A stretch of 64,000 nt of DNA, taken from the IMG/VR virus record IMGVR_UViG_3300035208_003134, positions 1-64,000 of that record. One strand, given 5' to 3'. This DNA is from a virus. Its lineage: Duplodnaviria; Caudoviricetes. This document shows positions 1-64,000 of this stretch, one piece after another. The notes beneath the pieces were generated by a model. The model was not told where the DNA came from. It made no database searches and worked only from the letters and a program-made list of their open reading frames with translations. The position numbers were made by a program, and so were the translations under genes. Each line of letters opens with the position of its first letter. Positions within the stretch are counted from its first letter, which is position 1.

Positions 1-145
1 GCGACAACATTGAATGGATGGACAAATATAAAAAAGAGCCAATGAAGTCAGAGATTGAGACTAATAAAATTGTCAATAGCAAGTACATTTATGGCACTTA
101 CCTTAAATACCCAAGCTTGACTGTTATGATGAGGAGAGGGTAGAG

Positions 146-469
146 ATGTTTAATGCTGAAGAGTGCTTAAATTTTAGGAAATTGTGTCAAGAGATTATCT
201 TCAGTCCAAGAATGATGGAGCGGCAGGAGCACAAGCGCGAGGGTAAGTACCTTTGGTGTGAGGATTGGGAGATTATTGAACTCATAAAGTACTTTTTTAA
301 TGGGAAGGACACCTATAATTTAGACCCGTTACCAAATAGGCTGAAGAACAACCCCTTATTTCCAGGCAGAGAGACAATAATAGCAAAAGGCGATGAGATG
401 ATTAAAGCCTTTGGAACGGCAGATAAGATTATAGACCAACTAAGGAGAAGAAGAAATGCCACCGCATAA
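146..469 (+). CDS. hypothetical protein
   Basis: 107-aa ORF with GGAG-type RBS; overlaps the next gene in an operon-like way. Confidence 0.55.
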   Translation: MFNAEECLNFRKLCQEIIFSPRMMERQEHKREGKYLWCEDWEIIELIKYFFNGKDTYNLDPLPNRLKNNPLFPGRETIIAKGDEMIKAFGTADKIIDQLRRRRNATA

Positions 470-1097
470 AGGAAGCCAAGAGACTTACGATTACATAGCA
501 AAGTGGGTTAGTCCGGAATTTTTTCATTCGGTTAATGACCGGTGGGATAGGATGGGGATGTTAGGCGCGTTTGGAGATTACGTATTATCCTGTACGCAGG
601 GTGACATAGTTGAGATAGGCTGTGGCGAAAGTTCAATTTACCTTTCGCATTTAGCAAAGAAATACAGCCGGAGAATTTACCACTGCGATATCGCGCCGGA
701 CAAGATACTGAACCCTCTGACAGTTGACGGCTATATGAACAAAGACCGTGGCATTTTTCATATGGGCTCGTCAGACAAGATGTTTGCAGAGTTTCCGCTA
801 AAAGGCATAGCTTTGGGCTTTATTGACGGCGACCACAATTATGCACAAGCAAAGAAGGATTTTGACAACCTAATGGCGGTCTTGGTTGACAACGGGTATG
901 TCCTTCTGCACGACACCTATCCGCCGAATGAGGAATACATAGACGAGAACCATTGCGGAGATGTTTATAAGCTTAGGCAGGAAATAGAGAAGGACAGCCG
1001 GTACGACTGCATAACCTTAACCCGTGGCACGGCTATGGGCGTAGGTTTGACCATAGTAAGGAAAAAGCCAAAGGAGTTAAAACCTTATAATGAGTAA
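456..1097 (+). CDS. class I SAM-dependent methyltransferase (Methyltransf_24/TylF-like)
   Basis: IVEIGCGESS SAM-binding motif, FIDGDHNY, LLHD motifs. Confidence 0.85.
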   Translation: MPPHKGSQETYDYIAKWVSPEFFHSVNDRWDRMGMLGAFGDYVLSCTQGDIVEIGCGESSIYLSHLAKKYSRRIYHCDIAPDKILNPLTVDGYMNKDRGIFHMGSSDKMFAEFPLKGIALGFIDGDHNYAQAKKDFDNLMAVLVDNGYVLLHDTYPPNEEYIDENHCGDVYKLRQEIEKDSRYDCITLTRGTAMGVGLTIVRKKPKELKPYNE

Positions 1098-2136
1098 AGA
1101 AAAGCTGTTAAATAAGTGGGCAGGTCTTGAAAAGTGGCACGAGAACTACGGCGACGGTATGGAGTACCGTGGCAAGGACGGCGCAAGTTGGTATGATTTA
1201 TCTATGAATGTAAATGCCATCCCGTGCGACGCCGACACCGCAGTCATAGTTACTGCGTGGTTTGGTCAACTCAAGTGGCTCAAGGCCGCATTAACGAGCT
1301 ACCGGAAGAGTGGGGCATTTGTTATATTAGCGTATGACAACCCATTCTATCCTTGGATACCACCGACCTATCAAGACATCTTGAGGTGCTTGCCAAATAT
1401 GGAGCACTTTGTACTTGCCAACTCTTTCGTGATGAAGCACATCACGGCTGATGCTAATAAACGCAACGGTTGGTTTTGGAATGTCCGGTACGCGCAGGGC
1501 ATAATTAAGGCTTTTCCGAACATTAAATATGTGTACCACACAAATGGCGACTGCGTGTGGGATAAGCCCGAAGGTTTAAAGGACTTAATCGCCTGCCTTG
1601 GCGACCACGATGTTATGGCAGGGCAGACCTCCGGTGATGTGCTACATACTGCGGATGTAATTTGGAAAAAAGAGGCTTTTAACAAAGTCGTGGATTATAT
1701 GTATGACATAATGCGAACTCCAATTATTGGCTCGCACAGTCCGGAAGTTATGCTTAAGGAAGCAGTCGGGGCTTGTAACCTTCTCGTCTTGACAGCGCCC
1801 AAGCAGCCTCTTGACCCTAACGACGGCTCGGTTGATATGTACGCGCGCTACGGGCAGGACTCAACTTTTAAGGACTTAGTTGGGTTTAGGAATGCGTTTG
1901 CCGAATATGAGACTATGGGTAATGAAGGCAAGGAAATGATGTTCTTGAAGCCCTATGTTGATAATTATTTGGATTGCATTTATTGGGGCGGTGAGGAGAG
2001 GGAAACGATTTGTAAGTATTGGGAAACAGGTGACCGGCGTTACCTTTATAAATTCTGGGACCAATGGGAAGACAGCGATTATAACCGGCTTTATTACCCG
2101 TTAGAATTTTACGGCAAAGAGCCAATTTTAGACTAA
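1090..2136 (+). CDS. putative GT-A-fold glycosyltransferase-like protein
   Basis: AVIVTAW..LKAALTSY..VILAYDN N-terminal Rossmann-like pattern; YVYHTNGDC at the DxD-equivalent position; paralogous to the next ORF. Confidence 0.5.
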   Translation: MSKEKLLNKWAGLEKWHENYGDGMEYRGKDGASWYDLSMNVNAIPCDADTAVIVTAWFGQLKWLKAALTSYRKSGAFVILAYDNPFYPWIPPTYQDILRCLPNMEHFVLANSFVMKHITADANKRNGWFWNVRYAQGIIKAFPNIKYVYHTNGDCVWDKPEGLKDLIACLGDHDVMAGQTSGDVLHTADVIWKKEAFNKVVDYMYDIMRTPIIGSHSPEVMLKEAVGACNLLVLTAPKQPLDPNDGSVDMYARYGQDSTFKDLVGFRNAFAEYETMGNEGKEMMFLKPYVDNYLDCIYWGGEERETICKYWETGDRRYLYKFWDQWEDSDYNRLYYPLEFYGKEPILD

Positions 2137-2153
2137 GAAAGGAAGATAAGACA

Positions 2154-3098
2154 ATGGGAGTTACAAGGGAAGATTTAATCCGTAACGGTAGGTACTTAGA
2201 AATGAGCGATGCTGAATGGGAAATTGAGCTTGCAGCTCGCAAAAATGTCATTGAGTGCTATATGAAAAATGACGAGTGGGGTGTAAAGATAAAGAAAAAC
2301 GTCTTAATACTCTTGATTTCACATAACTCCGGCAGGTGTTATTTGACCGGCTCGGTGAATAGCCATAAGCAACTTGGTTATTGGTTGGCAGTCTGCTATG
2401 ATAACTTTATCAACCCAGTTGAGGACGCAGTAGATTACAATGCCCAAATGCCACCTAAAGATGTAATGGATAAGATAGACACTTTTATGATGGGGCACTA
2501 CCAAACTTGGGGCGGAGTAAGTTACCCGTTTATGTGGAGCTTGAAGATTGCGTCCGGATTTGCCCAAAACTTTGAGTACGTGTACTGTGTAAATGGCGAC
2601 TGTATTATTGAAAAGCCGGAAGGCTTTCCAGAAATGCTTAAGACCCTCGGAGACGCAGACATTATGAGCTCCGGACCAGCTCTGGAGCGCGAGATTGGTA
2701 CAGCAGGCTTACTTATGAAATCTTCTGCTTTTGCTAAAATAGCCAAGCATATGATTGACCACGTAGTTCCTTTTGAGGAATATGAGAAGTCAACTCAAGA
2801 CTTTGGCAATACAGAAGGGCGACTTGCAGTGGCAGTAAGGGATTTGGGCTTAAAGCAAGTTATAGTTGAGCCACCGTACAATGAGCAATTTCATAAGCCA
2901 GGAATTGGCTTTTGGGCTAAGACTATCGGATTTCGGCATATTCACGGCGAGCATAACTACGCCTACAGGTACAAAGGAATTCCACCCGAACCCAAATACC
3001 TTGACCCAAGGTTTATGGGTGACGAGTTTAATCAAATCAAAGCCTATTGGGAGACCAAGGATATGAAAATCCTTGAAAATTGGTGGGCTAAGGATTAA
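2154..3098 (+). CDS. putative GT-A-fold glycosyltransferase-like protein (paralog of 1090..2136)
   Basis: Shares YDN, YVYxxNGDCxx(D/E)KPEG, LGDxDxM, (L/I)(V/I)GFR and YWET motifs with the upstream ORF. Confidence 0.5.
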   Translation: MGVTREDLIRNGRYLEMSDAEWEIELAARKNVIECYMKNDEWGVKIKKNVLILLISHNSGRCYLTGSVNSHKQLGYWLAVCYDNFINPVEDAVDYNAQMPPKDVMDKIDTFMMGHYQTWGGVSYPFMWSLKIASGFAQNFEYVYCVNGDCIIEKPEGFPEMLKTLGDADIMSSGPALEREIGTAGLLMKSSAFAKIAKHMIDHVVPFEEYEKSTQDFGNTEGRLAVAVRDLGLKQVIVEPPYNEQFHKPGIGFWAKTIGFRHIHGEHNYAYRYKGIPPEPKYLDPRFMGDEFNQIKAYWETKDMKILENWWAKD

Positions 3099-3111
3099 TG
3101 AGGAGATACCT

Positions 3112-3894
3112 ATGAACTATTATTGTAGTTGGGATGATGTTAAGGCTTGCCTCTTAGGTTTGGATGTTGCTGACATTCCAACCACCCTGCAAACCAGAAT
3201 AGAACAGACTTATATTCCGGCTCTCAAGAACGAAATAGATACTTATGTCCTGCAGAACCTTGATTTGACTACGATTACGGAATTCTATGACGGCTCCGGG
3301 ACCGACAAAATTATCTTAAAGAAGCGTCCGGTCAATCAGCTAACCAACTGCATCTTGCGCGTTATTCCATCCATTTCGTGGTACACCTTCGCGCGTTGGC
3401 GCCATATCAATGTTGTAGATAGTCAGGGAATTACGGTTGCTGTCCAAGGTGGTCCAGAGCCATACACTGGAAAAACTCCGCCTTATAGTCCAGGAGACTA
3501 CGTTTGGGAAACAGACATCACCAAAGCAGACCTCTTTGTGGATTGTGTAAACGGGTTTTTGACCATTCCACCGAGGATACTTTATTTGGAGATGCAGGCT
3601 ATTCCTTTTTGGAATTATACTTGGCTTAAGGGAAATGCCAACATTGAAGTTACTTACACCTATGGCTATGCAAGCGATAATTTCCCATTGGATTTAAGAA
3701 TGGCAGCTGCGAAGCTTGTGGCCGCTCAACTCTTATTGATAAAGGGGATTGGGATGAGCGCTGGGGCAAATTCTATAACCATAGATGGGGTGGCTCGTAA
3801 CTTTGGTGGTACGCCTTATGCAGCTCTGATTAAAGATTTCAGAGACCAAGCATACCAGACCTTAGACCACTTCAGGAGACTTGGAGTAGGGTAA
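3112..3894 (+). CDS. head-tail connector/adaptor protein
   Basis: Y(C)SxxDVK start, EFYDGSG, NIEVTYTYGY..PxDLRMA pattern typical of gp15/gp6-like adaptors; start moved to the ATG after GAGGAG. Confidence 0.7.
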   Translation: MNYYCSWDDVKACLLGLDVADIPTTLQTRIEQTYIPALKNEIDTYVLQNLDLTTITEFYDGSGTDKIILKKRPVNQLTNCILRVIPSISWYTFARWRHINVVDSQGITVAVQGGPEPYTGKTPPYSPGDYVWETDITKADLFVDCVNGFLTIPPRILYLEMQAIPFWNYTWLKGNANIEVTYTYGYASDNFPLDLRMAAAKLVAAQLLLIKGIGMSAGANSITIDGVARNFGGTPYAALIKDFRDQAYQTLDHFRRLGVG

Positions 3895-3905
3895 AGGAGA
3901 TAAAA

Positions 3906-4511
3906 ATGACTGACAGCGGATTAGTTACAGTATTAAAAGACAGGCTGAACAAATTCACCTACGACATAGTGGATGAAGACCTTGCGGCCGAAAACGATAC
4001 TTATAAGCAGTACAACTCGGTAAATACAAATTGGGTAAGCTCTCCGCCACCGAGTGTTAGGGCTATAACCATAGCCGGTGTAGAGACAGTTATTTTGCCT
4101 GCTACCTATGCAGTTAACCAAGTTAGTGGGTACATAACCTTAAATGTGGCGCGAGCTGCGACCGACGTGGTAAGAGCCGATTATTCATTTTTTCCATTTA
4201 CCGATGCTCAACTTCTGGACATAGTTGACGCAGCAATAGCCCAGGTCCAGGTTTTGATTGGCAAGACGGTGAGCCCTTCAGACATTCCGGCTAATTATCA
4301 GGAAGCCGTGCTCAAGAAGGCGTACGTCCTTGCGCTCCGTGAAATGCAGTTCCCAACGATAAAGTATTTTACCATCAGTGTCGGGGGCGAGACAATGGGC
4401 AAGGAAAACCAAGTTACGATGATTAATGCTATGATTGAGAGCATAGAGAAAGAGCTCTTGCCGGAGATTAATGCACTGAGGCTGTTTGACAGAACCAACG
4501 TGCTAACTTAA
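3906..4511 (+). CDS. putative head-tail joining/virion protein
   Basis: Position in the structural operon; FTDAQL motif; strong RBS. Confidence 0.5.
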   Translation: MTDSGLVTVLKDRLNKFTYDIVDEDLAAENDTYKQYNSVNTNWVSSPPPSVRAITIAGVETVILPATYAVNQVSGYITLNVARAATDVVRADYSFFPFTDAQLLDIVDAAIAQVQVLIGKTVSPSDIPANYQEAVLKKAYVLALREMQFPTIKYFTISVGGETMGKENQVTMINAMIESIEKELLPEINALRLFDRTNVLT

Positions 4512-4513
4512 AA

Positions 4514-4906
4514 ATGTTTAAAAAAACTGATAAAGGGGTAATTAGGGAATACGTAAAGGAAAGGCACGCCGTTGCTGAACAGCCGGTCACTTTGAAGCTT
4601 TATACCGGCACGGTAGCCGGAGACCCAACACAGGGAATTGCTAAGACCTTTACTTATAATTATGTGAAGGGCTTTGCAGTTATAGCCGCCGTACAGCAGG
4701 TAGATGTGGTTTATTCCGGCGGTATTTACCAGCTGGGTGACATCAAGGTTCAGTTAATGCGCGAGCTTGCGCCGGTTGATGATAAGGCTCAAACTCCAGG
4801 AGACCGATTGGTCTGGAAGGGGCACGAGTACCGACAAGTTGGAAACTTAGCCCCATTCTATTTGGAGAGTTATGTCTTTTATAACTATGTGTTCAGGAGA
4901 ATTTAA
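4514..4906 (+). CDS. putative head closure (stopper) protein
   Basis: 130 aa, beta-rich, GDRLVWKGHEY motif; synteny. Confidence 0.6.
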   Translation: MFKKTDKGVIREYVKERHAVAEQPVTLKLYTGTVAGDPTQGIAKTFTYNYVKGFAVIAAVQQVDVVYSGGIYQLGDIKVQLMRELAPVDDKAQTPGDRLVWKGHEYRQVGNLAPFYLESYVFYNYVFRRI

Positions 4907-5457
4907 TGCCAGCGCCTTATGTTTATACGGGCGGAGACAAGAACTTCAGCCTGACTATAACTATACAAGACCCCAAAAAGTGGGATATGTGGGAAAATGT
5001 AAGCTCCATTTTTATGGACAACTTCAAGGTCTTGTTCAAGTATGCGGTATTTGATGCAAACAAATATCTGATAAGGGCAACCCCAATGTTGAGCGGCCGG
5101 TTGCGTGGGGGTTGGACAAAGTTCTTAGACAAGTATAATATTGATTACTCGGCGGCGTTTTTGGATACGACCTTAGTTACGGCGCACAACCAGACGCCAA
5201 GCCAAGAAGCAATATCAGAAGGGCAGTCTCAGAGCTCTTTTATTGATACAGATTTTATGGTTTCACTAATCAACGCCGTGGCTTACGCAGATTACGTTGA
5301 GAGTGGGACTTCAAGGATGGAAGGACAGCATTTCACCTTGAGGTCTATGTACAAGGGTGAGTTGATTATTAAGAAGTACATAGAAGAGTGGGTTAAGGAA
5401 TGTTCTGAACGGGGCGAAATCGTTGAGCCCAAGCAAATGGAGGAGGTTCAAGCATAA
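4906..5457 (+). CDS. HK97 gp10-like tail completion/neck protein
   Basis: TPMLSGRLRGGW and NAVAYADYVESGTSRM motifs. Confidence 0.75.
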   Translation: MPAPYVYTGGDKNFSLTITIQDPKKWDMWENVSSIFMDNFKVLFKYAVFDANKYLIRATPMLSGRLRGGWTKFLDKYNIDYSAAFLDTTLVTAHNQTPSQEAISEGQSQSSFIDTDFMVSLINAVAYADYVESGTSRMEGQHFTLRSMYKGELIIKKYIEEWVKECSERGEIVEPKQMEEVQA

Positions 5458-6059
5458 TGGCACTTCCTGCTGATTTTAAGTGGAACTCCGGAAAAGGCGC
5501 GCTGATGGGAAGTCTTGCAGAGTACCTGCAGACCAACATTCCGGACGAAAATTTTGAATTTGACTGCCCCATACTTCCCCAGAAACTTCCTGGGTATGGC
5601 GTTACGGAGAAGGGCTTATATAACTTAGGGACTTATGCGTTTGACCAGTTCTTGGGGTACAAGGATGGTCAACCTTTATACGGAAGAAAAGACCAAACCT
5701 TAGTTGAGATATCGGCTTGGGATGACGAGACACAACATCCAGGTGCGGTAGGCAAAATAAGGCAGATGAGAGATAAGATAGTGTATCTCTTACTTAATGC
5801 AGGCAGAGTGAATGATGACGGCGTGACGGTTCAGCCGCCCATCCTTCTATACGATTACTCTGTTACTCCTAAGAAAGAAATAGGATATATAGAGTTAGAC
5901 CCTGCCGATAATTCTATAAATGAAAAGCAGGTGATAGACCCAATCAACTCTAACATCAAGTCTTACAAGCTCTTGATTAGGTTGTATTGGTACGAGTACA
6001 TTGGGTACTCATCAAGCAGTTCGTGTAGGAGTAGTTCAAGCAGTAGCAGTTCAACATAA
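5457..6059 (+). CDS. putative tail terminator protein with C-terminal Ser tag
   Basis: Sits between the neck and tube genes; ends YSSSSSCRSSSSSSSST. Confidence 0.55.
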   Translation: MALPADFKWNSGKGALMGSLAEYLQTNIPDENFEFDCPILPQKLPGYGVTEKGLYNLGTYAFDQFLGYKDGQPLYGRKDQTLVEISAWDDETQHPGAVGKIRQMRDKIVYLLLNAGRVNDDGVTVQPPILLYDYSVTPKKEIGYIELDPADNSINEKQVIDPINSNIKSYKLLIRLYWYEYIGYSSSSSCRSSSSSSSST

Positions 6060-6085
6060 ACTAAGACAAAATAGGAGGTGAAAAA

Positions 6086-6922
6086 GTGGAAACAATTCAA
6101 GGTCTAAGGACTAAAGTAGTATTAGTTAGCTTTAGTCACGGTTCAGTAAGGGTCGGATTACAGCAGACGCTGAACATCACCCCCAGATTTACTGAAAGGA
6201 CAATTTCCGAGTTTGACAACTTGGAACCGGCGCTCATAGTCACAACCTATGAAGCCACGGATGTCACCTTTGAGTATCTGGATAGTGACAGTAAGCTCGT
6301 GGATGCGGCCGTGAACGACCAAGACCCTGGAGCGGATGTAGTTGTGGATGACCCGTCAGCCTATCAGCCGCTGACATTGTTTGCGAATAGTAAGTCTCTT
6401 ACCTCTGGTAAGATATTCGCTTCAGTGTTGGTTAGCGGATGTATGGTTAAAGGTGCACCACAGACCGAGCCAGTGAAGGAAGAGTTGAGGGTTACAAGAG
6501 ACCTTACGGGGTTGAATGTCCTGAAGCTCAAGGGCGCAGGGATTTACTATCAGAGGATGTTACCGGAGACTCCGGACGCTGATACTTTCCTGCAGACAGT
6601 ACCGCCGAATGCATACGCTGATTTGAATTTTTCAGCCGGTGCAGACCACTATGTGAACAATGTCAAGGACGCATTGTCGGTGAACGGCTCATATGCCCTG
6701 TTAGTCCTGAAGAACGGAGTAGCTGTAACGACTGGATATGTAATGAACAAGTATTACTTCCACGTTACAGACCCACTCGTATCTACTGATGTGTGGGAAG
6801 TTTTCTACGCATTTGACGATACGGTGACTCCTCCGAGTACATCGTCAAGCTCGTCTTGCAGAAGCTCTTCAAGCTCAAGCAAGAGTAGCTCAAGTTCGTC
6901 AAGCTCCTCGCATTCAGCGTAA
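6086..6922 (+). CDS. major tail tube protein with Ser-rich C-terminus
   Basis: Strong AGGAGGTG RBS, position before chaperone and tape measure, followed by a GC hairpin; ends in about 28 aa of Ser-rich sequence. Confidence 0.65.
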   Translation: METIQGLRTKVVLVSFSHGSVRVGLQQTLNITPRFTERTISEFDNLEPALIVTTYEATDVTFEYLDSDSKLVDAAVNDQDPGADVVVDDPSAYQPLTLFANSKSLTSGKIFASVLVSGCMVKGAPQTEPVKEELRVTRDLTGLNVLKLKGAGIYYQRMLPETPDADTFLQTVPPNAYADLNFSAGADHYVNNVKDALSVNGSYALLVLKNGVAVTTGYVMNKYYFHVTDPLVSTDVWEVFYAFDDTVTPPSTSSSSSCRSSSSSSKSSSSSSSSSHSA

Positions 6923-6951
6923 GCTGACAGTTAGCGAGTAGTATAAAGTGG

Positions 6952-6978
6952 GGCAGGGCGACGCAATGTCGCCCTGCC
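6952..6978 (+). terminator. hairpin (terminator/attenuator) after the tail tube gene
   Basis: GGCAGGGCGAC-gcaat-GTCGCCCTGCC perfect 11-bp stem; only a short U tract, so probably leaky. Confidence 0.7.
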
Positions 6979-6999
6979 TTAATAAAAGGAGAGAAGAAA

Positions 7000-7521
7000 A
7001 TGGCTGAAGAGAAGGCAACACAGGCAATGAGCAAGTTGAAAAAGGACAGGGTTGACATAGATATTAACCCTAAAAGGTTTCTTCTGGAATTTACCCAGGG
7101 GGAGCTTAAGAGGTTAGAGGAACAGCCGGTAGAGGGTTTGTCGGATTTAGACAAGGAAGCCCTTGAAGCTGTAAAGAAGTCTCATAGGGCAAACGTGGAG
7201 GAGTATTCCAAGGCGCAACTTAAGGCTATTATGGTCCCACTGAAGTACCGCGACTTGCAGACTGTTAAAAATGGAATTTTTGAGGCTATACAGGCTGCAA
7301 AGAAATACAACTGGGATGATGATGTCAAAATTAGGGCTATGATGAGAGAGGAGCACACCCTAACGGTGTACCTTTCCCTAAGGAAAAAAGGGGACATCAG
7401 TAAGCTCTATTATGACAACCTTGAGGATATTTGCGCGGAGAATGATGCTGCGATAGATGAGTTGTACCAAACTTATTTGGACAACTTTGTTCTTACGGAG
7501 GCTGAAAGAAAAAACTCTTAG
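7000..7521 (+). CDS. tail assembly chaperone (gpG-like)
   Basis: Between tube and tape measure genes; ends in the slippery sequence A-AAA-AAC. Confidence 0.75.
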   Translation: MAEEKATQAMSKLKKDRVDIDINPKRFLLEFTQGELKRLEEQPVEGLSDLDKEALEAVKKSHRANVEEYSKAQLKAIMVPLKYRDLQTVKNGIFEAIQAAKKYNWDDDVKIRAMMREEHTLTVYLSLRKKGDISKLYYDNLEDICAENDAAIDELYQTYLDNFVLTEAERKNS

Positions 7522-7736
7522 AGAGCAATTTACTTAAAAGCCATCAAGTTATTGCTCTCCATTTCGGCTACAAGTTATTTGAAGCCGACTCAATAGATGG
7601 CTTGACTGTTGAGCAGTATAATATTTCAATTGAGCTCTTCAATAGGCAAGCTGAAGAAGCTGAGAAGGGTAAAAAAGTGGGCAAGAATACTATGAGCATA
7701 GTGTCTGTTGATGAACCTGAAACCGGAGATAATTAA
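7509..7736 (+). CDS. -1 frameshift extension of the tail chaperone (gpGT-like)
   Basis: Slippery A AAA AAC at 7509-7515; the -1 frame is open for 73 codons to TAA 7734-7736, which overlaps the tape measure ATG; hairpin at 7521-7559. Confidence 0.8.
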   Translation, partial: KKLLESNLLKSHQVIALHFGYKLFEADSIDGLTVEQYNISIELFNRQAEEAEKGKKVGKNTMSIVSVDEPETGDN

Positions 7737-9820
7737 TGGCTTCTAACTTAATTATTACATTTCAGACCAAAGCTGATGCCACTGGTGCAAATCAGATAGG
7801 CAAGGGTATGGAAGATATGAAGAGGCGAATGCAGGAGACTGCATCCGCAACTGATGATGTAGCTAAGTCATTCTCCACCCTAAAGAATATTATCGTTGGC
7901 ACTGTACTTGCCCTGCCCTTGACCGGTTTTATAAAGGAAGCTATTGCAAGTGAGGAAGTTACTGCAAGGTTTGGCATACAGCTCAAGACCTTGGGTCAAA
8001 ATATAAATACACTTGACATAGAAGGCATTACTCAAAGGCTACACCAATTTGGTATCACCCAAACTGAAGTGATTGAAGCCTTTAGCCGTGGTCTTCCCTA
8101 CTTTAAGAACACCGAGAATGAGCTTAAGTACTTAAATACCGCAATCGGTATGACGAGGTACTCCGGAGTTGAGCTTTCCACTGCTTTCCAACAGCTTGGT
8201 TATATAATGCAGTATGGCAACGCTCGCGTAGCCAGACAATACGGCGTTGCTATGCACTCGGAAATAAGAGAGCCTACACAGAGGGCTGCAGCAGTTATGG
8301 CTGATTTGCAGAAGGCTATGGAGCCTTTGGCTACTACGACCGGCACGACTGCTGAGAGCTTGAAGGCTATGGCTGCAATTATTAAAGATACTGGGGAGAA
8401 AATCGGAGCCGAATTCTTAAGACCTATTGCGGCTATGGCAGAAGCTTTTAATAAACTATCACCGGAAATGCAGACTATGATTATCAGAACTGTCTTATTC
8501 ACCACTGCCGTTGGCGGCTTGGCTTTAGCTTTCAGTGCTTTGGGTAAGGCTATGGCAGGAAGCGCTATACTTAGTTCGTTGTCGGGCTTGCAGGGCATAT
8601 TCGCTCTCCCCTTTGTTTCTAATATAGGAAAACTACAAATGGCTATACAGGGCTTAGCCGGAGCTTTTGGCGGCCTAATAATTGGTGGTGCAACCATCGG
8701 GGCTATACTTGCTATACAGGATGCCGCTGCTAAGGTCAAGGACTCCTTTGCAAATGCAGAAAAGGCTGAGGCCGCATACTTCAGTACTGTTATGAATGCT
8801 ATGCACGCCAGAGCCTCTGACGCAACTACGGCTATTGGTAATGAGGAAAAATTTACTGATAAAGTTAAAGAGACTGAAAAGGTTTATAAGAACCTTTTGA
8901 CTCAACAGGCTTTATTCCGTATGCACGGGGAAGCCGGTAAGGCTGGAGAAGAGCAGGCGGCCAAGCAGGCTGCTCAAGTGAAGGCTCTCCTTGATAGCCA
9001 ACAGAAAGAAGCTGCTGAGATGGCTAAACATAACATCTCAACCTTGGAAGATTATAAGAAATTTCAATATAAGATGGCTGAATTGAGAGTCCAATCTATC
9101 AAGGGCAGTAGTGAAAGAGAGCTTGCTGAGTTCAGGTTGAAGTGGCAAAAAGAGCGCGACGAAATGCTCAAGGCTTATGGCGACCAAATGGATGTCCGGC
9201 TTGCTCTTACTAAAGCTGAGGCTGCGCAAGAAATTGATGTCCGGAAAAAGCAGCTTGATAAAGAGCTTGAGTATGCCTCAATGACTAATGAGGAGCGCAA
9301 GAAATACGACCAAGATTATCAAAACGCCAAAAGCCAGTTGGCAGGTATGAGCTTTGAGGGCTTTAAGACTGCTGACGATAGCTTGAAAGAGTTAGTCAAG
9401 ACTTCTGGAGGCGCGAAAGCCTTAGACGAGCAGAAGACCGCTTGGGCTGAACAACAAGTTCAGATAGCCCAAACCAAAAAAGAATTAGAATTGTACGGTG
9501 CTACTGCGGCTGACATAGCTCAACTCTACCAAAAGAATAAAGATAAAGGTATAGAGTGGTTGAAGAGGGAAGAGCAGGCTATTAAGGACAAAAAGCGCGC
9601 AGAACTTGAGGAAGCCGAGACTGGGGTCAAGTCTTTGAAGTCTTTTACTTCTGAGGAGAAGACCATAAGTGCTAAAGCCGAAATGAACATAAACACCACG
9701 GTTAATATAACCCCCAATTTGAGTGAGATAGGTAAAGCGGCCGGAGATGCAGTTGCAGCTGCCGTAAATAATAACACCAAACAGATTGAGGACGCCGTAA
9801 AACAGAGGTTACAGGGATGA
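7736..9820 (+). CDS. tape measure protein
   Basis: 694 aa, Ala/Gly-rich helical sequence with a hydrophobic centre and coiled-coil C-terminus; follows the chaperone. Confidence 0.85.
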   Translation: MASNLIITFQTKADATGANQIGKGMEDMKRRMQETASATDDVAKSFSTLKNIIVGTVLALPLTGFIKEAIASEEVTARFGIQLKTLGQNINTLDIEGITQRLHQFGITQTEVIEAFSRGLPYFKNTENELKYLNTAIGMTRYSGVELSTAFQQLGYIMQYGNARVARQYGVAMHSEIREPTQRAAAVMADLQKAMEPLATTTGTTAESLKAMAAIIKDTGEKIGAEFLRPIAAMAEAFNKLSPEMQTMIIRTVLFTTAVGGLALAFSALGKAMAGSAILSSLSGLQGIFALPFVSNIGKLQMAIQGLAGAFGGLIIGGATIGAILAIQDAAAKVKDSFANAEKAEAAYFSTVMNAMHARASDATTAIGNEEKFTDKVKETEKVYKNLLTQQALFRMHGEAGKAGEEQAAKQAAQVKALLDSQQKEAAEMAKHNISTLEDYKKFQYKMAELRVQSIKGSSERELAEFRLKWQKERDEMLKAYGDQMDVRLALTKAEAAQEIDVRKKQLDKELEYASMTNEERKKYDQDYQNAKSQLAGMSFEGFKTADDSLKELVKTSGGAKALDEQKTAWAEQQVQIAQTKKELELYGATAADIAQLYQKNKDKGIEWLKREEQAIKDKKRAELEEAETGVKSLKSFTSEEKTISAKAEMNINTTVNITPNLSEIGKAAGDAVAAAVNNNTKQIEDAVKQRLQG

Positions 9821-10803
9821 TAGCGAGCTTATATTGGGTCCAAGGCGAAGACGGAGACGGAGCGCAGTACACGTTCTATCCTAAGCCGAGCGTACAGAGG
9901 AATTTCCCAGGTCAGAGGTTAGCCCAGTTTGAGATACCTGGGGTTGACGGAGCTATCTTGCAGCAAATGGGTACTTCTGTCCGCAGGATACAACTTGCCG
10001 GAGTGATTTTTGTCCGGCCGCCAAATTATGACAACCTTATGCAAGCCAAGGTTGATTTTGAAAATGGAATAGGCAGGAATGTAGGACAGTTACACATTGA
10101 GTCCTTGACCAGTCAATCCAATAGGCATCATTTTTACTATAAGTGCATACTTGAAGGTGACATTCAATGGGCTGAACAGACCAACCCACAAATTTTAGAC
10201 TATAAGGTTACTTTCTTATGTGTTGACCCGATTGAATACGAGTATTATGACTCAAGTTCCAGCTCAAGCTCTTATTCGTCATCGTCAAGTTCGTGCCGGA
10301 GCTCTTCATCATCCAGTAGTAGCTGCCGGAGTAGTTCTTCGTCCTGCTCAAGTTGCTCAAGTTCGTCCTCTTGCAGGAGCAGTTCTTCCAGCTCTAAGAG
10401 CTCCAGCTCAAGCTCCAGAAGCTCAAGTTCTTCCAGCTCTTCAAGCCGGAGTAGCTCATTAAGCAGTAGTTGTTCAAGCAGTAGCTGTTCCTCTTGCAGG
10501 AGTAGCTCATCAAGTTCGTCTTGCAGGAGCAGTTCTTCCAGCTCTTCGTCAAGCTGTAGGAGCTCAAGCTCAAGTAGCTCGTGCCGGTCAAGTTCGTCAA
10601 GTAGTTGCCGGAGCTCCAGCTCTTCAAGCAGTTGTAGGAGTAGCTCGTCAAGTTGCCGGAGCTCAAGCTCTTCGTCAAGTAGTTCTCGTAGCTCAAGCTC
10701 TTCAAGCTCAAGCAGGAGTAGTAGTTCATCCAGCAGTTCAAGTATGAGTAGTAGTTCTTCAAGTAGCAGTAACAGTTCTTCAAGCTCCAGTGCCGGAGCA
10801 TAA
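9817..10803 (+). CDS. distal tail (Dit-like) protein with about 180-aa poly-Ser/Cys/Arg tail
   Basis: EIPGVDGA..MG...RRIQL and FLCVDP pattern directly after the tape measure gene; Ser tract about 10252-10791. Confidence 0.6.
   Translation: MIASLYWVQGEDGDGAQYTFYPKPSVQRNFPGQRLAQFEIPGVDGAILQQMGTSVRRIQLAGVIFVRPPNYDNLMQAKVDFENGIGRNVGQLHIESLTSQSNRHHFYYKCILEGDIQWAEQTNPQILDYKVTFLCVDPIEYEYYDSSSSSSSYSSSSSSCRSSSSSSSSCRSSSSSCSSCSSSSSCRSSSSSSKSSSSSSRSSSSSSSSSRSSSLSSSCSSSSCSSCRSSSSSSSCRSSSSSSSSSCRSSSSSSSCRSSSSSSCRSSSSSSSCRSSSSSCRSSSSSSSSSRSSSSSSSSRSSSSSSSSSMSSSSSSSSNSSSSSSAGA
10252..10791 (+). repeat. poly-serine coding tract (SSSSSCRSSSS units)
   Basis: Mixed TCN and AGY codons, so low complexity is at the protein level rather than a DNA microsatellite. 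Confidence 0.9.
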
Positions 10804-10817
10804 GGAGGGTTAGCAAT

Positions 10818-11780
10818 ATGGGTGCTATGGTTGATGCAGATTTAAAATTATACATAGGTGCGACCGAGTATGGTACTTTAGGTCAGCCGATTACTTTTGT
10901 TAATGCTCTTGCTGGGGAAATAACTGCACACCCTCTAAACCCTTTTTACTTATGGAATGATAAGGGTGGCGTTCTAAATAGCGTTCCGGCTAAGGAAATA
11001 AATATAGAAATTGACGATATGTGGGTGCAGGACGAAGCTTTAGGTACGGGCGACGGCACTCCTAACCAAACATTCAATACCTTCTTGACTCCGGTGCTTA
11101 TAGATACGGACTCGCTTGCGGATTTAGTCTTAAAAGTAGCCGGTACTGCGTGGTCTAAGGTGAGTACTTTTTCAGGTCAAGCTGCGAACGCGCAGGTCTT
11201 TACTATAACTGCCGCAGGCTTGGTTACTTTCGGCGACGGCGTAAACGGGAAGCCTCCAGCAGTTGGTGAAGCCATCACCCTTACTTATGCTCCGGATTTG
11301 GCGGCCTACGGTAAGAGTATCTATGAGGGTCTATGGTTTGAGGTCTTGTCTATTGGCGTGACTACCAATGTGGTTACTGTTACTGATGAGCTTCAAAATG
11401 CACAGGGCACGACCTTAGTTACTACATCTAATATTAGGCTCAATTCAGTGACTGGAGTATGGCTTGCAGGCGACCCAGACCATACAGGTACAAACTATTA
11501 CACCGGTGGTTCTTATGATGTTAGCACTGGTGAGATAACTCTCGGAGTTGCGTTGCCTTACAGCGATGCGGCCGTGATTATCACTTATTCATACATCTCT
11601 ATTGACGACTTAGAAAGTACATATACAGCAATAGGCAAAGATACGCCTCACGAGTTCACCAACCCAATTCCGCAGAACAATGCGAAGTTACTCTACTTTA
11701 GGTTAAATGTACCAGCAGGTGCGACTCCGAGTGGCGGAAGTAACTTTGCCTTCAGGTTAAAGTTTTCGTACCTTCAGTAA
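10818..11780 (+). CDS. tail/baseplate-associated structural protein
   Basis: GTGDGTPNQTF and VTFGDGVNGKPP motifs resembling baseplate-protein beta domains; synteny. Confidence 0.55.
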   Translation: MGAMVDADLKLYIGATEYGTLGQPITFVNALAGEITAHPLNPFYLWNDKGGVLNSVPAKEINIEIDDMWVQDEALGTGDGTPNQTFNTFLTPVLIDTDSLADLVLKVAGTAWSKVSTFSGQAANAQVFTITAAGLVTFGDGVNGKPPAVGEAITLTYAPDLAAYGKSIYEGLWFEVLSIGVTTNVVTVTDELQNAQGTTLVTTSNIRLNSVTGVWLAGDPDHTGTNYYTGGSYDVSTGEITLGVALPYSDAAVIITYSYISIDDLESTYTAIGKDTPHEFTNPIPQNNAKLLYFRLNVPAGATPSGGSNFAFRLKFSYLQ

Positions 11781-11795
11781 TTAGGATTGTAAAAT

Positions 11796-14700
11796 ATGGC
11801 AACCTTAACAAATAACGGTTTTGAAACTTGGACTACGCCTGGCTCTCCTGGCGGTTGGAGTGGTTCTTTGCCAGGGTGGACGCCCTACTCTGAAAACGGC
11901 GGTACTATGTCGCAACAAGCTGCCGTAGCCGGTATGGGCGGTAGTTATTGTGCCAACATAAGGTCAAGTAGTGCTGCACCGGTGAATTCAATAGGTGGTT
12001 GTGTATCCGACTCCTTTGAATTAGATGCAGACTACGTCTATTTCCTACATTCAGACCAATCTACCTCGGTAGCAGTTATGTTTTATCTGTTGGATGCGGA
12101 CGACGGGGATAGCGTCTTGATGTCACAGGCTATTACCCCGACTACTTCCCTTGTCCGTGAAGCTATTGATGTCTCTGCTTACATCGGTTACAATGTAAAG
12201 GTAAAAGTTACGCAACACACGGCTTCAGCCGGTTCGGGGTATGCTACATATGTTGATTTCTTCATAGTTAGCAGTCTAAACCATTTTCCTCCCTTATTAA
12301 ATGCCACTTATGTAAAAGCAACGAGCACTGGGGGTACGCATTACCCATACGGAGCTACCGATGGTGACAGACCGCTAACTGGGGCTTGGGATGGCAATGA
12401 TTGGTTGGGTAGTGCTGATAATAGCCAGCGTTTCCACATAGATTTAGGTGCGGCGATAGCAATAAATAAAATATATTATGAGAATGACCACAACAGTGGG
12501 GGTTCTACAACTTTCGGTGCAAAAGAATTCACTTTTTGGGGTTCAAATTCGGCGGCCGCTTTTGCAGATACGGTCTATGCGCACGACACTGATTGGACGC
12601 AGTTAACCACAGATGTTTCACAGTTTGACCAACACGTTGCTTCAGATGTGGCTGACCCTAAATATGTAGCCGTAACCAACTCTACAGCTTACCGCTATTA
12701 CGCCGTTAAGATTGCTAACAACTGGGGTGGCGTTAACCAGATGGGTATAAGGCGCATAGTCTTGCAATCAGAGACTACTTCATCCAGCTCTTCAAGTTGC
12801 AGTTCATCTTCTTCAAGTTGCAGGAGCAGTTCAAGTAGTTCCAGTAGGAGCTCATCCTCAAGCAGTTCAAGTAGCCGGAGTAGCAGTAGCTCAAGCTCCA
12901 AAAGTTCAAGTTCTTCCAGCTCTTCAAGCCGGAGCAGTTCGTCATCAAGCTGTAGGAGCTCAAGCTCTTCATCCAGCTCTTCTCGCTCTTCCTCATCTTC
13001 TTCAAGCAGTAGTAGGAGTTCAAGCTCTTCATCCCTAAGCTTATCTTTATCCAGTTCTTCAAGCCAAAGTAGTTCGTCAAGTTCATCGTCGGCTTCCAGC
13101 TCTTCGTCTTCATTCTTTAGCTCTTCGTCAAGCTCCAGCTTAAGTACTTCATCCAGTAGCTCAAGTAGCCGTAGTTCCTCAAGCTCAAGCAGTAGCTCTA
13201 AAAGTAGTTCCTCGTCTTCAAGTAGCTCTAAGAGCTCAAGTTCCTCATCCAGTCGTTCTTCCAGTAGCTTGTCTTCAAGTAGCTCTTCGTCTTCAAGTAG
13301 CCGGAGTTCTTCATCATCCAGTAGTAGTTCTCGCAGTTCTTCAAGTAGCTCTCGGTCTTTCTCGTCCAGTAGCACAAGTATGTCCAGCTCTTCAAGTTCT
13401 TTAACGCCATATGTTAAGGACTTGTACTGCAATGCCGGAATTACCAAGGAAGATACAGTAAATTTTTATGGAAATGCTGAGATTGTGCAGAAAGCCCCAA
13501 CCATACCAACCGGACTGTTTGCTACCGATATGCAGAAGGGAGATTTGATAAGGTTAAGGTGGACTGACGACGAGAACTACGGGTACAATGTGTACCGGAC
13601 AGCACCGGGACCAAGAGTTAAACTAAATACTTATGTTATAACTGACAATCAGTACTATGTTGGAAACCTTACTTTATTGCAGCCTTATAGCTTTGTTGTT
13701 GTAGGTGTCAACGGTATTGACACGGAGAGTGGGGATAGCAATGTAGCCTCGGCTACTCCCACAATCATAGACTTTCAAGGTCAGAGGTATACTACTTATT
13801 CATTTTCAGTGAAGGTTAATGGGGTAGCCAGAGCGCAGACAATACTTGAGTCGGTTGAGCTCGGTTATGGCACTTCGCCATCCACAAGCAAGTTCTATAT
13901 CCCTGAAGACCCAATTACTGCTACAAACCTTCCAGAAATTGACGACGAGGTTGAAATTATAGTTAATGGAAGCTCCATATTCAAGGGCATAATTAAGAAC
14001 AAAGAGGATGTTATAAACATTAGAGAGAAGAAGGTTGCCTATATAGCATATAGCAAAGTAATCCTGCAGACCTACAACCCGACGACTTGGGCACAGATAC
14101 TGGCCGCTCAAGCTGATTATTACGGCTTAAACATTACCGACCAGAACCAACTCCAAGCCGAAGAGACGATTGCCAACTACATCGGTAATTATAGGCTTTA
14201 TTACAATATGCAGACTGATACGACCGAACGCTACGAGCTTGGTACTGGATATTGGAATAGGGGCATTGTTTTGGGTACGAACATTGTTGAATATGACATC
14301 ACCGAGAACAACCTAAACAAGATAACCAAGGTTACGGTAAGGGGAGACCGGAAGAGGACGCGCGTAGCTTGGCAGCCTATGTCTATGTACCGGCGCTTAT
14401 TAAGTTCTGTAGATTATCCAGGAATTACCATAACCTATTATTACAACCAAATTGATGCCTTTAACATTGGAAACATCAAGGTTGAGGCTTTTCAATCTGT
14501 TGGGCAGCCGGAGTTTGAGTTTGACCCTGAAGTGTCTATGGTCCCATCTGATTACGGTATGACTGCTTGGGAAGACGGGACAGTTGGTCCTAAGCAGAAG
14601 GTTGTAAAGTTTACCAACCCAGCGGCAGACTGGCGAGGCGCTGGAGCTCGCGTTGATTATGTATATGAGAAAGTAGGCGATAAGGATGTTCCAATTTCCG

Positions 14701-15395
14701 CATTAATAGAGTTGACTTCAAGCCCAAAGGTTTACGCAGCACGGACTTCAACCGGTCACGCAGTAAGGTTGGGTAGGAACGAGTCAGAGAATGTGGATTT
14801 GGGCTGGTGTCGGTATGCATTGCCTAACCTTGTAGGGGGCTCTGGATACAGAGTAAATTATGAATATGAAGATGAAGACCCGACCGAGGTAAGCGTCGGT
14901 AGCGGTACTCCTGCAATTACGATTACTGACACTCAATATAAAATTTTTGTCAACAATGCACCGGAGACCGGAGAGCTTACTACCGACAATACTGCGGAGG
15001 TCCTGGCTGCTATGACGGCAAGGGCTAACGGTGAACTTGCCAAGTTCAACTTGCCCGAATTAAGCGGCCGGATAAGGATTGTCGGAGACGAGACCTTTGA
15101 CCTGAAGACTCAAGTCCAAGTAAAAGGTCAAATGCTTGATGTCATCCGTGTGGTGCATAACTTTGTTGGTGGCTTTACTACCGAGCTTGAACTTACTAAT
15201 GAGAAATTTAGGGTTAATGTACCGCCATATCAAAACGTCCAGAAGACCGTCTATGACAAGAACCTCTTGTTACAGGCGATTTCCAGAATAGACAGGTTAG
15301 CGTTAGACTTGCAGGCTCGTATAAACACTACATATGTTGAACAAGACAAGAACCAAATAACTCTAACGAGCCCATTTGCACTCTATGGAGACTAA
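11796..15395 (+). CDS. tail tip/hub protein: CBM-like + discoidin (F5/8-type) + poly-Ser linker + FN3 + hub domain
   Basis: LTNNGFETW start; FHIDLG..GAKEFTFWGSN..AYRYY discoidin pattern; about 200-aa Ser tract; PTGL..LRW..GYNVYR..YSFVVVGVN FN3; C-terminal hub-like region. Confidence 0.65.
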   Translation: MATLTNNGFETWTTPGSPGGWSGSLPGWTPYSENGGTMSQQAAVAGMGGSYCANIRSSSAAPVNSIGGCVSDSFELDADYVYFLHSDQSTSVAVMFYLLDADDGDSVLMSQAITPTTSLVREAIDVSAYIGYNVKVKVTQHTASAGSGYATYVDFFIVSSLNHFPPLLNATYVKATSTGGTHYPYGATDGDRPLTGAWDGNDWLGSADNSQRFHIDLGAAIAINKIYYENDHNSGGSTTFGAKEFTFWGSNSAAAFADTVYAHDTDWTQLTTDVSQFDQHVASDVADPKYVAVTNSTAYRYYAVKIANNWGGVNQMGIRRIVLQSETTSSSSSSCSSSSSSCRSSSSSSSRSSSSSSSSSRSSSSSSSKSSSSSSSSSRSSSSSSCRSSSSSSSSSRSSSSSSSSSRSSSSSSLSLSLSSSSSQSSSSSSSSASSSSSSFFSSSSSSSLSTSSSSSSSRSSSSSSSSSKSSSSSSSSSKSSSSSSSRSSSSLSSSSSSSSSSRSSSSSSSSSRSSSSSSRSFSSSSTSMSSSSSSLTPYVKDLYCNAGITKEDTVNFYGNAEIVQKAPTIPTGLFATDMQKGDLIRLRWTDDENYGYNVYRTAPGPRVKLNTYVITDNQYYVGNLTLLQPYSFVVVGVNGIDTESGDSNVASATPTIIDFQGQRYTTYSFSVKVNGVARAQTILESVELGYGTSPSTSKFYIPEDPITATNLPEIDDEVEIIVNGSSIFKGIIKNKEDVINIREKKVAYIAYSKVILQTYNPTTWAQILAAQADYYGLNITDQNQLQAEETIANYIGNYRLYYNMQTDTTERYELGTGYWNRGIVLGTNIVEYDITENNLNKITKVTVRGDRKRTRVAWQPMSMYRRLLSSVDYPGITITYYYNQIDAFNIGNIKVEAFQSVGQPEFEFDPEVSMVPSDYGMTAWEDGTVGPKQKVVKFTNPAADWRGAGARVDYVYEKVGDKDVPISALIELTSSPKVYAARTSTGHAVRLGRNESENVDLGWCRYALPNLVGGSGYRVNYEYEDEDPTEVSVGSGTPAITITDTQYKIFVNNAPETGELTTDNTAEVLAAMTARANGELAKFNLPELSGRIRIVGDETFDLKTQVQVKGQMLDVIRVVHNFVGGFTTELELTNEKFRVNVPPYQNVQKTVYDKNLLLQAISRIDRLALDLQARINTTYVEQDKNQITLTSPFALYGD
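12779..13400 (+). repeat. poly-serine coding tract
   Basis: About 200 codons that are nearly all Ser with interspersed R/K/C/L; mixed codons. Confidence 0.9.
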
Positions 15396-16787
15396 ATGGC
15401 TAAGTGCCCGATTTGCTATACTGACCTCAACACCGGTACACCTATTGAAGTTACTGACGCCGGAAATATAGGCAGTTGGTCGGACGACCCTATCAAGACC
15501 CCCAACCACTTTGACCTTACCCTTAGGGGTACTCAAATCGTAAGAGATATCCACATAAAAGAATTGCAAGATGTTATAAACGACTACGAAGACCTATATA
15601 GCATTACGCGTACGACTTGGACGCCGATTTCAGCCTTAAGCTATATACCCAGACCCCAATATATCAATGAATTGCGCGAGGCTGTTGAAGCAATACTTGA
15701 TAGCCTTGACATAGACTTGGAGGACTGGTTGAGTAGGGATGAGAACGAAGAGCCTACTCTTGGCATAACAGATTGGCTTGATGGGCACAGGCTAACCAAG
15801 TCCATCCCTGTTAGGGGTATGCACATAGAGCAGTTGCGCAAACGAATTCACGCTTATTGGGAAGACTTTGAGCGGGGTGGCAGTGCTTCAGTTAGTGTCT
15901 CCCAACCAGGAAGCGGCGGCAGTGCTGCAGACAACTACGCTATTCAGAAGAGGCAGCTATGGGGTGGTACAGTAACGGTTGGGGTAGAATATTATAACCA
16001 CGGACTGTGGTGGTCAACAGCTTCTGCTATTTCAAGCATTGGTAATTCGGCTTATGGTTATGCCACAGCTTGTGCAAACGCCGGTAACGGGACTATGGGT
16101 GTGGCGAGTCCTTATCCGGCTGCGGCCTCCAGTAGTAGTGGTGTAGGAGCGGCAATTCCGGTTATAGGTTGGGTTACAGACTTTCCCTGCAATAAAAGAG
16201 TTTGGAACCCAATAACAGAAGTATATGATAATTATCATTTATTTGTTAAAGCCAACTGTTCTGTGAGTGTGGCTGCAAACAGCCACGTTGTTCAAGGGCA
16301 GGATGGATATATAAACCTTACTGCTCAAGGGATTGACCCTGCGGTTTGGGATGCAACACCAGTAATTCCAAATTGGATGCATACTGCTGCAGCTGAATGT
16401 GGCTTAGAGATTAATACTATACAGGGCGGTGGCGGCGGAGGTTACATAATACAATGGATACACGGAGTTTATTCTAACGGTGCTACCCCAACAGGAGGGA
16501 TACCTTACAACCTGAATAATTTTGATATTGATATCGCACAGACTATCATAGATACATACCACGTTGACCCTACAAATCAGTTTGTTACTGGGTTTAATTT
16601 TGGTTGCAATGCAGGAGGCACTGGGAATTCTTATGCAGTTCATAATGGTAAGGCAGTTCTCTTTGAGTTACCATATCCGTATATAAGTTGGTGGGGTGGT
16701 CCATATTATAACTCTGGCGGTAAAGGTACGGGAACGGCAGCTTTTTCATTAGATAATATTGACTTTTACTACAAATTAGTACCTTAA
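15396..16787 (+). CDS. putative tail fibre/receptor-binding protein
   Basis: N-terminal CPIC and three (H/Y)IxEL(R/Q)-type repeats; Gly/Ala/aromatic-rich C-terminal half. Confidence 0.5.
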   Translation: MAKCPICYTDLNTGTPIEVTDAGNIGSWSDDPIKTPNHFDLTLRGTQIVRDIHIKELQDVINDYEDLYSITRTTWTPISALSYIPRPQYINELREAVEAILDSLDIDLEDWLSRDENEEPTLGITDWLDGHRLTKSIPVRGMHIEQLRKRIHAYWEDFERGGSASVSVSQPGSGGSAADNYAIQKRQLWGGTVTVGVEYYNHGLWWSTASAISSIGNSAYGYATACANAGNGTMGVASPYPAAASSSSGVGAAIPVIGWVTDFPCNKRVWNPITEVYDNYHLFVKANCSVSVAANSHVVQGQDGYINLTAQGIDPAVWDATPVIPNWMHTAAAECGLEINTIQGGGGGGYIIQWIHGVYSNGATPTGGIPYNLNNFDIDIAQTIIDTYHVDPTNQFVTGFNFGCNAGGTGNSYAVHNGKAVLFELPYPYISWWGGPYYNSGGKGTGTAAFSLDNIDFYYKLVP

Positions 16788-16788
16788 T

Positions 16789-17127
16789 ATGGCATTGGAT
16801 AAAGTTATAAATGAGTTTAGAAGGCAACACGGCAGGGACGAAATAGCTGTGCACGGTTCATTTAACTGTGAGCAGCACTGTTGGGCTATGATTAATGCAA
16901 ATTGCGTGTACCACGCCGAGCCTTGTTACTTACGCGGTTGGTCTGAAGCTGTAGCGCGGTGCAGGTATATGGGTGATTGGGGGGCATTGGAGAGGTACTT
17001 AATCTTTGAAATTTTAGGTAAGAGTCAAGAGCATTGTGATATAATGCTTAACTCGCACGAACTTAATTATGGCATAGTTATGTATGGAAGTTGGGGGGAC
17101 GTTTACTTAACTTTGCGTGGACGCTAA
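16789..17127 (+). CDS. CAP/SCP-like domain protein
   Basis: INEFRRQHG..H..AM..H..EAVA..SQEHCDIML pattern. Confidence 0.55.
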   Translation: MALDKVINEFRRQHGRDEIAVHGSFNCEQHCWAMINANCVYHAEPCYLRGWSEAVARCRYMGDWGALERYLIFEILGKSQEHCDIMLNSHELNYGIVMYGSWGDVYLTLRGR

Positions 17128-17190
17128 CAAGGAGGTGAGCCGGACAAAAACAAAGGTAAAGGTTTTGAACTTAACTAAAAGGAGGAACAA

Positions 17191-17358
17191 ATGAACATAA
17201 AGTTAATCATTAAGATAGTAGCAATCGTTGTGGCCGCAGTCCTTGCATATATCTTCAAGGGCTTTGTCGGTGGCGTGTTGCTCGGTGGTGCAGGCGCGGT
17301 CGTATACTTTACATTGACCGGCAGTACCCTGAATTGGAAAATACCTAAGAAGAAGTAA
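17191..17358 (+). CDS. small 2-TM membrane protein (holin candidate; below the ORF track cutoff)
   Basis: AGGAGG RBS; MNIKLIIKIVAIVVAAVLAYIFKGFVGGVLLGGAGAVVYFTLTGSTLNWKIPKKK. Confidence 0.55.
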   Translation: MNIKLIIKIVAIVVAAVLAYIFKGFVGGVLLGGAGAVVYFTLTGSTLNWKIPKKK

Positions 17359-17370
17359 GGAGGAAGAAGT

Positions 17371-17997
17371 ATGAATAGAAGAGGTGTAGTAGAAACGTTG
17401 GTACTGCTGTACATTGTGGGGGCATTCCTTGCTGGTGTCCTGCTTTGGAAGCCTGCAACGACCTTGCTCGGCATCAGCAACACGCCGAGGAAGACCTCCC
17501 AATCCGTGATTAAGAAGGAAGAGAAAAAGCCAATCTTCTACTACACGGATGAAAAAGGCAAAAACTATATTGCCTATGCTTACAAGAACGAGTCGTCCAA
17601 TATCAACATAGATGAACAGCCAAAATTGACCTTGTGGCAGAAAATTCAAAACCTTGGTATCTGGGGAATAATTCTCGTGATACTTGGGTGCTTGTTTCCG
17701 CCAGTAGGGGCAGTCTTGATGTTTATTTGGAAAAGGGTAACTGGGGGCTTAAAGACCCAGATAGCCGATATTTCCCAAAAGCAAGAATGCCTGTCGGCTG
17801 ACGCTAAAAAAATAGTCCAAAGCGTAGATGACGGGTTGGCAATGCTTGATGTTGCTATTACGGCGAACAAAGATAACCCAGAAGTCTATAAGGCTATGGT
17901 AGAGCTGAAGCAGAAGTTTCTCACTGCTCTATCCAGCAAGCAAGATGCCACGACTAAGCTTTTGGTGGCACAGTTGAAACACGACGACGACCAGTAG
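17371..17997 (+). CDS. membrane protein with coiled-coil C-terminus (lysis-module candidate)
   Basis: N-terminal TM segment, a second hydrophobic segment, AGGAGG RBS. Confidence 0.55.
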   Translation: MNRRGVVETLVLLYIVGAFLAGVLLWKPATTLLGISNTPRKTSQSVIKKEEKKPIFYYTDEKGKNYIAYAYKNESSNINIDEQPKLTLWQKIQNLGIWGIILVILGCLFPPVGAVLMFIWKRVTGGLKTQIADISQKQECLSADAKKIVQSVDDGLAMLDVAITANKDNPEVYKAMVELKQKFLTALSSKQDATTKLLVAQLKHDDDQ

Positions 17998-18221
17998 CAA
18001 AGGCAGTCTCGCCCAAGGGTCGGGGGCTCTGGCTCTTGGGCGTTTCTGTCCGCGCGTGGTCCCGGTGCCGGCAGAGCGTTCTCCGGCAATATTAAAATAG
18101 CCATAGGGGGGTCTCCGGACGCAAGGACGACCCCTCGTCTGCCCTTCTCCGGTGCTCCGGAAGGTTACAGGAGGCGTTTGAGGGGTTTGGGGGCGTGGGG
18201 AAATGTAATCCACTTGCCTAC

Positions 18222-18250
18222 TTGACAGCTCTCAAGCCCTGTGGTAAAAT
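18222..18250 (+). promoter_or_regulatory. sigma70-type promoter
   Basis: TTGACA-N17-TAAAAT with TG extended -10. Confidence 0.75.
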
Positions 18251-18594
18251 ATTTTTGGTCGTTAAACCAGAGCTTAGCCTCATCAGCTAAGTGGAAGGTG
18301 GGTAGCAGGTTACAATAACCGAGATGCACGGATTGACCACCGGTAGCCCCACCATTGGCTTCTTAAACTTGGAAGACGCCGTCACCTCCTTAAGACGAGA
18401 CAACCGGCGTGGGTTTATTGGCTGATACCGCCGAGAGTGTGGAAAGAGCACTCCGGTCATAAAACAACCAACGAGTTGAGGAACAAATTGCTTTTTTCTT
18501 CTATTGAGAGATAGATGGTCTTTGGTCTTCTCTACCTTGGAAGCCAAATTAAAAGAATGAAACATTTAGATTTATAAAAGAAAGGAAGGAAAAG

Positions 18595-18789
18595 ATGGCT
18601 ATAACCAAGTTACGCACTGCAATGAACAAGGAGCACGATTGCTCCGAGTGTAAAGGTAAGATTGCTAAAGGGCAGAAATATTGGGATACCAACGACAAGT
18701 TAAACCCCCCAAAGCCTTTTCCAACGATTAAATATTGTCAAGCCTGCGGAGACAAAAAGAAGGCCGCAGACCCTGAACAGAAGAAATAA
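18595..18789 (+). CDS. small zinc-finger protein
   Basis: CSEC..I.KG..Y..YCQAC; AAGGA RBS. Confidence 0.6.
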   Translation: MAITKLRTAMNKEHDCSECKGKIAKGQKYWDTNDKLNPPKPFPTIKYCQACGDKKKAADPEQKK

Positions 18790-18807
18790 TATATAAATAA
18801 ATACAAA

Positions 18808-18850
18808 AGAGGCGTGCCGGTAAAAAATACTTGCACGCCTCTATTTGTTT
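18808..18850. terminator. bidirectional intrinsic terminator between convergent units
   Basis: AGAGGCGTGC..GCACGCCTCT 10-bp stem with an A-rich left flank and T-rich right flank. Confidence 0.75.
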
Positions 18851-19086
18851 TATGCACCCGTAATCAGCACGCCACGTTTCGCATATTTCTTAAACCACGC
18901 GGAATGTTTAGCCTTGGCAAATTGGAGTGCAGGTCTATCTTTCGTGCCGTCATAGCATACGAAATAATTATAGCCCTGCTTCCTTAACTTGCTGATGGCT
19001 CTTGAGCGGGCTGCTTTGGTTTTAAATTCAACTATATTCTTAGCTTTCACCTCTCTCACCTTCTTCGTCCTCTTCATCTCATTCAC
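18850..19086 (-). CDS. hypothetical basic protein
   Basis: GGAGG RBS; last gene of the minus-strand operon. Confidence 0.5.
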   Translation of the reverse strand: MNEMKRTKKVREVKAKNIVEFKTKAARSRAISKLRKQGYNYFVCYDGTKDRPALQFAKAKHSAWFKKYAKRGVLITGA

Positions 19087-19456
19087 CTCCCTTCAAAATT
19101 AACTTACCATAACAAACTTTCCAATCAAATTCATCCACAACCTTGACCGCGCTGACCGGCTCAAGCATCCAACCTACTTTTACCTTTTTAAGCCGGAAGA
19201 CCTTCTTACCACGCTCTAATGCCTCACTAACCTCGGTAAAGACCCCCTTTCCAATGTGCCTTTGGTACTCGGAACAAATTACCTGTGAACTCCTTTGTAC
19301 CCTATTTAAATAAGGGTCAATACTGCCCTGCTCACCTATGTCGCGGTTAGGGCAGCAGACCTTGCCAAAGGATTTCTCAAGGAAAGACCTTTCAGACTTC
19401 TCCCTTGGAGTGTCATAAATCAATTTACTATGAGCATAGTACACCGCTTTCTTCAT
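19079..19456 (-). CDS. hypothetical protein (nucleoside deoxyribosyltransferase/TIR-like Rossmann pattern)
   Basis: VYYAHS..CPN..IGKGVFTEVSEA pattern; start reassigned to MKKAVYY. Confidence 0.4.
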   Translation of the reverse strand: MKKAVYYAHSKLIYDTPREKSERSFLEKSFGKVCCPNRDIGEQGSIDPYLNRVQRSSQVICSEYQRHIGKGVFTEVSEALERGKKVFRLKKVKVGWMLEPVSAVKVVDEFDWKVCYGKLILKGGE

Positions 19457-19983
19457 TTTAATCTCCTTTAAAAAACCTGTGCAACTTCTGTTCACCTGAA
19501 AGTAACAGTTGGTTTGTATGCACGTGGCAGTACTTCCCACGGTTATAAATATTTAAGGTTACTTTACACCCTTTAAATTTACACTTTCTCCCTTTTTTTG
19601 AGGCTCTTACTACATCACCCACCGGCGTTAAGTTATGGGTAATATGTGTCATTTCAATACCTTTCTCCACAAGCCGAGCACTCATAATGACCCGTGCCGT
19701 CCCCGTGGTCTATCCAAATTATATCACCTTGTAAGCACGCGCTACACCTTGCCATATTTATTCTCCTTTAATATTTTGCCCCTACTTTTAATGGACACCA
19801 CGATGGAATTTTGTTAAGGTTGGGAATTGTGCGCTTAAAACAATTCATACCCCTCTTCTCACAAGTTTGGTCGTGGTCACAGCAGGGCTTTGCACCACCA
19901 ACCGTAAAAGCTCCGGTATGGCTCAAGTGCCTGCAATCTTTACAAGTTTTAATCTTAACTAAGACATCCATTATTTCTCCTTT

Positions 19984-20358
19984 CTATTTAATCATTAAAA
20001 TATTGCCGTTGCTCACGGTCAACTTCTTGTAAGCCTTCTCCAACTTCCCAACCACCGGTGCTGGCAGGTCTTTGCGTAGGTACTCAAGAACCTGCTTGAA
20101 GGATGGAGCGCTGACCGAGTCCTGCATATAAAGAAGGTTGTCCGGCTCAACCTTAATGCCTGTAATTCCCCAATCGGAGTGCTGTTCAAGGAAATCAAGC
20201 ACTGCTGACTTGTGCTTGCCTAACTTCTCCTTCTCAACTCCTATTTCCTTGGTCAATTCCTTGACTAAGTTGTTGACCCTGATGGCTGACCTTACGGTAG
20301 CCTTCATATCCTGCCTCAACTCTTCGTACGGTATGTACTTGTTCTCTTTCTCTGCCAT
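19984..20358 (-). CDS. hypothetical coiled-coil protein
   Basis: 124-aa ORF with AGGGGG RBS. Confidence 0.55.
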   Translation of the reverse strand: MAEKENKYIPYEELRQDMKATVRSAIRVNNLVKELTKEIGVEKEKLGKHKSAVLDFLEQHSDWGITGIKVEPDNLLYMQDSVSAPSFKQVLEYLRKDLPAPVVGKLEKAYKKLTVSNGNILMIK

Positions 20359-20368
20359 TTTGCACCCC

Positions 20369-20875
20369 CTACCTATAATTGCCTGTAAGCAACTTTTGTA
20401 CTTTTCTAAAGGTTTTTCTACTTATTAAGGCTTTGTGTGTATTTCTTTTTATTACCCACCTACTCTTAGGAGAAAGCCGGTTGCTTTGCCCTAACCTTCT
20501 ATTTCCTCGTCTCCCCCAAACAGTATCACCAACATATACAGGGTTCATAAGTATTTGCCTAACTGTATGATGAGACCAACGTTTTCCTCTTGTAGTACGC
20601 AACCTTAACTTATTTAGTCGTGTTGCAGTCCTACAAGTATTGCCTTCCTTTAAAAATATTTTGAATAACCTCTTAACCGTCTTCTTATAATAACAATCAA
20701 TTTCTAACTGCACACCTTTGTACTTGTATCCTATTGGTGCGATAGCTCCTATCCTCACTTTTCCTACTCGTTTAGCCAACCCTGCTCTGGTATTCTCACT
20801 AAGGTGGGCTGCGTTGCGAGCGTGGGCTATGATAGCTCGCAAGGTTTGGAAAAAATTTTTAATTTGTAATATCAT
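20369..20875 (-). CDS. stand-alone recombinase DNA-binding domain (large serine recombinase family; no catalytic domain)
   Basis: APIGY..VKRLF..LN..TTRGKRWSHHTVRQILMNPVYVG..THKALIS motifs. Confidence 0.8.
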   Translation of the reverse strand: MILQIKNFFQTLRAIIAHARNAAHLSENTRAGLAKRVGKVRIGAIAPIGYKYKGVQLEIDCYYKKTVKRLFKIFLKEGNTCRTATRLNKLRLRTTRGKRWSHHTVRQILMNPVYVGDTVWGRRGNRRLGQSNRLSPKSRWVIKRNTHKALISRKTFRKVQKLLTGNYR

Positions 20876-21070
20876 TTTGCACCCCCTTATCCTGTATAAA
20901 CTATGTAGCTCAAGCCCATTTGGTCAACCTTGAGACCTTTCATACCCATTTCGGCTATGAAATCATTGGGGTTGTCCACGGTCGCACCGAGGCACACCCT
21001 GCCGAACATATTGCGGCCTGAATATTCCCTCACTTTATAACCAAGGCTCTCTGCTTTTTCCTTAAATTTC

Positions 21071-21499
21071 TTATCTCGTGCTGTCATTTTTTCCTTTCGG
21101 GGCAGGGAGTCTTTTAACCATTTCTCCCATTACCCTCTTATGTAGATATTTGTCAAAAAGTTGGGAAAATCCCTCTCTTAACTCTTGGTCAAGGCTTTGC
21201 TCTATACCGGCGCAGACCACATCGCGGACTTGTAAATAAACCGAGTCTATAATAATCTGTAGCATATCCTCAAATTTAATAGTGCTAAAAGAAGAATACA
21301 AGATTTTTCCTTTATGTTGTTTCATTCCAAAACGCTTTTTCATTTGCTTGGTTATGGGAACATAATAATAATGTCCACTCAACATTACTCTGAAATAAGC
21401 GATAGCCTTTTCTCTTAAATGCTGTGAAAGTTCAATTCCTTTAGGTAATTTATAAATTATTTCATCCATTACAGTTTTCCTTTCATTTTTGCTCGGCAA
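21071..21499 (-). CDS. hypothetical protein
   Basis: ORF within a tightly packed minus-strand operon. Confidence 0.5.
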   Translation of the reverse strand: MPSKNERKTVMDEIIYKLPKGIELSQHLREKAIAYFRVMLSGHYYYVPITKQMKKRFGMKQHKGKILYSSFSTIKFEDMLQIIIDSVYLQVRDVVCAGIEQSLDQELREGFSQLFDKYLHKRVMGEMVKRLPAPKGKNDSTR

Positions 21500-21674
21500 C
21501 GCTTACATTGATAGTTGCCGTTCGTAGGTCTTCCACATTGAATGCAATTTCTTTTCTTACTCATTGCGCGCTCCAATCTTAGTTGGGGCTCACGGCGGTC
21601 GTCTCGGAGGAGGGACTCTTCCGTAAGCCCCAAGCAGGTAAACTGGGAAACCGTGGCTTTTGATTTACCTGCTT

Positions 21675-24365
21675 TTAATTCATATTGTAATAAATGCCTT
21701 CTGCAATTCTCCACCTGTTAGTCTCAATATCAGTTAAGGTAAAGGTCTCACCTTCAACGTCAATGCGAGCTCCGAGGTCAATACCGCCAACTTTACCTAC
21801 GGGCTCACCCTTCTCGGTGTCCGGAGCAGTAGGTACGGCTGTTGGGATGAGCTCTACTGTGAAGCTCTCTTTACCCTTAAGTTCTTCTGTGACTGGTTCA
21901 TCCACTGGTGAGCTTGCCCTTCCCTCTACATTGCCTCTCTTGTGAGAAAGGAACTCTACGCCGTTTTCAAGGCTTACCCTGTAAGGTTGGTCTTCCAAGT
22001 GAATGCCAAACTCACGGTCGGCGCGGAACTTCTCAAGTATGATGTTGAAGCCCTGTTCACGGAGCAAGCAACCTTGGCAGTTGGTGGTCTCAAACTTCAA
22101 GCTTATTTGACGGTGGAGCATTTCCTTAAATGAAGTAAAATAAACATCGCCTACCCTGACAGCCGGTCGCTCGTTTATGGGCTGTCCGGCGTAATCACAG
22201 AGGTGGAACACGCCGTAAGGGTTCATATTAGCTTTAATTACTTTCATTTCACAATATTTGGCTTGCTCCAAGTCCGGCAGGGCTTGCTTCCCACCCTCAA
22301 GTTCTTCCCTTGAAAGAGCCCTGATGTCCACATTCATTTTACCGTATTTGCCCGAAGCTATGTTAGCTCTCAAGGTCTCAATAGTGGTAAGTATAGTCTC
22401 AATCTCTTCGGGCGTGTATTTCCTGACCATACCTGCGATGTCGGAGTTGAAGGCTATAAAGTCAACGCCCATTTCCTTGGCGTTATCAGCGGCCTGAAGG
22501 ATTTCTTGGTAGTTCCAAGGATTGACGAGGAAGCTTACACCTATGCTTAAGGATGAACCTTCCCTATTCCTTAAGGTTACAAACGCGCGTACGTTGTTCC
22601 TTACTCTGTCAAAGAAATCAGCCCTTATGCCTTGCACTGTATGGTAAGTCTCTGGAGTAGCGGCGTTAATGCTAATCCTAACCCACTTTGCACCGAGCAA
22701 CTTGGGCTGAAATTCAGGTATAAGGTTAATCCCGTTGGTATAGAGCTTCACGAGCAACCCTCTATCCGTGGCGTACTTAATGACATCAGCCGTGGTTGGG
22801 TTGGTGAAGGGCTCTTTACCACCGGAGACCCAAAACTCTTTGACGTCATTGTCTGCCCATTCGTCAATCAACTGCTTGGACTTTTCAATTTCAATTAGCC
22901 CTCTTTTTCCTTTATCCGCATACTGCAGACCCTTGTTGTAGCAGAACACGCAGTCGGAGTTGCAAGTTTCTCCTGGGTGCCATTCAACTATAATAGGATA
23001 AGTTAGCTGATTATTGAACGCGCGCTCCAACCTTTCAGAATATTTAAGTAAATATTTGGTGGTGTACTCAACGAGCCTTGAGTACCGGCTCTCTTCGGTC
23101 ACGACTTCTTGTAGGGTCGGTGAGTCCTTGATTACACGGTAGATTTCCCTTAATTCGGTCACATTTACACCTACCCTATTAGCCAAGTCCTTGGACTTGT
23201 GGTCTGGTCTTGAGTAGAGCTGATGAACGATTTCAAGGCAGGGGGTTTCTAATCTGGGTGTAAGCCTCAAGCCTTCCTCTTTGAGTATTGCTCTCAATAC
23301 CCCAAGTGCCTCATTTTGCCTTGAGACCAGATAATTGTAGGAAGTGTCGCTGAAGATGTTCACGAGCTTACGGGCTTGCTCTACATTGCCTACGAGCCCT
23401 CGTTCGTTTACTCCTATCGGGCTTGAGGCTCTGTCGGCTCGCTTGACTTCAATCCATTTTCTCGGCTCTTCAAAGCTTACGCCACCCCAAGTCCTGTTAG
23501 TCCGGTCTTTATAGTCGTGCTCTTTGAAGCTAATTAGGTACTTGTCCCAAATGTTGTATTTCATATTAGAGTCGGCAATTTCAAATGAGCCGACCTTGTT
23601 TGAGTTTATGCTCCAATGGTAAATGGTGTTAAGGAATTTATTCTTAAACCAAATACCGCAGACTACTGCCCTAAAGATTTGGCGCGTCGGTGCGAAATGG
23701 GTGTCCTTTAATACATACTCTCTAACAGTCGGAAGTATAAACTTGTCGGCTCTCTCTTGAAAGCCAAAGACCCCTTCTTTAATCTTCTCTTGATTTACGC
23801 TTAGGTCGGCTTGCCTGATGTACATTTCTCTACCGCTATCTTCAATAAGGACTTTGTCGGGGACAATCCAAGACCGCATATTTGATGAGAGCCTTATGTC
23901 CTTACCGTAGAGGTCTATCATATTCCAAAATTTTTCTCCGGACTCACTTGCAGGGTGAAAAGCTGTTGCTGTGGCGTGCTTAAGGAGCAAGTCCTGCTCA
24001 AGCATTACCCTGCCAAGCTCTGTCCTTCCTAAATAAAAAGGGGCAATCCGGTTGCGTTCGTCGTCTCTTAGGTTGACCCAAAGGTCTTTTTCCGGTACTA
24101 CAACTGCCGTCAAGAAGCTGTCAACCATAAGCCTCTTTTCCTTTTCGGTCATTATCCCATTGGTGTAAAAGGTCACGGTGTTGGGGGGTATCACTCTGAC
24201 GCCCACTATGCTTACTTCCTGCGCGAGTTCAATAGGCGGAAGCAGGTTGTTAACTTCCTTTTCTGTGTTCAGCTTGTCAAAGATAACCGGCAATGAAATA
24301 GCCAAAGCCAAGAACAAGCAACCAATGAGGATTATTTTTCCGGTAGTTAGGTGTTTTCTACTCAT
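21675..24365 (-). CDS. membrane-anchored multidomain protein with a radical SAM (DesII-like) cargo domain
   Basis: N-terminal TM; CxxxCxxC (CNSDCVFC), SGGKEP, YTNG, RISINAA, SPASM/Twitch-type Cys; RASSP x2; C-terminal GGIDL. Confidence 0.8.
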   Translation of the reverse strand: MSRKHLTTGKIILIGCLFLALAISLPVIFDKLNTEKEVNNLLPPIELAQEVSIVGVRVIPPNTVTFYTNGIMTEKEKRLMVDSFLTAVVVPEKDLWVNLRDDERNRIAPFYLGRTELGRVMLEQDLLLKHATATAFHPASESGEKFWNMIDLYGKDIRLSSNMRSWIVPDKVLIEDSGREMYIRQADLSVNQEKIKEGVFGFQERADKFILPTVREYVLKDTHFAPTRQIFRAVVCGIWFKNKFLNTIYHWSINSNKVGSFEIADSNMKYNIWDKYLISFKEHDYKDRTNRTWGGVSFEEPRKWIEVKRADRASSPIGVNERGLVGNVEQARKLVNIFSDTSYNYLVSRQNEALGVLRAILKEEGLRLTPRLETPCLEIVHQLYSRPDHKSKDLANRVGVNVTELREIYRVIKDSPTLQEVVTEESRYSRLVEYTTKYLLKYSERLERAFNNQLTYPIIVEWHPGETCNSDCVFCYNKGLQYADKGKRGLIEIEKSKQLIDEWADNDVKEFWVSGGKEPFTNPTTADVIKYATDRGLLVKLYTNGINLIPEFQPKLLGAKWVRISINAATPETYHTVQGIRADFFDRVRNNVRAFVTLRNREGSSLSIGVSFLVNPWNYQEILQAADNAKEMGVDFIAFNSDIAGMVRKYTPEEIETILTTIETLRANIASGKYGKMNVDIRALSREELEGGKQALPDLEQAKYCEMKVIKANMNPYGVFHLCDYAGQPINERPAVRVGDVYFTSFKEMLHRQISLKFETTNCQGCLLREQGFNIILEKFRADREFGIHLEDQPYRVSLENGVEFLSHKRGNVEGRASSPVDEPVTEELKGKESFTVELIPTAVPTAPDTEKGEPVGKVGGIDLGARIDVEGETFTLTDIETNRWRIAEGIYYNMN

Positions 24366-24595
24366 TTGACCCCCCTATGTTTACCCACCCTTCTGTCTTT
24401 AATGTCCTGTTGTTTATCTTGTGGATGCTACGCCTTAAGTACCGGCTCATTACGGCTGTCCTTTTAAGCAGGGGCAACTTCCTCAAGCGCCAAAGCATAT
24501 AGAGTGCCCAAAAACGAAACTTAATTTTGGAACACAACCAAAAACCATTAGTAATAATCATTAGTTACCCCCCTTCCTTTATACCTTCTAATACA

Positions 24596-24625
24596 AGCTT
24601 AACACACGAAATGCCATTTTGTCAA
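24596..24625 (-). promoter_or_regulatory. sigma70-type promoter
   Basis: TTGACA-N18-TAAGCT on the minus strand upstream of 24561/24365. Confidence 0.55.
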
Positions 24626-25085
24626 GTCCTACACGCACGCTGTATTATAATAGAGCAATGCCAAAGAGCACTTGTTTATTCGGGCTTAATACGTTGAAAG
24701 CCCAACACTTTTACGATTTCCGGTGGTACGAGTTCAATATGTAACAAATTTAACATTTGTGTTTCTGTTACTTCTTTAGTGGTAACTATTTCAACCAAAA
24801 ATTTAAACTTCTTCTGTTTTTTAGCCATTTTTCTCCTTTAGTTAATGGTAATAATTTCACCTTCGTAATAGTTAAGTATAAGCTCAAGCTTCTTTTCTTC
24901 CCGTGGGCTCAAGAACCCTGCGTACCTCTTACCCAATAACCTGTAGGTGTAGTAGGAATAGTGCGTCTTTTGGTGTAAAAAGGTGTTAGGCGTGATACTC
25001 CGGTTGCCACATCGGTGGAAAGTTTGGAGAGCTTTGGCCGCCCGTGCCCTATCTTTTTCATTTTGCGCCCAATCAAACAACATAG

Positions 25086-25790
25086 CTACCCCCTTTGTTT
25101 ATGCTTAATATGCTCAATCTGTGCATTGTGGTCGTTAAGTTTTTTGACAGCAGTCTCAAGGATTTTGCCCTGCTCGGTGATGAATTCCGGTGCGATGTCA
25201 TTTAGAGCCCTCTTCTCTGCGTCATAGTTCATTTTGCTTAACTCCTTGCGGTGAAGCTCGGAGTAAATATCTTTGGCAAATTTCTTCTTGAGGATTTGGT
25301 GAGCGTCATTAATGTAGGTGTGCCAATGACCGCCTAATTCTTCCTTTTTATACATAATGCTTATGCGGTATTTGACATCACTCCACCGGTAGCTTGAAGC
25401 CGAGGTCTGGCTTTTAGAGGCTGTGATATAGAAGTCCTTATTCCTAAATAGGATGACCTTATCAGGGAGTTCATTGAGCTCTTTAATTGTGGCTTGCTTG
25501 TTGTCTTCATCCCTGATGTCTTGCTTCCCTACTCTGGCTTCCCACTCCTCAACCCTACCACGGATGGCTACTCTCTTGTTCCGGTCGCCCCGACTGTCAT
25601 CCTCACTTGACTCCAAGATTACGAAGTCCGTGATATGGGCTAACTTAGCGACTTGCAGGGCATCTTCTACTGAAGACAGGCTCAAGTTAATCGTGCCGGA
25701 ATTTAGGGTGATGTCCTTGTCATACTCGTGCTCTTGAATTGAATACTTCTCAATGTAGTAAGCTGTTTTGTTTTCCTGTTTGTGTATCAT
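25086..25790 (-). CDS. hypothetical protein
   Basis: 234-aa ORF with GAGGGG RBS. Confidence 0.6.
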   Translation of the reverse strand: MIHKQENKTAYYIEKYSIQEHEYDKDITLNSGTINLSLSSVEDALQVAKLAHITDFVILESSEDDSRGDRNKRVAIRGRVEEWEARVGKQDIRDEDNKQATIKELNELPDKVILFRNKDFYITASKSQTSASSYRWSDVKYRISIMYKKEELGGHWHTYINDAHQILKKKFAKDIYSELHRKELSKMNYDAEKRALNDIAPEFITEQGKILETAVKKLNDHNAQIEHIKHKQRG

Positions 25791-26093
25791 TTTGCCCCTC
25801 TTTTCTTAAATGCTCTGCTAAGGTCATACTTGTATAGGTTGTCTTCCAATTCTTTTAAGTGCCTCTTCTGCCTCATTTTTCCAAATAAGCAGTCGTCAAT
25901 GAGTACTCCAACGAAGCAGAGCCCGAACACTGTGATTATAATTGAAACTACCTCGTAAATTGTAATTAGGGTTTTCATTGTCTTGCTCCTTTCCGCCTCA
26001 ACCATTCTTCAGCTACTTCCGGCATAAACAAACAGCAGTAGAGGAAGTTCTTAAAATCAAATAGACTGAATGGTGGATAATCCCTTTTCATAT

Positions 26094-26504
26094 TTACCCC
26101 TTAGTTGCCATTTTAACTTCTCTTTTCCTAAATTCGTCTCCGCGCTTCTCAACTATGTCCCCAACTTGGAAGAAGTCGGCTACACGAGCCAATTCCTTGG
26201 CGTCTTCTTCTGCTATATCAGCAACCTTAATCTTAATCCCCACATCGCCCCAACCGGCTTTAATCAGGCTATCTTGAATTTTGGCGATTAAGTCCGAGAC
26301 TGTGATAGGCAAGTCCACGACCTTAAAAGTGGTGGTTGCTTTGTGGCTCTCTAACCCTGCAAGTGCACGCCTACATCCACAATTACCATCAACCTCTTCT
26401 CCGTCACATTCAGTACCAAACCCAACAAGTTCACCCTCGTTGCAAAAGCCGAAGTCGTTCTTGCGATAACCCTGTGTCTCTTTGGTAGCTACGAATACTC
26501 TCAT
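26094..26504 (-). CDS. conserved phage hypothetical (Cys-containing)
   Basis: VATKETQG.RKNDF..EGELV..C..CGCRR pattern. Confidence 0.6.
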   Translation of the reverse strand: MRVFVATKETQGYRKNDFGFCNEGELVGFGTECDGEEVDGNCGCRRALAGLESHKATTTFKVVDLPITVSDLIAKIQDSLIKAGWGDVGIKIKVADIAEEDAKELARVADFFQVGDIVEKRGDEFRKREVKMATKG

Positions 26505-27119
26505 TTTGCCCCCCTCTCTTTGACCCCTAAAGTACCTGTTAAATGGCTTAGCGCCAAATCTGTTCTCCTACAAATTTCATACCAAAAATTTAACCTTCCG
26601 GTTGTCATAAAGACATAATATTTGCCATTTGAGCCTCGCATATAAAGGTTATATGGGACTTTGGTAAGGCTCTTCGCCACGAAAAAGGAAACTAAAAGAA
26701 CGGCTATTATTACTAATATTGTGCGTCTCATTTGTCCCTCTCTATTTTTAAGTTCTGTGCGTCTTTAGCTACATACTCAAACTCGTGAAGCTCTATTTTA
26801 CCGGTGAGGGGATTTTTGAGCTGTAATTGGATTTTACCTTTTTGAACATCCAAATGTTCAATCTCCTCACGCTCAAGTATCTCACCTGCTTGTTTTAACC
26901 AAGCTTTAATTCTCATTTTACACCTTCCAATAAGTTGTTATAGTTGCCGTTTATTTTAAGGAAGCACCGCTCTAATTTCTTGAGTTGCTCTGCGGTGAGT
27001 TCCTTTTTAATGTCGTCAACATTGCTCATCATTTCAATCAGTAAAGCCTTTTCCTTGTCTATCATTGATGCCCCCCTCGTGATTGACCCTTTAAGGTTTC
27101 CCTTTCCCCTTCCAATAAA

Positions 27120-27149
27120 AGTATAACACATAGACTATACCTTTGTCAA
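27120..27149 (-). promoter_or_regulatory. leftward sigma70 promoter of a divergent pair
   Basis: TTGACA-N18-TATACT on the minus strand. Confidence 0.7.
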
Positions 27150-27373
27150 GTATTTCGGATGTGTAGAGCTATTTAGGATTATACTTTCTCAACCGGTTGT
27201 ATATGCTCCAGGATGGGGTTTGCCGGACAGCTTTTTGTCCCAGGATGGATATTTTGGGCTTTAGAGGTATTTTTCTCAACCGGTAGTAGTGTCAGAACCC
27301 TTCGGAAGGCATTCAGAGGTATTTTAAGGCATTTTAAATGCCATTTGAACTTGCTGAAGGTAGAGGGGGGTAC

Positions 27374-27402
27374 TTGACAAAGGCGTTTCTCTGTGTTATA
27401 CT
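27374..27402 (+). promoter_or_regulatory. rightward sigma70 promoter of a divergent pair
   Basis: TTGACA-N17-TATACT; near-inverted copy of the leftward promoter. Confidence 0.75.
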
Positions 27403-27450
27403 TTTCGTGGAGACTAACGGTTTAATGAAGGTAGAAGAAGGGGAGAAACG

Positions 27451-27663
27451 ATGAAAGAAACAATTAGAATTAAAATAGACGACAGCAAGCGTTCTGTCTA
27501 TAAAAAGGATTACATTAAGGCTAAGACCAAACAGTTACAAGAGTTTGGCTATGCGTCTTTAACGGAAAAAGAAACGGAAGAACAGCTTAACAAAGCCCTA
27601 AAAGGTGATACCGATTTAACAGTAATTGGTATGTTTATCAAGGAAGATATTGATATCAACTAA
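27451..27663 (+). CDS. hypothetical protein
   Basis: First ORF after the promoter; GGGGAG RBS. Confidence 0.55.
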   Translation: MKETIRIKIDDSKRSVYKKDYIKAKTKQLQEFGYASLTEKETEEQLNKALKGDTDLTVIGMFIKEDIDIN

Positions 27664-27672
27664 GGAGAAGCG

Positions 27673-27912
27673 ATGACAAGAGCAGTTGGAGATAACTTCA
27701 GTAAGGTCTTAACACCGGCAAATTTAAGGAAGTGGTACTTGAAGGACGGGCTCTCGCAGGTCGTGATTGCGGAGAAGCTCGGTTGTTCTAAGCATTTAGT
27801 CAGCTTTTATATGCGCAGATACAAGATACCGCGCCGGAAAGTCCGTGACTATGTGATTTTGGGTATTCGCAGGTCTCCGGTGCGTAAATACCAACGCATA
27901 AAGGAAGTATAA
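27673..27912 (+). CDS. helix-turn-helix DNA-binding protein
   Basis: LRKWYLKDGLSQVVIAEKLGCSKHLVSFYMRRYKI. Confidence 0.75.
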   Translation: MTRAVGDNFSKVLTPANLRKWYLKDGLSQVVIAEKLGCSKHLVSFYMRRYKIPRRKVRDYVILGIRRSPVRKYQRIKEV

Positions 27913-27920
27913 AGAACTAC

Positions 27921-27949
27921 TTGACAAATTGCACAAGCTGTGCTAAAAT
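27921..27949 (+). promoter_or_regulatory. sigma70-type promoter (GAACTAC class)
   Basis: GAACTAC-TTGACA-N17-TAAAAT. Confidence 0.75.
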
Positions 27950-28008
27950 GGTTTTGTTTCAGGGAGATGTCTGGCAGAGGTTTTGAGGTGAGTTAAAACG
28001 GAGTTACA

Positions 28009-28575
28009 ATGCGGAAATACAACATTATGGTTGACATTGACGGTGTCGTCTTCAATTTGTTGAAGCGGTACTGCCACTTTTACAACCGAGATTTCGGAAC
28101 TGGCATCCAATGGGATGCCATTTCTGTATATGATATGACCAAGACCTTCAAGCTTCTTGGCAAAGATGTTTACAGGTATTTAAGGCGACCGGACTTCTAC
28201 CGGTCAAAGCAGTATCTCCTACCTCACGCTGTAGCTTCAATCAACTACTTAAACAAGGTAGCCAACGTCTTCTTTATTACAGCAACCGTAACCCACGAGT
28301 CGGCGCGCTCCAAGAGCGTCCTGCTGAACCGGTGCTTTGATTGGTATGGCATAACTAAGCATTACATATGCTCAAGCCGGAAGTCCATAATTAAGCTCCC
28401 ACGTAAGATTATCATTGACGACAGCCCTGCGGTCTTTGACTATGAAAAAGGGGCTATTAAGATTTGCTATGCTTGGGAATACAACAGGCATTTAAAGGAT
28501 AAAGTTGACTTGTACACTGACGATTGGGTTGAGATAATTGAATTTATAAAAAGGAGAGTGAAATGCTTAAGTTGA
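28009..28575 (+). CDS. 5'(3')-deoxyribonucleotidase (HAD, NT5C-like)
   Basis: VDIDGV, FITA, IIDDSP, WEYNR motifs. Confidence 0.85.
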   Translation: MRKYNIMVDIDGVVFNLLKRYCHFYNRDFGTGIQWDAISVYDMTKTFKLLGKDVYRYLRRPDFYRSKQYLLPHAVASINYLNKVANVFFITATVTHESARSKSVLLNRCFDWYGITKHYICSSRKSIIKLPRKIIIDDSPAVFDYEKGAIKICYAWEYNRHLKDKVDLYTDDWVEIIEFIKRRVKCLS

Positions 28576-29279
28576 TAAGCTTGAATTGCGTGGTCTGCCA
28601 TAACGATTTTCCCATTAACACGAACAATGAGAAAATGTATGAGTCGCCGATAGTTAGGGAGAACGCAGTTTGCAATTCTTGCTTGACTGAAGTTGTTAGG
28701 ATTAGGGTATCCTTGGTCTGTGCCAAGTGTAAGACGCCTTTTCAGACCAAGGTGCTTGCAATTAATAAGGACAAGTACACTGACAAATGGCTCTGCCCCT
28801 TGTGCGTGAGCAACGGAGCACCCAAGACCGAAGTGCATAATAAGAGGGACTGCGCCGAACTGAACTGTCCGGAGTGTAGGGTCAAGCGCGGTGTTTGTTC
28901 CCAACCCAAGCTTAATTGCACGCTCTCAAGAGGCTTTGTTCCCTTTGGTAATGGGGACTTGTACTCAACGCGTAAGGAATGTACCATACTGTCTGTGCAT
29001 TGCATTGATAAGGACAGGGACGACATCCACTGCTTTGGCTACACTCCTTTATACAAATCTGAATATTCAATTTCTCCGAGCAACTTTGTTATCATAAAAC
29101 AGCGTGTTGGCTCAAGGAAGCAGTTCGTCACTAACATTATTGTTTATAGGTACAACCAAGGCGGCCGGAAGTTTGAGGTTGCCCTGAACAAGAAGTTTGA
29201 TAGGGGTGCGGATTGGATATTGCCGGTCAAGGATTTTTTATTAGGAAGACAGGCGGTGGCGTGTGGACAAAAAGTATGA
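28563..29279 (+). CDS. Cys-rich multi-zinc-ribbon protein
   Basis: Five CxxC pairs in the N-terminal half. Confidence 0.55.
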   Translation: MLKLISLNCVVCHNDFPINTNNEKMYESPIVRENAVCNSCLTEVVRIRVSLVCAKCKTPFQTKVLAINKDKYTDKWLCPLCVSNGAPKTEVHNKRDCAELNCPECRVKRGVCSQPKLNCTLSRGFVPFGNGDLYSTRKECTILSVHCIDKDRDDIHCFGYTPLYKSEYSISPSNFVIIKQRVGSRKQFVTNIIVYRYNQGGRKFEVALNKKFDRGADWILPVKDFLLGRQAVACGQKV

Positions 29280-29520
29280 CGGGCTTATTCAAGTTTTAGG
29301 TGCAGTAGGAATTGGCGTACTCGTAGTTGTGTATATATTAATCGTGGCATTAAAATAGGGGGTCAAAATGTGGAAAGCAACAATAGTTATGGCAGGGGAT
29401 GAATTGCGCAAAGTTGAAATGCAAGCCGAGCGTTTGCATTCTTTGGTTGATATGATTTCGGATTGTATTAATGAGAAGGAGACCAAAGAGATACACATTT
29501 GGATTGAGCCAAAATAGGGG

Positions 29521-29871
29521 GTGATTATGGAAAAGCATATGTTGAATGTGGAAGTAACTTTGGAGAATTACCCAAAGATACTGAATGTTCTAATGAAGTC
29601 TCTCCTGCTTGATACTATGCAGAAGGTAATGAGAGACCCGTCTAACCACGAGACTGGCAAGGTTTTGGCTTCAATAATGACCGAGACGTCTAATTTCGCT
29701 TGCAGGGTAGTCTCTACGCATTTGTCTTGTCTTCCTAAAGAGGAGCAGGAAAAGGCTGTAAAGATGTTTATGGAGTCCTTTGAAGCCGACTTGCACCAGA
29801 ACTTAGAGATAAATACAGATGTGCAGAGGGTAGTGGAAGATTTGTTAAGAAGAGAGGGCAAGATAAAATGA
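29521..29871 (+). CDS. hypothetical protein
   Basis: Helical ORF with GGGGGTG RBS. Confidence 0.5.
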   Translation: MIMEKHMLNVEVTLENYPKILNVLMKSLLLDTMQKVMRDPSNHETGKVLASIMTETSNFACRVVSTHLSCLPKEEQEKAVKMFMESFEADLHQNLEINTDVQRVVEDLLRREGKIK

Positions 29872-30152
29872 AATATCAAGAAGTCGGGCGGCCTAAAAAG
29901 ATAAAGGAAGGGCAGTTACGGGTTTGGCATATTCCTCAAGTCCCTATGCACGCATTTAGGGTTTATGTTGAGAGCATTAAGGAAGCCAAGAAAATGATTG
30001 AAGTCTTGGCTGTCTATGACCTTTTCCAATATGAGTATAAGGTCAAGCCGGATTACAGTAATGTGAACGGTCTGCAGGTTTATAAAGACGGCGAATGGGT
30101 TGATTGGGAAGACGAGGAAGGCAACGATATTGACGATACAGAATTGGAGTAG
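29868..30152 (+). CDS. P22 gp17-like anti-exclusion protein
   Basis: LRVWHIPQVPM..F..YDLFQY...KPDYSNVNGL..WVDW matches the P22 gp17 family pattern as I recall it. Confidence 0.7.
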   Translation: MKYQEVGRPKKIKEGQLRVWHIPQVPMHAFRVYVESIKEAKKMIEVLAVYDLFQYEYKVKPDYSNVNGLQVYKDGEWVDWEDEEGNDIDDTELE

Positions 30153-30585
30153 ATATGCAAACTATTCTTAGATTGAGGTATGTTGAGCGCGGAAATTATG
30201 ACCAAGGATTTGAGAAAGTACTGCAAATGCTTGTTAGGACGGAAGTTGGAAAGGTTGGCACTACAGGTTTTCATTTTAGGGATGAATGGGTTGATGTAGA
30301 AATAGAGCCGGAGACTTAGGTGAAGGGTGTTACATTTGAAAAGATACGCAGGTCTTTCCCTGAAATTTTTGAGGGGGAGAAGCTTACGAGGAAAGAACAG
30401 GCTTTTGTAATAAAGCAATATAAAGAGTACTTCCTGCCTTACTTTGACCAAAGAGTAAGGTTGGAAAAGCTTGATTATAATGTTGAGAACATACCGGCGC
30501 AGACATTCACTGCAATTTTGACACCGTTTTATTCGGTGATGAGCAAAAAGAGCTGTGGTCCGGCGTGGAAAAGGGGGATAGTGCA

Positions 30586-31062
30586 ATGCGAACACCGCAA
30601 GAGATAGTTGATAGGATTAAAAAGGTTCAGCCGGATGATATGTTTGGGTTTCAACTTGGCGATTTGCTTCCTTACTTGCCGTGGGAACAAGCCAAGGAAT
30701 TCTTGAATGAAGAAGGCAAGAAAGAATTTGAGGGCGGTAAGTGGAAGTATGAAGAGCCGACCAAGGAGAATATCACTAAGGTTGTGCGCGAGTATATGGA
30801 GTTTGCCCTCGGTAAAGCAGAGAACCACCGTGGTCTGTCTGCCGGTCGCTCTATTGAGCATTTTAAGGCTTGGATTTGGCTTTTGGGTGATGAGGACTAC
30901 GGGGCTATAAATTGGGATGAATATGAGAATTACGGTGCACCTATTCTCCGGCAGGTTTGTGAGAGGTATGGCATACCTTTTCCTATGGACAATAAGGGCT
31001 TGGAGCGGATGTCCAGAGGCTTGTCCTGCCGTGAAGGTTGCGATGAGGGGTGTGGAAAGTAG
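30586..31062 (+). CDS. conserved phage hypothetical
   Basis: MRTPQEIV..YMEFALGKAENHRGLSAGRSIEH..YENYG pattern. Confidence 0.6.
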   Translation: MRTPQEIVDRIKKVQPDDMFGFQLGDLLPYLPWEQAKEFLNEEGKKEFEGGKWKYEEPTKENITKVVREYMEFALGKAENHRGLSAGRSIEHFKAWIWLLGDEDYGAINWDEYENYGAPILRQVCERYGIPFPMDNKGLERMSRGLSCREGCDEGCGK

Positions 31063-31093
31063 GAGATTAAAGGGGGGTGATTGATGTATATAT

Positions 31094-31183
31094 AGTATTG
31101 TATTGTTGTGTTAAGTGACGCAATCTGATGAGGTGTGCAGAGGAGTCTGGCAAGGTGGTGTGCAGTTTAGTAATGCTATGTTA
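31094..31183 (+). repeat. pentanucleotide-periodic array A, (T/A)GY-NN x18 (candidate guide RNA)
   Basis: agtat tgtat tgttg tgtta agtga cgcaa tctga tgagg tgtgc agagg agtct ggcaa ggtgg tgtgc agttt agtaa tgcta tgtta. Confidence 0.85.
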
Positions 31184-31197
31184 AATCTAAAAAGGAG

Positions 31198-31755
31198 ATG
31201 GATGAGATGAAAGGTCTAATTGATGTTGTAGTGAAGAGCAAATGCCCGATGATGCATAACAATCCGAATGGCAGTGAGGCATTGAAAGACCGTGGTAAGG
31301 TTGATTATAACGACCCTAAGATACAGAAGATAATCTTCAATGCTGCTTCTTATCACGACAAAAAGGGCAAGTATTATATACCTTCTACGCATTTTGAGAA
31401 GGTTATAGAGCTTGCCGGTTCGCGCTTTAAGTTTCAGGGTAAGTTGACATATAATTCCATTGTTAAAGGCGGAATTATTGTGTTACCAACGGAAATATAC
31501 TTTGACAAGGGCATTAAGCCTACAATGGATATACGTTGGGGGCGTATTCCACCAGGACCAAAGGGTGCTTTGGTGAAGCTTATCAGACCTTACTTTGAAA
31601 AGTGGTCTGCTAAGTTTCAAATTGATGTATTGAATGACGCCATTGATTTTGACACCTTGCATAAGATTTTGATGTATGCAGGTGGCTACATTGGCATAGG
31701 GGCTTGGCACCCGAAGTTTGGTAGGTTTGATATAGCTAAGTTTGAACAACACTAA
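31198..31755 (+). CDS. stand-alone Cas7/Csm3-like RAMP-fold protein
   Basis: beta1 IDVVVKSKCPMMH; YYIPSTHFEKVI (IPGSSxKG-equivalent); RPYFEKWSAKFQI; C-terminal Gly-rich loop AGGYIGIGAWHPKFGRF. Confidence 0.75.
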   Translation: MDEMKGLIDVVVKSKCPMMHNNPNGSEALKDRGKVDYNDPKIQKIIFNAASYHDKKGKYYIPSTHFEKVIELAGSRFKFQGKLTYNSIVKGGIIVLPTEIYFDKGIKPTMDIRWGRIPPGPKGALVKLIRPYFEKWSAKFQIDVLNDAIDFDTLHKILMYAGGYIGIGAWHPKFGRFDIAKFEQH

Positions 31756-31760
31756 TATTC

Positions 31761-31830
31761 TGTGCTGTAATGTCTTGTGCTATATGGTGTTGTTTAGTAA
31801 CGCAATGCATTGTTTTGTCCTGTAAAGTTT
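31761..31830 (+). repeat. pentanucleotide-periodic array B, x14
   Basis: tgtgc tgtaa tgtct tgtgc tatat ggtgt tgttt agtaa cgcaa tgcat tgttt tgtcc tgtaa agttt. Confidence 0.85.
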
Positions 31831-31856
31831 AATTATTAAGATTGGGGGTGATACGC

Positions 31857-32129
31857 GTGCCTAAGGTTAATAAAAAGGAAAAAATCCTGCCAAAAGGTTT
31901 TGAAGTGAAGGATTTGGTTGGTATATCTTGGGAGTCTTTGCAGCAGTTGTTTAAACAGCTTAACGGTAGGAAGATAACCAAGGAAGAATTACCTAAGTGG
32001 AAGTTAATGCTTGGCTTTGTAAATTCAACGAACAACGCTACAAAGACGAGTATGCAGTGCTTTCGTATGATTGATTTACCGGCTACTATCAAGTATATGG
32101 ATAAATCTCTCAAGAAGCGAAAGTATTGA
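31857..32129 (+). CDS. small basic protein embedded between arrays B and C
   Basis: GTG start after GGGGGTGA RBS; 90 aa, Lys-rich. Confidence 0.6.
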   Translation: MPKVNKKEKILPKGFEVKDLVGISWESLQQLFKQLNGRKITKEELPKWKLMLGFVNSTNNATKTSMQCFRMIDLPATIKYMDKSLKKRKY

Positions 32130-32134
32130 TTTAA

Positions 32135-32219
32135 TGCGGTGCGATGTTTAGCTCTGTGCGACATTGTATAGTATTGTGTGGTGCAGTCGGGTGATGTAGT
32201 GCAGTGTTTAGTAATGCAA
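32135..32219 (+). repeat. pentanucleotide-periodic array C, x17
   Basis: tgcgg tgcga tgttt agctc tgtgc gacat tgtat agtat tgtgt ggtgc agtcg ggtga tgtag tgcag tgttt agtaa tgcaa. Confidence 0.85.
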
Positions 32220-32242
32220 TTAGTTTTAATTAGATTTGTTTA

Positions 32243-32312
32243 CGCCCTGTACTGTCCGGCGATGTGGCGTAGAGAGTTGTCCTGTTATGTGGAGTTGTGT
32301 TAAGTTCTGTAA
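32243..32312 (+). repeat. pentanucleotide-periodic array D, x14
   Basis: cgccc tgtac tgtcc ggcga tgtgg cgtag agagt tgtcc tgtta tgtgg agttg tgtta agttc tgtaa. Confidence 0.85.
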
Positions 32313-32326
32313 TGAAAGGAGTTAAT

Positions 32327-32635
32327 ATGCAAGTAGGTACGATAGTGAAACTTAAACGGGATTGCCTTGACAACCCTAAAGGTGCAATAGGTGTAGTTTT
32401 TTATGACTACGGCGACGGCTTTCAGGCGATATTCCCTAATGGCAACTATGACGGATTTTCAACTGACGAGAAGGAAGATGTATTTGGCGGCCTTACTGAA
32501 GCGGACTTTATCCTTGAAGAGGTTGGCTTTGAACCTTCTTTGGCTGATTATCAGTTTAGGAATGTAATCACGGTTGACCTTGACTTTAGGCGCGGTCTTT
32601 TTGATGTTGTCTTTAAGCAGAAGGGAGAAGCGTGA
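32327..32635 (+). CDS. hypothetical protein
   Basis: ATG after AAGGAG; the track start at 32297 falls inside array D. Confidence 0.6.
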   Translation: MQVGTIVKLKRDCLDNPKGAIGVVFYDYGDGFQAIFPNGNYDGFSTDEKEDVFGGLTEADFILEEVGFEPSLADYQFRNVITVDLDFRRGLFDVVFKQKGEA

Positions 32636-32762
32636 AAGGGAAATTTCCAATCTACATAGCGGACTTAAGAGAGCTCCTGATTGCAGAGGAATTGGAATAC
32701 ATAGAGGAGCTTATCCTCTGCGCCAACGAACAGGGGTTTGAACAGGCAGATACGGGGGACTA

Positions 32763-33059
32763 ATGGAAATAATTAAAGGTAAGAGCTATAAGGTTAAAGG
32801 TAAGTCCGAGTATTTCAAAAAGAAATACGGGACTTGCAACCCTATAATTAAGATTGAGGATAAAGACACCGCACTCTGGCAAGGTGGTTGGGCTGTGCAG
32901 CAGGGAAATCCTGGGTGTATGCTCTTTGCAATGCGCTCCGGCTTTGAACATTTGCCTTGGGGTGGCACTGTTTGGTATGGGCATATTGAGATTAACTTCC
33001 CAAAGGGTGCAGGACTCGGTGAGCTCGTTCACGAGAGCGAATTGGAAGAGGTCAAATGA
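32763..33059 (+). CDS. hypothetical protein
   Basis: 98-aa ORF coupled to the next gene. Confidence 0.55.
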   Translation: MEIIKGKSYKVKGKSEYFKKKYGTCNPIIKIEDKDTALWQGGWAVQQGNPGCMLFAMRSGFEHLPWGGTVWYGHIEINFPKGAGLGELVHESELEEVK

Positions 33060-33514
33060 AATTTGTGGTCTTAAACAGAGATTATGCAGAGAGGTTTACT
33101 TGCGAAGAGCCGTACATTCATATCTGCATTACCGACCCTAAAGATACCGAGCCTAAGCTTCCGGACTGCGATAAGAGAATTGGGCTTTTGCATTTGAGGT
33201 TTCACGATTGGGATATTAGGGCTAAGGAACTTATTACTGTTAAATATAGGAAGAGCCCGACAGCCCAGGACCAGGTCTTCTTTACTGAAGACCAAGCCAG
33301 AGAGATTATTAAGTTTGTCCACGGCTTTATTGGTAGAGTGAATGTGGTGGTGGTAAATTGTGCGGCCGGAATAAGCAGGTCTCCGGCTGTGGCAGCGGCT
33401 TTGAGCAAGTGCCTGTGTGACAAAGACGGTGATTTTTTTAAGCGGTACATTCCAAATAGTTTGGTTTACTCAACCATATTGAGGGTTTGGTATGATGAAT
33501 GGGGGGAGTTTTAG
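33056..33514 (+). CDS. protein-tyrosine/dual-specificity phosphatase-like
   Basis: CX5R motif NCAAGISRS; LRFHD; PNSLV. Confidence 0.85.
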   Translation: MKFVVLNRDYAERFTCEEPYIHICITDPKDTEPKLPDCDKRIGLLHLRFHDWDIRAKELITVKYRKSPTAQDQVFFTEDQAREIIKFVHGFIGRVNVVVVNCAAGISRSPAVAAALSKCLCDKDGDFFKRYIPNSLVYSTILRVWYDEWGEF

Positions 33515-33860
33515 GTTAGGTTACGACCCAAGAAGGAAAAAGACCTTATTCAAGCGAGGGTTTGACCCAAGACGCAATACGGTGAAGGGTACTTTTAAGC
33601 ACAACAATGACGACAGGCGCAATACATATAGGGATAGTTTAGGAAGGTTTTGTTAGCAGGGCTCGTGTCATAGCTTCACTCTTTAACCCGATTTGGTCGG
33701 TGGGGCTATCCTCCACGCGAGCCTTGCTAAAGGAAAGAAATTATGACAAGAACTCCGATGAAGAAGAACCATCCGTGGCGCGGCTTCAAGATTAAAAATA
33801 ACGTTGACGAGCAGTCAATTAAAGACTACAACACTATCAAGAGAGAGCCGGTGATGAAAG

Positions 33861-34295
33861 TTGGCAGAAAAAGCGCCTATTTGTCCAGAGCATAAAGTGG
33901 AAATGGTTAGGCACCGGAGCCTGTTTGGAGATAATTATTGGTGGGGATGCCCGATGTTCCCAAAGTGCAGGATTACCTGTGCCGAGCACCCCGACGGGCG
34001 ATTGATGTCAACTCCGGCTGGGTTTGATTTGAAGCTCCTGCGAATGGGGGCACACGACCTCTTGGAGAAGAAGTTCGGCAGTTGGAGAGATAAGGCGGCC
34101 AAACAGAAGATGTACGCTTGGCTCAAGGAAAACTCTAAGACCGGTCATATAGGGTTGATGGATGAGGTGGAGGTTCAGGAGGTTATTGACAAATTGAAGG
34201 GTGAGCTTGGTCTAATTCCGGAGCGCAAGTCGCAAAGACCCGTTGTAGGTCAATGTGAGCCAAGCTTGCCCCCCAAAGGAGACGAGAATGGATAG
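33861..34295 (+). CDS. zinc-ribbon protein (topoisomerase C4 / DUF3268-like)
   Basis: CPEH..WWGCPMFPKC..H..TPA..R..AH..HIG. Confidence 0.6.
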   Translation: MAEKAPICPEHKVEMVRHRSLFGDNYWWGCPMFPKCRITCAEHPDGRLMSTPAGFDLKLLRMGAHDLLEKKFGSWRDKAAKQKMYAWLKENSKTGHIGLMDEVEVQEVIDKLKGELGLIPERKSQRPVVGQCEPSLPPKGDENG

Positions 34296-34719
34296 AGTGG
34301 TAATAACAAGGGAATATTTTGGACTTTTCTTTATGCAGGTTTGTGCGGTTAAGGATGTTACTGATGAGGAAATCTTGGAGGTCTGTAACAGGTGCAACCC
34401 GTGTGGTACGAGTATGGGGTGGTGTGGTGTTATAAGGAAAAGACCGGAATATAAAGACCAAGAGCCGGTTCAATGTAGCAAGTACCCAGACCGGTTGCAT
34501 TTTATGGTGAATTGTTAATGGACGACGAATTTGTAAAGAAGACCTGCAAGCCTGGTACTGTTGATTGTTGCAGGTATTTAATAATGGACGCTAATGGTTG
34601 GGGTTGTGCGAAACTAACATCGCTCAAAGCGCACTTGGACTTTAGGGTTAATGTCCTTGAGAATATTCGTGCCACAGGCGATAACTGCGATGGGATAGCC
34701 AACCCTAACTGCAAATAAA

Positions 34720-35241
34720 ATGAACTTTTTTACTGCTGATACGCATTTTAACCACGCAAACATAATCAAGTTTTGCCATAGACCGTTTGGTGATGTCTTG
34801 GCTATGAATGAGACCCTGATAGATAATTGGAACAGGGTGGTCAAGCCGAGTGATACAGTCTATCATCTGGGGGATTTTGGGTTTGGTGAGTTCAAGTACA
34901 TACTTGATAGCTTGAATGGCAGGATAATCCTGCTTCGGGGTAGCCACGACAAGGATACCTTGGTTTATGCAGATAGGTTTGAGAGGATATCCAGTTTGTT
35001 AGAGATAGACTTGGGCGGTCACCACATTGTCTTGTGCCATTATTGCTTGCGTGTTTGGTCCCGGTCCCACTTCAATTCTTGGCATTTATATGGGCACTCC
35101 CACGGCAGGCTTGAGCCAATCGGCAAGTCTTGGGATGTGGGCGTGGATAATAACAACTTTGCGCCGGTTTCTTATTACCAGATAGAGGAAATTATGGCTA
35201 AGCGACCGGATAATTTTAATTTTATAAGGGAGCCAAAATGA
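34720..35241 (+). CDS. calcineurin-like metallophosphoesterase
   Basis: ADTHFNH, HLGDF, RGSHD, LCHY, YGHSH, DVGVD. Confidence 0.9.
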   Translation: MNFFTADTHFNHANIIKFCHRPFGDVLAMNETLIDNWNRVVKPSDTVYHLGDFGFGEFKYILDSLNGRIILLRGSHDKDTLVYADRFERISSLLEIDLGGHHIVLCHYCLRVWSRSHFNSWHLYGHSHGRLEPIGKSWDVGVDNNNFAPVSYYQIEEIMAKRPDNFNFIREPK

Positions 35242-35578
35242 GTGAGACATTAGAAGAAAAGCGAAACAGGTTGGCGAAGTCAAGGTATGGTGAGAGCTAC
35301 TATTGGCTCTGTTCTATGAGGCAGGACATTATTGATAAACTTGTAAGGATGGAAGAAGAAAATGGCTCGCAAGAAAAAGATTGATGATTATAGAGAATAC
35401 GAGATTAAGATATGTGTTCTGGAGTGCAAGCTTCTTAAGGCAAAGAAGAATTTATTGGAGAGGCTTAGAATTACTAAACAATATAGAGAGTTGACTCTTC
35501 AAGAGACTGAAATTGCCTTGTATTTAATAGCCGAGAATATTACTAACCAAAGGATTGGCATACCGCCAAGGAGAAAAA

Positions 35579-36466
35579 ATGCGAGAAAAATTTAAGGAAC
35601 GGAAGTTTACTGCGGAGAGCCAGAGGCTCTTGGGTATTATCTCGGATGTTCTTGATGATTATGTATCTCAAGGCTATGACCTGTCGCTCCGGCAGCTTTA
35701 CTATCAGTTAGTGTCTAAAAATGTAATCCCCAACTCGGAGCGTAGCTATAAGAACATTGGAAGCCTCGTCAATGACGCGCGCTTAGCCGGTCTTATTGAT
35801 TGGGATGTCATTAAAGACCGAGGCAGGGAAATGATACAGAGCGCTCATTGGGACAACCCTAAAGACATCCTGCTCTCCTGCTCCCAGCAGTTCAAGATTG
35901 ACAAGTGGGACGCACAGCCCAACTATGTTGAGGTTATGGTTGAGAAGCAAGCTCTTGAGGGCGTACTCGTTCCGGTCTGCAGAGCCTTGGATGTGCCGTT
36001 CTCTGCCAATAAGGGCTACTCTTCAGCCTCGGCTATGTATGAGGCGAGTAAGAGGTACTTGAGCAGGCGCGAGACCGGCAAGACTCTTTATATTATTTAC
36101 CTCGGCGACCACGACCCTTCAGGCATTGATATGACCAGGGATGTCGCCGAGCGTATGAACCTGTTCCTGCAGGAAGAGGACAGCGTGGATGTCAACCGGA
36201 TTGCTCTAAACATAGACCAAGTTCGGAAATTCAATCCACCGGAGAACCCTGCGAAGACTACGGATAGCCGGTCGGGGGAGTATATTCGCAAGTTTGGGGA
36301 GTCCTCTTGGGAGCTTGATGCCATAGAGCCAAAGAAGTTGGCAGAGCTTGTTACGAGAAATGTGCTTGCCCTGCGTGACGAGAAGCTATGGGCACAGGAA
36401 GTTAAGCGTGAGGAACAAATGATTAAGGAGCTCCGCAAATTTGCGGCCGACTCTAAGTTCCAATAA
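35579..36466 (+). CDS. TOPRIM-domain protein (topoisomerase VI A/Spo11-related family)
   Basis: SLRQLYYQLV winged helix, VEVMVEK, YLGDHDPSG, WELDA. Confidence 0.75.
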   Translation: MREKFKERKFTAESQRLLGIISDVLDDYVSQGYDLSLRQLYYQLVSKNVIPNSERSYKNIGSLVNDARLAGLIDWDVIKDRGREMIQSAHWDNPKDILLSCSQQFKIDKWDAQPNYVEVMVEKQALEGVLVPVCRALDVPFSANKGYSSASAMYEASKRYLSRRETGKTLYIIYLGDHDPSGIDMTRDVAERMNLFLQEEDSVDVNRIALNIDQVRKFNPPENPAKTTDSRSGEYIRKFGESSWELDAIEPKKLAELVTRNVLALRDEKLWAQEVKREEQMIKELRKFAADSKFQ

Positions 36467-37043
36467 ATATGAAATACTTATATGAAGTAATTGTAAAACA
36501 ATCAAACAGGGCAGAACCTTATAGCTTTGGTAATTATGCAAAGAAAAAAGACGCACAAAGTATGAAGAGGGTTTTTATTGCGGTATGGAAAACGGGCTTT
36601 CTTTTTCTTGCTTATAAGGTTAAATGTAAAGTGTCAATAAAACGAAGTAAGGTTTACAACGGGCAAGGCTAAGATGGACACACGTGGTGTTCGTCTTGGA
36701 TGGCACGGTTAGCCGAACCAGATTGGGGTCGTGAAGCCGTGGTGGGTAGCGCGTGGTTGACCAGAGCCTTACTTCTACTGGTGGGGATTTGATGACGGAG
36801 CGTAAACCCTATGATACCATCGCAGAACGGGAAAACCAGCCAATCCCCCTGCCAGTTAAATAAAGGAGACTGAAATGAGCATTAAAGTTCAAGACGCTTT
36901 GTATCACCTGCTATTTAAGGAGTATGAAGCGGAATTTGAGGTGATTGATGGTGAGCGTAAGCACCCTAAAGGTTGGGTGTTTCAAGAATGGCTTCAGCAT
37001 AAAAACCTTTATCAAAGCCCATAAATATGACCTACCGAACTAC

Positions 37044-37072
37044 TTGACAAATTGAAAAAGCTGTGGTAAAAT
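37044..37072 (+). promoter_or_regulatory. sigma70-type promoter (GAACTAC class) ahead of the replication operon
   Basis: GAACTAC-TTGACA-N17-TAAAAT. Confidence 0.75.
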
Positions 37073-37454
37073 GGAATTTTTGAGGGAGGTGTGTGCGGAT
37101 GTGTGCGGGGGTCTTGAGGAAGTTCGTGAGTTTTGGCGTGTCTCACCAAGCAAGCCTACCCACAATAAACCAGTTTAAATGCGCGCCAAAGTAAAGGAGA
37201 TGGAAGCCGAATATGAAACACAAAATCTTTAAGAAGCAAGGTCAGAAAATCATTGAGAAGTACCTCACCGAGCGTCAAATCAAAATGCTACAAAATCGCA
37301 GGAAGGTTTGGTTTCAAGTCAACGGGACTCTTGTTATCTTGCAACCCAAGGCTAAGAACCAAAAGCTACTCAACAAGATTGAGAAATACAAGCAGAAGAT
37401 TGAAGAATTAAAGTCAAAGGTGAAGTAGGTACAACTAAGGAAAGGGAGGGAACC

Positions 37455-38498
37455 GTGGCAAAAAGGTACACAGTAATTAACAATGGGGAAGTGTTGTTTG
37501 GTCCGGAGACTGATTTTGCTAAAGTTAAGACTTTTACCGACAGTCTTAATCCGGCAATCAAGTCCAAATGTAATGTGAAGGTAGAAACAATAGCTGAACC
37601 GGCTAAGGAAACCGGTGCGGCGGCAGTAGAGCACAAAGAAGAGCCTGCTGTCAAGGAAACGGTAAGCGCAAAAGTTACGGCTAATAAAGAGGAAAAACCG
37701 AAGGCTCCGGGACCGGCTGACGCAGACGCAGTGTTTGGTTCTTTCCTTGAAGGTGGCGGCCAGAGTGACTTTTGGAAGCCAAAAGACGGCAGGAATATTA
37801 TCCGTATCTTACCTATTGGCGGTGTGTTGCCTTCAGATTGGGTTACTCCTTACCCGTTCGTGTTGGGTGGGGTGCACTCCAATGTCGGGCTCTCGTTGAG
37901 AGACACGGTGTACTGCGCGCGGTTGACCCATAACAAGGCGTGCCCTATTTGCAATTTCGTCTTTCAGCTTTACAACACCAAAGACGACAACGATATCAAG
38001 CTCGCCAAGCGTATTAAAGGCTACACCAGCATCATTTCAAACATCATTGACTTGTCGGACATAGAAAAAGGAGTTCAGAAGTATGCGTTCGGCAAGACTC
38101 TGGCTCGTAAAATCAAGTCGTATATGGATGATGAGGAGTTCAAGCCTCTTCTTGACCCTGAACGCGGTCACAATATGATTATCATAAAGAAGACGGTGGA
38201 CGGTTATCCAAATTATGACGACTCACGCCCAGAAGTCAAGACTTCTTCACTCACTCAACTCTATGCGAAATGGAGAGAGGAAGCCTACGATTTAAAGAAA
38301 GAGATTAAAGAGAAGAGCTACGACGAGTTAATTAAGATACTCGCCGATACCAAAAAAGCCATTCTCTCAACTTCTCCGGAAGATTTAGGAGAGGGCAGAC
38401 CTGCCCGCGCACATAGCGCAGCACCTGCCACCGAAGAAGGGGCTGTAGTTGAAGAAGTATCTATTGACGAATTAAACGAAAAACTTGACAAAATCTAA
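37455..38498 (+). CDS. single-stranded DNA-binding protein (T4 gp32-like)
   Basis: FWKP..IRILP, H..C..CPIC zinc site, YPNYDDS, acidic tail. Confidence 0.8.
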   Translation: MAKRYTVINNGEVLFGPETDFAKVKTFTDSLNPAIKSKCNVKVETIAEPAKETGAAAVEHKEEPAVKETVSAKVTANKEEKPKAPGPADADAVFGSFLEGGGQSDFWKPKDGRNIIRILPIGGVLPSDWVTPYPFVLGGVHSNVGLSLRDTVYCARLTHNKACPICNFVFQLYNTKDDNDIKLAKRIKGYTSIISNIIDLSDIEKGVQKYAFGKTLARKIKSYMDDEEFKPLLDPERGHNMIIIKKTVDGYPNYDDSRPEVKTSSLTQLYAKWREEAYDLKKEIKEKSYDELIKILADTKKAILSTSPEDLGEGRPARAHSAAPATEEGAVVEEVSIDELNEKLDKI

Positions 38499-38615
38499 GT
38501 AATACTCGTCGGGGGTTGGAGAATGCTAAGGGGCAGGTGAAGTCCTGTAAAAAGCGGTTACGCTACCTCAAGACCAAAGCCAACTCCCGACCCGTTTTCA
38601 TAAAGGGTCATTGTA

Positions 38616-39488
38616 ATGGAGACACTGCCGGTTAGGTACAACTCAACAAGGACAACGATGTCGGCTTGTTGCCCTTTTTGCATAGACGCAGGCAAGACCA
38701 AGGATACCAAGTACCACTTATACATTGTCCCTGGCAAGTTCGTCTTCTGCTTCAGGTGTGATTACAAGATAAGCTATTCAAGGTTCATAGAGCGTTTCAG
38801 GATTGACTCTTCAGGTCTTAAGACCTCCGCAACTGTAGAAGCACCGGTCAAGCCCCCCGATACATTCCAAAATCTACTAAAGAAATATACTCAAGATTAC
38901 AATGACGGCATTTATTCCGAGGCCGCATTGAACTATCTACATAAAAGGAAAGTTACCGACAAGTTGATTAAAGACTTGAATATCAAGCTCGGTGTGGACA
39001 AGCTCTTTGGTAGGGTGGTGTTCATTGACGAGCTCAATAATTACTTCTTGGCGCGCTCTTTCCTGCCTTTCGTAGAACCCAAGACCTTGAACCCCGTGGG
39101 CTCTGCTTCATTGAGACCCTTTATGTATTTTAAGAAGAAGGACTACAATGCTTTGTACTTGGTTGAGGGGTGCTTTGACGCAATTCCTTACTTCAAGACC
39201 GGCAGGGATGTTGCGGTGCTATTGGGTAAGGATGTCTCACAGTACCAACTGAAGCAGCTCGCATCAGTCAAGGTTGACAATTTGATAATTTCTCTTGATG
39301 TGGATGCTTTTGACAGTGCTAAGAAGTTGGTCGCACAGATTGCGGCTAAGTTGCCATTGACTACCATTGGTATATTGATGTATGATGACCGGTCGGGCAA
39401 AGACCCATCAGATTATGATATTGAATTGTTTTTTAAGACTTCTATTCATTGGGTAAGGATTATGGGGGACTCTTATGAAGGACTATAA
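38616..39488 (+). CDS. DNA primase (zinc finger + TOPRIM)
   Basis: CPFC..CFRC, LVEGCFDA, LDVDA, KDPSD. Confidence 0.85.
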   Translation: METLPVRYNSTRTTMSACCPFCIDAGKTKDTKYHLYIVPGKFVFCFRCDYKISYSRFIERFRIDSSGLKTSATVEAPVKPPDTFQNLLKKYTQDYNDGIYSEAALNYLHKRKVTDKLIKDLNIKLGVDKLFGRVVFIDELNNYFLARSFLPFVEPKTLNPVGSASLRPFMYFKKKDYNALYLVEGCFDAIPYFKTGRDVAVLLGKDVSQYQLKQLASVKVDNLIISLDVDAFDSAKKLVAQIAAKLPLTTIGILMYDDRSGKDPSDYDIELFFKTSIHWVRIMGDSYEGL

Positions 39489-40740
39489 ACTTGAGCCCTA
39501 TCAAAAGGAAGCAGTCAAGTTTGCGTTGAACCGTCATAAGTCGGCGCTATTGCTTCCCACCGGTGCTGGCAAGACCATTTGCTCGCTCCTGTACCTTAAA
39601 GTCTTAGACAAGCCCGCGGTAATCATAGCTCCTGCCCCAATAATCAACAAGAGGGTTTGGCAGGAAGAAAATGCCAAGTTTGGGGTTGGCGTGGATATAA
39701 CAACCGATTGTAGGACATATGGCAAGGTCTTGCTTGTCTCTTACGATTGGGTGAAGAACAATGTTGAGGCATTGGCTGATTATCAGGTCATAGTCCTTGA
39801 CGAGGCTCACTGTATAGCCGACACCGAGACCGAGCGCTACAAGAACCTCTCCGAAGTAATTAAAGCCAAAGAAAGGGTGCTCCTGCTCGCAGGCTACCCT
39901 GTGGAGAACAAAATGAACGAGATTTATATGCTCTCGCTCATTACGGACGCCTTGGGCTCAAATTACTTTTCCTTCCTCTACCGGCACTTCACTGTAATCA
40001 AACACCACAACCACATAATCCGGACAATCCCTAAGAAGGGCTCGTTTGAGCAGATACTTGAGAAGATTAAGGATGTGGTCTATATAGTGGATAAGGAAAA
40101 GGTTGTACCCAAGAGCGTTAAGAAGGAGACCTTAATACTTAGGTACAAGCTTAGCGACTATCAGCGCGGTATGATTAATGCCCTGCAGGAGTTTGGCGAG
40201 TACCAAGACGAGAGGGTGCACATTGTGGTCAAGAACCAGCTGGCTGCTTACTCTAAGATTATGCAAATAGTGGATAACTTCGTGTATGTTCCGGACACCA
40301 CCAAGACCTCCAAGATTATTGACGAGGACGAAAAGATACCTGTGTTTCCGGTGTATTTTGACGACCCGAACCCCAAAGTTGAGGCTCTGCGCGGTGCATT
40401 GAAGGGCAAGAGCAATTACCTGTTGTGGTTTATGTTTGACACCGGCTATGAAATGTTATCAGATTTTAGTGGCAATGGCAGGCTCTGCAAAATGCAGACC
40501 GACAGCCGTGGCTTGAACTTGCAGGCTTACGATTTTGCCATTTGGTTTGATGTTCCGTTGAGCGGCGGAATGTTCTTGCAGGGCGTTGACCGGCTTCACC
40601 GTATGGGCAGGACTAAGGATGTCATTTCCGTGGTCTTGATACCCGAAGGGGAGTTTGGGACCAGGCTCTTACAGATGTTGGATGGCAAGCAAAAGCTTAC
40701 TAAGAAGTTTATTAAGGGATTGCTTAGCGTGAAAGTTTAG
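39475..40740 (+). CDS. SF2/SNF2-like helicase
   Basis: YQ, PTGAGKT, VLDEAH, GLNLQ, QGVDRLHRMG. Confidence 0.85.
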   Translation: MKDYKLEPYQKEAVKFALNRHKSALLLPTGAGKTICSLLYLKVLDKPAVIIAPAPIINKRVWQEENAKFGVGVDITTDCRTYGKVLLVSYDWVKNNVEALADYQVIVLDEAHCIADTETERYKNLSEVIKAKERVLLLAGYPVENKMNEIYMLSLITDALGSNYFSFLYRHFTVIKHHNHIIRTIPKKGSFEQILEKIKDVVYIVDKEKVVPKSVKKETLILRYKLSDYQRGMINALQEFGEYQDERVHIVVKNQLAAYSKIMQIVDNFVYVPDTTKTSKIIDEDEKIPVFPVYFDDPNPKVEALRGALKGKSNYLLWFMFDTGYEMLSDFSGNGRLCKMQTDSRGLNLQAYDFAIWFDVPLSGGMFLQGVDRLHRMGRTKDVISVVLIPEGEFGTRLLQMLDGKQKLTKKFIKGLLSVKV

Positions 40741-40741
40741 T

Positions 40742-40960
40742 ATGCCTGTTGTGTATAAGTATATGATATTTGAATTAGTTGAGAAGAAGCCTAAGACCAC
40801 GGTGTGGCGGATTATAAATAAGTGTTCTGGGTGTACAATAGGTACGATTAAATGGTATGGGCAGTGGAGACAGTATTGCTTCTTCCCTGCTCAAGATTGT
40901 GTGTTCAGTAGTGGCTGTCTTAGTGATATAATTGACTTTATGAAGGGATTGAGGATATGA
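40742..40960 (+). CDS. conserved phage hypothetical
   Basis: KT.VW..GTIKWY..WRQYCF..CL.DI pattern. Confidence 0.6.
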   Translation: MPVVYKYMIFELVEKKPKTTVWRIINKCSGCTIGTIKWYGQWRQYCFFPAQDCVFSSGCLSDIIDFMKGLRI

Positions 40961-41103
40961 AATCGGTAATCTGCTATGACGGTATGAGGTATGAAGTTGA
41001 GACAGAGACAGTCACGGAAAAGAATGAAAAGGGCGAAATAACTGCCTTCATTGAGAAAAGTGTTGTAACCGGCTCTTCCCCTATTAAGGATAACAAAAAA
41101 TAA

Positions 41104-42369
41104 ATGGCTTCTACGACCGACATCTATGAATTACAACTGCTTTCTGCAGTAGTTAAAGATACAGAAATATTTCAAAAGGTACTTGGGGTCGCCGACGCAA
41201 AGCTCTTCTCCTCTACGCTGTCAGCCGAAGTCTATGACCTAATTAGGGAGTTTTATCAAGAATACAACCGAGTACCAACCCACCCAGAACTGCTTCACCT
41301 TTACAAGCGCGACCGTAATGTCTCGGACGACCAAACAATCATTGGCTTTCTGAATGCTATCTACACCCAAACAGTTGACACTGTCTTTGTCCTAAACGAG
41401 CTCCGTAGGTATGTGAAGCTTAGACGCCTTGAGAATATCTTTATGGCTTCCTATGAGAAGGTTAAGGGCGGGTCGGATGTGGATGTTTCAGCCATAGTCA
41501 CGGACATCTTCAAGGTGCAAATGAGTGCTCTACAAGACCAGCATCTGTATGGGGTAGGCATTGACGAGTCAGAGCATATAATGAAATTGGGGGAGACCAG
41601 ACACCACATACCTACCAATATAGGGTTCTTGAACGAGACCTTGGGCGGTGGCTTAGCTGGCGGTCAACTTGGGGTAATCCTTGCACCCCCTAACTACGGC
41701 AAGACTATGACACTCCTAAATTTTGCCCTGTACTCTTGGATGAAGAGGCACAATGTCCTGTTCGTGACCCTTGAAATGCCGGAGTTCTCAATCTTGAAGC
41801 GCGTGATGTTCCTGTTGTCCGGAGCACTCAATATGCAGATTGATTACAATTCTATCGGGAAACTTGCCAAGGCTGTGGACAAGAAATTTCAGATTTTCTA
41901 CCGACCGGTCAAGTCAATCACGGTTGATTACCTGTACTCGGTAGTACATCAGGCCGCTGCGGATGGCATAAAGTTTGACCAAGTCTTCATTGACTACTCC
42001 GACCTCTTGGCTTCAACTAACAAGCAGAAGGAAAAGCGCTTTGAGTTGGCGGATATCTTTACCTCGTTGAAGGCTTTCGCGCAGGTCTTGGACATTCCGG
42101 TTTGGTCGGCAACCCAATCAAATAGGGAAGGACTGCGTGCCGAGACCGTGGATATGAGCCATATGAGCGAGAGCATTGACAAAGCCTTTATTTCCGATGT
42201 AGTACTGTCATTGTCCGACAAGATTGAAGCCGACCGAGTGAGCAAGTTCTTCCTTACTAAGCACCGCGAAGGCAAGAGCGATGTCTATATTGATATGTAT
42301 GTGAATTCCAAGATGTGGATAGCTGACGCTGACAAGGCTAACGATATCAGCATTGACAAAATAGGGTAA
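41104..42369 (+). CDS. replicative DnaB-like helicase
   Basis: APPNYGKT, TLEM, FIDYSD, SATQSNR, KHREG. Confidence 0.9.
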   Translation: MASTTDIYELQLLSAVVKDTEIFQKVLGVADAKLFSSTLSAEVYDLIREFYQEYNRVPTHPELLHLYKRDRNVSDDQTIIGFLNAIYTQTVDTVFVLNELRRYVKLRRLENIFMASYEKVKGGSDVDVSAIVTDIFKVQMSALQDQHLYGVGIDESEHIMKLGETRHHIPTNIGFLNETLGGGLAGGQLGVILAPPNYGKTMTLLNFALYSWMKRHNVLFVTLEMPEFSILKRVMFLLSGALNMQIDYNSIGKLAKAVDKKFQIFYRPVKSITVDYLYSVVHQAAADGIKFDQVFIDYSDLLASTNKQKEKRFELADIFTSLKAFAQVLDIPVWSATQSNREGLRAETVDMSHMSESIDKAFISDVVLSLSDKIEADRVSKFFLTKHREGKSDVYIDMYVNSKMWIADADKANDISIDKIG

Positions 42370-42388
42370 ATGTAATCCATTGAACTAC

Positions 42389-42417
42389 TTGCAAAGCTTG
42401 CAAATTTGTGGTATAAT
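42389..42417 (+). promoter_or_regulatory. sigma70-type promoter (GAACTAC class) ahead of DNA polymerase
   Basis: GAACTAC-TTGCAA-N17-TATAAT with TG extension. Confidence 0.7.
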
Positions 42418-42442
42418 AAAAGTTTTTAAGAGGTGAGCACAG

Positions 42443-44857
42443 ATGTCTTCCATAATTAAGATTGACGAATTTTGTAACCAAGCCGAGTGCAAAAATTGCG
42501 GATTGAACGGGACACCAAAAGTCTTGTCCTATATAGCCAATAATGAGGTAGTTGATATCTTGGTCTTGGGTCAAAGCCCTGGATGGCAAGAAGTTGAGAA
42601 GGGCAGACCTTTTATTGGTGACTCCGGAAGCCTAATTAACCCAATCCTAACGCAGTATTCCCCGAACATAGCCTATATCAATGTCCTGCTCTGCCGTCCT
42701 TTGGATGTTGTGGAGAAAAAGGACAGAGTGCCGACCTCTGAAGAAATCCGTTGCTGCAGGGACAGGTTTAGAGAGGATTTCTCTTTCATAGTTGACAACT
42801 ACCACCCCAAAATAGTTATGGTTCTTGGCGTACCGGCTAAGAAGGAATTCCAAAGGCTCGTCAAAATGCGGCCGGAGTACGGTCAATTGATTGTAATGAC
42901 CTTTGACCACCCTTCCTTTATTTTGAGAAATAGCCATATGAAGCCCAGATACATCACTCAACTGCACAATGCCCTGAAGTCTGTGTTCGGTGGGACTTCC
43001 AACGATACAATCAAAGACTTTGTTACCTATACTGATAATGTTAAAATGCAGTTCTTGGGTGATGTGATGAGCTCAAAGCGTATCGGAGTTGATATTGAGA
43101 CCAACTCGCTTGATATGTTCAGCCTGAATTTTATCATAGGCACGGTTGCGGTGAGCTGTGACAAAGCAACCTACTTCTTTGACGGCAGAGAAAAGGATAT
43201 AAGAGAGTTCGGAGTACTTCTTGATATCCTAAAGGACGGCAAAGTCCAAAAGGTCTTTGCCGACATACTGTTTGATGTCACGAGTTTCAAACAGTATGGT
43301 ATAGAGGTCGTCAACTACACCGACCTCTTTCCTTTAGCGTTTATCTACGATAACACTTACCTTGAGTACAGCCTTGAAGCCATCACAATGCGCTATATGC
43401 CGGAGCTTGCCGAATATAAAGCTAAGTTCCAATCTTCCATAGAGAGCAATCTTTACCTGAATGCCCAGACCGAAGAGCTACGCAATTACAACTGTATGGA
43501 TGCTTACTGCACGAGGGTTTTGTATAACGGCTTATACGATAAGCTACCGGCTAAGCCTAAGGCAATATTTGATAAGGTTACAGTCCGGCTCTTGCCGGTC
43601 TTGGTGGTTATGAAATGCTCCGGTATGAAGATAGACACGCAGCTCCTTGCTTCCTATCGTAAGACCTTTGAGGGCAGGTACAATGACTTGGCGAAGTTCT
43701 TCCTTGACAAGCACGGTATAACCAGCATTAACTCTGTGCCCCAAGTGAGCAAGTGGCTATTCCAAACTCTGAAGCTGAAGCCCATAAAGTTTAATGACCC
43801 TACGGCTGCTCAAAAAGCGAAAGGGCTAAAGAAGGGCAATCCAAGCACGGACAAGGAAGTCTTGGAAGCTTATGCGTCTCAAGTGCCGGATGTTAAGCTA
43901 CTCTATGAGGCACGCAGGGTGGCAAATATTTTGGCTTATTTCGTACCATCTATTGAGGACAGTTTGGACCAAGAAGATTTTGTTCATCCCAACTACAAGC
44001 ATTATGGGATACAATCATTTAGGCTTGCTTGCCTGCGCCCCAACTTGCAGGGTATTCCGAGGGATGAGACCGGTATTGAGGTCTTGGATAAGTACCCCTT
44101 GAGGCGCTTGTTCATCTCAAGGTCTCCGAGTTCGGTTATGGCTGAATTTGATTATTCACAGCAAGAAGTCCGGATTGTTGCCGAGCTTGCGCGGGATGTC
44201 AAAATGCTTGAGGCATTTGCTAAGGGCGAAGACATCCATACCTTCGTTGCTTCTCTGGTATTCAATAAGGCAATTAGCAGTATCACTAAGCAGGAGAGGC
44301 AGATTGCTAAGGGTTGCGTCTTCGGTGCGATATTTGGTGCGTCCGCGGGCGAAATGAGTGTCCGGCTCCGAATACCGGAGCAGAAGGCACAAGCTTATTT
44401 GGATAGGTTCTTTGATATTTTCTCAAGCATAGATAGCTTTATTAGGAGACAGCACGCGGCTCTGATTAAGGATAGCTGCATTTCAACCATTTTCGGGCGT
44501 CCGCGTAAGTTTATCCTACACAGGCACAATATGTCGGACAGTAAGCGTGAAGCTGGAAATCACGCAATCCAAGCAGTTGCGGCCGACATAACTTTCTCGT
44601 CGCTCATTCAAATCTGCGACCGGCTGACTAAGGAGGACCTCCTTAATAAAGGAGTGTATCTAATTCACTCGGTGCACGACTCAATACTGTTGGATATAGA
44701 AAAAGACAAGCTACAGCATATTGTGGATACGGTCTCTGGCATTATGTCTGGAGTGCCGAATATTTTAGGGTTCAAAGTCAAGTTTCCGGTTGACTGCAAG
44801 CTCGGTACTCGTTGGGGGCAGTCCGAGAAGCTTGAAGAAGTACTAAAGTGTAGTTAA
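42443..44857 (+). CDS. polA: family A DNA polymerase with N-terminal uracil-DNA glycosylase (family 4-like) domain
   Basis: UDG: GQSPG..PFIG.SG, CRP, HPS. Exonuclease: DIET, YNCMD. Polymerase: DYSQQEVR, RQIAK..FG, VHDS. Confidence 0.9.
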   Translation: MSSIIKIDEFCNQAECKNCGLNGTPKVLSYIANNEVVDILVLGQSPGWQEVEKGRPFIGDSGSLINPILTQYSPNIAYINVLLCRPLDVVEKKDRVPTSEEIRCCRDRFREDFSFIVDNYHPKIVMVLGVPAKKEFQRLVKMRPEYGQLIVMTFDHPSFILRNSHMKPRYITQLHNALKSVFGGTSNDTIKDFVTYTDNVKMQFLGDVMSSKRIGVDIETNSLDMFSLNFIIGTVAVSCDKATYFFDGREKDIREFGVLLDILKDGKVQKVFADILFDVTSFKQYGIEVVNYTDLFPLAFIYDNTYLEYSLEAITMRYMPELAEYKAKFQSSIESNLYLNAQTEELRNYNCMDAYCTRVLYNGLYDKLPAKPKAIFDKVTVRLLPVLVVMKCSGMKIDTQLLASYRKTFEGRYNDLAKFFLDKHGITSINSVPQVSKWLFQTLKLKPIKFNDPTAAQKAKGLKKGNPSTDKEVLEAYASQVPDVKLLYEARRVANILAYFVPSIEDSLDQEDFVHPNYKHYGIQSFRLACLRPNLQGIPRDETGIEVLDKYPLRRLFISRSPSSVMAEFDYSQQEVRIVAELARDVKMLEAFAKGEDIHTFVASLVFNKAISSITKQERQIAKGCVFGAIFGASAGEMSVRLRIPEQKAQAYLDRFFDIFSSIDSFIRRQHAALIKDSCISTIFGRPRKFILHRHNMSDSKREAGNHAIQAVAADITFSSLIQICDRLTKEDLLNKGVYLIHSVHDSILLDIEKDKLQHIVDTVSGIMSGVPNILGFKVKFPVDCKLGTRWGQSEKLEEVLKCS

Positions 44858-45228
44858 AGGTGATTAAACTTACTAAAAATTTTAGGAATGACATAGAGAA
44901 GGCAATGAGGATAAGGAAACGCCATATCCTCATTTGTGCGGAGAAGCGAGAGGTAGATTGGAAGAAGTTTGAGGATGAAGAAAAGTTTTGTCAAAAGGTA
45001 GCTAATAAAATGCTTAGATTGAAATGTAAAGAGGGTAATTAATGAGCAATCTTGAGTCGTTTTTAAGGGATATGTGCAAAGGCAAGTCGGTTGAATGGCT
45101 TGACGGGTTCGTGAAAGGAGCTTGGGCTTTTGCCCATTGGAAAGAGGGCGAGCAGTATGTTGGTACTACAGGGACTAAATATAAAGAGGTTGTTGAGATA
45201 GTTAAGAAAATAGCAAAAGGAGGATAAA

Positions 45229-46251
45229 GTGCAAGAGGGAAAATTGAATGTGCTACTTGACCTTGCGTTTGGCTCAAGTGGTAAAGGGAATGTTGCGGCG
45301 TACCTTGGGACTAAGAACAAGTTGGACTTAGCAATAGCTAACCATTCGCCCAATGCCGGACATTCGGTAATTTATAAAGGAGAGACCAAAGTAGTCAAGA
45401 TGTTGCCCACATCTGGCATTTTCTGCAAGGATGCCAATATCTTGCTCGGCTCCGGGACCGTCGTGAGCTTAGAAACTGTGCTGAAGGAGATTGCTGAATT
45501 TGATGTTGGCGGCCGGACTTTAATCTCTGCTACAGCACCGGTGGTTAATGAATATTGTAAGGAATATGAGAGGGAGAACTTGCAATATATAGCTTCTACC
45601 TTTCAGGGCACGGGCGCGGCTATCGGTCTCAAGGCTATGCGTTCACAGAAGATTAAGCTCGTTAAGGATTGTCCGGAGCTTGATAAATACAGCCACTTCC
45701 ATATAGGGGACATAATCCTAAATCGGATTGGTAAGCACGGCTATACTGGCTTATGCGAAGTCCCACAGGGTTATGGTCTGTCTGTAGATAGCGAGCTGTA
45801 TCCGTTCACTACGAGCCGTATTGTGAATGTAGGGCAGGCTCTCGCGTACCTTGACATACCGGCGAGTATTGTAGGAGATGTCATTGGCGTTACCCGAACT
45901 TATCCAATTAGGGTAGGCAATGTCCCTGCGGGTTACTCCGGAGACACCTTCTATGACTCAAAAGAGATTACTTGGGAGGAGCTTTCCCAGAAAATAGGCA
46001 AGAAGGTCTTGGAGATGACTTCAGTAACCAAGCGCGTCCGGAGAGTCTTTACCTTCAGCAAGTACCTATTTGAAATGGCGGTGCGAAGAAACGGCGTAAA
46101 TGTTCTGTTCCTGACTTTTGCCGATTACCTGTTGCCAGTGGAGCGTCAAGAGTTCATTGACTACCTGACATCGGACAAGTTTAGTTTCAAGGAAATTTAC
46201 TTCGTGTCCGGATTTTGGGAACACGACAAGAACATTGAGAAGATAAAATAA
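45229..46251 (+). CDS. purZ: adenylosuccinate synthetase paralog, PurZ/PurZ0-like
   Basis: DLAFGSSGKG (Ser at the PurA catalytic Asp position), NAGH, QGYGLS, YPFTTSR, SVTKRVRR, TFAD. Confidence 0.75.
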   Translation: MQEGKLNVLLDLAFGSSGKGNVAAYLGTKNKLDLAIANHSPNAGHSVIYKGETKVVKMLPTSGIFCKDANILLGSGTVVSLETVLKEIAEFDVGGRTLISATAPVVNEYCKEYERENLQYIASTFQGTGAAIGLKAMRSQKIKLVKDCPELDKYSHFHIGDIILNRIGKHGYTGLCEVPQGYGLSVDSELYPFTTSRIVNVGQALAYLDIPASIVGDVIGVTRTYPIRVGNVPAGYSGDTFYDSKEITWEELSQKIGKKVLEMTSVTKRVRRVFTFSKYLFEMAVRRNGVNVLFLTFADYLLPVERQEFIDYLTSDKFSFKEIYFVSGFWEHDKNIEKIK

Positions 46252-46269
46252 ACCGTCGGAGGAGTTTCA

Positions 46270-47982
46270 ATGAACCTATCATCCAGTGCCATTCAAGTCT
46301 TAGAAAAGCGTTACTTGACGCGCAATAATGCAGGTAATGTCATAGAAAGCCCCGAACAGATGTTTGAACGGGTAGCTCGTACAGTAGCCGGAGCCGAGCG
46401 CTACGAGTCAGCAGTTGAGTATGAAGAGAAGTTCTATAAGATAATGACGAATTTGGAATTCCTGCCGAATTCGCCTACACTAATAAATGCAGGCAAAGAA
46501 TTAGGGCAGCTATCCGCCTGTTTCGTGCTTCCAATAGACGACAGTATGGATAGCATTTTCACCACGCTAAGGGATGCGGCCTTGGTGCAGAAGTCCGGAG
46601 GTGGGTGTGGGTTTAGCTTCTCAAACATCCGACCCGTGGACGATAATGTCAAGAGTACCAACAAGTGTGCCGGTGGTCCATTAGCTTTCATCCGGATTTA
46701 CGACCGAGCTTTGGATGTTATCAGCCAAGGTGGGGTGAGGCACGGGGCGAATATGGGCTGCCTTAGGGTTGACCATCCGGACATTGAGGATTTTATTAAA
46801 TTAAAGGAAAAGTGTGGCGAAGTGCCTAACTTCAATATCTCGGTCGGGATAACGGACGACTTTATGGCGTCGGTACGCTCCAACCGCAAGCACCAACTTA
46901 TCAACCCCCGTACCGGTGCAGTGGTGAAAGAGGTTGACGCAGCTAAACTGTTTGATTTGATAGTTGAGCACGCTTGGCAGAACGGCGAGCCAGGAGTCCT
47001 GTTCCTTGACGAAATGAATAGGTGCAACGTAGTACCGCATATGGGTGTCATTGAGGCTACCAACCCCTGTGGAGAGCAGCCATTATTAGGGTATGAGTCC
47101 TGCAACCTTGGGAGCATAAACCTAAGCCGTTTTATAAAGGTAAAGGAGATTGACTTTGAGCGCCTTGAGTATGTGGTGAAGCTTGCAGTCCGTTTCCTTG
47201 ACAACATCATTGATATGAACAGATACCCCATAACGGCTATTGAGACCAAGACCAAATCCACGCGCAAGATTGGGTTGGGTGTAATGGGCTTTGCCGATAT
47301 GCTGATTAAGCTCGGCATAAACTACGACACCGAGGAAGCCGTCCAACTCGTACACAAGATTATGGGATTTATTCAAAAGAAGGCTATTGAGGCTTCCACC
47401 GAGCTCGCTGAAGTCCGTGGCGTGTTTCCGGCATACCGAGGAAGCGTGTGGCATATGGAGCGAGGCATTAGAATGAGGAATGCGGCCGTGACTACTGTCG
47501 CACCGACCGGAACGCTATCAATTATTGCCAACTGCTCGTCCGGAGTAGAGCCTTATTACAGTAAGACAATCAAGAAGCACATTGTCAACACTATCCTTGA
47601 GGAAGAGATTGAATTTGCCAAGGAAGACTGCTTTATCACGGCGCGAGACATAGCTCCGGAATGGCACATCAAGATACAGGCTGCCTTCCAAGCCCATACC
47701 GATAGTGCAGTTTCCAAGACGATTAACTTCGGCAATTCGGCGACCAGAGAAGAAATCAAGCGAGCTTATATGTTGGCTCATAAGTTAAAGTGTAAAGGCT
47801 TGACGGTCTATCGGGACGGTAGCCGTGATGTCCAAGTACTTTATGATGGCTCAAAGGATGAGCCTAAGAAAGTAGTACAGAAGAAGGATGTCTGCCCGTC
47901 GTGCGGTGCAGATGTGCAAATGAAGGAAGGCTGTGTGACCTGCTCGGCTAATTGCGGGTGGTCGGCTTGTAAGGTTGCATAA
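46270..47982 (+). CDS. nrdJ: class II (adenosylcobalamin-dependent) ribonucleotide reductase
   Basis: PNSPTL, LSACFV, TNPCGEQPL, CNLGSINL, APTGT, YRDGSR, C-terminal Cys ribbon. Confidence 0.9.
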   Translation: MNLSSSAIQVLEKRYLTRNNAGNVIESPEQMFERVARTVAGAERYESAVEYEEKFYKIMTNLEFLPNSPTLINAGKELGQLSACFVLPIDDSMDSIFTTLRDAALVQKSGGGCGFSFSNIRPVDDNVKSTNKCAGGPLAFIRIYDRALDVISQGGVRHGANMGCLRVDHPDIEDFIKLKEKCGEVPNFNISVGITDDFMASVRSNRKHQLINPRTGAVVKEVDAAKLFDLIVEHAWQNGEPGVLFLDEMNRCNVVPHMGVIEATNPCGEQPLLGYESCNLGSINLSRFIKVKEIDFERLEYVVKLAVRFLDNIIDMNRYPITAIETKTKSTRKIGLGVMGFADMLIKLGINYDTEEAVQLVHKIMGFIQKKAIEASTELAEVRGVFPAYRGSVWHMERGIRMRNAAVTTVAPTGTLSIIANCSSGVEPYYSKTIKKHIVNTILEEEIEFAKEDCFITARDIAPEWHIKIQAAFQAHTDSAVSKTINFGNSATREEIKRAYMLAHKLKCKGLTVYRDGSRDVQVLYDGSKDEPKKVVQKKDVCPSCGADVQMKEGCVTCSANCGWSACKVA

Positions 47983-48141
47983 TGAGAGAAGGAAGGAAAA
48001 AAGAAGCTGTTAAGGTGGTTTGCCCGAAGTGTTTGACCTTGCTTACCTTGACTAAGGTTACTGTGGACTCAATAGTCAAGCACATAGGTCAACATTGTGG
48101 GATTTCGTTTACATTATTGATGAGGGAAAAGGAGGATTACA

Positions 48142-48642
48142 ATGGATGATATTAAAAACAATGAAGCGTTGGATGCGGTACTGAATAAAATCAGTTTATC
48201 TTTTGGGTTGGAGTCGCTAAACTTGATATTTCCGGCAGATTTTATGGCAGAGCTCTCGCTGTACCGAGTATCTGCAATAGACAAGACTGATTTGGACAAC
48301 GAGCTTGTTTTTCAGTCTAAGATTTTTACGCTATTTAATGTCCTGCTTGCCTATGTTACTGATAAATACTCGCGGAGCGACGCAACTCTAAAGCAGGTTG
48401 AAGCCCGCCTCTCACTTCAACACGAGAAGACTTTGTTGGCTTCCGGCGAGAGGGTAAGCGATAAGAAGATTGAGAAGCTCGTGGACGCCGACCAAGAGTA
48501 TATTGACGCGGTCAACGACAGGCTTGATAAGAAGAATTTGGTGACTACATTCACTAATATAGTCACGGCGCTAAGCGGGAAGAATGACAACCTGCAGATG
48601 TTAGCTGCCAAGCGCAACAAGGAAATTGGGGCAAGGCAATAA
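48142..48642 (+). CDS. UvsY-like recombination mediator (helical)
   Basis: Helical pattern and position directly upstream of RecA/UvsX. Confidence 0.5.
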   Translation: MDDIKNNEALDAVLNKISLSFGLESLNLIFPADFMAELSLYRVSAIDKTDLDNELVFQSKIFTLFNVLLAYVTDKYSRSDATLKQVEARLSLQHEKTLLASGERVSDKKIEKLVDADQEYIDAVNDRLDKKNLVTTFTNIVTALSGKNDNLQMLAAKRNKEIGARQ

Positions 48643-48659
48643 ATTAGAGGAGGTTTAGC

Positions 48660-49835
48660 GTGGAAAAGAAAGATAAAGATAAAAAGCCTGCGGTTGAGAA
48701 GGAACAGAGCATTGCAGATTTTGTGGGCTCTTTGGTTGAAAGTTATAACAAGAATGACATTGCAGTTGAGACCGGTCATATAGAGTGCGATTTCTTTGAC
48801 TCCGGAAACTATGCACTCAATTACATTCTGTCCGGAGACTTTGATGTAGGCTTTCCGGTGGGCGGCCATATGGTGGATGTCCACGGCGACCCACAGACCG
48901 GCAAGTCGCTTATGGTCTATACTGCCATTTCTAACTTCCTGAAGAAATACAAGGACGGCATAGCTGTACTTGATGACACCGAGAATGCCTATGTGCAGTT
49001 CTTGGGTAGCAACATAGGAATTGACGAGAGCCGTTTTATGCGCTTCAGTACTTCTTCAGTTGAAGACCACGCTAAGATATTTTTCCACGGCGGTAAAATC
49101 CAGACTGGTACAGATGCCGAAGGCAAGGCTATTTATAGGGAGGTCAAGCCCTTAGTGCCGGAGCTTGCTAAGAAGTCCAAGCATATCTTGATTGTGGTGG
49201 ATAGTATCGGGATTTGGTCAACCAAGCACGAGCTTACGACCGACTTTGACAAGAGGGATATGTCTAAGACTCAAGTCTTGAAGAAGCTCCTGCGTACTAT
49301 TAAGGAAGATATTCGTAGGTACAATGTTGATTATATGATTACCAACCATATGTACTTCAATATTGGTGATATGTTTGGTCCACAGAAGAAAGAGTCGGGC
49401 GGCCAAGCACCGGCTTATCAATCGCAGATAAGGCTCTGTATGGCGATTGCAGGCAAGATTAAGGTTAATAAATCCGGAAAGGTTATAGCCAAGGATGAAG
49501 ACGACAAGGACTCCAAGATTGTGGGAGTCGTAGCCCGCGCTACTACGGTCAAGAACCGGTTCGCTCCACCCTTTAGGTCTTGTGATATAGAAATTAGGTT
49601 TGACTCCGGAATGTCAAGGTACTCTGGACTCTTGAAGCTCTTGATAGACCTTGGAATAGTAGCACTTGGGGATGGTGGGTGGTATGCAACTTTTGATAAG
49701 AAAATCAGGTTTCAGTCTAAGGACTTGCCGGATAAGTGGGAAGAGATTAGGAAGCTCATTACGCCGGATAGGGTCAAACTCCGGTCTTTAGGGATACCTA
49801 TTATAGAGGAAGTGAAAGGAGCGGACAGTGTTTAA
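48660..49835 (+). CDS. RecA/UvsX-like recombinase
   Basis: GDPQTGKS, DTE, VVDS, ESGG, KNRFAPPF. Confidence 0.9.
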   Translation: MEKKDKDKKPAVEKEQSIADFVGSLVESYNKNDIAVETGHIECDFFDSGNYALNYILSGDFDVGFPVGGHMVDVHGDPQTGKSLMVYTAISNFLKKYKDGIAVLDDTENAYVQFLGSNIGIDESRFMRFSTSSVEDHAKIFFHGGKIQTGTDAEGKAIYREVKPLVPELAKKSKHILIVVDSIGIWSTKHELTTDFDKRDMSKTQVLKKLLRTIKEDIRRYNVDYMITNHMYFNIGDMFGPQKKESGGQAPAYQSQIRLCMAIAGKIKVNKSGKVIAKDEDDKDSKIVGVVARATTVKNRFAPPFRSCDIEIRFDSGMSRYSGLLKLLIDLGIVALGDGGWYATFDKKIRFQSKDLPDKWEEIRKLITPDRVKLRSLGIPIIEEVKGADSV

Positions 49836-50997
49836 ATACTCAAAACAATCAATCAGCTTGGACGAAGTATCAGTGATACCGGAGTCGGTCACGACTTACA
49901 GCGACAGTGATGTTGATTTATCAGTACAGATTAGGGACTTGACCCTTGGGATACCGGTCATAGGTGCGGCTATGGATAGCGTGATGTGTGCCAAGATGTT
50001 GACCGAACTGCAAGGGTTTGGTGGTATAGGCATAGTGAACCTGTGCGGCCTGATTTCAAGGTACGAACTTATTCAAATCAAATCCGGCGAGTATGTGTAT
50101 ATGGCTGAAGGCTTGCAGGAGAGTGTTGCCAACCGTATTGCACAGAGCCCGACGATTAAGACACTGCAGGGAATTTATAACTCGCATCCTATAAATACCG
50201 AAATTCTGCAGAAAAACCTTGAGACATTAAGGGAGCAGGTCGGGAAGAGCGAGTTTGCAGTATCGGCTACCCCACAGCAAGCCGAGCGCCTCTTTGACAT
50301 AGCTCTCCGGCAAGGTATCCGGACATATGCAATTCAGTCGTCGTTTATTTCACCCTATTGGTCGTCGGCTAAGTCCGTCGGCTTGAATGTTGGCAAGTTT
50401 ATTCAGTATTTACATCAGCACAACAACATTGTTATGGTCGGCAATGTGGCTTCGCTTAATGCTGCCGTGCCTTTCATTGAAGCCGGTGTTGACGCAATCA
50501 TTGAGGGCGTTGGTCCAGGAGTTCAGTGCACTACGAGGTTCGTCCTTGGTATAGGGGCTGGGCACATAACCACGATTGACGACCTGCGCGAGTACATAGA
50601 GAAGCAGAAATCAAGCACTAAGATTATCGCCGACGGTGGAATACACAATTCTGGCGATATTGTGAAGCTCTTGTGCTGCGGAGCTCACGCAGTTATTCTC
50701 GGCGGTATGTTGGCTAAGACCGTCCAAGCGCCATTCCTTGGTTATCATTGGGGGATGAGTGCTTATCACAATGTGCTTCCGCGCGGAGATTTGCTTCACT
50801 ACCCGAACATTCAGGACAGCGATACTGTAGGCAGGTTACTATATGGACCAAGCGAGAAGGCTGACGGTACGCAGGCTCTAATTCCGGCTCTTACCAATGC
50901 ATTCTCTAACCTTGGCTGTAAGAACATAAACAGTGCTTACCGCGACACTTTGGTCTTGAGGTTTGCCGGTGTCAAAACCGAGGGCAAAGATAAATGA
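49828..50997 (+). CDS. IMP dehydrogenase family protein (GuaB3-like)
   Basis: AAMDSV, VGNVA, GVGPGVQCTTR, IADGG, GGMLA, WGMS. Confidence 0.85.
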   Translation: MFKYSKQSISLDEVSVIPESVTTYSDSDVDLSVQIRDLTLGIPVIGAAMDSVMCAKMLTELQGFGGIGIVNLCGLISRYELIQIKSGEYVYMAEGLQESVANRIAQSPTIKTLQGIYNSHPINTEILQKNLETLREQVGKSEFAVSATPQQAERLFDIALRQGIRTYAIQSSFISPYWSSAKSVGLNVGKFIQYLHQHNNIVMVGNVASLNAAVPFIEAGVDAIIEGVGPGVQCTTRFVLGIGAGHITTIDDLREYIEKQKSSTKIIADGGIHNSGDIVKLLCCGAHAVILGGMLAKTVQAPFLGYHWGMSAYHNVLPRGDLLHYPNIQDSDTVGRLLYGPSEKADGTQALIPALTNAFSNLGCKNINSAYRDTLVLRFAGVKTEGKDK

Positions 50998-51344
50998 AAA
51001 AGAAGGTGTTCACGGGGCACGAGAAGAATGCTCCGATAGTAGTTAATAAGAAAGGTGGAATGCAGTCTTATACTGCGTATGCATTCCATACCATTGACCC
51101 CATAGCTATGCAGGAAATGGCTAAGGTTATGGCAGAAGGTTGCCGGAAGTACGCACAGGATAATTGGCGGTTGATTTCTGTGGAAGAGCACCTTAATCAC
51201 TTGCTAATGCATATTTTTGCGCATTTAGCCGGTGATACGCAGGACGACCATTTAGCACACGCAATGACCAGGGCTATGTTTGCCTTGGCAGTGGACAAGC
51301 GGCCAAAGTACCTTGGTGCTATGGCTAAGAAAGGGAAGAAATGA
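50994..51344 (+). CDS. dATP/dGTP diphosphohydrolase-like domain protein (DUF5664 family)
   Basis: AKVM.EG.RKY..DNWR..H..H..HLAHA pattern. Confidence 0.75.
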   Translation: MKKKVFTGHEKNAPIVVNKKGGMQSYTAYAFHTIDPIAMQEMAKVMAEGCRKYAQDNWRLISVEEHLNHLLMHIFAHLAGDTQDDHLAHAMTRAMFALAVDKRPKYLGAMAKKGKK

Positions 51345-51808
51345 ATAATGGGGGCAGGGAAATTGAGTATATGACAGATGTTTCTAATGCCAGATATGAA
51401 TATGCAAACCATATTGGCTTGAAGAAAGTAGTACTTGCCATTGATGAGCGTAACCCCAACCGGCTTGTAGTTAATATGGTGTATGCAGACAGAAATGGTA
51501 ATAACCTTATACTCAAACCTAAATTTTTGGATGTAGCTTTAGCACTTTGGGCATTGGTTAGGGCAGAATGGAAGAAATATGGTTGGTTTGGGCATATGCT
51601 ACCTTTGAAATTTGTGATTGAGGCAGTTTTTTGCTGTGGTAGTGTTGAGGAAATCCAACATTTGTGGGAGAATAAATATAAAAAGCCCAACCGCAAGGAT
51701 ATAGGGGATGAGGCGTTACCTGGGTTTTTAGACGACTGCTTAAATACTTGTACTGCTAAGCAGCTCTATTTTGATTTTGAGAAGGTTGAAGAAGTGGAAG
51801 TTGCATAA
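51341..51808 (+). CDS. hypothetical protein
   Basis: 155-aa ORF coupled to the upstream gene. Confidence 0.5.
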   Translation: MNNGGREIEYMTDVSNARYEYANHIGLKKVVLAIDERNPNRLVVNMVYADRNGNNLILKPKFLDVALALWALVRAEWKKYGWFGHMLPLKFVIEAVFCCGSVEEIQHLWENKYKKPNRKDIGDEALPGFLDDCLNTCTAKQLYFDFEKVEEVEVA

Positions 51809-51830
51809 TAGATGTAATCTACTGAACTAC

Positions 51831-51859
51831 TTGTGCGACAGCGACATTTGTGGTATAAT
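51831..51859 (+). promoter_or_regulatory. sigma70-type promoter (GAACTAC class)
   Basis: GAACTAC-TTGTGC-N17-TATAAT with TG extension. Confidence 0.65.
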
Positions 51860-51861
51860 GT

Positions 51862-52380
51862 TTGAAAGGGGAACAAATGATTGAGAATATGCAAGTGGAG
51901 GTCGTATTAAGGAAGAATAGGGGAGCTCTTGATGTCGGTGTATTCAAGGACATCGTGGCTCAATTCCTTTATATAGAGCTTGAAGATAGAGTAATACTGA
52001 ATTTCCCGTTAGATTGGGTCGGCTTCAGGGATGGTACTATGGCGGAGTTAATCAGGCAGTTTTACAACTGTATGTACATAGCCTTGGCTTACTTTGCCAA
52101 TGACTTAGAAATTGTTACCGACGCGGAAGGCGTGCCGATTGAGAAATTTGATGTAGTGGTAGCCGGTAAGAAGACCTGCAAGTATGTGAAGAAAAAGGTT
52201 AGAACCTTGCGCATTATAGACGAAGCCAAAAATGTTTTTAATGTTGAGGCTTATGTCTTGGATACGCGGGTCGTGCCACCGGCGGTGAAGGTGTTGGAGA
52301 TTTATTCAGGCGACATTGATAGCGGCGTGAAATTAGCGGACTTCTTGCCAAAGCCCGAAAAAGGCAAAGAAGACAGGTAA
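51862..52380 (+). CDS. hypothetical protein
   Basis: ORF after the promoter; likely starts at ATG 51877. Confidence 0.55.
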   Translation: MKGEQMIENMQVEVVLRKNRGALDVGVFKDIVAQFLYIELEDRVILNFPLDWVGFRDGTMAELIRQFYNCMYIALAYFANDLEIVTDAEGVPIEKFDVVVAGKKTCKYVKKKVRTLRIIDEAKNVFNVEAYVLDTRVVPPAVKVLEIYSGDIDSGVKLADFLPKPEKGKEDR

Positions 52381-55254
52381 ATGAAAGCATTAGTTTGGTC
52401 AGACGGTCATATCCATACTTGGAAGTCTTTCGGCATTTCCGAAGACTCGGTAATCTCTCGGCGCTTACAAAATCAAGTTGAAATCCTCAAGCAGATAGAC
52501 GACCTCATAGTTGAACACGAAATTCCTCTCCAAATCTTCGGCGGCGACCTCTTCCACAAAGTAGGCGAAATTCCGGTTGAATGCATAAACATAGTAAGAG
52601 ATTGGGTAAACAAGGTTGAAAAGTACTGCAAGATTGTTTGGGTACGGGGCAACCACGATTTAATCTCTGATGTTGTCTATCACCAATACCGCGACGCCAT
52701 AAACTTCTTAGAGAAAGACCACTCCAAGGTAGTAAGGTTCGGAGACCTTTCCATATGCACCATAGGCTACCACGAAGTAGTTGACTACGATAAGATTAAA
52801 GGCTACGACTTAGTAATCCTTCACAAGCAGCCCGCCTTAATAAACGAATACGGTCATAGATTTAAAGGTGTAGATTGGAAGACCCTTGCCGAGAATAACA
52901 AGCTCGTACTGTTCGGGCATTATCATAAGAAAGTCCGGCTCGCCGACAACTGCTTCACCATAGCACCCCCGCTCCCTCTAACATTTGACGATGTTGGGGA
53001 TAGAGGCGTTTACATAATAGATACCGATGGCATAAATTCCACATTAAAGTGTGATTTTGAAGTCATTGGTGGTCTTGCTGTAGCATTCATCCCGTTGAAG
53101 TCTCCTAAGTTCGTTACAGTAAAGACCGAAGCGGAAGTGCTGGACGATGGCAATTATTACAGGGTGCTTAATGCCACGAAGAAGATTGACAACGCTAATG
53201 TATTGTCTGTCGTCCAGCCACCGTTTTTTGATGAGCGTATTAAATCCGACGACTTCAATACCATACTTAGGGAATGGCTCTCTGTGAACAATAAAGACGA
53301 GACCTACCTTGAGATGATTAAGGATATAATAACAGACAAGATTAATACCGTCAAGCAGCTCTTTAAGGGCAGGCTTGCCAGTGTGGTCATAGAAGACTTT
53401 ATTTCAGTAGGCAAAATGATTGTGCCGGTAGAAAATGGCTTTACTTTGGTATCTGGCATTAACCTTGATACCAACGACAGCAACGGGTGCGGTAAGAGTT
53501 CAATCTTTGAGGCTATTTATTGGTGCTTGTTTGGTGAGACCACCAAAGGCTTGACCGGCGACGATGTCATTAGGCGCGGCCAAAAGAACTGTACGGTGTC
53601 ATTAGAGCTTGAATATGAGAATACACTCTACACAGTGACCCGCTCCAGAAAGCACGGCTTGAAGGTTGTTATAGTTAGCGGTGTTGGGGGCGATGTGGGC
53701 GAGCAGAATTTGACTGATGGCTTGCGCCTCGTGGATGCACAACAGCTCTTGGAAGGTATCCTCGGCTTTGATAAAACCGTATTCTTGGCATCCTGCTATT
53801 TCTCGCAGGAGAACTTAGTTATGTTGACCGGTCTCTCCGACGGCGACAAGACCGAAATGATTACTAACCTTTTAGGCTTTGACAAGTATGATGACCTGTA
53901 CCTCAAAGTCTTTGAGAAGATAAAGAAGTTTACTACCAGAATTGACGAGCTTGGGCGTGAGAAGACAGTGCAGGAGAGCAACATTGCCCGTAACAAGTCC
54001 AATGTCGTGCTTATAAATGGCTTTATTAGTCAAAGCAGGCTACATATTGAAACCTTGAAGTCCGAGATTGAGGGCTACCGGCAGCAAGCTCCGGCTACTA
54101 ATATAGAGGAAGAATTGCAGGCTCATACTGCCAAGGAGGACAACCTTAGCCGTCAACACGAGGAGGTCTCCAAGAATTATGACATCAAGACCCAAGACGT
54201 GCAAGCTGTCCGGCTGTCCAAGGCTACTAACGATGCTGAATGGCGAGGCAAGATTAGTGAGAGTGCCAAGGTTGGAATAAAGATTAAGAGTTTCAAGGCT
54301 TTGGATGTCGGTGCGAAGTGTGACAAGTGTGGGGCTATGATTACGCAAGAAAATGTCCAACTTTTTATTGACGAGAGTACCAGAGAATTTGATAAGTTGA
54401 GCTTGGAGTGCGATGAGTACCAAGCTAAAGCCACGGACTTAGACCAACGCATCGCCAAACTGGATGCCGAAGCTGATGTACTCTACTCCGAGAAGAACTC
54501 ATTGTATAGTGAGCTTGGGCGAGTCCGCGCCGAAATCAAGTCCTTGATACAGGCTAAGGGTGAGGCAGATAAGAACCTTGCATTAATTAAGGCTTGTGAG
54601 GGTGAGATTGCCGGTACTGAAAAGCAGATAGAGAAGGAGATTGAGAAGCGCGATAAAGCTAATGACGAAATCTTGAGCTTTGACGATAAGATTACCGAGC
54701 TTGACTGGCAAGTTGAGAAAACTAAAGCCGGTCTGGAGGTCTTGGAATTCTGGAAGTTCTCATTCTCGCCCCAAGGCATACGCGCACTCTTGTTGGATAG
54801 GTTCTGCAACGAGTTTAACAGTACAGTCAATACATATTTATCTACGGCGAGCAACGGGACAATGAGCGTAGCCGTTACCCCAACTAAGACCCTAAAATCC
54901 GGAGAAGCGCGCAACAAGATTGGTATGGATATTTACACCGGCGGTGAGGCAGTCAAGTATGAGTCTCTCTCCGGCGGTGAGAAAAGGCGCGTAGATGTGG
55001 CATTATGCCTCACCCTGAATAAGTGGATTAGCCAAAAATATGGGCTTTCCAACGGCTTACTTAGCCTGCTTATACTGGATGAGGTGTTTTCATATATAGA
55101 TGCTTCCGGCGAAGAGTCGGTAGCTACGCTCTTATACAATGAGGGCTTGAATAAGGCGGTATTTGTAGTCTCGCACACCGCAGACCTTGGGAGCTATGCC
55201 GAGCGTGTCCTGACAATAATCAAGGAGCACGGCATTAGTAGGATGGCTGAATGA
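52381..55254 (+). CDS. fused Mre11/SbcD nuclease-Rad50/SbcC ATPase
   Basis: DGH, GDLF, GNHD, GHYH; then NGCGKSS Walker A, CDKC hook, LSGGE, ILDE, VSH in one ORF. Confidence 0.9.
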   Translation: MKALVWSDGHIHTWKSFGISEDSVISRRLQNQVEILKQIDDLIVEHEIPLQIFGGDLFHKVGEIPVECINIVRDWVNKVEKYCKIVWVRGNHDLISDVVYHQYRDAINFLEKDHSKVVRFGDLSICTIGYHEVVDYDKIKGYDLVILHKQPALINEYGHRFKGVDWKTLAENNKLVLFGHYHKKVRLADNCFTIAPPLPLTFDDVGDRGVYIIDTDGINSTLKCDFEVIGGLAVAFIPLKSPKFVTVKTEAEVLDDGNYYRVLNATKKIDNANVLSVVQPPFFDERIKSDDFNTILREWLSVNNKDETYLEMIKDIITDKINTVKQLFKGRLASVVIEDFISVGKMIVPVENGFTLVSGINLDTNDSNGCGKSSIFEAIYWCLFGETTKGLTGDDVIRRGQKNCTVSLELEYENTLYTVTRSRKHGLKVVIVSGVGGDVGEQNLTDGLRLVDAQQLLEGILGFDKTVFLASCYFSQENLVMLTGLSDGDKTEMITNLLGFDKYDDLYLKVFEKIKKFTTRIDELGREKTVQESNIARNKSNVVLINGFISQSRLHIETLKSEIEGYRQQAPATNIEEELQAHTAKEDNLSRQHEEVSKNYDIKTQDVQAVRLSKATNDAEWRGKISESAKVGIKIKSFKALDVGAKCDKCGAMITQENVQLFIDESTREFDKLSLECDEYQAKATDLDQRIAKLDAEADVLYSEKNSLYSELGRVRAEIKSLIQAKGEADKNLALIKACEGEIAGTEKQIEKEIEKRDKANDEILSFDDKITELDWQVEKTKAGLEVLEFWKFSFSPQGIRALLLDRFCNEFNSTVNTYLSTASNGTMSVAVTPTKTLKSGEARNKIGMDIYTGGEAVKYESLSGGEKRRVDVALCLTLNKWISQKYGLSNGLLSLLILDEVFSYIDASGEESVATLLYNEGLNKAVFVVSHTADLGSYAERVLTIIKEHGISRMAE

Positions 55255-55667
55255 CGAAGCGCCAGCTCCTGAAAAGGCTCCGGAACCGAGCCTATAAGCT
55301 TTGGCGCGAATGCGTCTTGATAAGGTGGGGGTACAAGTGCGTGGGCTGTGGGGAGAAGAAGCTCCCGAATTGCCACCACATAGTACCAAAGATTTTTGCT
55401 TCTTTGAGATATGACCCGATTAACGGGATTGTGGTGTGCCCAAAGTGCCACAAGTTTGACAACCGGTTCTCGGCACATAAAAATCTCCTGTGGTTTGCAG
55501 TCCTGCTCGTGAGTAAGCTTGCGGCTGGGGAAATCAAGTATTTGATTAGGAAAATGACTGCAGAGGGCAGGGTTAAGATAGAGCCGACAGTTGAGTACTA
55601 CGAAGGTGAGATTAAAAAATTGGAAGAGTTTCTAAAGACGAAAGGAGCAACAAATGGCAAAAGTTAA
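55251..55667 (+). CDS. HNH endonuclease (NinG-like)
   Basis: CVGC..HHI..LRYDPINGIVVCPKCH. Confidence 0.8.
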   Translation: MTKRQLLKRLRNRAYKLWRECVLIRWGYKCVGCGEKKLPNCHHIVPKIFASLRYDPINGIVVCPKCHKFDNRFSAHKNLLWFAVLLVSKLAAGEIKYLIRKMTAEGRVKIEPTVEYYEGEIKKLEEFLKTKGATNGKS

Positions 55668-56070
55668 GCACCCGAAAATAACGGAAAGAATTGGTATTTA
55701 TGCGGATAAAAAGCTCGTCTCTATGGCGGGTGAAGGCAGGCATATTAAAGAGCATTATGTCGTAGTCTCGGACAAAAAAGTCGGCAAGAAGAGGGTCATC
55801 ACCCTTGAAGTCCAAGACCGGCGCGAGGTGGACAGGAAGAAGAAAGAGCTCTTGGAAGCCATTTTGGTTAATATGGGCGACCAGAAGAACAAGACTGTTC
55901 GTGCTCTGGTTGCGGATGTATTGAATGATTATACCGACAGTAGCATTGACGACCTGCACAATAGGGTAGTTACTAAAAAACAGCCGGTTAAGGCGCAGGA
56001 AGGTTGCTTCAAGCTCGTCATAGGGGACGGCAGGAAAAAGGGTCATAAAGAAATAATGATAAGGGAGTAA
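55654..56070 (+). CDS. hypothetical protein
   Basis: AAGGAG RBS; coupled ORF. Confidence 0.55.
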   Translation: MAKVKHPKITERIGIYADKKLVSMAGEGRHIKEHYVVVSDKKVGKKRVITLEVQDRREVDRKKKELLEAILVNMGDQKNKTVRALVADVLNDYTDSSIDDLHNRVVTKKQPVKAQEGCFKLVIGDGRKKGHKEIMIRE

Positions 56071-56073
56071 ATA

Positions 56074-56574
56074 ATGGAACTGAAATCCAGTATGGAAGAT
56101 AGAGTAGTAAAGCTTAAAATGCTTGTGGTATTGATAACTCCTAAGGACAGGGACGCCTTAGTGGATTTGCTAAAGTCAATACCTAAGAAAGCTAAGTTAG
56201 ACAGGCTTGATGAGTATATGCTCAATAGCTTGATAGGGGCTATGGAGAACCCACAAGAGCCTCAAGAGCCTGAAAAAGTTAGTCCCCAACCAGCCACGGA
56301 AAGTACGCCAGTAATTAAGCAGCGACCACCGATTGAAGAAGGCAAAGAGCCCTCGCCGGAAGAGAAGAAGCGTATGATAGGCGATGTGAAGAGAAGGCTT
56401 GACCCAAAAAATGAAAAGAACTTGGTGCAGTTTATTGCCGAGTCGGTAGCTTTTGGCAAGAGCCAATTTGGTGTTAAGGCAGACCCTAAGGCACAAACCG
56501 AGGAAGCATTTTGGGATTGGTTATATGAAAATCAAATTATTAATATTGACGGCAGTCCTGCTAACCGTACTTAG
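56074..56574 (+). CDS. hypothetical protein
   Basis: 166-aa ORF with a Pro/Glu linker. Confidence 0.55.
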   Translation: MELKSSMEDRVVKLKMLVVLITPKDRDALVDLLKSIPKKAKLDRLDEYMLNSLIGAMENPQEPQEPEKVSPQPATESTPVIKQRPPIEEGKEPSPEEKKRMIGDVKRRLDPKNEKNLVQFIAESVAFGKSQFGVKADPKAQTEEAFWDWLYENQIINIDGSPANRT

Positions 56575-56848
56575 CGTTATCTTTGAGGACAAGACTTATA
56601 AGATAACTGCTTACTGCGACCAAGGGCTTACTAAAATGGGAACTCCAGTTAGGGTTGGAGTATGTGCCGTTGACCCCAAAGTTATTCCTTTAGGTAGTAT
56701 AGTTGAAATAAAAGGAATAGGGAGGTTCAGGGCAGAAGATACGGGAAGTAAGGTTAAGGGAAGGGTTATTGATATTTATATGCCAAATTGTGTTGAAGCA
56801 AAGAAGTTCGGTGTCCAATGGCGAAAATTTGAAATAGAAAGAAGGTAA
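56525..56848 (+). CDS. secreted 3D-domain (MltA-type) cell-wall enzyme
   Basis: Signal-like N-terminus; ITAY, AVDPKVIPLGS, AEDTG, IDIY. Confidence 0.85.
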   Translation: MKIKLLILTAVLLTVLSVIFEDKTYKITAYCDQGLTKMGTPVRVGVCAVDPKVIPLGSIVEIKGIGRFRAEDTGSKVKGRVIDIYMPNCVEAKKFGVQWRKFEIERR

Positions 56849-58253
56849 TATGAGAGTTAAGTGTAAAAACTGCAAGAAGTTTATCAGGGGCATATGCGAT
56901 AAGTTTAAGCGTAGGCGTTCTTCTGGCAAGAAGCGCGAGTGTGCGTTTCACGACCCCAAACCACCAAAGCAGAGGGTCTATGCTCCATATTTTAGGTTTA
57001 TTTCAAGAGAAGAGCGCCGTAAGATGAGGCTTAAGGCTGCTGAAGACAGGAAGAAAGCCGAGGCTTATCAAAAAGAAATGGAGCAGAAGAAATTGCTTGC
57101 GGCCTCAATGCAGGACATAAAAGCTCCACAGGCTAAGGTTGTAATTAAAAAGCCCAACATCTTCAAGCGTATGTTTAGGAGAACCGGTGGCAAATGATAG
57201 TAGCCCTACTTGTGGCTGTGCTTATTGTTTTGGCAATAGCGAGCTCTGCCAGTAAGTCAACAGTCCGGAAGTGCTTCTCCGCGAGCTGTGCTTATAACCG
57301 GCGTGGGCGTTGCACTAAGGCGCAGATTGACATTTACGATAATGAAGTCGTTGGGATTTGCCTTTGGCATACGAGCCCTATGGTCCAACGGGTCTCCGGA
57401 GTACTTGCCAAGGGGAGAAACATAGGAAAAGTTGACGGCGAAATAGCCTTTATGGACAAGTTCAAGAAGGCAATGGAAGACGACAAGGATTTGCAAGCAG
57501 TCAAGAACCCTGAAGAATTTGCCAAATGGATGAAAAAGAGGGGCGTTGACCTCTGGTAAGGAGAATAAACAATGAAACCAATGCAAAGATATAAGGTCTG
57601 TTTCAATCCTATACCCGAAATTAACTGCTTTATGCGGGCAACTGATTTTTTCAAGGATGGCGAAGGCATTGCTTTAGAAGAAATCTTCGTCGTAACTTGG
57701 AAAGAGGGTGAGGTTGTGGATGAGGCAAGGATTAAGGCTATGGCGGAGAATATCCGCAAGGCACTGGAACACGAGAAATTTGAAGTGTTTAGCGTGGAGG
57801 CAATATGAGTACCGGCAGGATAGTCCAAACATTGGATGAGGTGGTTGAGGAGCTTGAGGGCGTACTATGTGACCCAGAGGGCAACGTCTGCATTGCGGGT
57901 AGTGAGGGCGACCGCATAGTTATCAGAGGTGCACTGAATAAGCTCAAAGGTCTTGGCGGTAGGCTTGAGAAGGAGGTTAGGGAATTAGGCTTTGACCTCG
58001 TGGACGATTACTTTCCTAAAGGTAAATGCAAGGAGCGCGGTCAAGCTTTAGTCTTGTATTCATTGTTAGTCATAAGGTTCTTAAACAAAATCCGGACAGA
58101 GCTTGCAAGGGGCGTATTACTCAACTGCCCGAAGTGCGGTAAGAAGTTGAAGTGCTTGCGTGACCCTAAAACTAAGAAAATTAATAGGCACTTGTTGGGA
58201 TGCAAGTGCCTTAGCACTAAAAGAGTTTCAGTAGGTTAAGACGGGAGGTCAAA

Positions 58254-58955
58254 ATGGGTGGACTAAGGAAATTGTTACAGATGTTTAGGAAAAAGTCAAA
58301 GAGGCTCTGGGCTTCGGGCGAGGCACTTACGACTCAAGAACCAAACTCACCAATGCAGGCTATTAGGTGGAATGAGAATGTGCAGATAGAAGGAAAGAGT
58401 ACGAATGCAGACGAGAGGATAGCGGCCAAGCCAAAGGATATCGTCAACGAAATCTTGTGTAAGGATGATGAGGTGAAGCTTGACTTTTCTAACCTAAAAG
58501 CTAAAATCAAAGCTGTAGAGAAGAGGCGCGATTTTATGCGGGATGATATGGGCGTCCAGACCAGCGACGAAGAGCAGGCTCTTGGGTACTTGAATGCCAG
58601 ACTTACACTTACTAAACAGAAAAATGCCAAGACCTTGTTCCCGTGGCACATTACTACTCAAGACAAGATAGATGCCCTGTGCAAGAAGTTTAAGGTAAGC
58701 GCCGGTCACAGCCTAAGCAGTTACAAGAGGTGCATACCGCAGGAAGCCTTAGATGTTATGGAGCAGTACCTTAAGGCTTGTAGGGTAATATCTAAAAAAG
58801 AGCCGACCATCCTGCTCATAGTTGATGTAGGCGGCCAAGAGCAAAGGAAAGACCCGATTGTTTACGCAACTTCGCCCTTTGGCAATTATTTTTATGTCTT
58901 GGGGGCGTGGGATAAAGAGGTTGAGATAATTGACGAGCTCTTCCTTTGGAAATAG
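58254..58955 (+). CDS. conserved phage hypothetical
   Basis: IP..AL..KDPI..SPFG..LGAWD pattern; GGGAGG RBS. Confidence 0.55.
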   Translation: MGGLRKLLQMFRKKSKRLWASGEALTTQEPNSPMQAIRWNENVQIEGKSTNADERIAAKPKDIVNEILCKDDEVKLDFSNLKAKIKAVEKRRDFMRDDMGVQTSDEEQALGYLNARLTLTKQKNAKTLFPWHITTQDKIDALCKKFKVSAGHSLSSYKRCIPQEALDVMEQYLKACRVISKKEPTILLIVDVGGQEQRKDPIVYATSPFGNYFYVLGAWDKEVEIIDELFLWK

Positions 58956-60726
58956 GAAGGATAAATAGAGGTAAATATGAAGCATAATTGGTTTAATGAT
59001 ATAAGGCATTTTTTATTTGGTCATCAAGTCCTGTGGGGTCATTGGGTGAAGATAACCAGTAATGACGGGTGTTCTGACCACGCAGAGTGCATTTATTGTG
59101 GTTATAAAGGTATGATAGATAGCCAGGGAAACCTGTTTTAGAGGAGGGCTCACAATGGGTAGGAGATACAGTTACTTCTGCGACAACTGCAAGACAGATT
59201 TTAAGAACGAAGTGCACATCAACATCAAGAACGGCAGGCTATGTATCTCCTACCCGAACAAAATTGATGAGCAAGACCCCTCAAAGAGCGAGTGGAGCTC
59301 AAGGGACTTGGGCTGTGATGGGGAAGAGAAGCACTTCTGCAGTGGTAAGTGCCTTGGCGAGTGGATTGATAAGAAGGTAGCCAAGCATATAGAGAAGTTA
59401 CACTCCCTGCATTTGATAAAAAAGGAGGTTGAAAGTTAAATGCCCGAAACTGAAGTACTGTGCGACCAAACTGATTGCAAGTTCAATGAAAACGGTCAAT
59501 GCGTAAACGACCAAATAGAGCTTGATTACACGGGGACTTGCCGTAGCTATGAGCCAAGATAATAAAAAAGATAGGACATTTTGCGTCTGCGTAAACGAGG
59601 ATGATGCCCACATCCCAGACTCCATACTCGTGCACTGCATTCGGTGCAAAAGGAAAGTTTGGCAGTCTTTGCATAATGTAGATAAAGAGCCCATTTGCCA
59701 ACCTTGTGCTTTAGAGTTTGCTCAAGAGCAGGTACTCAAAGGTGAGCAGGTGAGCTTTGGCATTACGCCGGAAGACGCGCGCCGGTCGCTCATTGAGATA
59801 GAAAAGATAGAGAAGAAGAGGAAGGAAATCTTTGATTATGTCTTAAAGCATAAGCCAGCTTGGAGAACAAGGCAACTGCACCTGAAGTCTATAATTGATA
59901 TGGCAGACAGGGACGGCAATGGAATGAAGAGGGTGCAGGTTAGCAATGGCAAGACTTATTTAGTCCCAATAGAAGACATCATTTGTTATGGACTGAAGGA
60001 AGAGGAAGTGCCGACTAAATATAAGGAGATGACAGTATGAAAATAGGGTTGCCTAAATATAAGAAAGTACCGTGGGCAAAATTGAATAAAGAATACCACA
60101 GGACTATCTTCTTGTGTATTACGACTTATTGGCTTGCCTTTTGTACTTGGGCGGCCAAAGGCAGAATTCATTGGGTTGATGTTCTCTTAGGCTTTCTTTG
60201 TGGGCTCTATGTAGGTACTCTAATGATGCAGTACTTGATAGAGAAGCATTTAAACAGCGAGAAAATGCAACAGAGTATCAAGGAAATGACAACGAAAGCT
60301 TTCAATGAGGCTTTAGCAGTGCTTGAAGCCGAGAAAATCAAGCAAGGTGAAGAAGGAGAGGAGTGGAAAAAATGAGTAGCATAGCAGGGGTGAAGGACGA
60401 AATCAGGTTTGACGGTGAAACAAAGGTCGGCGGTTTCAGGTTTCAGAAGTACATCCAACAGAAGGTTGTGCACATTCATAATCCGGAAGACCAAAAGGTT
60501 GAGTATCCTATTGACGACTTTCTCAAGTCTTTGGATACCTTTATGCTTAGGCTGAAGGATATTTCCGAGGGTGAGACTATAAGGCTACGCGACCTATTTG
60601 TTACTATGCGCAAGGGGAAGATTGAGCTTGACCTTAAAGGATGCAAGGATACGGTAAACTTGGATGAGTTCCAAAAAGGGATGTCCAAGTTCAACAAACT
60701 CTTAGAAGACAGATAAGGAGTGCGGT

Positions 60727-60894
60727 ATGTGGAGTGTTGGTTGTGCAGTTTTGGTAGCGATTTACTTCCTTCCTACATTTATAGCAATGGGCGTTCATAA
60801 TGTGAATGCTTTGGCTATATTCCTGACTAACCTGTTTTTGGGTTGGACATTTGTAGGTTGGGTGATATCTTTAATTTGGGCGGTTATGAAATAA
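60727..60894 (+). CDS. imm: T4 Imm-family superinfection immunity protein (below the ORF track cutoff)
   Basis: IYFLPTFIA..H..AIFLTNLFLGWTFVGWVISLIWA. Confidence 0.85.
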   Translation: MWSVGCAVLVAIYFLPTFIAMGVHNVNALAIFLTNLFLGWTFVGWVISLIWAVMK

Positions 60895-61425
60895 ATGTCA
60901 AGACACCTCGGTACGAGAAGAAGGTTTGAAGCTCCGGAGTTAACGCCGATGTCTTTGCTTACTGAAGAAATGATGAAAGAGCCCATTATGCCTAAGATAA
61001 TTGAAGAAGAAGTTACAGAGATACACTGCCACGAGTGCAACGGTTATATTAAATTTGTTTTAGATAAGACTAAGAATGGCAACCACGTTTTAAATTGCCC
61101 GAAGTGCGGCCACGAGCATTGCAGGGTGGTTAAGGATGGAGTAGTGACCGGCGATAGGTGGGAGTCAAGGAATAAGGTGAGTCCACCTCAACCTATATCA
61201 CCAAATCCTGTGACCGGTGTAGCACAGCAGATACAACAGCAACAACAGCAGTATAGTCAGCAATGGGGTACTTATGTTTATCAAATGAGTATGACTAATT
61301 ACTCAACTTATGGGATAGAGACTGCAGGGACTTGCGGTTGTAATGACCCGTTCATTAAGGATGCTTGGATGAACACAGACATCTCTACTTCAATATATAA
61401 TACGCCGATTTCGGCAATGCCATAA
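60895..61425 (+). CDS. zinc-ribbon protein with Gln-rich tail
   Basis: CHEC..CPKCGHEH. Confidence 0.55.
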   Translation: MSRHLGTRRRFEAPELTPMSLLTEEMMKEPIMPKIIEEEVTEIHCHECNGYIKFVLDKTKNGNHVLNCPKCGHEHCRVVKDGVVTGDRWESRNKVSPPQPISPNPVTGVAQQIQQQQQQYSQQWGTYVYQMSMTNYSTYGIETAGTCGCNDPFIKDAWMNTDISTSIYNTPISAMP

Positions 61426-61910
61426 TGGAAAAACACAAGCAATACGAAAAGTTTATGTTGGAGTCAAACACTATTGAGGGTGAGAAGCGCCTCAATCCAG
61501 GGGACATTGCGGCCGTAAGGTGTGCCCTTGCCCTACCTAAAATAGGAAAAGAAGAGCTGTGCCATTTGCACATCCTGCTCGGCGAGTACTTGAAGAAGGA
61601 TTGGGTGGGCAAGTTCCGGACTGTAAATGTCCACGTTGGCAGGTTCTGTCCCGTGGACTGTCGCCAGCTGGACTTGGCTATGGAAGCCTACTTTCAAGAA
61701 TTTCCCTTCCTTGACTCTTGGGAAGCACACAATAAATTTGAAGTCATCCATCCTTTCCAAGACCTGAACGGCAGGGTCGGCAGGTTGATTTGGTTAATGA
61801 AGGCTATAAAGGAAGGGTACAATTTCCGTCTTTCGTTCTTACGGGCTTATTATTATCAGACCTTATACAGGTATGAAATGGGCAAGGGCTTAGTTACTGA
61901 TAAGTTATAA
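61425..61910 (+). CDS. Fic-domain protein
   Basis: SNTIEG and HPFQDLNGRVGR motifs. Confidence 0.9.
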   Translation: MEKHKQYEKFMLESNTIEGEKRLNPGDIAAVRCALALPKIGKEELCHLHILLGEYLKKDWVGKFRTVNVHVGRFCPVDCRQLDLAMEAYFQEFPFLDSWEAHNKFEVIHPFQDLNGRVGRLIWLMKAIKEGYNFRLSFLRAYYYQTLYRYEMGKGLVTDKL

Positions 61911-62218
61911 CAGGAGGATTAATGGATAGCAAAACAGCCGTTGAGTTTATGGCGATAGTAGGGCAGACGCGAGATGAGCTTATCCGGAAGATACAGAAGG
62001 GAAGCGTTGATTACCGGAGCGGCTATGTGGATGCCTGCCTTGATATGTTCAATGGGATGAAGGCTAAAGCAGAGCCTCATCAAATTAAGGTAGGATGAAG
62101 AAGGCGGTTAAGATAAAGGAGGAGCACCTTTGCCTCACTTGCCAAGTAAAGTGTCCGGAAAATTTGGATGGGGACACGGTGGTGTACAGGTGCGACGACT
62201 ATAAGAAGGAGAAGAAGA

Positions 62219-62413
62219 ATGAAGGCAAATAGCATAGTTGATGTTGCGGAATTGGCAGGGGTTTCAACTTCTACGGTCTCAAGGTACTTCAACGACGGCA
62301 ATGTCGGTTTGGATTTAAAGAAGAAGATTGATAAGGTCGTGGAGAAGACCGGTTATCAGCCCAACATCAACGCTCGCGCGTTGGGAAGGTTGAATGGCAA
62401 AAGAAATTCATAG
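62219..62413 (+). CDS. LacI-type HTH-only regulator
   Basis: SIVDVAELAGVSTSTVSRYFN..GYQPNINARAL. Confidence 0.9.
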   Translation: MKANSIVDVAELAGVSTSTVSRYFNDGNVGLDLKKKIDKVVEKTGYQPNINARALGRLNGKRNS

Positions 62414-62663
62414 GGTAGTACAGGAACATTACGAAGGCGAATTCTCGTGGATTAAGGTTGAGATACAAGCCAGTGCGAAGGTAATCAGCCAAATTGGTAA
62501 AGCTATCCGCGAAATAATGAAAGAGGCAGAAGAAGATGTCACAATGCAAAAACGAAAATGATAATATGCAGTACAGCCAACCCTGCAAGAAAGGGCACAC
62601 CTTCTGTATGGAAGAGAAATGCCCTGACTTTGAGCCGGTAAGAGGCAAGAGAGAGGACGCTTA

Positions 62664-62984
62664 ATGTGTAAGTGGGGAACTAATACTATTGTTAAGCTAT
62701 GCAAGCCCAAGCCGGTTAGTGGCAGGACAGAGATAGGAGTTGACTCTTGCATTGCTCCTTTAGTTCAGGCACTCAACGATGCAGGTATTGCTACCAGAGC
62801 CTGCTGTTGTGGACACGGAAAAGGTCTTGGTGACATAATGCTTGAGGATGGTAGGGAGCTTATGATAGCCCAAGATTATGACACTGCTCGCAAAATAGAA
62901 AAGATGTTCTACGGGAGAAGGAAATGGCTGATAAACCTACTAATGAATTTGGTGCAAAAAGGGAAAACATTAACGACGCATTAG
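62664..62984 (+). CDS. conserved phage hypothetical
   Basis: VDSCIAPLVQALN..T..CCCGHG pattern. Confidence 0.6.
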   Translation: MCKWGTNTIVKLCKPKPVSGRTEIGVDSCIAPLVQALNDAGIATRACCCGHGKGLGDIMLEDGRELMIAQDYDTARKIEKMFYGRRKWLINLLMNLVQKGKTLTTH

Positions 62985-63093
62985 CCGTGGTTGATTGCAA
63001 GCGCATTCCACCCTGCTGCGACAAGCCGGACTGGAGAAATCAAATGGGAAGTCGCGAGTGTATATGCATAAACTGTAAAAAGAGGTGTGATAA

Positions 63094-64000
63094 GTGCACG
63101 ACGGGCAACCTTTAAGATATTTTAGCATTTTTGCCGGTATAGCCGGTTTTGAGAAAGGAATAGAAAATGCCCATAAGAGCTTTCAAGGGGGGCGAGGGCA
63201 AGGTGCACCTGCCGACGGATGTGTGCCAATGCTTAGAGAAGGGGGACAGTGGCGGTGGGGGAACGAGCAATCGCCCGTGTGTGTTGGATATTCCGAAATT
63301 GACAAGTTCGCAGAAGCAATCTACAAACACAACTACGAGGAAGGCAGAAACTATGGAGACGCAACTAAAATTAGAACCGGAGAACTCCCAGACTTTGACT
63401 TGTTGGTTGGAGGATTTCCTTGCCAAGCATTCTCTGTTGCTGGGAAACGTAGAGGGTTTGATGACACCAGAGGAACGCTCTTTTTTGAAATTGCAAGGAT
63501 TTGCCGAGACAAAAGACCCAGATATATTCTGCTTGAAAATGTTAAGGGTCTATTATCTCACGACAATGGCAAAACTTTCACGACGATACTTGGGGTTCTT
63601 ACCGCTCTTGGGTATGACCTGCAATGGCAGGTTCTTAACTCTAAAGATTTCGGAGTGCCCCAGAACAGGGAAAGAGTCTTCATTGTCGGATATCTTGCAG
63701 GAGAAGGTCGCCGACAAGTATTTCCTATCGGAGAGTGCACTGAAGGGGATAATGAAAGGTTTGGGAAAGCCAAGGTTGTTGGAAGTTTGACCGGCGGTGG
63801 GCACTCTGGCGGCCACCACTCAACAATGACGATACTCAAGGAGACCCAGAAGCTCTCGGACGCCAAACGCATTAGGGATGTGGACGGTTGCTCCGTTACA
63901 TTGAAAGGCTTAGGTGGAGGTCAGGGGGCAAAGACTGGGCTCTACGCCGTGCCGGACTTGCGCGCGCCAAATAGTAAGAAGATTGACTTAGCTCAGGCAC
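63094..64000 (+). CDS. DNA (cytosine-5) methyltransferase, 3'-truncated by the window edge (not in the ORF track)
   Basis: GTG after GAGGTG. FAGIAG, SEID, GGFPCQAFS, LENVKGL, PQNRERVF, followed by TRD-like segments; open to the end of the window. Confidence 0.9.
   Translation, partial: MHDGQPLRYFSIFAGIAGFEKGIENAHKSFQGGRGQGAPADGCVPMLREGGQWRWGNEQSPVCVGYSEIDKFAEAIYKHNYEEGRNYGDATKIRTGELPDFDLLVGGFPCQAFSVAGKRRGFDDTRGTLFFEIARICRDKRPRYILLENVKGLLSHDNGKTFTTILGVLTALGYDLQWQVLNSKDFGVPQNRERVFIVGYLAGEGRRQVFPIGECTEGDNERFGKAKVVGSLTGGGHSGGHHSTMTILKETQKLSDAKRIRDVDGCSVTLKGLGGGQGAKTGLYAVPDLRAPNSKKIDLAQA
63167..63790 (+). CDS. nested alternative-frame ORF (putative MTase beta polypeptide)
   Basis: Lies inside the MTase gene in a different frame; ends in SSLSDILQEKVADKYFLS. 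Confidence 0.5.
   Translation: MPIRAFKGGEGKVHLPTDVCQCLEKGDSGGGGTSNRPCVLDIPKLTSSQKQSTNTTTRKAETMETQLKLEPENSQTLTCWLEDFLAKHSLLLGNVEGLMTPEERSFLKLQGFAETKDPDIFCLKMLRVYYLTTMAKLSRRYLGFLPLLGMTCNGRFLTLKISECPRTGKESSLSDILQEKVADKYFLSESALKGIMKGLGKPRLLEV

Follow-up and report, generated by a model that had tools for sequence, protein, structure and literature searches.

Polyserine tracts on tail proteins of an uncultured phage, candidate O-glycosylation acceptors linked to a phage-encoded enzyme island

The uncultured phage from which this sequence derives has a genome of 97,890 bp (~98 kb) and was sampled in groundwater and landfill. Five of its proteins bear polyserine tracts, four encoded by tail-module ORFs that lie in the window (i.e., the whole stretch of 64,000 nucleotides analysed here) and one by a head-module ORF outside it. 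Scanning the whole genome in six frames confined the long Ser tracts to these five ORFs (10 segments, 868 aa), and the same kind of scan on four complete relatives, ~378 kb together, returned a single marginal 12-aa Ser match; the abundance of Ser tracts in the source genome is far above chance. The tail-module tracts are 82-87% Ser, interrupted by Cys-Arg, and in all four of them an S(4+)-C-R-S(4+) element occurs within eight residues of the tract start. The preliminary description, which had reported four Ser tracts with an S-C-R-S element near the start of each, is therefore borne out, all four being in frame and where it had located them. Four of the five tracts are C-terminal, only that of ORF 11796-15395 being internal, and the longest ones in this phage span 180-444 residues. 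A C-terminal LPXTG anchor is absent from the ends of all five proteins, four of which finish with their Ser tract, the remaining one with a conserved tail core.

The first of these genes (5457-6059, + strand), just 5' of the tube gene, encodes a 200-aa protein composed of a globular part (aa 1-182) and a C-terminal tag, YSSSSSCRSSSSSSSST, whose tract covers aa 185-199 (nt 6009-6053; 13 of 15 residues are Ser). It had been named a putative tail terminator; its position before the tube gene fits, and the name is a matter of synteny, a PDB profile search and PHROGs having yielded no match. The second (6086-6922, +) encodes a 278-aa major tail tube protein with a tube/Hcp core (~aa 1-160), an extra beta domain (~160-247) and a poly-Ser(CR,K) tail (aa 248-278), in which the tract occupies aa 253-275 (nt 6842-6910; 20 of 23 Ser; 28 aa with its flanks). 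Its AlphaFold model (pLDDT 81.9 overall, ~35 in the tail) displays the tube/Hcp beta-sandwich, with a tail that is predicted to be disordered and to follow the extra domain; the top Foldseek matches are the tail tube proteins of phage 812, PVC/AFP, HFTV1 and lambda gpV, and the gene precedes the chaperone and tape-measure genes. The fold confirms the label proposed earlier. A tblastn search of INPHARED with the tube protein found no match. Among 40 tube homologues, 12 carry tails of ~10-30 aa and 28 terminate at ...WEVFxLYxDV.

The third gene (9817-10803, +), directly 3' of the 694-aa tape-measure ORF, encodes a 328-aa distal tail protein (Dit), whose N-domain (aa 1-145) is followed by a C-terminal poly-Ser tail of 180 aa (aa 146-325, nt 10252-10791; 147 of 180 Ser) that contains 14 Cys, 14 Arg and 10 CR. 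The Dit-like assignment agrees with the PHROG Dit families, phrog_33 being matched by seven of the 13 family members (best E 1.5e-6) and phrog_202 by six of 13. Tagged Dit orthologues (P0041-P0043) have tails of 82-105 aa, and a basic residue (K or R) repeatedly follows C in the orthologous tails. The fourth gene (11796-15395, +) encodes a large distal-tail protein of 1199 aa, in which a 207-aa poly-Ser linker (aa 329-535, nt 12780-13400; 176 of 207 Ser) joins a variable N-module (aa 1-328) to an FN3 domain, whose matches start directly after the tract, and to a conserved core (aa 539-1199). One orthologue matches PHROG "tail protein"; a large conserved distal-tail protein is what the sequence supports, and the earlier designation as tail hub is only putative. 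Capsid and portal genes, for which the preliminary description had raised the possibility of a tag, are untagged; the head module contains instead a stand-alone polyserine protein of 474 aa, ~80% Ser, encoded at genome positions 84821-86245, outside the window.

Low-complexity stretches of this kind might be assembly or annotation artefacts, or might be read on the wrong strand. Indeed, long antisense ORFs overlap the tracts (e.g., 12698-13447, minus strand) and in some runs the joints of Logan contigs fall between tracts. Against this, the tracts keep frame between conserved domains, orthologues also bear tracts, of differing lengths, and contigs from independent samples are identical over them: tract-spanning Logan contigs were recovered from other samples of three studies (groundwater 2022, landfill 2018, landfill 2022), several with zero differences from the source genome. 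Since tract-spanning contigs exist in three studies, the polyserine sequence is not an assembly artefact, and the lack of read support that had been named as a possible weakness does not apply. Moreover, all eight listed strain variants inside the tracts, R and K codons included, are synonymous in the plus-strand frame, and the small indels in the strain comparison are two, of 3 nt each. The artefact explanation is accordingly most improbable and effectively refuted already.

The tracts are genuinely coding, and selection acts on them at the protein level, as had been proposed from their mixed codons. Both long tracts (Dit and the large distal-tail protein) use all six Ser codons; CR occurs 29 times and RC never, and the CR dipeptide is spelled by six hexamers, among them both Arg codon families. 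Adjacent identical Ser codons are approximately two-fold depleted (11 observed vs 23.9 expected, 12 vs 27.4 and 29 vs 62.2), with at most 1 in 1000 shuffles as low, and between-tract DNA identity lies within the codon-shuffle expectation, save for two slightly long matches.

Comparison with 13 IMG/VR relatives shows how the tracts are placed. Homology stops at residue 182 of 200 in the terminator-position protein (orthologues align to residues 1-182 only), at 247 of 278 in the tube protein and at 140-143 of 328 in Dit (alignments covering residues 1-140/143), and it resumes at residue 539 in the large distal-tail protein, of which relatives keep only residues 539-1199; Ser tracts are absent from those loci in the 13 relatives. 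In one relative the N-module of the large protein is present in five tandem copies, with no Ser linkers. Because the homology of the relatives ends exactly where the tracts begin, the tracts are add-ons at domain ends.

The genome also carries a putative glycosylation island of ~10.7 kb, located between the capsid and the head-tail adaptor genes. It comprises a dTDP-glucose-4,6-dehydratase-like gene, a PLP sugar aminotransferase gene, a gene for a 960-aa GT4-like protein, two paralogous genes that we call parA and parB, and four methyltransferase-domain genes. The 960-aa protein has a GT4-like GT-B domain, its C-terminus matching Glycos_transf_1 and BshA/PimB below the Pfam/curated cut-offs. 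The end of the island lies in the window and consists of a 107-aa gene with no assigned function (146-469, +), conserved beside the cassette in other phages; a SAM methyltransferase gene (456-1097, +; Methyltransf_24, E 1.5e-15); parA (1090-2136, +; 348 aa); and, as the last gene, parB (2154-3098, +; 314 aa). ParA and ParB share ~23% identity and the same invariant YDN and NxD motifs, and neither matches any Pfam or NCBIfam family. According to its AlphaFold model (pLDDT 92.6), ParB is predicted to have a GT-A fold and a glycosyltransferase function, the top 50 Foldseek matches being all GT-A (probability 1.0, E about 1e-6, TM 0.40-0.45) and including B3GNT2, alpha-3GalT and glycogenin. In 37 sequences N147-x-D149 and Y82 are invariant and D83-N84 is found in at least 90%; the NxD motif, a candidate counterpart of the DxD motif that binds metal and nucleotide sugar, reads NGD in both parA and parB of this phage. 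parB homologues form at least 249 clusters at 90% identity, on several backbones, and parA co-occurs with parB in relatives.

Both parA and parB are absent from six relatives with a CheckV completeness of 100%, in searches in which the positive control matched, and in four of these six the whole genomes contain neither tracts nor cassette. The closest complete relative (G001), whose capsid protein is 89% identical, is without all five tracts and without the cassette, and harbors at the same two loci collagen-like proteins and GT2-type glycosyltransferases. The presence of GT2 genes at the same locus implies that glycosyltransferases as such are not unique to tagged phages. A collagen-like glycoprotein fibre with a linked set of glycosyltransferases and methyltransferases is known from a particle surface in BclA of the Bacillus exosporium. 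The collagen and GT2 module of this relative, and more generally a repetitive fibre accompanied by a glycosyltransferase/methyltransferase set, resemble that arrangement; the polyserine of the phage studied here is, however, not Gly-X-Y, and the enzyme set differs.

The association between cassette and tracts is also found on other backbones. All three viral contigs with parB bear long polyserine tracts, on proteins unrelated to those of the source phage, and so do 14 of 17 metagenome loci (parB identity of at least 40%, at least 3 kb of downstream flank), where polyserine proteins adjoin parB on unrelated phage backbones. At the parB loci every tract is encoded on the same strand as parB, as a rule 1-1.8 kb downstream of it; three loci with ample flank (L060, L066 and L072) have no tract within range. 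Compared with the 13 relatives, the association gives a Fisher P of about 5e-6, for loci that are not phylogenetically independent. A parB homologue (P0050) lies on a 96,805-bp Logan contig, and the contig that holds tagged versions of the tube (P0002) and of Dit (P0042) has the same length. In many cassette-bearing lineages the tracts contain no Cys, their interruptions being R alone or L/I/V/T; in some they lack any basic residue, and the punctuation is almost never D/E. The linked modifying enzymes for which the preliminary description had proposed a survey of phages with such tags do occur, as a sugar-nucleotide/glycosyltransferase/methyltransferase island absent from tract-less relatives and found beside polyserine in most unrelated carriers.

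One might argue that the tracts stay unmodified and act as flexible spacers or as entropic bristles, and that the sugar island serves the host envelope polysaccharide, DNA or another protein. The tract of ORF 11796-15395 does connect its modules as a polyserine linker would (PMC2386152), the tails are predicted to be disordered, and the three parB loci devoid of a tract also fit this idea. Nevertheless, four of the five tracts lie at the end of a protein, where there is nothing to tether, and tracts and island are missing together from close relatives and occur together on unrelated backbones, a pattern hard to explain if the two were functionally unconnected. We thus regard the spacer explanation as unlikely.

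We suggest, with a probability of roughly 60%, that the polyserine tracts are O-glycosylation acceptors for phage-encoded enzymes. Of the shared modification handle proposed earlier, the sharing and the link to enzymes are supported by comparative genomics, and the modification itself is deduced from gene content. According to this reading, the soluble enzymes of the island would decorate Ser hydroxyls with a methylated amino/deoxy-hexose glycan in the infected cell, the acceptor serines lying in tags that extend exposed termini, or serve as linkers, in the four tail proteins described above, and the 474-aa free-standing head-module protein would be a further substrate. In the tube, ~150 copies (a rule-of-thumb figure from the 694-aa tape measure) with ~20 Ser each would offer thousands of sites, and the glycosylated tags might form a mucin-like brush along the tail. 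We infer serine as the modified residue, and likewise the chain-starting enzyme, the nature of the glycan and its benefit (shielding, colloidal stability, adhesion). Several points speak against the acceptor reading: the linked enzymes could have a different substrate, three parB loci show no tract, the closest tract-less relative has glycosyltransferases as well, and the tract of the large distal-tail protein behaves as an interdomain linker, a role needing no sugar.

The linked enzymes are the only reason to prefer glycosylation to phosphorylation, and the tracts might be substrates for other chemistry of Ser, Cys or Arg, such as phosphorylation, Ser dehydration with a lanthionine-like thioether to Cys, disulfide cross-links or, at CR, glycans that are S-linked or attached to Arg. 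This would account for the strict order of CR, kept through its six codon spellings, and for the recurrence of C then K/R in orthologous tails. On the other hand, the Cys-free tracts of many cassette-bearing lineages, some of them also free of basic residues, are at odds with it, and no kinase or lanthipeptide-type enzyme is present among the island genes scanned; we consider such chemistry quite improbable. CR being lineage-specific, it lends no support to a role for Cys, and the cross-linking or metal binding once envisaged for these residues is left without a basis. The periodic non-Ser residue probably breaks the homopolymer or sets spacing, and is unlikely to be chemically essential.

The proposed O-glycosylation can be compared with known systems. 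Virions of mycobacteriophages (Che8, Corndog, Myrna) are glycosylated by phage glycosyltransferases, in the account of Freeman et al. 2023 given in PMC11256854 and PMC12363180. There, as would be the case here on gene evidence, phage glycosyltransferases modify the structural proteins of the phage itself and give a glycan coat; the phage-encoded glycosyltransferase is represented in our phage by the predicted GT-A fold of ParB and the sub-cut-off GT4-like domain. Hosts and backbones are, however, unrelated, the putative acceptors are long, almost homopolymeric Ser tags on at least five proteins (Dit and the distal tail protein among them), and the island adds several methyltransferases and enzymes that tailor sugar nucleotides. 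O-glycosylation of Ser-rich repeats is known from the SRRP adhesins of Gram-positive bacteria (PMC6973325); in Fap1, GspB and PsrP the disordered Ser-rich regions undergo dense cytoplasmic O-glycosylation with GtfA/GtfB (PMC6973325, PMC5207161). Ser-rich disordered regions with linked glycosyltransferases (predicted ones here) are common to both; the SRRP systems include a GT4-type enzyme, the GT4-like domain of the phage scores below the curated cut-offs, and the SRRPs form a surface fibre. Yet an SRRP is one adhesin of the cell wall, built from short degenerate repeats, held by an LPXTG anchor and exported through aSec, whereas this phage has ~85% Ser tracts with CR on several virion proteins and no anchor motif. 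Polyserine linkers with mixed codons are also known from carbohydrate-active enzymes of Saccharophagus degradans and Cellvibrio japonicus (PMC2386152, citing Howard et al. 2004). A mixed-codon poly-Ser run joining folded modules is found here in the 1199-aa tail protein only; unlike those linkers, four of the five tracts are terminal, and the tracts, which attain lengths of 180-444 residues, go together with a glycosylation island.

A literature search found no description of a strategy combining polyserine tags with glycosyltransferases. To our knowledge, experiments have demonstrated glycosylated phage particles for only a few mycobacteriophages, and this locus, with its at least 249 parB clusters on several backbones, suggests a far more widespread and modular virion glycosylation. 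It is conceivable, although we hold this tentatively, that tags and the parA/parB island represent a portable two-part virion-coating system, in which the cassette moves between backbones, tags arise on exposed termini or linkers, possibly twice on the tube family, and the capsid-adaptor locus is a swap site for fibre-plus-glycosylation modules (polyserine with GT-A/GT4, collagen with GT2). Sequence alone is enough to recognise the proposed acceptor, and tagged and untagged orthologues tracking the presence or absence of one enzyme island represent a natural experiment. If such a two-part system is real, many uncultured groundwater and sediment phages would carry an evolvable glycocalyx, and proteins could be glycosylated at chosen sites with the tags as a simple, transferable handle. 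For glyco-engineering, a minimal tag of approximately (S6-7 C R)n that soluble transferases recognise could likewise be of use.

This region holds the tail gene module of a tailed phage. A head-tail adaptor gene (3073-3894; PHROG 442) and three small genes precede the gene for a 200-aa protein (5457-6059), placed by gene order, with a Ser tract at nt 6009-6053 (13 of 15 residues). Next come a 278-aa protein (6086-6922; tract at nt 6842-6910, 20/23 Ser), a chaperone-position gene, a 694-aa tape-measure-position ORF, a 328-aa protein (9817-10803; tract at nt 10252-10791, 147/180 Ser), a 320-aa protein and a 1199-aa protein (11796-15395; tract at nt 12780-13400, 176/207 Ser). Thus, all four tail proteins to which the preliminary description had attributed a shared tag do carry one (82-87% Ser), and in each of them S(4+)-CR-S(4+) lies at, or no more than 8 residues from, the tract start. 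The window covers the first 64 kb of one 97,890-bp contig. The two ends of this contig share 159 bp, with 2 mismatches (window 1-159 versus genome 97732-97890), and it therefore represents a complete, circularly assembled phage genome; the imperfect overlap points to a mixed population assembled into a circle and not to an exact terminal repeat. When all six frames of the genome were scanned, one further such tract emerged, in a 474-aa ORF (genome 84821-86245) flanked by a MuF-like gene and a prohead protease/scaffold gene; its N-terminus of 26-29 aa precedes 444 residues that are 84% Ser. The capsid and portal genes, which the preliminary description had marked for a check, do not bear the tag: the SU10-type capsid gene, the portal gene and the protease gene are all untagged.

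As for the identity of the tagged proteins, the model of the 278-aa protein (pLDDT 81.9) shows a core of the tube/Hcp type and an additional beta domain, with residues 248-278 predicted to be disordered (pLDDT about 35), and its best Foldseek matches are the tail tube proteins of phage 812, PVC/AFP, HFTV1, monocin and lambda gpV. PHROG Dit families were matched by 7 of the 13 members of the family of the N-domain of the 328-aa protein. In the 1199-aa protein an FN3 domain directly after the tract opens the conserved part; we keep the earlier label of putative hub, a single orthologue matching a PHROG annotated as "tail protein". The 200-aa protein, which gave nothing by profile search against the PDB or in PHROGs, is a putative terminator on the basis of its position ahead of the tube gene. 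PDB sequence and profile searches returned nothing useful for the tube, the Dit, the terminator-position protein, the N-terminal module of the hub or ParA. The N-terminal module of our 1199-aa protein has a weak, below-cut-off match to DUF5000 (E 0.0015), and an orthologue (L005:17013-19853) carries five tandem copies of it (q122-327), devoid of serine linkers, before the conserved core.

The idea that the tracts are an artefact can be excluded. Indeed, read support, whose absence would have spoken against the tags, comes from Logan contigs of further samples in three studies, one of groundwater (2022) and two of landfill (2018 and 2022), which cross the tracts: the entire Dit and large-tail-protein tracts are crossed with zero differences (Logan X2 records 6 and 7), and all four tail tracts are covered by Logan X3 records 9, 10, 12 and 15. 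All eight listed strain differences within the tracts are synonymous and at third positions (six in codons for Ser, one for Arg and one for Lys), the Ser frame being the sole one in which this is so. Two small indels, each of 3 nt, were also found; all other length-changing contig joints within tracts have short flanks and were excluded as evidence. CR occurs 29 times in the tracts and RC never, and CR is spelled by six hexamers using both CGN and AGR. Moreover, adjacent identical Ser codons are about half as frequent as in codon shuffles, at most 1 in 1000 shuffles being as low for each of the three long tracts. Selection at the protein level, previously proposed from codon mixing, thus finds agreement in the order and spelling of CR, in the depletion of identical codon neighbours and in the synonymous strain variants. 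An origin at the DNA level was rejected, whether through simple tandem repeats or through gene conversion or recent copying from one tract to another: TRF detected only weak short-period arrays, and the DNA shared among the five tracts is at the level expected from codon shuffling, except for two slightly long matches (20 and 29 nt). Together with the codon measures, this places the similarity of the tags at the protein level. The tract DNA looks diversified, as would be expected if selection acts against homopolymeric DNA. Other-frame ORFs crossing the tracts (window 12698-13447 and 10394-10855 on the minus strand, 10220-10462 on the plus strand), whose products are Leu/Glu/Asp-rich or Ala/Gln/Val-rich, were rejected as genes and regarded as by-products of codon composition. 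The genome contains no tRNA genes, and hence no phage supply of tRNA-Ser; no RNA datasets are among the sequencing runs listed as containing the phage.

The comparison with orthologues shows that the tags are additions to otherwise conserved proteins. Among 40 tube homologues, 12 have C-terminal poly-Ser tails of about 10-30 residues punctuated by R, K or C[RK], and the other 28 terminate at the conserved ...WEVFxLYxDV. A quick tree places ten tagged sequences in one clade (SH-aLRT 100) and an eleventh among untagged ones, which suggests that tube tags were gained once or twice, a single origin being compatible with the well-supported branches. Single-sequence scans with the tube protein gave no match in IMG/VR or INPHARED; a tube-family profile was needed for IMG/VR and retrieved 13 relatives, none of which has a Ser tract within 10 kb on either side of the tube gene. 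Their orthologues align exactly to the non-Ser parts of our proteins (q1-182 of 200, q1-247 of 278, q1-140/143 of 328 and q539-1199 of 1199). The tails of tagged Dit orthologues measure 82, 96 and 105 residues, versus 183 here counting to the C-terminus, and all begin immediately after an ...EYEYY motif (EYTFY in the homologue P0043); in these alignments, the tail is conserved in presence and composition and variable in length. The principal alternative to a modified tag is that the tracts are unmodified linkers or bristles to which the neighbouring island is unrelated; the internal tract of the 1199-aa protein suits a linker, but the four terminal tails do not.

The island is bounded by the capsid gene (genome 88550-89536) on one side and the adaptor gene on the other. 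It encodes a DegT/PseC-type aminotransferase, a fragment-sized NDP-sugar dehydrogenase-like protein, a dTDP-glucose-4,6-dehydratase-like enzyme, a 960-aa protein whose C-terminus resembles GT1/GT4 transferases (e.g., BshA and PimB) and which has an internal methyltransferase-like segment, four separate methyltransferase-domain genes, two small genes and the paralogues parA (window 1090-2136) and parB (2154-3098). Neither paralogue matched Pfam, PHROG or NCBIfam. A ParB model built from 37 sequences (pLDDT 92.6) has as top Foldseek matches exclusively GT-A glycosyltransferases (B3GNT2, alpha-1,3-GalT, glycogenin, GnT-I and COLGALT1; E about 1e-6, probability 1.0, TM 0.40-0.45). N147-x-D149, invariant in the ParB alignment and reading NGD in both paralogues of this phage, may substitute for the usual DxD motif.

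The search for modifying enzymes linked to such tags, recommended in the preliminary description, was rewarded: the island is present here, absent from tag-less relatives and found beside polyserine proteins in most unrelated carriers. Neither parA nor parB was found in six backbone relatives of CheckV completeness 100%, in a search whose positive control matched twice, and four of these six, read whole, have neither cassette homologues nor Ser tracts, except for one marginal 12-aa Ser match; the four include G001, the closest complete tag-less relative (89% identity in the capsid protein, 73% in the portal and 76% in the adaptor). Conversely, all three IMG/VR contigs with parB have long tracts of poly-Ser. 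The proteins that bear them show no detectable resemblance to the structural proteins of our phage; among them are a decoration-position protein encoded immediately after a capsid-like gene and proteins of 749-906 aa encoded a short way downstream of parB. The neighbourhood also includes a PHROG "virion structural protein" and a gene of the SU10-adaptor-like kind. A metagenome scan for parB yielded 72 loci, of which 17 reach 40% identity or more and have 3 kb or more of downstream sequence. Tracts occur in 14 of these 17, every one on the parB strand and typically 1-1.8 kb downstream, and the loci have no structural genes in common with our phage. The three others (L060, L066 and L072; parB homologues of 46%, 75% and 43% identity) lack Ser and Ser/Thr tracts alike on the strand of parB across 4.6-10 kb of downstream flank; either their tagged genes are located elsewhere or their cassettes have another substrate. 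The comparison of the 17 parB loci, which are not phylogenetically independent, with the 13 relatives gives a Fisher P of about 5e-6. A parB homologue also lies on a 96,805-bp Logan contig, equal in length to the contig that encodes one tagged tube and one tagged Dit orthologue. This joint presence and absence of tags and island is left unexplained if the tracts are unmodified linkers.

Many parB-carrying contigs are about 40-44 kb in size. One, IMGVR_UViG_3300009838_000006 (41.5 kb; L019:36-2112, L016:11403-13928), encodes, immediately after the capsid-like gene, a 334-aa decoration-position protein whose final 158 residues are very regular S6-7-CR repeats, and, after parB, an 841-aa protein with two more such tracts followed by an SU10-adaptor-like gene. 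G001 (IMGVR_UViG_3300027902_000008; loci L092-L096; L096:6229-12940, L092:260-2236, L096:1179-2810) has a different module at the capsid-adaptor locus, comprising two GT2 genes, one of them fused to a methyltransferase, together with a GT9-like gene and collagen-triple-helix proteins (Pfam Collagen E 1e-135). Where our phage encodes the 474-aa polyserine protein, G001 encodes a collagen-like protein of 543 aa (E 1e-53), the N-terminus of which is loosely similar. The capsid-adaptor locus has the look of a site at which alternative "fibre plus glycosylation" modules are swapped.

In the cassette carriers, Ser makes up 78-90% of the tracts, and D and E are nearly absent. The interrupting residues vary by lineage (C plus R, R alone, or L/I/V/T), which makes CR a locally conserved dialect and not a requirement. 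The proposal that the Cys residues cross-link or bind metals found no support, since Cys-free tracts in many cassette-bearing lineages rule it out as an essential site of this kind. Other chemistries at Ser, Cys or Arg are possible, but the scan of the island genes brought up no linked enzymes for them.

In the literature searched, we found no paper on polyserine tags of phage structural proteins. Our system would work much as mycobacteriophage virion glycosylation does (PMC11256854, PMC12363180), and in this respect it also resembles SRRP glycosylation (PMC6973325, PMC5207161). It is not an SRRP, in that the tagged proteins have no anchor and are virion proteins; nor is it simply a polyserine linker (PSL; PMC2386152), although one of our tracts resembles these. 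The simplest account, to which we assign a probability of about 0.6, is that the polyserine tracts are acceptor tags for the island enzymes, a mechanism that we infer. According to this account, virion proteins would have acquired the tags at exposed ends or in linkers, and the island enzymes would build on them a glycan brush coating the tail and probably, via the 474-aa protein, also the head.

What the first reader, a model, noticed from the sequence alone, without database searches (positions are those of the whole stretch)
21675..24365. Phage mini-version of an Omnitrophota-type giant protein: radical SAM cargo bracketed by RASSP motifs
Seen: N-terminal TM, then a ~250-aa domain (PEKDLWVNL..RI..LGRTELGRVMLEQDLLLK..GEKFW..WIVP..), then RASSP (about 23418-23432), a radical SAM/SPASM domain, a second RASSP (about 21906-21920) and a C-terminal KVGGIDL. 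The radical SAM segment (YP..HPG.TC...C..C; SGG.EP.TNP) resembles DesII-type sugar-modifying enzymes. From memory, this N-terminal domain, SSP-type linkers and the GGID tail are typical of very large Ca. Omnitrophota proteins. Inference: the host is Omnitrophota, and the phage uses a host export/polyprotein scaffold in which RASSP marks cleavage or domain boundaries releasing an enzyme cargo, possibly into the host's own prey or partner cell. A cytoplasmic Fe-S enzyme behind a membrane anchor is itself odd.
Basis: partly seen in the sequence, partly recalled or inferred. Interest (0 to 1): 0.8.

Follow-up and report, generated by a model that had tools for sequence, protein, structure and literature searches.

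The report
Phage copy of Omnitrophota modular protein
A 98-kb phage carries a well-conserved gene for a small, chimeric member of a huge, unnamed family of exported modular proteins of Candidatus Omnitrophota, with a DesII-like radical SAM enzyme inserted between the family's N-terminal domain and its GGIDL tail; this points to the host and gives a simple entry into a family that fills up to about a tenth of those genomes.

Summary
ORF 21675-24365 (-) encodes 896 aa: one N-terminal hydrophobic helix, a ~270-aa domain, RASSP, a radical SAM module, a second RASSP, and a tail with GGIDL. The N-domain has no Pfam or NCBIfam model. It matches 6,790 cluster representatives, nearly all labelled Omnitrophota, with 13-78 copies per genome and very varied middle domains. 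GGIDL lies 27-115 residues from the C-terminus in 153 of 256 relatives.

The phage protein is a chimera. Its N-domain and tail belong to a cargo-less lipoprotein subfamily (51-53% identity over the whole short form, nested in the tree). Its 480-aa cargo matches the cargo of other Omnitrophota members (43-56%). The closest solved relative of the cargo is DesII, but it is not a DesII orthologue.

Both RASSP motifs sit exactly at the homology breaks, in predicted disordered linkers. All three N-domain-bearing cellular orthologues have similar motifs at both cargo borders.

A sister phage keeps the gene under strong purifying selection (dN/dS 0.07). An Omnitrophota host is well supported. Cleavage at RASSP, export of the enzyme into another cell, a sugar substrate and a SPASM domain are not shown. 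The scaffold fold matches nothing solved.

The parts
21675..24365 (-). Whole ORF, 896 aa (P0001)
   Evidence: dN/dS is 0.068 against the sister phage copy L002:10001-12691.
24279..24335 (-). N-terminal hydrophobic helix (aa 11-29), a predicted signal anchor or uncleaved signal peptide
   Evidence: Kyte-Doolittle 2.87, the only such segment, with 3 basic residues before it. The closest relatives carry a lipobox here.
23433..24233 (-). Conserved N-domain of the Omnitrophota family (about aa 45-311)
   Evidence: 6,790 representatives at E<=1e-3. No Pfam or NCBIfam model. AF2 pLDDT is mostly 80-95. No solved fold was found.
23418..23432 (-). First RASSP (aa 312-316), in linker 1
   Evidence: Lies between the end of short-form homology and the start of cargo homology. 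pLDDT is below 50 for aa 311-324.
21948..23387 (-). Cargo cassette (about aa 327-806): helical N-extension, radical SAM core, Cys-bearing C-terminal part
   Evidence: 43-56% identity to the cargo of P0266, P0267, P0268 and P0269. DesII is the best solved relative.
22389..22976 (-). Pfam Radical_SAM core (aa 464-659), with CX3CX2C at nt 22941-22964
22068..22253 (-). Four invariant Cys (705, 723, 763, 766), a possible auxiliary Fe-S site
   Evidence: Invariant in all 6 cassette homologues. Pfam SPASM was not detected.
21906..21920 (-). Second RASSP (aa 816-820), in linker 2
   Evidence: Lies between the end of cargo homology and the start of tail homology. pLDDT is below 50 for aa 799-825.
21678..21881 (-). 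C-terminal tail of the short-form type (aa 829-896), with GGIDL at nt 21774-21788
   Evidence: Aligns with the tails of the cargo-less relatives. In the short-form model the tail has pLDDT 86-94 and the whole model has pTM 0.84.
21924..21936 (.). Copy 1 of a perfect 13-nt direct repeat at the cargo border
23379..23391 (.). Copy 2 of the 13-nt direct repeat, 1455 nt (485 codons) from copy 1 and in the same frame

Best explanation
This is a functional phage gene taken from an Omnitrophota host. It encodes a compact, chimeric member of a very large, so far unnamed family of exported modular proteins. The frame of the protein consists of an N-terminal signal anchor, an N-domain of about 270 aa, and a short GGIDL tail. 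That frame is the one found in the family's cargo-less lipoprotein subfamily. A DesII-like radical SAM cassette of about 480 aa sits in the loop between the N-domain and the tail. The closest relatives of this cassette are the cargo of other Omnitrophota family members. It is joined on both sides by short disordered linkers that carry RASSP. Proposed working (inferred): the N-terminal helix sends the protein to the Sec pathway and the envelope, as for its host paralogues. The N-domain and tail fold together into one unit that supplies the localisation or assembly function shared by the whole family. The cargo hangs out as an inserted domain and performs the same radical reaction as the host's own orthologue. 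The phage keeps the gene as an auxiliary (moron) gene, to add or replace that host envelope function during infection. RASSP is best read as a family-specific linker motif; whether it is also a processing site is open.
For: The gene is real and under selection. A sister phage contig carries it in synteny at 90% nucleotide identity, with dN/dS 0.068 at dS 0.49, and the value is similar for the N-domain (0.076) and the cargo (0.058).

Family and host. The N-domain hits 6,790 representatives (6,210 at E<=1e-10), always near the N-terminus of proteins of 291-4,553 aa. Of 30 taxon-bearing names, 28 are Omnitrophota. In one genome per GTDB species, 590 of 600 pattern hits are relatives, and 69 of the 80 best loci are labelled Omnitrophota. 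Five genomes hold 13-78 copies each.

Tail. GGID[LFM] lies 27-115 residues from the C-terminus in 153 of 256 relatives.

Chimera. The scaffold is 51-53% identical to the short forms P0261-P0264. The cargo is 43-56% identical to P0266-P0269, whose own N-domains are only about 30% identical to the phage's and whose tails are of the long type or of another type. In the tree, the phage N-domain nests inside the short-form clade (100/100) and apart from the rSAM-group N-domains.

Export. There is one N-terminal hydrophobic helix with positive charge before it. Eight of the nine closest short forms carry a lipobox.

One unit. The AF2 model of the cargo-less P0122 has pLDDT 82.5 and pTM 0.84, with a confident tail.

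Linkers. Both RASSP motifs lie in segments with pLDDT below 50, at the homology breaks. [AS]SSP[IV] is about 19-fold over expectation in the family (17 observed against 0.9 expected) and lies mostly just after the N-domain or just before GGID.

Accessory position. The gene lies in a minus-strand cluster of small ORFs between the tail and replication modules.
Against: A radical SAM enzyme needs cytoplasmic Fe-S assembly, SAM and a reductant. An exported location therefore leaves its activity unexplained. The same paradox applies to the kinase, methyltransferase, GNAT and other cargo of the family, and has been noted for long Omnitrophota proteins (bioRxiv 10.64898/2026.06.07.730766).

Co-folding of the N-domain and tail is shown only by a model of a relative; the whole-protein model has pTM 0.45.

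The host assignment rests on this one gene family. No spacer match or other link was obtained.

The reaction is unknown: the TIGR04426 score is 102.7 against a cut-off of 450, and the loci of the cellular orthologues hold no deoxysugar genes.

The scaffold fold has no solved relative: best Foldseek E 0.085, best VIA Z 3.2.
Confidence: 0.6

Rival explanations
1. Membrane-tethered cytoplasmic enzyme. The N-terminal helix only anchors the protein, the bulk faces the cytoplasm, and the radical SAM module works there on a host metabolite or envelope precursor during infection.
For: Radical SAM chemistry needs cytoplasmic cofactors (established knowledge). The catalytic motifs are intact and under purifying selection. 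Most of the family's cargo is of cytoplasmic enzyme types.
Against: The charge distribution puts the N-terminus inside: +3 before the helix and a net negative stretch after it, with family means of +1.8 and -0.14. The closest relatives carry lipoboxes, and typical members carry signal-peptide-like N-termini. There is no second membrane segment.
Confidence: 0.22
2. The protein is a polyprotein or delivery scaffold that is cut at the two RASSP motifs, releasing the enzyme, possibly into a prey or partner cell of the Omnitrophota host.
For: The SSP motifs sit exactly at both cargo borders in this protein and in three cellular orthologues. SSP[IV] is enriched in the family's linkers, and one 2,232-aa member has eight copies. 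Exported cytoplasmic-type enzymes would make sense inside another cell. Omnitrophota are proposed predators or parasites (PMC10066038).
Against: There is no evidence of cleavage and no protease was identified. Only 21 of 263 sampled members carry SSP[IV], so the motif cannot be a general release signal. If the N-domain and tail fold as one unit, cutting both linkers would leave a nicked scaffold, which has no obvious purpose.
Confidence: 0.12
3. Virion or adsorption accessory protein. The family scaffold is used by the phage as part of, or next to, its tail apparatus to deal with the host's surface coat.
For: Another IMG/VR contig (L087) has an N-domain plus HEAT protein two genes after a tail J-like gene.
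Against: In this phage the gene lies on the opposite strand, among small accessory ORFs and about 4 kb from the end of the tail module. It has no PHROG structural hit. An N-terminal membrane helix is unusual for a virion protein.
Confidence: 0.05

Closest known systems
DesII (dTDP-4-amino-4,6-dideoxy-D-glucose ammonia-lyase; TIGR04426; PDB 8HZV/8HZY)
   Same: DesII is the best sequence and fold match of the cargo. It shares the radical SAM core with CX3CX2C and the helical N-extension before the core. Foldseek aligns about 490 columns, nearly the whole DesII chain.
   Different: Sequence identity is only 20-22%. The NCBIfam score is far under the equivalog cut-off (102.7 against 450), and the profile match stops at position 332 of 468. 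Four invariant downstream Cys suggest an extra cluster. The cargo is embedded in an exported scaffold. The cellular orthologues have no deoxysugar genes next to them.
Long and giant multi-domain proteins of Omnitrophota (bioRxiv 10.1101/2023.11.21.568195; 10.64898/2026.06.07.730766; PMC10066038)
   Same: Same phylum. They share signal peptides or membrane helices ahead of cytoplasmic-type enzyme domains (methyltransferase, HATPase, GNAT, starch synthase, receiver, radical SAM), and the same repertoire is seen as cargo here.
   Different: In the passages I searched, those papers describe domain content and topology but not a shared N-domain or a GGIDL tail. The proteins found here are 0.3-5.4 kaa, not above 10 kaa. 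This one is phage-encoded and has a single cargo.
Polymorphic effector architectures with a conserved trafficking domain and variable cargo (for example TPS-domain/CdiA proteins, MuF-toxin fusions of phages)
   Same: The logic is the same: a signal peptide, a conserved module of about 250 aa, a highly variable enzymatic payload, and many paralogues per genome.
   Different: No sequence or fold similarity was found. The payloads here are mostly not toxins. The cargo is bracketed by a conserved tail as well. No partner transporter is known. The resemblance is from general knowledge only and was not tested.
C-terminal sorting domains (T9SS CTD, PEP-CTERM and the like)
   Same: A conserved C-terminal module of about 40-70 aa on many otherwise unrelated exported proteins of one phylum.
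   Different: No match to any Pfam or NCBIfam model. There is no terminal membrane helix. In the short-form model the tail packs on the N-domain rather than standing alone.

Membership tests
Radical SAM superfamily (PF04055) | Pfam score above the gathering cut-off | tested here: met
   55 bits against a cut-off of 29.5, aa 464-659
Radical SAM superfamily (PF04055) | CX3CX2C cluster motif | tested here: met
   C468, C472 and C475, conserved in all cassette homologues
DesII equivalog (TIGR04426) | Score at or above the curated cut-off of 450 bits | tested here: not met
   102.7 bits, and only profile positions 36-332 of 468 are matched
DesII equivalog (TIGR04426) | Overall fold like solved DesII | tested here: met
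   Foldseek 8hzv: E 5e-14, about 490 columns, TM (by target) 0.45. The next family (SuiB) is at 7e-8.
DesII equivalog (TIGR04426) | Deoxysugar pathway genes in the neighbourhood | tested here: not met
   None next to the phage gene or next to the cellular orthologues
SPASM/twitch radical SAM | Pfam SPASM (PF13186) match | tested here: not met
   Not listed at E<=1
SPASM/twitch radical SAM | Conserved Cys able to bind an auxiliary cluster | tested here: inconclusive
   Four invariant Cys at 705, 723, 763 and 766; cluster binding was not testable
Omnitrophota N-domain/GGIDL-tail family (unnamed) | Homologous N-domain right after an N-terminal hydrophobic segment | tested here: met
   E-values of 1e-27 to 1e-82 to members. 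202 of 263 sampled members have the N-terminal segment.
Omnitrophota N-domain/GGIDL-tail family (unnamed) | C-terminal GGID[LFM] module | tested here: met
   Present at aa 860, of the short-form type
Omnitrophota N-domain/GGIDL-tail family (unnamed) | Variable cargo between the N-domain and the tail | tested here: met
   Radical SAM cassette at aa 327-806. Other members carry GNAT, epimerase, methyltransferase, ankyrin, HEAT, receiver, HATPase and other domains.
Polyprotein processed at SSP | Cleavage at the motif | not testable with these tools
   Needs proteomics or in vitro processing

The most novel reading that the evidence does not exclude
The N-domain plus GGIDL tail is a previously undescribed export or display device of Omnitrophota. 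It carries cytoplasmic-type enzymes, looped out between SSP linkers, to the cell surface or into other cells. Phages of Omnitrophota have captured it and re-loaded it by cassette exchange to deliver an enzyme of their own choosing.
Probability: 0.15. Interest if true: 0.9.

Novelty: new variant of a known kind. Interest (0 to 1): 0.68.

Why it matters
Omnitrophota devote a large share of small genomes to long exported proteins that carry enzymes with no obvious business outside the cytoplasm, and nobody knows how these proteins work. This work defines a shared frame for a large subset of them: an N-domain and a GGIDL tail, with no Pfam or NCBIfam model and no solved fold, in thousands of clusters and tens of copies per genome.

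The phage gene is the simplest loaded example: one frame, one cargo, two short linkers, 896 aa, and clearly under selection. That makes the open questions experimentally approachable in a single clonable protein: topology, processing at SSP, whether the cargo is active, and what the frame binds.

It also gives a gene-based host link for a complete 98-kb phage of a phylum with no cultured phage-host system. It further shows domain-cassette shuffling between paralogues.

Tried and rejected
- Fold identification of the scaffold failed. Foldseek against PDB gave a best E of 0.085 (MakB/MakE/NheA, TM about 0.1). VIA-align wide gave a best Z of 3.2, with BPI/PLUNC-type chains at Z 2.9-3.1, which are leads only. 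BFVD gave one weak row, a Tupanvirus J-domain protein (E 6e-3, TM 0.33).
- The ESM Atlas gave no feature hit for the phage N-domain. For P0011 it gave a structural TM of 0.54 to Planctomycete DUF1598-bearing proteins. PF07643 found nothing above noise in five Omnitrophota genomes, so that lead is unsupported.
- The search for related loci on alignment A1 failed because no conserved stretch was found. On A2 it found no relatives, because the patterns were too specific to the short forms. A3 worked.
So there was no test of expression, of cargo-less variants or of binding.
- The RASSP pair is not a DNA repeat: the two copies differ at synonymous sites.
- There is no homology between the phage's flanking small ORFs and the small ORFs of the host loci.
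- The search of earlier findings returned nothing.
- GenBank phages hold no N-domain relative, only radical SAM matches.
- I considered contamination of a bin by a cellular contig and rejected it: the record is a complete phage, and a second phage contig carries the gene in synteny.
Full report
**What is there.** The window belongs to an IMG/VR virus record of 97,890 bp that is rated complete. It encodes a tape measure protein, a DNA polymerase, a ribonucleotide reductase, SbcCD and a DnaB-type helicase. ORF 21675-24365 on the minus strand gives 896 aa. It lies in a minus-strand cluster of mostly small, unannotated ORFs between the tail genes and the replication genes.

The protein has one hydrophobic segment, aa 11-29, with three basic residues before it and an acidic stretch after it. 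Pfam finds only Radical_SAM (aa 464-659, 55 bits).

**The cargo.** The best NCBIfam model is the DesII equivalog TIGR04426 (1.9e-29). At 102.7 bits it is far below the cut-off of 450, and it covers only profile positions 36-332 of 468. DesII is also the best solved sequence relative (1.5e-18). It is the best Foldseek match of the AlphaFold model too: E 5e-14 over about 490 columns, against 7e-8 for the next family.

The cassette has the CX3CX2C motif and four further Cys that are invariant in all six homologues. Pfam SPASM is not detected. The cargo is therefore a DesII-like radical SAM enzyme of unknown substrate, not a DesII orthologue.

**The frame.** The N-domain has no Pfam or NCBIfam model. 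An exhaustive phmmer search of 1.84 billion representatives gave 6,790 hits at E<=1e-3 and 6,210 at E<=1e-10. The domain always starts near the N-terminus, in proteins of 291 to 4,553 aa.

In the word-indexed search, 28 of the 30 names that carry a taxon are Omnitrophota or Omnitrophica. The downstream Pfam domains are extremely varied: GNAT, epimerase, methyltransferase, ankyrin, HEAT, receiver, HATPase, PEP-utilising, NUDIX, glycosyltransferase, Zeta toxin, GGDEF and radical SAM.

In one genome per GTDB species, 590 of 600 pattern hits encode relatives. Of the 80 best loci, 69 are labelled Omnitrophota, 9 'uncultured Planctomycetales' (automatic labels), 1 Elulimicrobium and 1 Peribacteria. 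Five genomes of 1.9-3.7 Mb hold 13, 40, 39, 78 and 37 copies, in open frames of up to 5,384 aa.

GGID[LFM] lies 27-115 residues (mostly 50-96) from the C-terminus in 153 of 256 relatives. In typical members it opens a well-conserved module of about 60 aa.

**A chimera.** The closest N-domain relatives (47% identity for P0122, 51-53% over the whole short form for P0261-P0264) are proteins of 350-390 aa that have the N-domain followed directly by a short tail of the same type as the phage's. Most start with a lipobox. They are chromosomal Omnitrophota genes.

The cargo instead matches P0266 (56%), P0267 (48%), P0268 (47%) and P0269 (43%). P0266 and P0268 have N-domains that are only about 30% identical to the phage's, and they have the long tail type. 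P0269 has a signal peptide and the cassette but no N-domain, and it has a different C-terminus.

A maximum-likelihood tree of N-domains places the phage pair inside the short-form clade (100/100), sister to P0261-P0264 (90/95). The N-domains of the radical SAM group lie elsewhere. In one MAG (L006), a short form and the 1,036-aa radical SAM form lie two genes apart.

The alignment shows that the phage protein equals a short form with about 510 aa inserted between the last N-domain strands and the first tail strand.

**The SSP motifs.** The two RASSP motifs fall in the 14-aa and 22-aa gaps between the homology blocks. They also fall in the two AlphaFold segments with pLDDT below 50, aa 311-324 and aa 799-825. 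The two copies differ at synonymous sites, so they are kept at the protein level.

The three N-domain-bearing cellular orthologues carry SSSP, SSP or ASP motifs at both cargo borders. Across 263 sampled family members, SSP[IV] occurs 35 times against 6.7 expected, and [AS]SSP[IV] occurs 17 times against 0.9 expected. Most copies lie 10-95 aa after the N-domain or 4-34 aa before GGID. One 2,232-aa protein has eight copies. Only 21 of the 263 proteins have the motif.

It is therefore a real, recurrent linker motif of part of the family. Cleavage at it is not shown.

**The fold.** The AlphaFold model of the cargo-less P0122 has mean pLDDT 82.5 and pTM 0.84. The tail has pLDDT 86-94, which implies that the tail packs on the N-domain. 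The strands just before and just after the insertion point are predicted in both models. No solved structure matches. The complex predictor that could have tested this in the phage protein itself was closed.

**Selection and spread.** A second phage contig (L002) carries the gene in synteny at 90% nucleotide identity. dN/dS is 0.068 at dS 0.49, and it is alike for the N-domain and the cargo. IMG/VR holds only three other contigs with an N-domain gene; one of them sits next to a tail J-like gene. GenBank phages hold none.

**Reading.** The family membership, the chimeric build, the boundary position of RASSP and the Omnitrophota link are shown. Export is predicted from sequence. That the frame acts as a localisation or assembly unit, and that the phage uses the gene as an auxiliary envelope function, are inferences.

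The central puzzle is how an Fe-S, SAM-dependent enzyme could work outside the cytoplasm. It is shared with the whole family and has been noted in the literature on long Omnitrophota proteins. It remains unsolved. It keeps alive both the cytoplasmic-anchor rival and the delivery-to-another-cell idea.

Noticed in passing
window 21924-21936 and 23379-23391: This is the longest perfect direct repeat in the gene (13 nt). It sits at both cargo borders, 1455 nt apart and in the same codon phase. Recombination between the copies would remove 485 codons in frame and leave a cargo-less form. Only 6.9% of codon-shuffled genes have any 13-mer repeat. In the sister phage one copy has a mismatch. It may be a footprint of cassette insertion, or it may be chance.
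   Followed up: partly
window 21675-21944 against L002:12420-12691: The last 270 nt or so of the gene are 98-99% identical between the two phages, against 81-95% (mostly 86-93%) in 150-nt windows over the rest of the gene (dS 0.04-0.07 against 0.5-0.6). This is probably a recombination mosaic boundary. Other shared blocks of the two phages range from 80 to 98% identity.
   Followed up: partly
P0269, P0271, P0272 (proteins): A second kind of Omnitrophota frame: a signal peptide, cargo (radical SAM, methyltransferase) and a different conserved C-terminus ending in small residues (..TAA..ISA), with no N-domain. The same radical SAM cassette occurs in this frame in P0269.
   Followed up: no
L004, L005, L006, L092, L093, L094: A conserved Omnitrophota locus: a 7TM-GAF histidine kinase, several response regulators, a small PP-binding carrier protein and an opposite-strand cupin. 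These are followed by a short-form lipoprotein and/or the radical SAM form, and often by a gene of more than 2,000 aa. No deoxysugar genes are present.
   Followed up: partly
L087:60-3674 and L087:7785-11444: Another viral contig (IMGVR_UViG_3300031576_000207) has a tail J-like protein, then a 701-aa ORF, then a 1,219-aa N-domain protein with HEAT repeats. So phage capture of this family is rare but has happened more than once.
   Followed up: partly
G003 and G005 (genomes of L028 and L010): MAGs labelled 'uncultured Planctomycetales' and 'Candidatus Elulimicrobium sp.' carry 39 and 37 N-domain genes, as many as labelled Omnitrophota genomes. The labels may be wrong, or the family may reach further than the phylum.
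   Followed up: no
window 20369-20875 (-): A 168-aa ORF holds only the 'Recombinase' domain of a serine recombinase (PF07508, 8.7e-24) and lacks the catalytic resolvase domain. It may be a remnant.
   Followed up: no
window 26094-26504 (-) and L002:7725-8129: A DUF7715 protein (5.9e-38) is conserved in both phages, in the same accessory cluster.
   Followed up: no
window 1-64000: ARAGORN found no tRNA genes. GC content is even at 41-48%, and the GC skew changes sign over the minus-strand cluster at about 18-28 kb.
   Followed up: no

What the first reader, a model, noticed from the sequence alone, without database searches (positions are those of the whole stretch)
31094..32312. Solo Cas7/RAMP-like gene flanked by four 5-nt-periodic (T/A)GY-NN arrays: candidate RNA-guided system with a gapped code
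Seen: four non-coding tracts (31094-31183, 31761-31830, 32135-32219, 32243-32312; 63 pentamers counted by hand) fill the intergenic space around a 185-aa gene and one small accessory gene. Position 2 is G in 60/63 units, position 3 is a pyrimidine in 60/63, position 1 is T/A in 52/63, and positions 4-5 vary freely. I saw this periodicity nowhere else in the window. Knowledge: the protein has RAMP hallmarks (beta1-Pro, YYIPS helix motif, C-terminal Gly-rich loop GYIGIGAW..FGRF), and Cas7/Csm3 RAMPs polymerise along guide RNA with a fixed step. No cas1/cas2, nuclease or repeat-spacer CRISPR is present in the window. Inference: each subunit grips a constant trinucleotide and presents a variable dinucleotide, so each array is a guide encoding a non-contiguous target, probably for silencing or interference against competing phages. 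From memory this resembles the recently reported viral VIPR-type architecture (GGY-NN), but the constant triplet here is mainly TGT/AGT, so it may be a new variant; verify this comparison.
Basis: partly seen in the sequence, partly recalled or inferred. Interest (0 to 1): 0.96.

Follow-up and report, generated by a model that had tools for sequence, protein, structure and literature searches.

The report
Phage VIPR guide-RNA system, WGY variant
This is a real example of the phage VIPR system described in 2026: a small Cas7-like protein, a small partner gene and guide-RNA genes built from five-base repeats. It uses an already reported off-consensus repeat (A/T-G-Y instead of G-G-Y), so it adds a new member and one mechanistic clue rather than a new kind of system.

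Summary
Four plus-strand tracts contain 63 pentamers, with G at position 2 in 60, a pyrimidine at position 3 in 60 and A/T at position 1 in 52. No other place in the 97.9-kb phage genome has this pattern.

The 182-aa gene (31207-31755) is a Vipr protein:
- Its family profile matches the solved SUSP1 Vipr protein (PDB 36pp) over its full length, E 3e-28.

VIPR was published in 2026 in four bioRxiv preprints. They already mention YNNNG and "WGT/NN" repeats, so this is a new member of a known kind. This scan has flagged VIPR loci in over 300 other genomes.

What this work adds:
- The G-loop Asp that hydrogen-bonds repeat base G1 in SUSP1 is Ala here.
- Across about 120 loci, Asp goes with G1 (0.63-1.0 of units) and Ala or Val with non-G (0.04-0.20). 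There are at least two independent origins, including high-GC genomes.
- A basic 90-aa accessory gene of no known family is conserved in the clade.

No targets were found, and no RNA data exist. The mechanism is inferred by homology.

The parts
31084..31183 (+). vrRNA tract A, upstream of vipr: about 20 pentamers. It probably holds two guides, A1 ending at about 31124 and A2 at 31125-31183, each closed by a tail motif.
   Evidence: Register and units. Tail motifs at 31105-31125 and 31160-31180.
31207..31755 (+). vipr gene, 182 aa. The ATG at 31207 lies 9 nt after AGGAG at 31193-31197. The longer 185-aa frame from 31198 is less likely.
31756..31835 (+). vrRNA tract B, between vipr and vap: 10 pentamers ending in a tail motif at 31787-31807, then about 5 further pentamers with no tail (possibly a remnant).
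31857..32129 (+). vap-like accessory gene, 90 aa, pI 10.1. The GTG start lies 5 nt after GGGGGTGA.
   Evidence: Conserved next to vipr in L006, L007, L009 and L086, and truncated in L008. BLASTP E 6e-10 to the L006 ORF. No Pfam, PHROG, PDB or Atlas match. Unrelated to SUSP1 vap1. Composition.
32135..32221 (+). vrRNA tract C: 17 pentamers ending in a tail motif at 32201-32221.
32243..32314 (+). vrRNA tract D: 14 pentamers ending in a tail-motif variant at 32294-32314. Its register is shifted by 3 nt relative to tract C.

Best explanation
The locus 31084-32314 is a VIPR (Viral Interference Programmable Repeat) cassette in a complete 97.9-kb uncultivated phage found in groundwater and landfill. 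It consists of vipr, a clade-specific small basic vap gene and four co-oriented tracts that encode about five vrRNAs.

The mechanism is inferred from the solved SUSP1 system, not shown here. The tracts are transcribed and cut into guides. One Vipr protomer binds each pentamer. The G2 and Y3 bases, and whatever base sits at position 1, are flipped out and held by the thumb and the Gly-rich loop. The two variable bases of each unit are presented for pairing with double-stranded DNA that reads NNxNNx. Binding silences genes of a competing mobile element.

This member belongs to a subclade in which the G-loop Asp that reads repeat base G1 in SUSP1 (D177) is Ala (A169 in the 185-aa frame, A166 in the 182-aa protein). 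Accordingly the repeats are W-G-Y-N-N instead of G-G-Y-N-N. The contacts for G2 (R130, W170) are kept.
For: Shown here:
- The periodic arrays exist only at this locus and only on the gene strand.
- The family profile hits SUSP1 Vipr (PDB 36pp_D) over its full length, E 3.2e-28. hhalign probability is 99.7.
- The family is large: 2,698 50%-identity clusters at E <= 1e-3.
- The genome is an IMG/VR virus record rated 100% complete by CheckV.
- The five nearest Vipr loci (L006-L009 at 35-44% identity, and L086 in a Paceibacterota MAG) share vipr, a vap homologue and multiple WGY-NN arrays. Their flanking genes differ.
- Between the close pair L006 and L086, the array ends are conserved while the inner NN bases and the number of units differ.
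- Residue map: D177->A169, R179->H171, W178->W170, R138->R130, H17->N21.
- Covariation: with Asp at this site, 35 loci have G at position 1 in 0.63-1.0 of units (median 0.90). With Ala, 7 loci have 0.04-0.20. With Val, 0.07. With Gly or Ser, intermediate values.
- Non-Asp loci with 58-65% GC still lack G1, so base composition does not explain it.
- The tree gives at least two independent non-Asp origins.

From papers:
- Architecture, 1-nt skip rule and silencing: 10.64898/2026.04.26.720920.
- Protomer contacts, and loss of SUSP1 function in the D177A mutant: 10.64898/2026.04.26.720927.
Against: No RNA data exist for this phage, so transcription, processing sites and guide ends are unknown. No target was identified, which leaves the silencing role and the 1-nt skip rule unverified for this clade.

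The tracts show no predicted structured tail or pseudoknot like that of the SUSP1 clade (z -0.4 to +1.3). There is only a conserved 16-nt in-register motif.

The 10-residue segment that holds SUSP1 K33, a skip-base backbone contact, is absent from this protein. The target geometry could therefore differ.

In SUSP1 the D177A change kills activity. The Ala here works only if the rest of the pocket has co-adapted.
Confidence: 0.9

Rival explanations
1. It is a decaying or inactive VIPR relic. The natural Ala at the D177 position, a change that abolishes SUSP1 function, and the loss of G1 in the repeats would then reflect erosion rather than a working variant.
For: The D177A mutant of SUSP1 Vipr loses silencing (10.64898/2026.04.26.720927, read). 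Tract B carries a tail-less run of 5 units, and tract A1 is short.
Against: Both ORFs are intact. G2 and Y3 are kept in 60 of 63 units. The Ala state with WGY repeats is shared by a well-supported clade of six divergent loci (bootstrap/aLRT 100/96) and recurs elsewhere. The arrays in relatives are long, with 53-93 units. The identical locus is present in two studies sampled four years apart.
Confidence: 0.05
2. It is a working Vipr-guide complex with a different output from transcriptional silencing of double-stranded DNA. It could target RNA, or the unknown Vap could recruit another activity. It could also use a pairing rule other than the 1-nt skip.
For: The Vap has no known family and is unrelated to SUSP1 vap1. 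The K33-bearing bundle segment is missing. No 1-nt-skip target was found. The nearest solved folds are RNA-targeting Csm3 and Cas7-11.
Against: All seven published VIPR types are reported to be built on the same repeat code, and their vap genes are DNA-related (10.64898/2026.04.26.720920). The Vap is small and very basic (pI 10.1), which fits nucleic-acid binding better than an enzyme. The target searches needed exact matches and covered limited data, so their silence carries little weight.
Confidence: 0.1
3. The tracts act as DNA, not as RNA guides. They could be phased protein-binding or bending sites that regulate the two small genes.
For: They fill the intergenic space around the genes. 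No promoter or terminator consensus was found beside them.
Against: The signal is strictly strand-asymmetric. The adjacent protein is a homologue of an RNA-binding RAMP that was solved in complex with exactly this kind of repeat RNA. A protein residue known to contact the RNA base covaries with that base across loci.
Confidence: 0.02

Closest known systems
VIPR systems (Vipr protein + vrRNA), with type II Escherichia phage SUSP1 as the experimental model (bioRxiv 10.64898/2026.04.26.720920 and .720927; PDB 36pp)
   Same: The protein is a homologous minimal RAMP with an RRM core, thumb and G-loop. The G2 contacts R138 and W178 are conserved as R130 and W170. The locus has two genes. Tandem pentamer tracts with a fixed triplet and free dinucleotide flank the genes on the same strand. 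The genome is a phage. There are no cas genes and no CRISPR array.
   Different: Identity to SUSP1 Vipr is only about 22%. Repeat position 1 is A/T (52 of 63) rather than G. The G1-reading Asp is Ala, and R179 is His. One vrRNA tract sits between vipr and vap. The Vap is unrelated to vap1. The guide ends carry an unstructured in-register motif (GTTwAGTnnYGYwAT) in place of a pseudoknotted tail. No targets are known.
Non-canonical VIPR arrays ('YNNNG' in 10.64898/2026.04.26.720920 methods; 'WGT/NN, TGH/NN, GAC/NN' clusters in 10.64898/2026.10.21.760802)
   Same: The repeat class is the same: W-G-Y/NN pentamers next to a Vipr-fold protein.
   Different: In the text I could read, those reports list motifs but do not tie the motif to a G-loop residue. 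Their figures and supplements were not available, so I cannot tell whether this exact clade is among their clusters, or which of types I-VII it belongs to.
Cas7-family backbone subunits of class 1 CRISPR effectors (Csm3, Cmr4, type VII Cas7, Cas7-11)
   Different: The step is 5 nt rather than 6 nt. Three guide bases are flipped per unit. There is no repeat-spacer array, no Cas6/Cas5/Cas10/Cas11 partner and no adaptation genes. No sequence-level match reaches significance (Cas7-11 E about 1).

Membership tests
VIPR system | Vipr protein: a minimal RAMP homologue (RRM core, thumb, Gly-rich loop) related in sequence to described Vipr proteins | tested here: met
VIPR system | Tandem pentamer repeats (at least 4 units) with a conserved triplet and hypervariable NN, next to vipr | tested here: met
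   63 units in four tracts. Information content at positions 1-5 is 0.45, 1.68, 1.01, 0.10 and 0.03 bits. The tracts are unique in the genome.
VIPR system | Canonical GGY triplet | tested here: not met
   Position 1 is G in only 7 of 63 units. The repeat instead fits the published alternative consensus YNNNG and 'WGT/NN'. This failure does not exclude membership, because the authors include such repeats.
VIPR system | Minimal locus without cas genes or a CRISPR array | tested here: met
   No Cas1 match in the genome. No CRISPR-like tandem array in the window. Only vipr and vap are conserved with related loci.
VIPR system | Accessory vap gene beside vipr | tested here: inconclusive
   A 90-aa basic ORF is conserved beside vipr within the clade. 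It is unrelated to SUSP1 vap1 and has no family match. Sequences of vap2-6 were not available for comparison.
VIPR system | Viral or proviral genome context | tested here: met
   G000 is an IMG/VR virus record of 97,890 bp, rated 100% complete by CheckV.
VIPR system | Conserved 3' tail closing each vrRNA | tested here: inconclusive
   Five copies of GTTwAGTnnYGYwAT lie at tract ends, and a related AGTAAwGCTTyT boundary occurs in relatives. No significant fold is predicted, and the RNA ends are unknown.
VIPR system | vrRNAs are expressed and co-purify with Vipr | not testable with these tools
   No RNA run holds this phage.
VIPR system | Guides match natural targets by the 1-nt skip rule, with no self-targets | tested here: inconclusive
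   No self-match exceeds the shuffled null, which agrees with the papers. No external target was found.
CRISPR-Cas class 1 (type III-like) | Cas7 fold together with a repeat-spacer array and other cas genes | tested here: not met
   The fold is present. There is no Cas1 in the genome and no repeat-spacer array in the window.

The most novel reading that the evidence does not exclude
The residue at the SUSP1-D177 position of the Vipr G-loop sets the identity of repeat base 1. Asp reads G, Ala or Val accepts non-G, and Ser or Gly is intermediate. VIPR lineages would then carry a simple, evolvable protein-RNA 'handle code'. Switching it would make a system orthogonal to rivals' guides. That would include the solo decoy vrRNAs that satellites and phages use to hijack foreign Vipr proteins (10.64898/2026.10.15.759431). 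This phage's WGY/Ala system would be such an insulated variant.
Probability: 0.35. Interest if true: 0.55.

Novelty: new member of a known kind. Interest (0 to 1): 0.35.

Why it matters
The locus itself is one more VIPR system. The kind is in print, and this scan has already flagged it in more than 300 genomes.

Three things give it modest value:
- It is a clean natural example of the off-consensus W-G-Y repeat. It comes from a complete phage of an uncultivated groundwater host, far from the Escherichia and Pseudomonas models.
- Comparing about 120 loci links the repeat's first base to one G-loop residue that the cryo-EM work showed contacting that base. This gives a testable rule for engineering orthogonal Vipr/guide pairs, and for predicting the repeat consensus from the protein.
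- It defines a small basic accessory protein family with no known relatives, conserved with this Vipr clade.

Tried and rejected
- **Target search, own genome and related loci.** The best 1-nt-skip matches of every guide definition in the phage's own genome equal the shuffled-guide null. The same holds in 130 related loci.
- **Target search, public collections.** Exact NNx patterns returned 0 hits in IMG/VR for guide D (11 units), guide C (units 5-14), guide A2 (11 units) and guide B (10 units). Guide D and guide C (units 1-11) returned 0 hits in JGI metagenomes. Guide D (14 units, up to 3 mismatches) returned 0 hits in 301 Omnitrophota genomes. Exact matching and uncertain guide ends make these weak negatives.
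- **Terminase idea.** The best own-genome match (21 of 34, at 93524) lies in a glycosyl/methyltransferase-like ORF and is at chance level. The idea is not supported.
- **RNA evidence.** No RNA holder is listed for this stretch.
- **Natural variation of the NN bases.** Contigs from three DNA runs are identical wherever they cover the locus, so they give no information.
- **Other negatives.** Megablast of 24 kb against isolated phages gave no match. Rfam gave no family, including no hammerhead. The sigma-70 promoter and terminator scan was at chance level. The first AF2 run on a 4-sequence alignment was poor (pLDDT 59) and was replaced.
- **Not sent.** Complex prediction was not used, because no claim of Vipr-Vap binding is made.

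Full report
**Observation**

Reading 30700-32700 and splitting the intergenic stretches into pentamers shows one dominant register in each tract.
- Position 1 is A/T in 52 of 63 (T 37, A 15, G 7, C 4).
- Position 2 is G in 60 of 63.
- Position 3 is C/T in 60 of 63.
- Positions 4-5 are close to random, at 0.10 and 0.03 bits, with 15 different dinucleotides.

A sliding count of G-Y at 5-nt spacing reaches 9-10 of 10 only at 31090-31199, 31752-31846 and 32126-32333, all on the + strand. The minus strand never exceeds 6, and shuffles peak at 6-8. The window is the first 64 kb of a 97,890-bp IMG/VR virus record that CheckV rates 100% complete. The whole genome has no other such array.

**The protein**

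The 185-aa frame has no Pfam hit. It matches phrog_4652, of unknown function. As a single sequence it matches PDB 36pp_D, 'SUSP1 Vipr protein', at E 2.5e-6 over the G-loop region.

An exhaustive HMMER search with a 4-sequence profile found 2,698 50%-identity clusters at E <= 1e-3. A 112-sequence profile hits SUSP1 Vipr over its full length at E 3.2e-28, and hhalign gives probability 99.7.

The real start is probably the ATG at 31207, giving 182 aa. It lies 9 nt after AGGAG, and the homologues begin MKG/MLG.

**What is known**

VIPR is published in four preprints:
- 10.64898/2026.04.26.720920 covers discovery, vrRNAs of 9-16 GGY/NN repeats plus a tail, the 1-nt skip rule, silencing, seven types and vap1-6.
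- 10.64898/2026.04.26.720927 covers the cryo-EM structures. One protomer binds each repeat. G1 is read by H17 and D177, G2 by R138 and W178, and Y3 by a pocket that includes R179.
- 10.64898/2026.10.15.759431 covers competition between phage and satellite, and solo decoy guides.
- 10.64898/2026.10.21.760802 recovers VIPR arrays with a language model.

The first paper's methods state that some loci use NNNGG, YNNNG or NNNNG repeats. The fourth lists non-canonical motifs including 'WGT/NN'. This scan also holds 435 earlier VIPR notes from at least 311 genomes.

**Relatives and locus anatomy**

A pattern scan of IMG/VR returned 80 Vipr loci, and a scan of GTDB genomes returned 44. As a positive control, my array detector recovers the published layout in SUSP1: one upstream and three downstream vrRNAs.

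In a maximum-likelihood tree the window's protein sits on a long branch inside a 100/96-supported clade with L006-L009 (35-44% identity) and L086, a Candidatus Paceibacterota MAG contig. These loci share three things:
- vipr.
- A vap homologue of roughly 100 aa (BLASTP 6e-10). L086 begins one as well.
- Many W-G-Y-N-N arrays of 53-93 units.

The flanking genes are not shared, so this is a mobile two-gene cassette.

The Vap is basic (pI 10.1). It has no Pfam, PHROG, PDB or Atlas relative and is unrelated to SUSP1 vap1.

In the relatives, guides are separated by AGTAAwGCTTyT with a register shift. In the window a related in-register motif, GTTwAGTnnYGYwAT, closes five runs, at 31105-31125, 31160-31180, 31787-31807, 32201-32221 and 32294-32314. 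This suggests about five guides of roughly 8, 11, 10, 17 and 14 units. Between the close pair L006 and L086 the array ends are conserved, while the inner NN bases and the number of units differ. That is the expected behaviour of a programmable guide. The tracts have no significant predicted structure (z -0.4 to +1.3) and no Rfam match.

**A mechanistic clue**

Mapping the published contacts onto this protein gives the following.
- The G2 contacts are conserved: R138->R130 and W178->W170.
- The G1 contacts are changed: D177->A169 and H17->N21.
- R179 becomes H171.
- The 10-residue segment carrying K33 is absent.

I then scored every fetched locus for the G-loop residue and for the base preceding the G-Y anchor:

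| G-loop residue | Loci | Fraction of units with G at position 1 |
|---|---|---|
| Asp | 35 | 0.63-1.0 (median 0.90) |
| Ala | 7 | 0.04-0.20 |
| Val | 1 | 0.07 |
| Gly | 15 | 0.32-0.85 |
| Ser | 3 | 0.27-0.64 |

The Asp and Ala ranges do not overlap. Composition does not explain this. Non-Asp loci of 58-65% GC use AGC, CGC or TGC units, and the 40% GC SUSP1 locus still uses GGY.

The tree shows at least two independent non-Asp origins with low G1: the window's super-clade and L081. The Gly clade shows a partial relaxation. The states are still phylogenetically clustered, so the number of independent contrasts is small.

I did not find this link in the searchable text of the four preprints. Their figures and supplements were not available. 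In SUSP1 the engineered D177A mutant is dead. The natural Ala lineages must therefore have co-adapted.

**Function and targets**

By homology the most likely function is RNA-guided binding and silencing of DNA from a competing element. I could not confirm this:
- No guide matches its own genome above a shuffled null, as the papers report for other systems.
- Exact NNx patterns of four guides gave nothing in IMG/VR or JGI metagenomes.
- Guide D with up to 3 mismatches gave nothing in 301 Omnitrophota genomes.
- Nothing matched in 130 related VIPR loci.
- The idea that tract C spells a terminase motif found no support.

The same phage sequence, with no differences where covered, occurs in two groundwater runs of one 2022 study (one of them possibly the source sample) and in a landfill run from 2018. 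No RNA run is listed.

**Verdict**

The locus is a new member of a known kind, with the off-consensus W-G-Y repeat already reported. The added value is the Asp/Ala-G1 covariation, a new small accessory family and an unusual habitat and host range. The targets, the RNA ends and the skip rule for this clade remain open.

Noticed in passing
L069:2790-2890 and 3390-3480 (the same contig as L105, a Candidatus Omnitrophota MAG): This Vipr homologue has the same Ala-Trp-His G-loop as the window protein (GLSAWHPKYGRF). Its arrays are N-G-A-N-N pentamers, for example TGAAC GGAGT CGACC. Here a purine replaces the pyrimidine at position 3.
   Followed up: partly
L006:3375-3735, L007:3885-4323, L008:3452-3779: The nearest relatives hold long back-to-back guide arrays. 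Each guide ends in wGCTTyT and the next starts with a register shift. This resembles the 'staggered arrays' named in the first VIPR paper's fig. S18 legend.
   Followed up: partly
window 32166-32365: In the landfill run (X3) the contigs stop at 32165 and resume at 32366, which is exactly across tracts C and D, while the flanks are identical. This may be low coverage, or it may be a different guide set in that population. Contigs cannot tell which.
   Followed up: no
window 33056-33514: A 152-aa ORF gives a weak dual-specificity phosphatase match (PF00782, E 1.6e-5, below the cut-off) and matches phrog_5614. It lies two genes downstream of the VIPR cassette.
   Followed up: no
window 6923-6972: This is the only other place where the G-Y periodicity count reaches 7 of 10. 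That is within the range of shuffles, so it is chance.
   Followed up: yes
window 10381-10784: Tandem Repeats Finder reports imperfect repeats of 15-48 nt here. They fall in the poly-serine tail-protein region that earlier notes on this genome already describe.
   Followed up: no
window 42443-44857: This family A DNA polymerase-like ORF has only 22-28% identity to any isolated phage, and a 24-kb megablast finds nothing. The phage has no cultivated relatives.
   Followed up: partly

What the first reader, a model, noticed from the sequence alone, without database searches (positions are those of the whole stretch)
32135..32312. Variable dinucleotides read like first-two-codon-positions of proteins; array C spells a terminase-like motif
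Seen, NN strings: A = at at tg ta ga aa ga gg gc gg ct aa gg gc tt aa ta ta; B = gc aa ct gc at gt tt aa aa at tt cc aa tt; C = gg ga tt tc gc at at at gt gc cg ga ag ag tt aa aa; D = cc ac cc ga gg ag gt cc ta gg tg ta tc aa. Inference: read as NNx codons, C gives G-(D/E)-(F/L)-S-A-(I/M)-(I/M)-(I/M)-V-A-R-(D/E), reminiscent of the 'D(Y/F)SAxxV' motif of large-terminase RNase H domains, and D gives P-T-P-(D/E)-G-(R/S)-V-P-Y-G-(W/C)-Y. A guide that skips every third base in codon register would be blind to synonymous escape mutations. I found no match inside this window by eye. Caveat: almost any NN string can be read as codons, so this is suggestive only.
Basis: inference. Interest (0 to 1): 0.8.

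Follow-up and report, generated by a model that had tools for sequence, protein, structure and literature searches.

The report
Phage VIPR guides spelling rival enzymes
These five-base repeats are probable guide RNAs of a phage VIPR system, a CRISPR-related gene silencer described in 2026; three of the four spell, two letters per codon, conserved pieces of DNA-packaging and DNA-copying genes as other phages carry them, so this is a clear new example of a known kind.

Summary
In detail: four period-5 arrays (NGY/NN, mostly TGT/AGT) carry exactly the reported NN strings. They flank a 185-aa RAMP-fold gene matching SUSP1 Vipr, so this is a VIPR locus on a 98-kb phage. The skip-every-third-base, wobble-blind code is already in print, as are WGT/NN repeats. 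Only the 1-base skip gave family-level signals. D fits the C-terminal motif of this phage's own terminase family as relatives carry it (best 19/24, own copy 17/24). A fits the primase TOPRIM DxD motif (best 23/28, own primase 11/28). B has no target above chance. No exact target was found; best matches are 79-82%, and the families for A and D were picked after the fact. The Vipr lacks the G-loop Asp that reads the first G in SUSP1. This scan reported terminase- and primase-directed VIPR guides before, on other genomes. Verdict: new member of a known kind.

The parts
31094..31183 (+). Array A (putative vrRNA), 18 NGY/NN units; NN 1-14 read as the DxD motif of DnaG-type (TOPRIM) primases
   Evidence: best 23/28 in viral primase locus L287, 0 of 300 shuffles; best site is the DxD motif in 26 of 30 unselected bacterial dnaG loci
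31198..31755 (+). vipr gene, 185 aa (a close relative starts three codons later); RAMP/Cas7-like fold; G-loop Ala169 in place of SUSP1 Asp177
   Evidence: PDB 36pp SUSP1 Vipr E 2.5e-6; phrog_4652; AlphaFold pLDDT 94.9; Csm3/Cmr/Cas7 folds, Z up to 11.4; 991 relatives
31761..31830 (+). Array B (putative vrRNA), 14 units, with an internal copy of the shared end motif; target not found
   Evidence: best 21/28 in 1.94 Mb of fetched loci, reached by 32 of 60 shuffles
31857..32129 (+). 90-aa helical ORF in the accessory (vap) position; no known family
   Evidence: 3 relatives only; no Pfam or PHROG hit; model pLDDT 55, no fold match
32135..32219 (+). Array C (putative vrRNA), 17 units; NN 1-14 read as the first nuclease-domain motif of phrog_38 large terminases
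   Evidence: own terminase best in-frame score 14/28
32243..32312 (+). Array D (putative vrRNA), 14 units; NN 1-12 read as the C-terminal motif of this phage family's own terminase type, with Arg where this phage has Leu
   Evidence: best 19/24 (17/18 over NN 4-12) in L117; own copy (genome 73074, outside the window) 17/24
38616..39488 (+). The phage's own primase (phrog_47). Not part of the locus; its DxD region scores only 11/28 against guide A, so it would be spared

Best explanation
The locus is a VIPR system with a non-canonical WGY/NN scaffold. Each array is transcribed as a roughly 70-100 nt guide RNA (inferred). Vipr subunits bind one repeat each, hold the NGY triplet and present the NN for pairing with double-stranded DNA, skipping every third target base (shown for SUSP1, inferred here by homology). 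The bound filament blocks transcription. The guides are aimed at competing phages: C at the nuclease motif of phrog_38 large terminases, D at the conserved terminase C-terminus of sibling phages, A at the DxD motif of DnaG-type primases. All three lie in codon register on the sense reading, so synonymous third-base changes do not escape. The phage's own terminase and primase are mismatched. Loss of the G-loop Asp probably explains why the first base of the triplet is no longer G (inferred).
For: Protein. The SUSP1 residues that grip G2 (R138, W178) are kept as R130 and W170; D177, which reads G1, is Ala (numbering). Arrays. C: 2 of 2 IMG/VR hits are terminases, 23/28 and 22/28; best site is the motif in 21 of 30 unselected prophage terminase loci, mean best score reached by 1 of 150 shuffles, and in 5 of 7 named phages, 0 of 500 shuffles; profile test 122/100,000 random guides. 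D: the top 10 rows (6 distinct sequences) in 1.15 Mb are all the terminase C-terminal motif in frame, best score reached by 1 of 200 shuffles; profile test 30/100,000, 0 of 3000 shuffles. A: 23/28, 0 of 300 shuffles; flanks outside the search seed p=0.007; 26 of 30 unselected dnaG loci, 0 of 200 shuffles, profile 186/100,000. Gaps 0, 2 and 3 gave no such signal (same calls). In 12 Asp-bearing Vipr loci from Pseudomonadota genomes, position 1 is G in 67-100% of units, against 7 of 63 here.
Against: No exact or near-exact target: exact or nearly exact patterns found nothing or chance hits. Best matches are 82%, 82% and 79%, at the published 80% cut-off. The families for A and D were chosen after seeing weak matches in this genome and in sibling G001, so profile p-values of 3e-4 to 2e-3 would not survive correction over thousands of families. 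The viral primase set was seeded with the motif core, and the C pattern was relaxed with the terminase motif in mind; in bacterial genomes a similar pattern hit an unrelated helicase-like gene at 21/28. With the two end units included, D's best score is reached by 6 of 200 shuffles. B is unassigned. No structured 3' tail was found. Sibling G001 has an Asp-bearing Vipr with non-GGY arrays, and many of the 12 Asp loci are close kin, so the Asp-G1 link is only suggestive. Expression, binding and silencing are untested.
Confidence: 0.8

Rival explanations
1. It is a VIPR locus, but some of the motif assignments are look-alikes. The true targets are other genes or non-coding DNA not yet sequenced; for D, for instance, the similar-looking motif of a serine recombinase (likeness recalled, not tested).
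For: No exact target found. Post-hoc family choice for A and D. D's first three NN fit the terminase family poorly: Pro at positions 1 and 3 is not among the common residues in 57 proteins. Another agent found claimed terminase likenesses to be chance on a different genome (e1-5872921, not tested here).
Against: Signals persist in sets not selected with the guides and appear only at gap 1. C's terminase reading was predicted before any search. D carries the minority Arg variant (5 of 57 relatives) with the AG start seen in L117.
Confidence: 0.12
2. Guide A silences the host's own dnaG primase rather than a rival phage's, helping to take over replication while the phage's divergent primase is spared.
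For: A's best site is the DxD motif in 26 of 30 bacterial dnaG loci; own primase 11/28. The host is unknown, so its dnaG could not be scored.
Against: Bacterial dnaG reached only 21/28, viral primases 23/28. The Asn codon of the guide matches 36 of 37 viral sites (a seeded set), while all 26 bacterial motif sites had Gly there. Published natural targets are mostly mobile elements.
Confidence: 0.05
3. The arrays are inactive remnants or plain low-complexity DNA, and the RAMP gene works without them.
For: No conserved structured tail; B looks degenerate; no promoter signal above shuffles.
Against: Strict period-5 conservation, only beside vipr; intact gene with the RNA-binding residues kept; NN strings carry codon-phase motif information.
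Confidence: 0.03

Closest known systems
VIPR systems (Vipr + vrRNA + vap), characterised type II of Escherichia phage SUSP1 and the Pseudomonas fulva prophage (bioRxiv 10.64898/2026.04.26.720920, 10.64898/2026.04.26.720927, 10.64898/2026.10.15.759431)
   Same: Phage-borne Vipr homolog, one small partner gene, four pentamer arrays with one upstream of vipr, 1-nt skip code, wobble-aligned coding targets in conserved enzyme motifs, no self-target at 80%.
   Different: Scaffold is T/A-G-Y rather than GGY; G-loop Asp177 is Ala and Arg179 is His; no ~40-nt structured tail detected; one array lies between vipr and the partner gene; the partner gene has no known family; inferred targets are terminases and primase, not a satellite recombinase or lysogeny regulators.
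Non-canonical VIPR arrays (YNNNG and NNNNG in 10.64898/2026.04.26.720920; WGT/NN and TGH/NN in 10.64898/2026.10.21.760802)
   Same: The repeat unit here fits these published consensus forms.
   Different: The passages I saw assign no targets to such arrays. Here three guides decode with the canonical 1-nt skip, which suggests the variants use the same code.
Class 1 CRISPR RAMP backbones (Csm3, Cmr, Cas7)
   Same: Fold, Z up to 11.4 at 8-17% identity.
   Different: No CRISPR array in the window and no cas family among the 24 proteins scanned; the guide is a gapped pentamer code.

Membership tests
VIPR | Stand-alone RAMP homolog (Vipr) with RRM core, thumb and G-loop | tested here: met
   SUSP1 Vipr E 2.5e-6 over residues 124-180; RAMP fold over 1-185
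VIPR | Minimal locus, mostly viral, without cas genes or CRISPR array | tested here: met
   G000 is a virus record; no CRISPR-type array in the window; no cas family among 24 proteins scanned, neighbours included; the whole genome was not scanned for cas genes
VIPR | Pentamer arrays of GGY/NN or a related consensus, about 9-16 units | tested here: met
   NGY/NN, 14-18 units including 2-4 shared end units; related consensus forms are in print
VIPR | 1-nt skip recognition, wobble-aligned in coding sequence | tested here: met
   Computational only: gap 1 alone gives in-frame family signals for A, C and D; best matches 79-82%; not shown for B
VIPR | No self-target at 80% or more | tested here: met
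   Best own-genome 1-skip scores for the full strings are 61-71%; trimmed guides A1-14, C1-14 and D1-12 reach 64-71%
VIPR | Conserved structured 3' tail on the vrRNA | tested here: inconclusive
   Only a short shared end motif; fold z-scores -0.9 to +2.1; no Rfam match; no homologous arrays were available for covariation
VIPR | vap accessory gene linked to DNA binding or cleavage | tested here: inconclusive
   90-aa ORF in the vap position; no family or fold found
VIPR | vrRNAs expressed, bound by Vipr, and silencing targets | not testable with these tools
   Needs bench work
VIPR type II (SUSP1-like) | Type-specific Vipr clade and vap1 gene | tested here: inconclusive
   No type reference set was available; the ORF is unlike the phrog_15946 partner of sibling G001; SUSP1 vap1 itself was not compared
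Class 1 CRISPR-Cas | Repeat-spacer array with contiguous spacers and several cas genes | tested here: not met

The most novel reading that the evidence does not exclude
A WGY-scaffold VIPR subtype with a new accessory protein family, in which one G-loop change (Asp to Ala) rewrote the scaffold code, and whose guides act at motif level: each silences a whole class of rivals through an enzyme motif, and guide A also silences the host's dnaG. That would extend VIPR from phage-phage conflict to takeover of the host.
Probability: 0.08. Interest if true: 0.75.

Novelty: new member of a known kind. Interest (0 to 1): 0.4.

Why it matters
It supports the view that non-canonical (WGY) VIPR arrays use the same 1-skip, wobble-blind code as SUSP1; the papers I read report such arrays but, in the passages seen, no targets for them. 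It offers a one-residue test of how Vipr reads its scaffold (Ala169 versus Asp177), and a relaxed scaffold could ease guide design. It also adds terminase and primase motifs, including those of sibling phages, to the inferred VIPR targets. None of this changes the known mechanism.

Tried and rejected
Exact or nearly exact 1-skip scans: C1-10 in viral contigs, 0 hits. D4-12 viral, 0. Relaxed D2-12 in metagenomes, 0. A2-10 viral, 1 hit with no flank support. A2-12 in genomes, 0. Relaxed C in genomes, 1 helicase-like hit taken as chance. Collection scans were run at gap 1 only; gaps 0, 2 and 3 were tested only on this genome and on fetched loci. C against this phage's own terminase family: rejected. 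B against an HTH-like gene of sibling phages (21/28): rejected as chance. Antisense readings of all four guides: nothing significant in three profiles. No close Vipr relative with DNA in IMG/VR, so NN variability between strains could not be shown. The locus is letter-identical where covered in runs X1-X3 (2 studies; X1 may be the source; X3 does not cover most of C or D). No RNA holder listed. A single-protein search missed G001's Vipr, which a profile later found. G001's arrays do not match this genome. The 90-aa ORF has no homolog in the fetched loci. The host was not identified. Cluster look-ups gave no closer D match. No complex prediction was run.

Full report
Observation. The window is the first 64 kb of a 97,890-base virus record with a large terminase and replication genes. 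A period-5 scan found four arrays at 31094-31183 (A), 31761-31830 (B), 32135-32219 (C) and 32243-32312 (D), scoring 11.5-15 against a best of 8 in 30 shuffled windows. The fixed triplet is N-G-Y: G in 60 of 63 units, a pyrimidine in 60 of 63, and a first base that is T 37, A 15, G 7, C 4. A short shared motif closes A, C and D and also occurs inside B, so I scored A1-14, C1-14 and D1-12 as the variable parts.

What the locus is. The gene between A and B (31198-31755) matches SUSP1 Vipr in the PDB (E 2.5e-6) and phrog_4652, and has 991 relatives at E<=0.001. Its model is confident (pLDDT 94.9) and resembles Csm3, Cmr and Cas7 RAMPs. By the alignment and the numbering in the structure paper, the residues that grip the second G (R138, W178) are kept, D177, which reads the first G, is Ala, and R179 is His. 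In 137 aligned family members this position is Asp in 90 and Ala in 16. A 90-aa ORF (31857-32129) sits where an accessory gene would; it has three relatives and no family or fold.

What is in print. I read the whole text of bioRxiv 10.64898/2026.04.26.720920, parts 1-2 of 6 of 10.64898/2026.04.26.720927, parts 1-3 of 8 plus passages of 10.64898/2026.10.15.759431, and passages of 10.64898/2026.10.21.760802. The first shows the 1-nt skip rule, its alignment with the wobble position, the escape-proof argument, an 80% match cut-off and YNNNG/NNNNG variants. The third shows a guide aimed at a recombinase active site. The fourth reports WGT/NN arrays beside Vipr-like genes. The words terminase and primase do not occur in the PMC main text or supplement PDF of the first paper, and in the third terminase occurs only in methods and primase not at all. 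Searches listed four VIPR papers in all. The target tables (data S2, S3 and the bioRxiv supplementary tables) were not available and may list such targets.

Guide C. Exact seeds failed. A pattern over NN 2-12, relaxed at five positions with the terminase motif in mind, gave 2 hits in IMG/VR. Both are phrog_38 large terminases beside a portal-like gene, in sense codon register at the first nuclease-domain motif, scoring 23/28 and 22/28, and both match NN 1, which was not in the pattern. A similar pattern in bacterial genomes gave one helicase-like gene at 21/28, which shows the chance level. In 30 phrog_38 loci drawn without the guide (30 of the loci in 58 of 301 genomes), C's best site was this motif in 21, scores reached 20/28, and 1 of 150 shuffles reached the mean. 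In 7 named phages picked from 144 tblastn hits it was the best site in 5, with 0 of 500 shuffles. The phage's own terminase is another type and scores 14/28 at best.

Guide D. Its reading resembles the C-terminus of the phage's own terminase (17/24). Among 94 relatives the motif is conserved; of the 57 proteins that show it, 51 have Leu and 5 Arg where the guide reads Arg/Ser. In 103 loci (1.15 Mb) the ten best rows, six distinct sequences, are all this motif in frame. The best, L117, scores 19/24, and 17/18 over the nine 3' units, which bind first in SUSP1; 1 of 200 shuffles reached it, and 6 of 200 when the end units are included. Against a profile of 49 relatives, 30 of 100,000 random guides and 0 of 3000 shuffles scored as well. 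The first three NN fit poorly, so the actual target phage was not sampled.

Guide A. In the complete sibling phage G001, which shares 32 of 110 ORFs with this genome, one of A's best sites (19/28, chance level) was the primase DxD motif. In 79 viral primase loci all 26 distinct top sites were that motif, best 23/28 (26/32 with two more units), 0 of 300 shuffles. That set was seeded with the motif core, but the flanks outside the seed also fit (p=0.007, 37 sites). In 30 bacterial dnaG loci not selected with the guide, the motif was the best site in 26, 0 of 200 shuffles, top score 21/28. The phage's own primase scores 11/28.

Guide B. Nothing above shuffles in 1.94 Mb. It may be two short RNAs, a decayed guide, or aimed at unsampled DNA.

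How it most likely works. Shown here: the arrays, the Vipr homology, and statistical fits of three guides under the 1-skip rule only. Taken from SUSP1: filament assembly, gapped pairing and transcriptional block. Inferred: expression, the identity of the rivals, sparing of self, and the role of Ala169. On the last point, 12 Asp-bearing loci have G first in 67-100% of units (14 of 16 loci were parsed, 2 of these carry Glu, and many are close kin), but G001 has Asp with T-rich non-GGY arrays.

Weak points. There is no exact target, the best matches sit at the published cut-off, and A and D were assigned after the fact, so single p-values near 1e-3 are not decisive. The case rests on three guides each landing in frame on a conserved motif of an essential phage gene, on sets not selected with the guides, on the absence of signal at other gaps, and on the prior from characterised VIPR systems.

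Novelty. System, code and scaffold variant are published. Notes from this scan report VIPR guides against rival terminases (e1-5853732), a primase-helicase (e1-5969114) and a methyltransferase (e1-6305507) on other genomes; these are unchecked notes and I use them only to judge novelty. Verdict: new member of a known kind, interest 0.4.

Noticed in passing
L149 13840-15615 (sibling phage G001): A different VIPR locus (vipr 14166-14783, phrog_4652; partner 15008-15505, phrog_15946) whose period-5 tracts conserve TT (103 and 104 of 112 units) with G before it in only 67 of 112. This is a (G)TT/NN-like scaffold, although the protein keeps the G-loop Asp. Its strings do not match this genome.
   Followed up: partly
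window 31791-31801: Array B holds an internal copy of the motif that ends arrays A, C and D, so it may encode two short RNAs.
   Followed up: partly
window 20369-20875 (-): Gene with only the DNA-binding Recombinase domain (PF07508) of large serine recombinases, with no catalytic domain detected.
   Followed up: no
window 29868-30152 (+): Superinfection-exclusion gp17-like gene (PF17420) about 1 kb upstream of the VIPR locus, a second possible anti-competitor function.
   Followed up: no
   Followed up: no
window 38616-39488 and 41104-42369; L150 near 5123: This phage has a short separate primase, whereas sibling G001, with closely related structural genes, has an unrelated long primase that appears fused to a helicase and carries the motif guide A resembles; the replication module seems swapped between siblings.
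   Followed up: partly
L344, L345: Vipr loci with Glu at the G-loop position and overlapping, phase-shifted arrays, like the published staggered arrays.
   Followed up: no
L161 9901, L175 3946, L185 1387 (- strand): Several sibling phages carry a small HTH-like gene on the opposite strand near the terminase gene.
   Followed up: no
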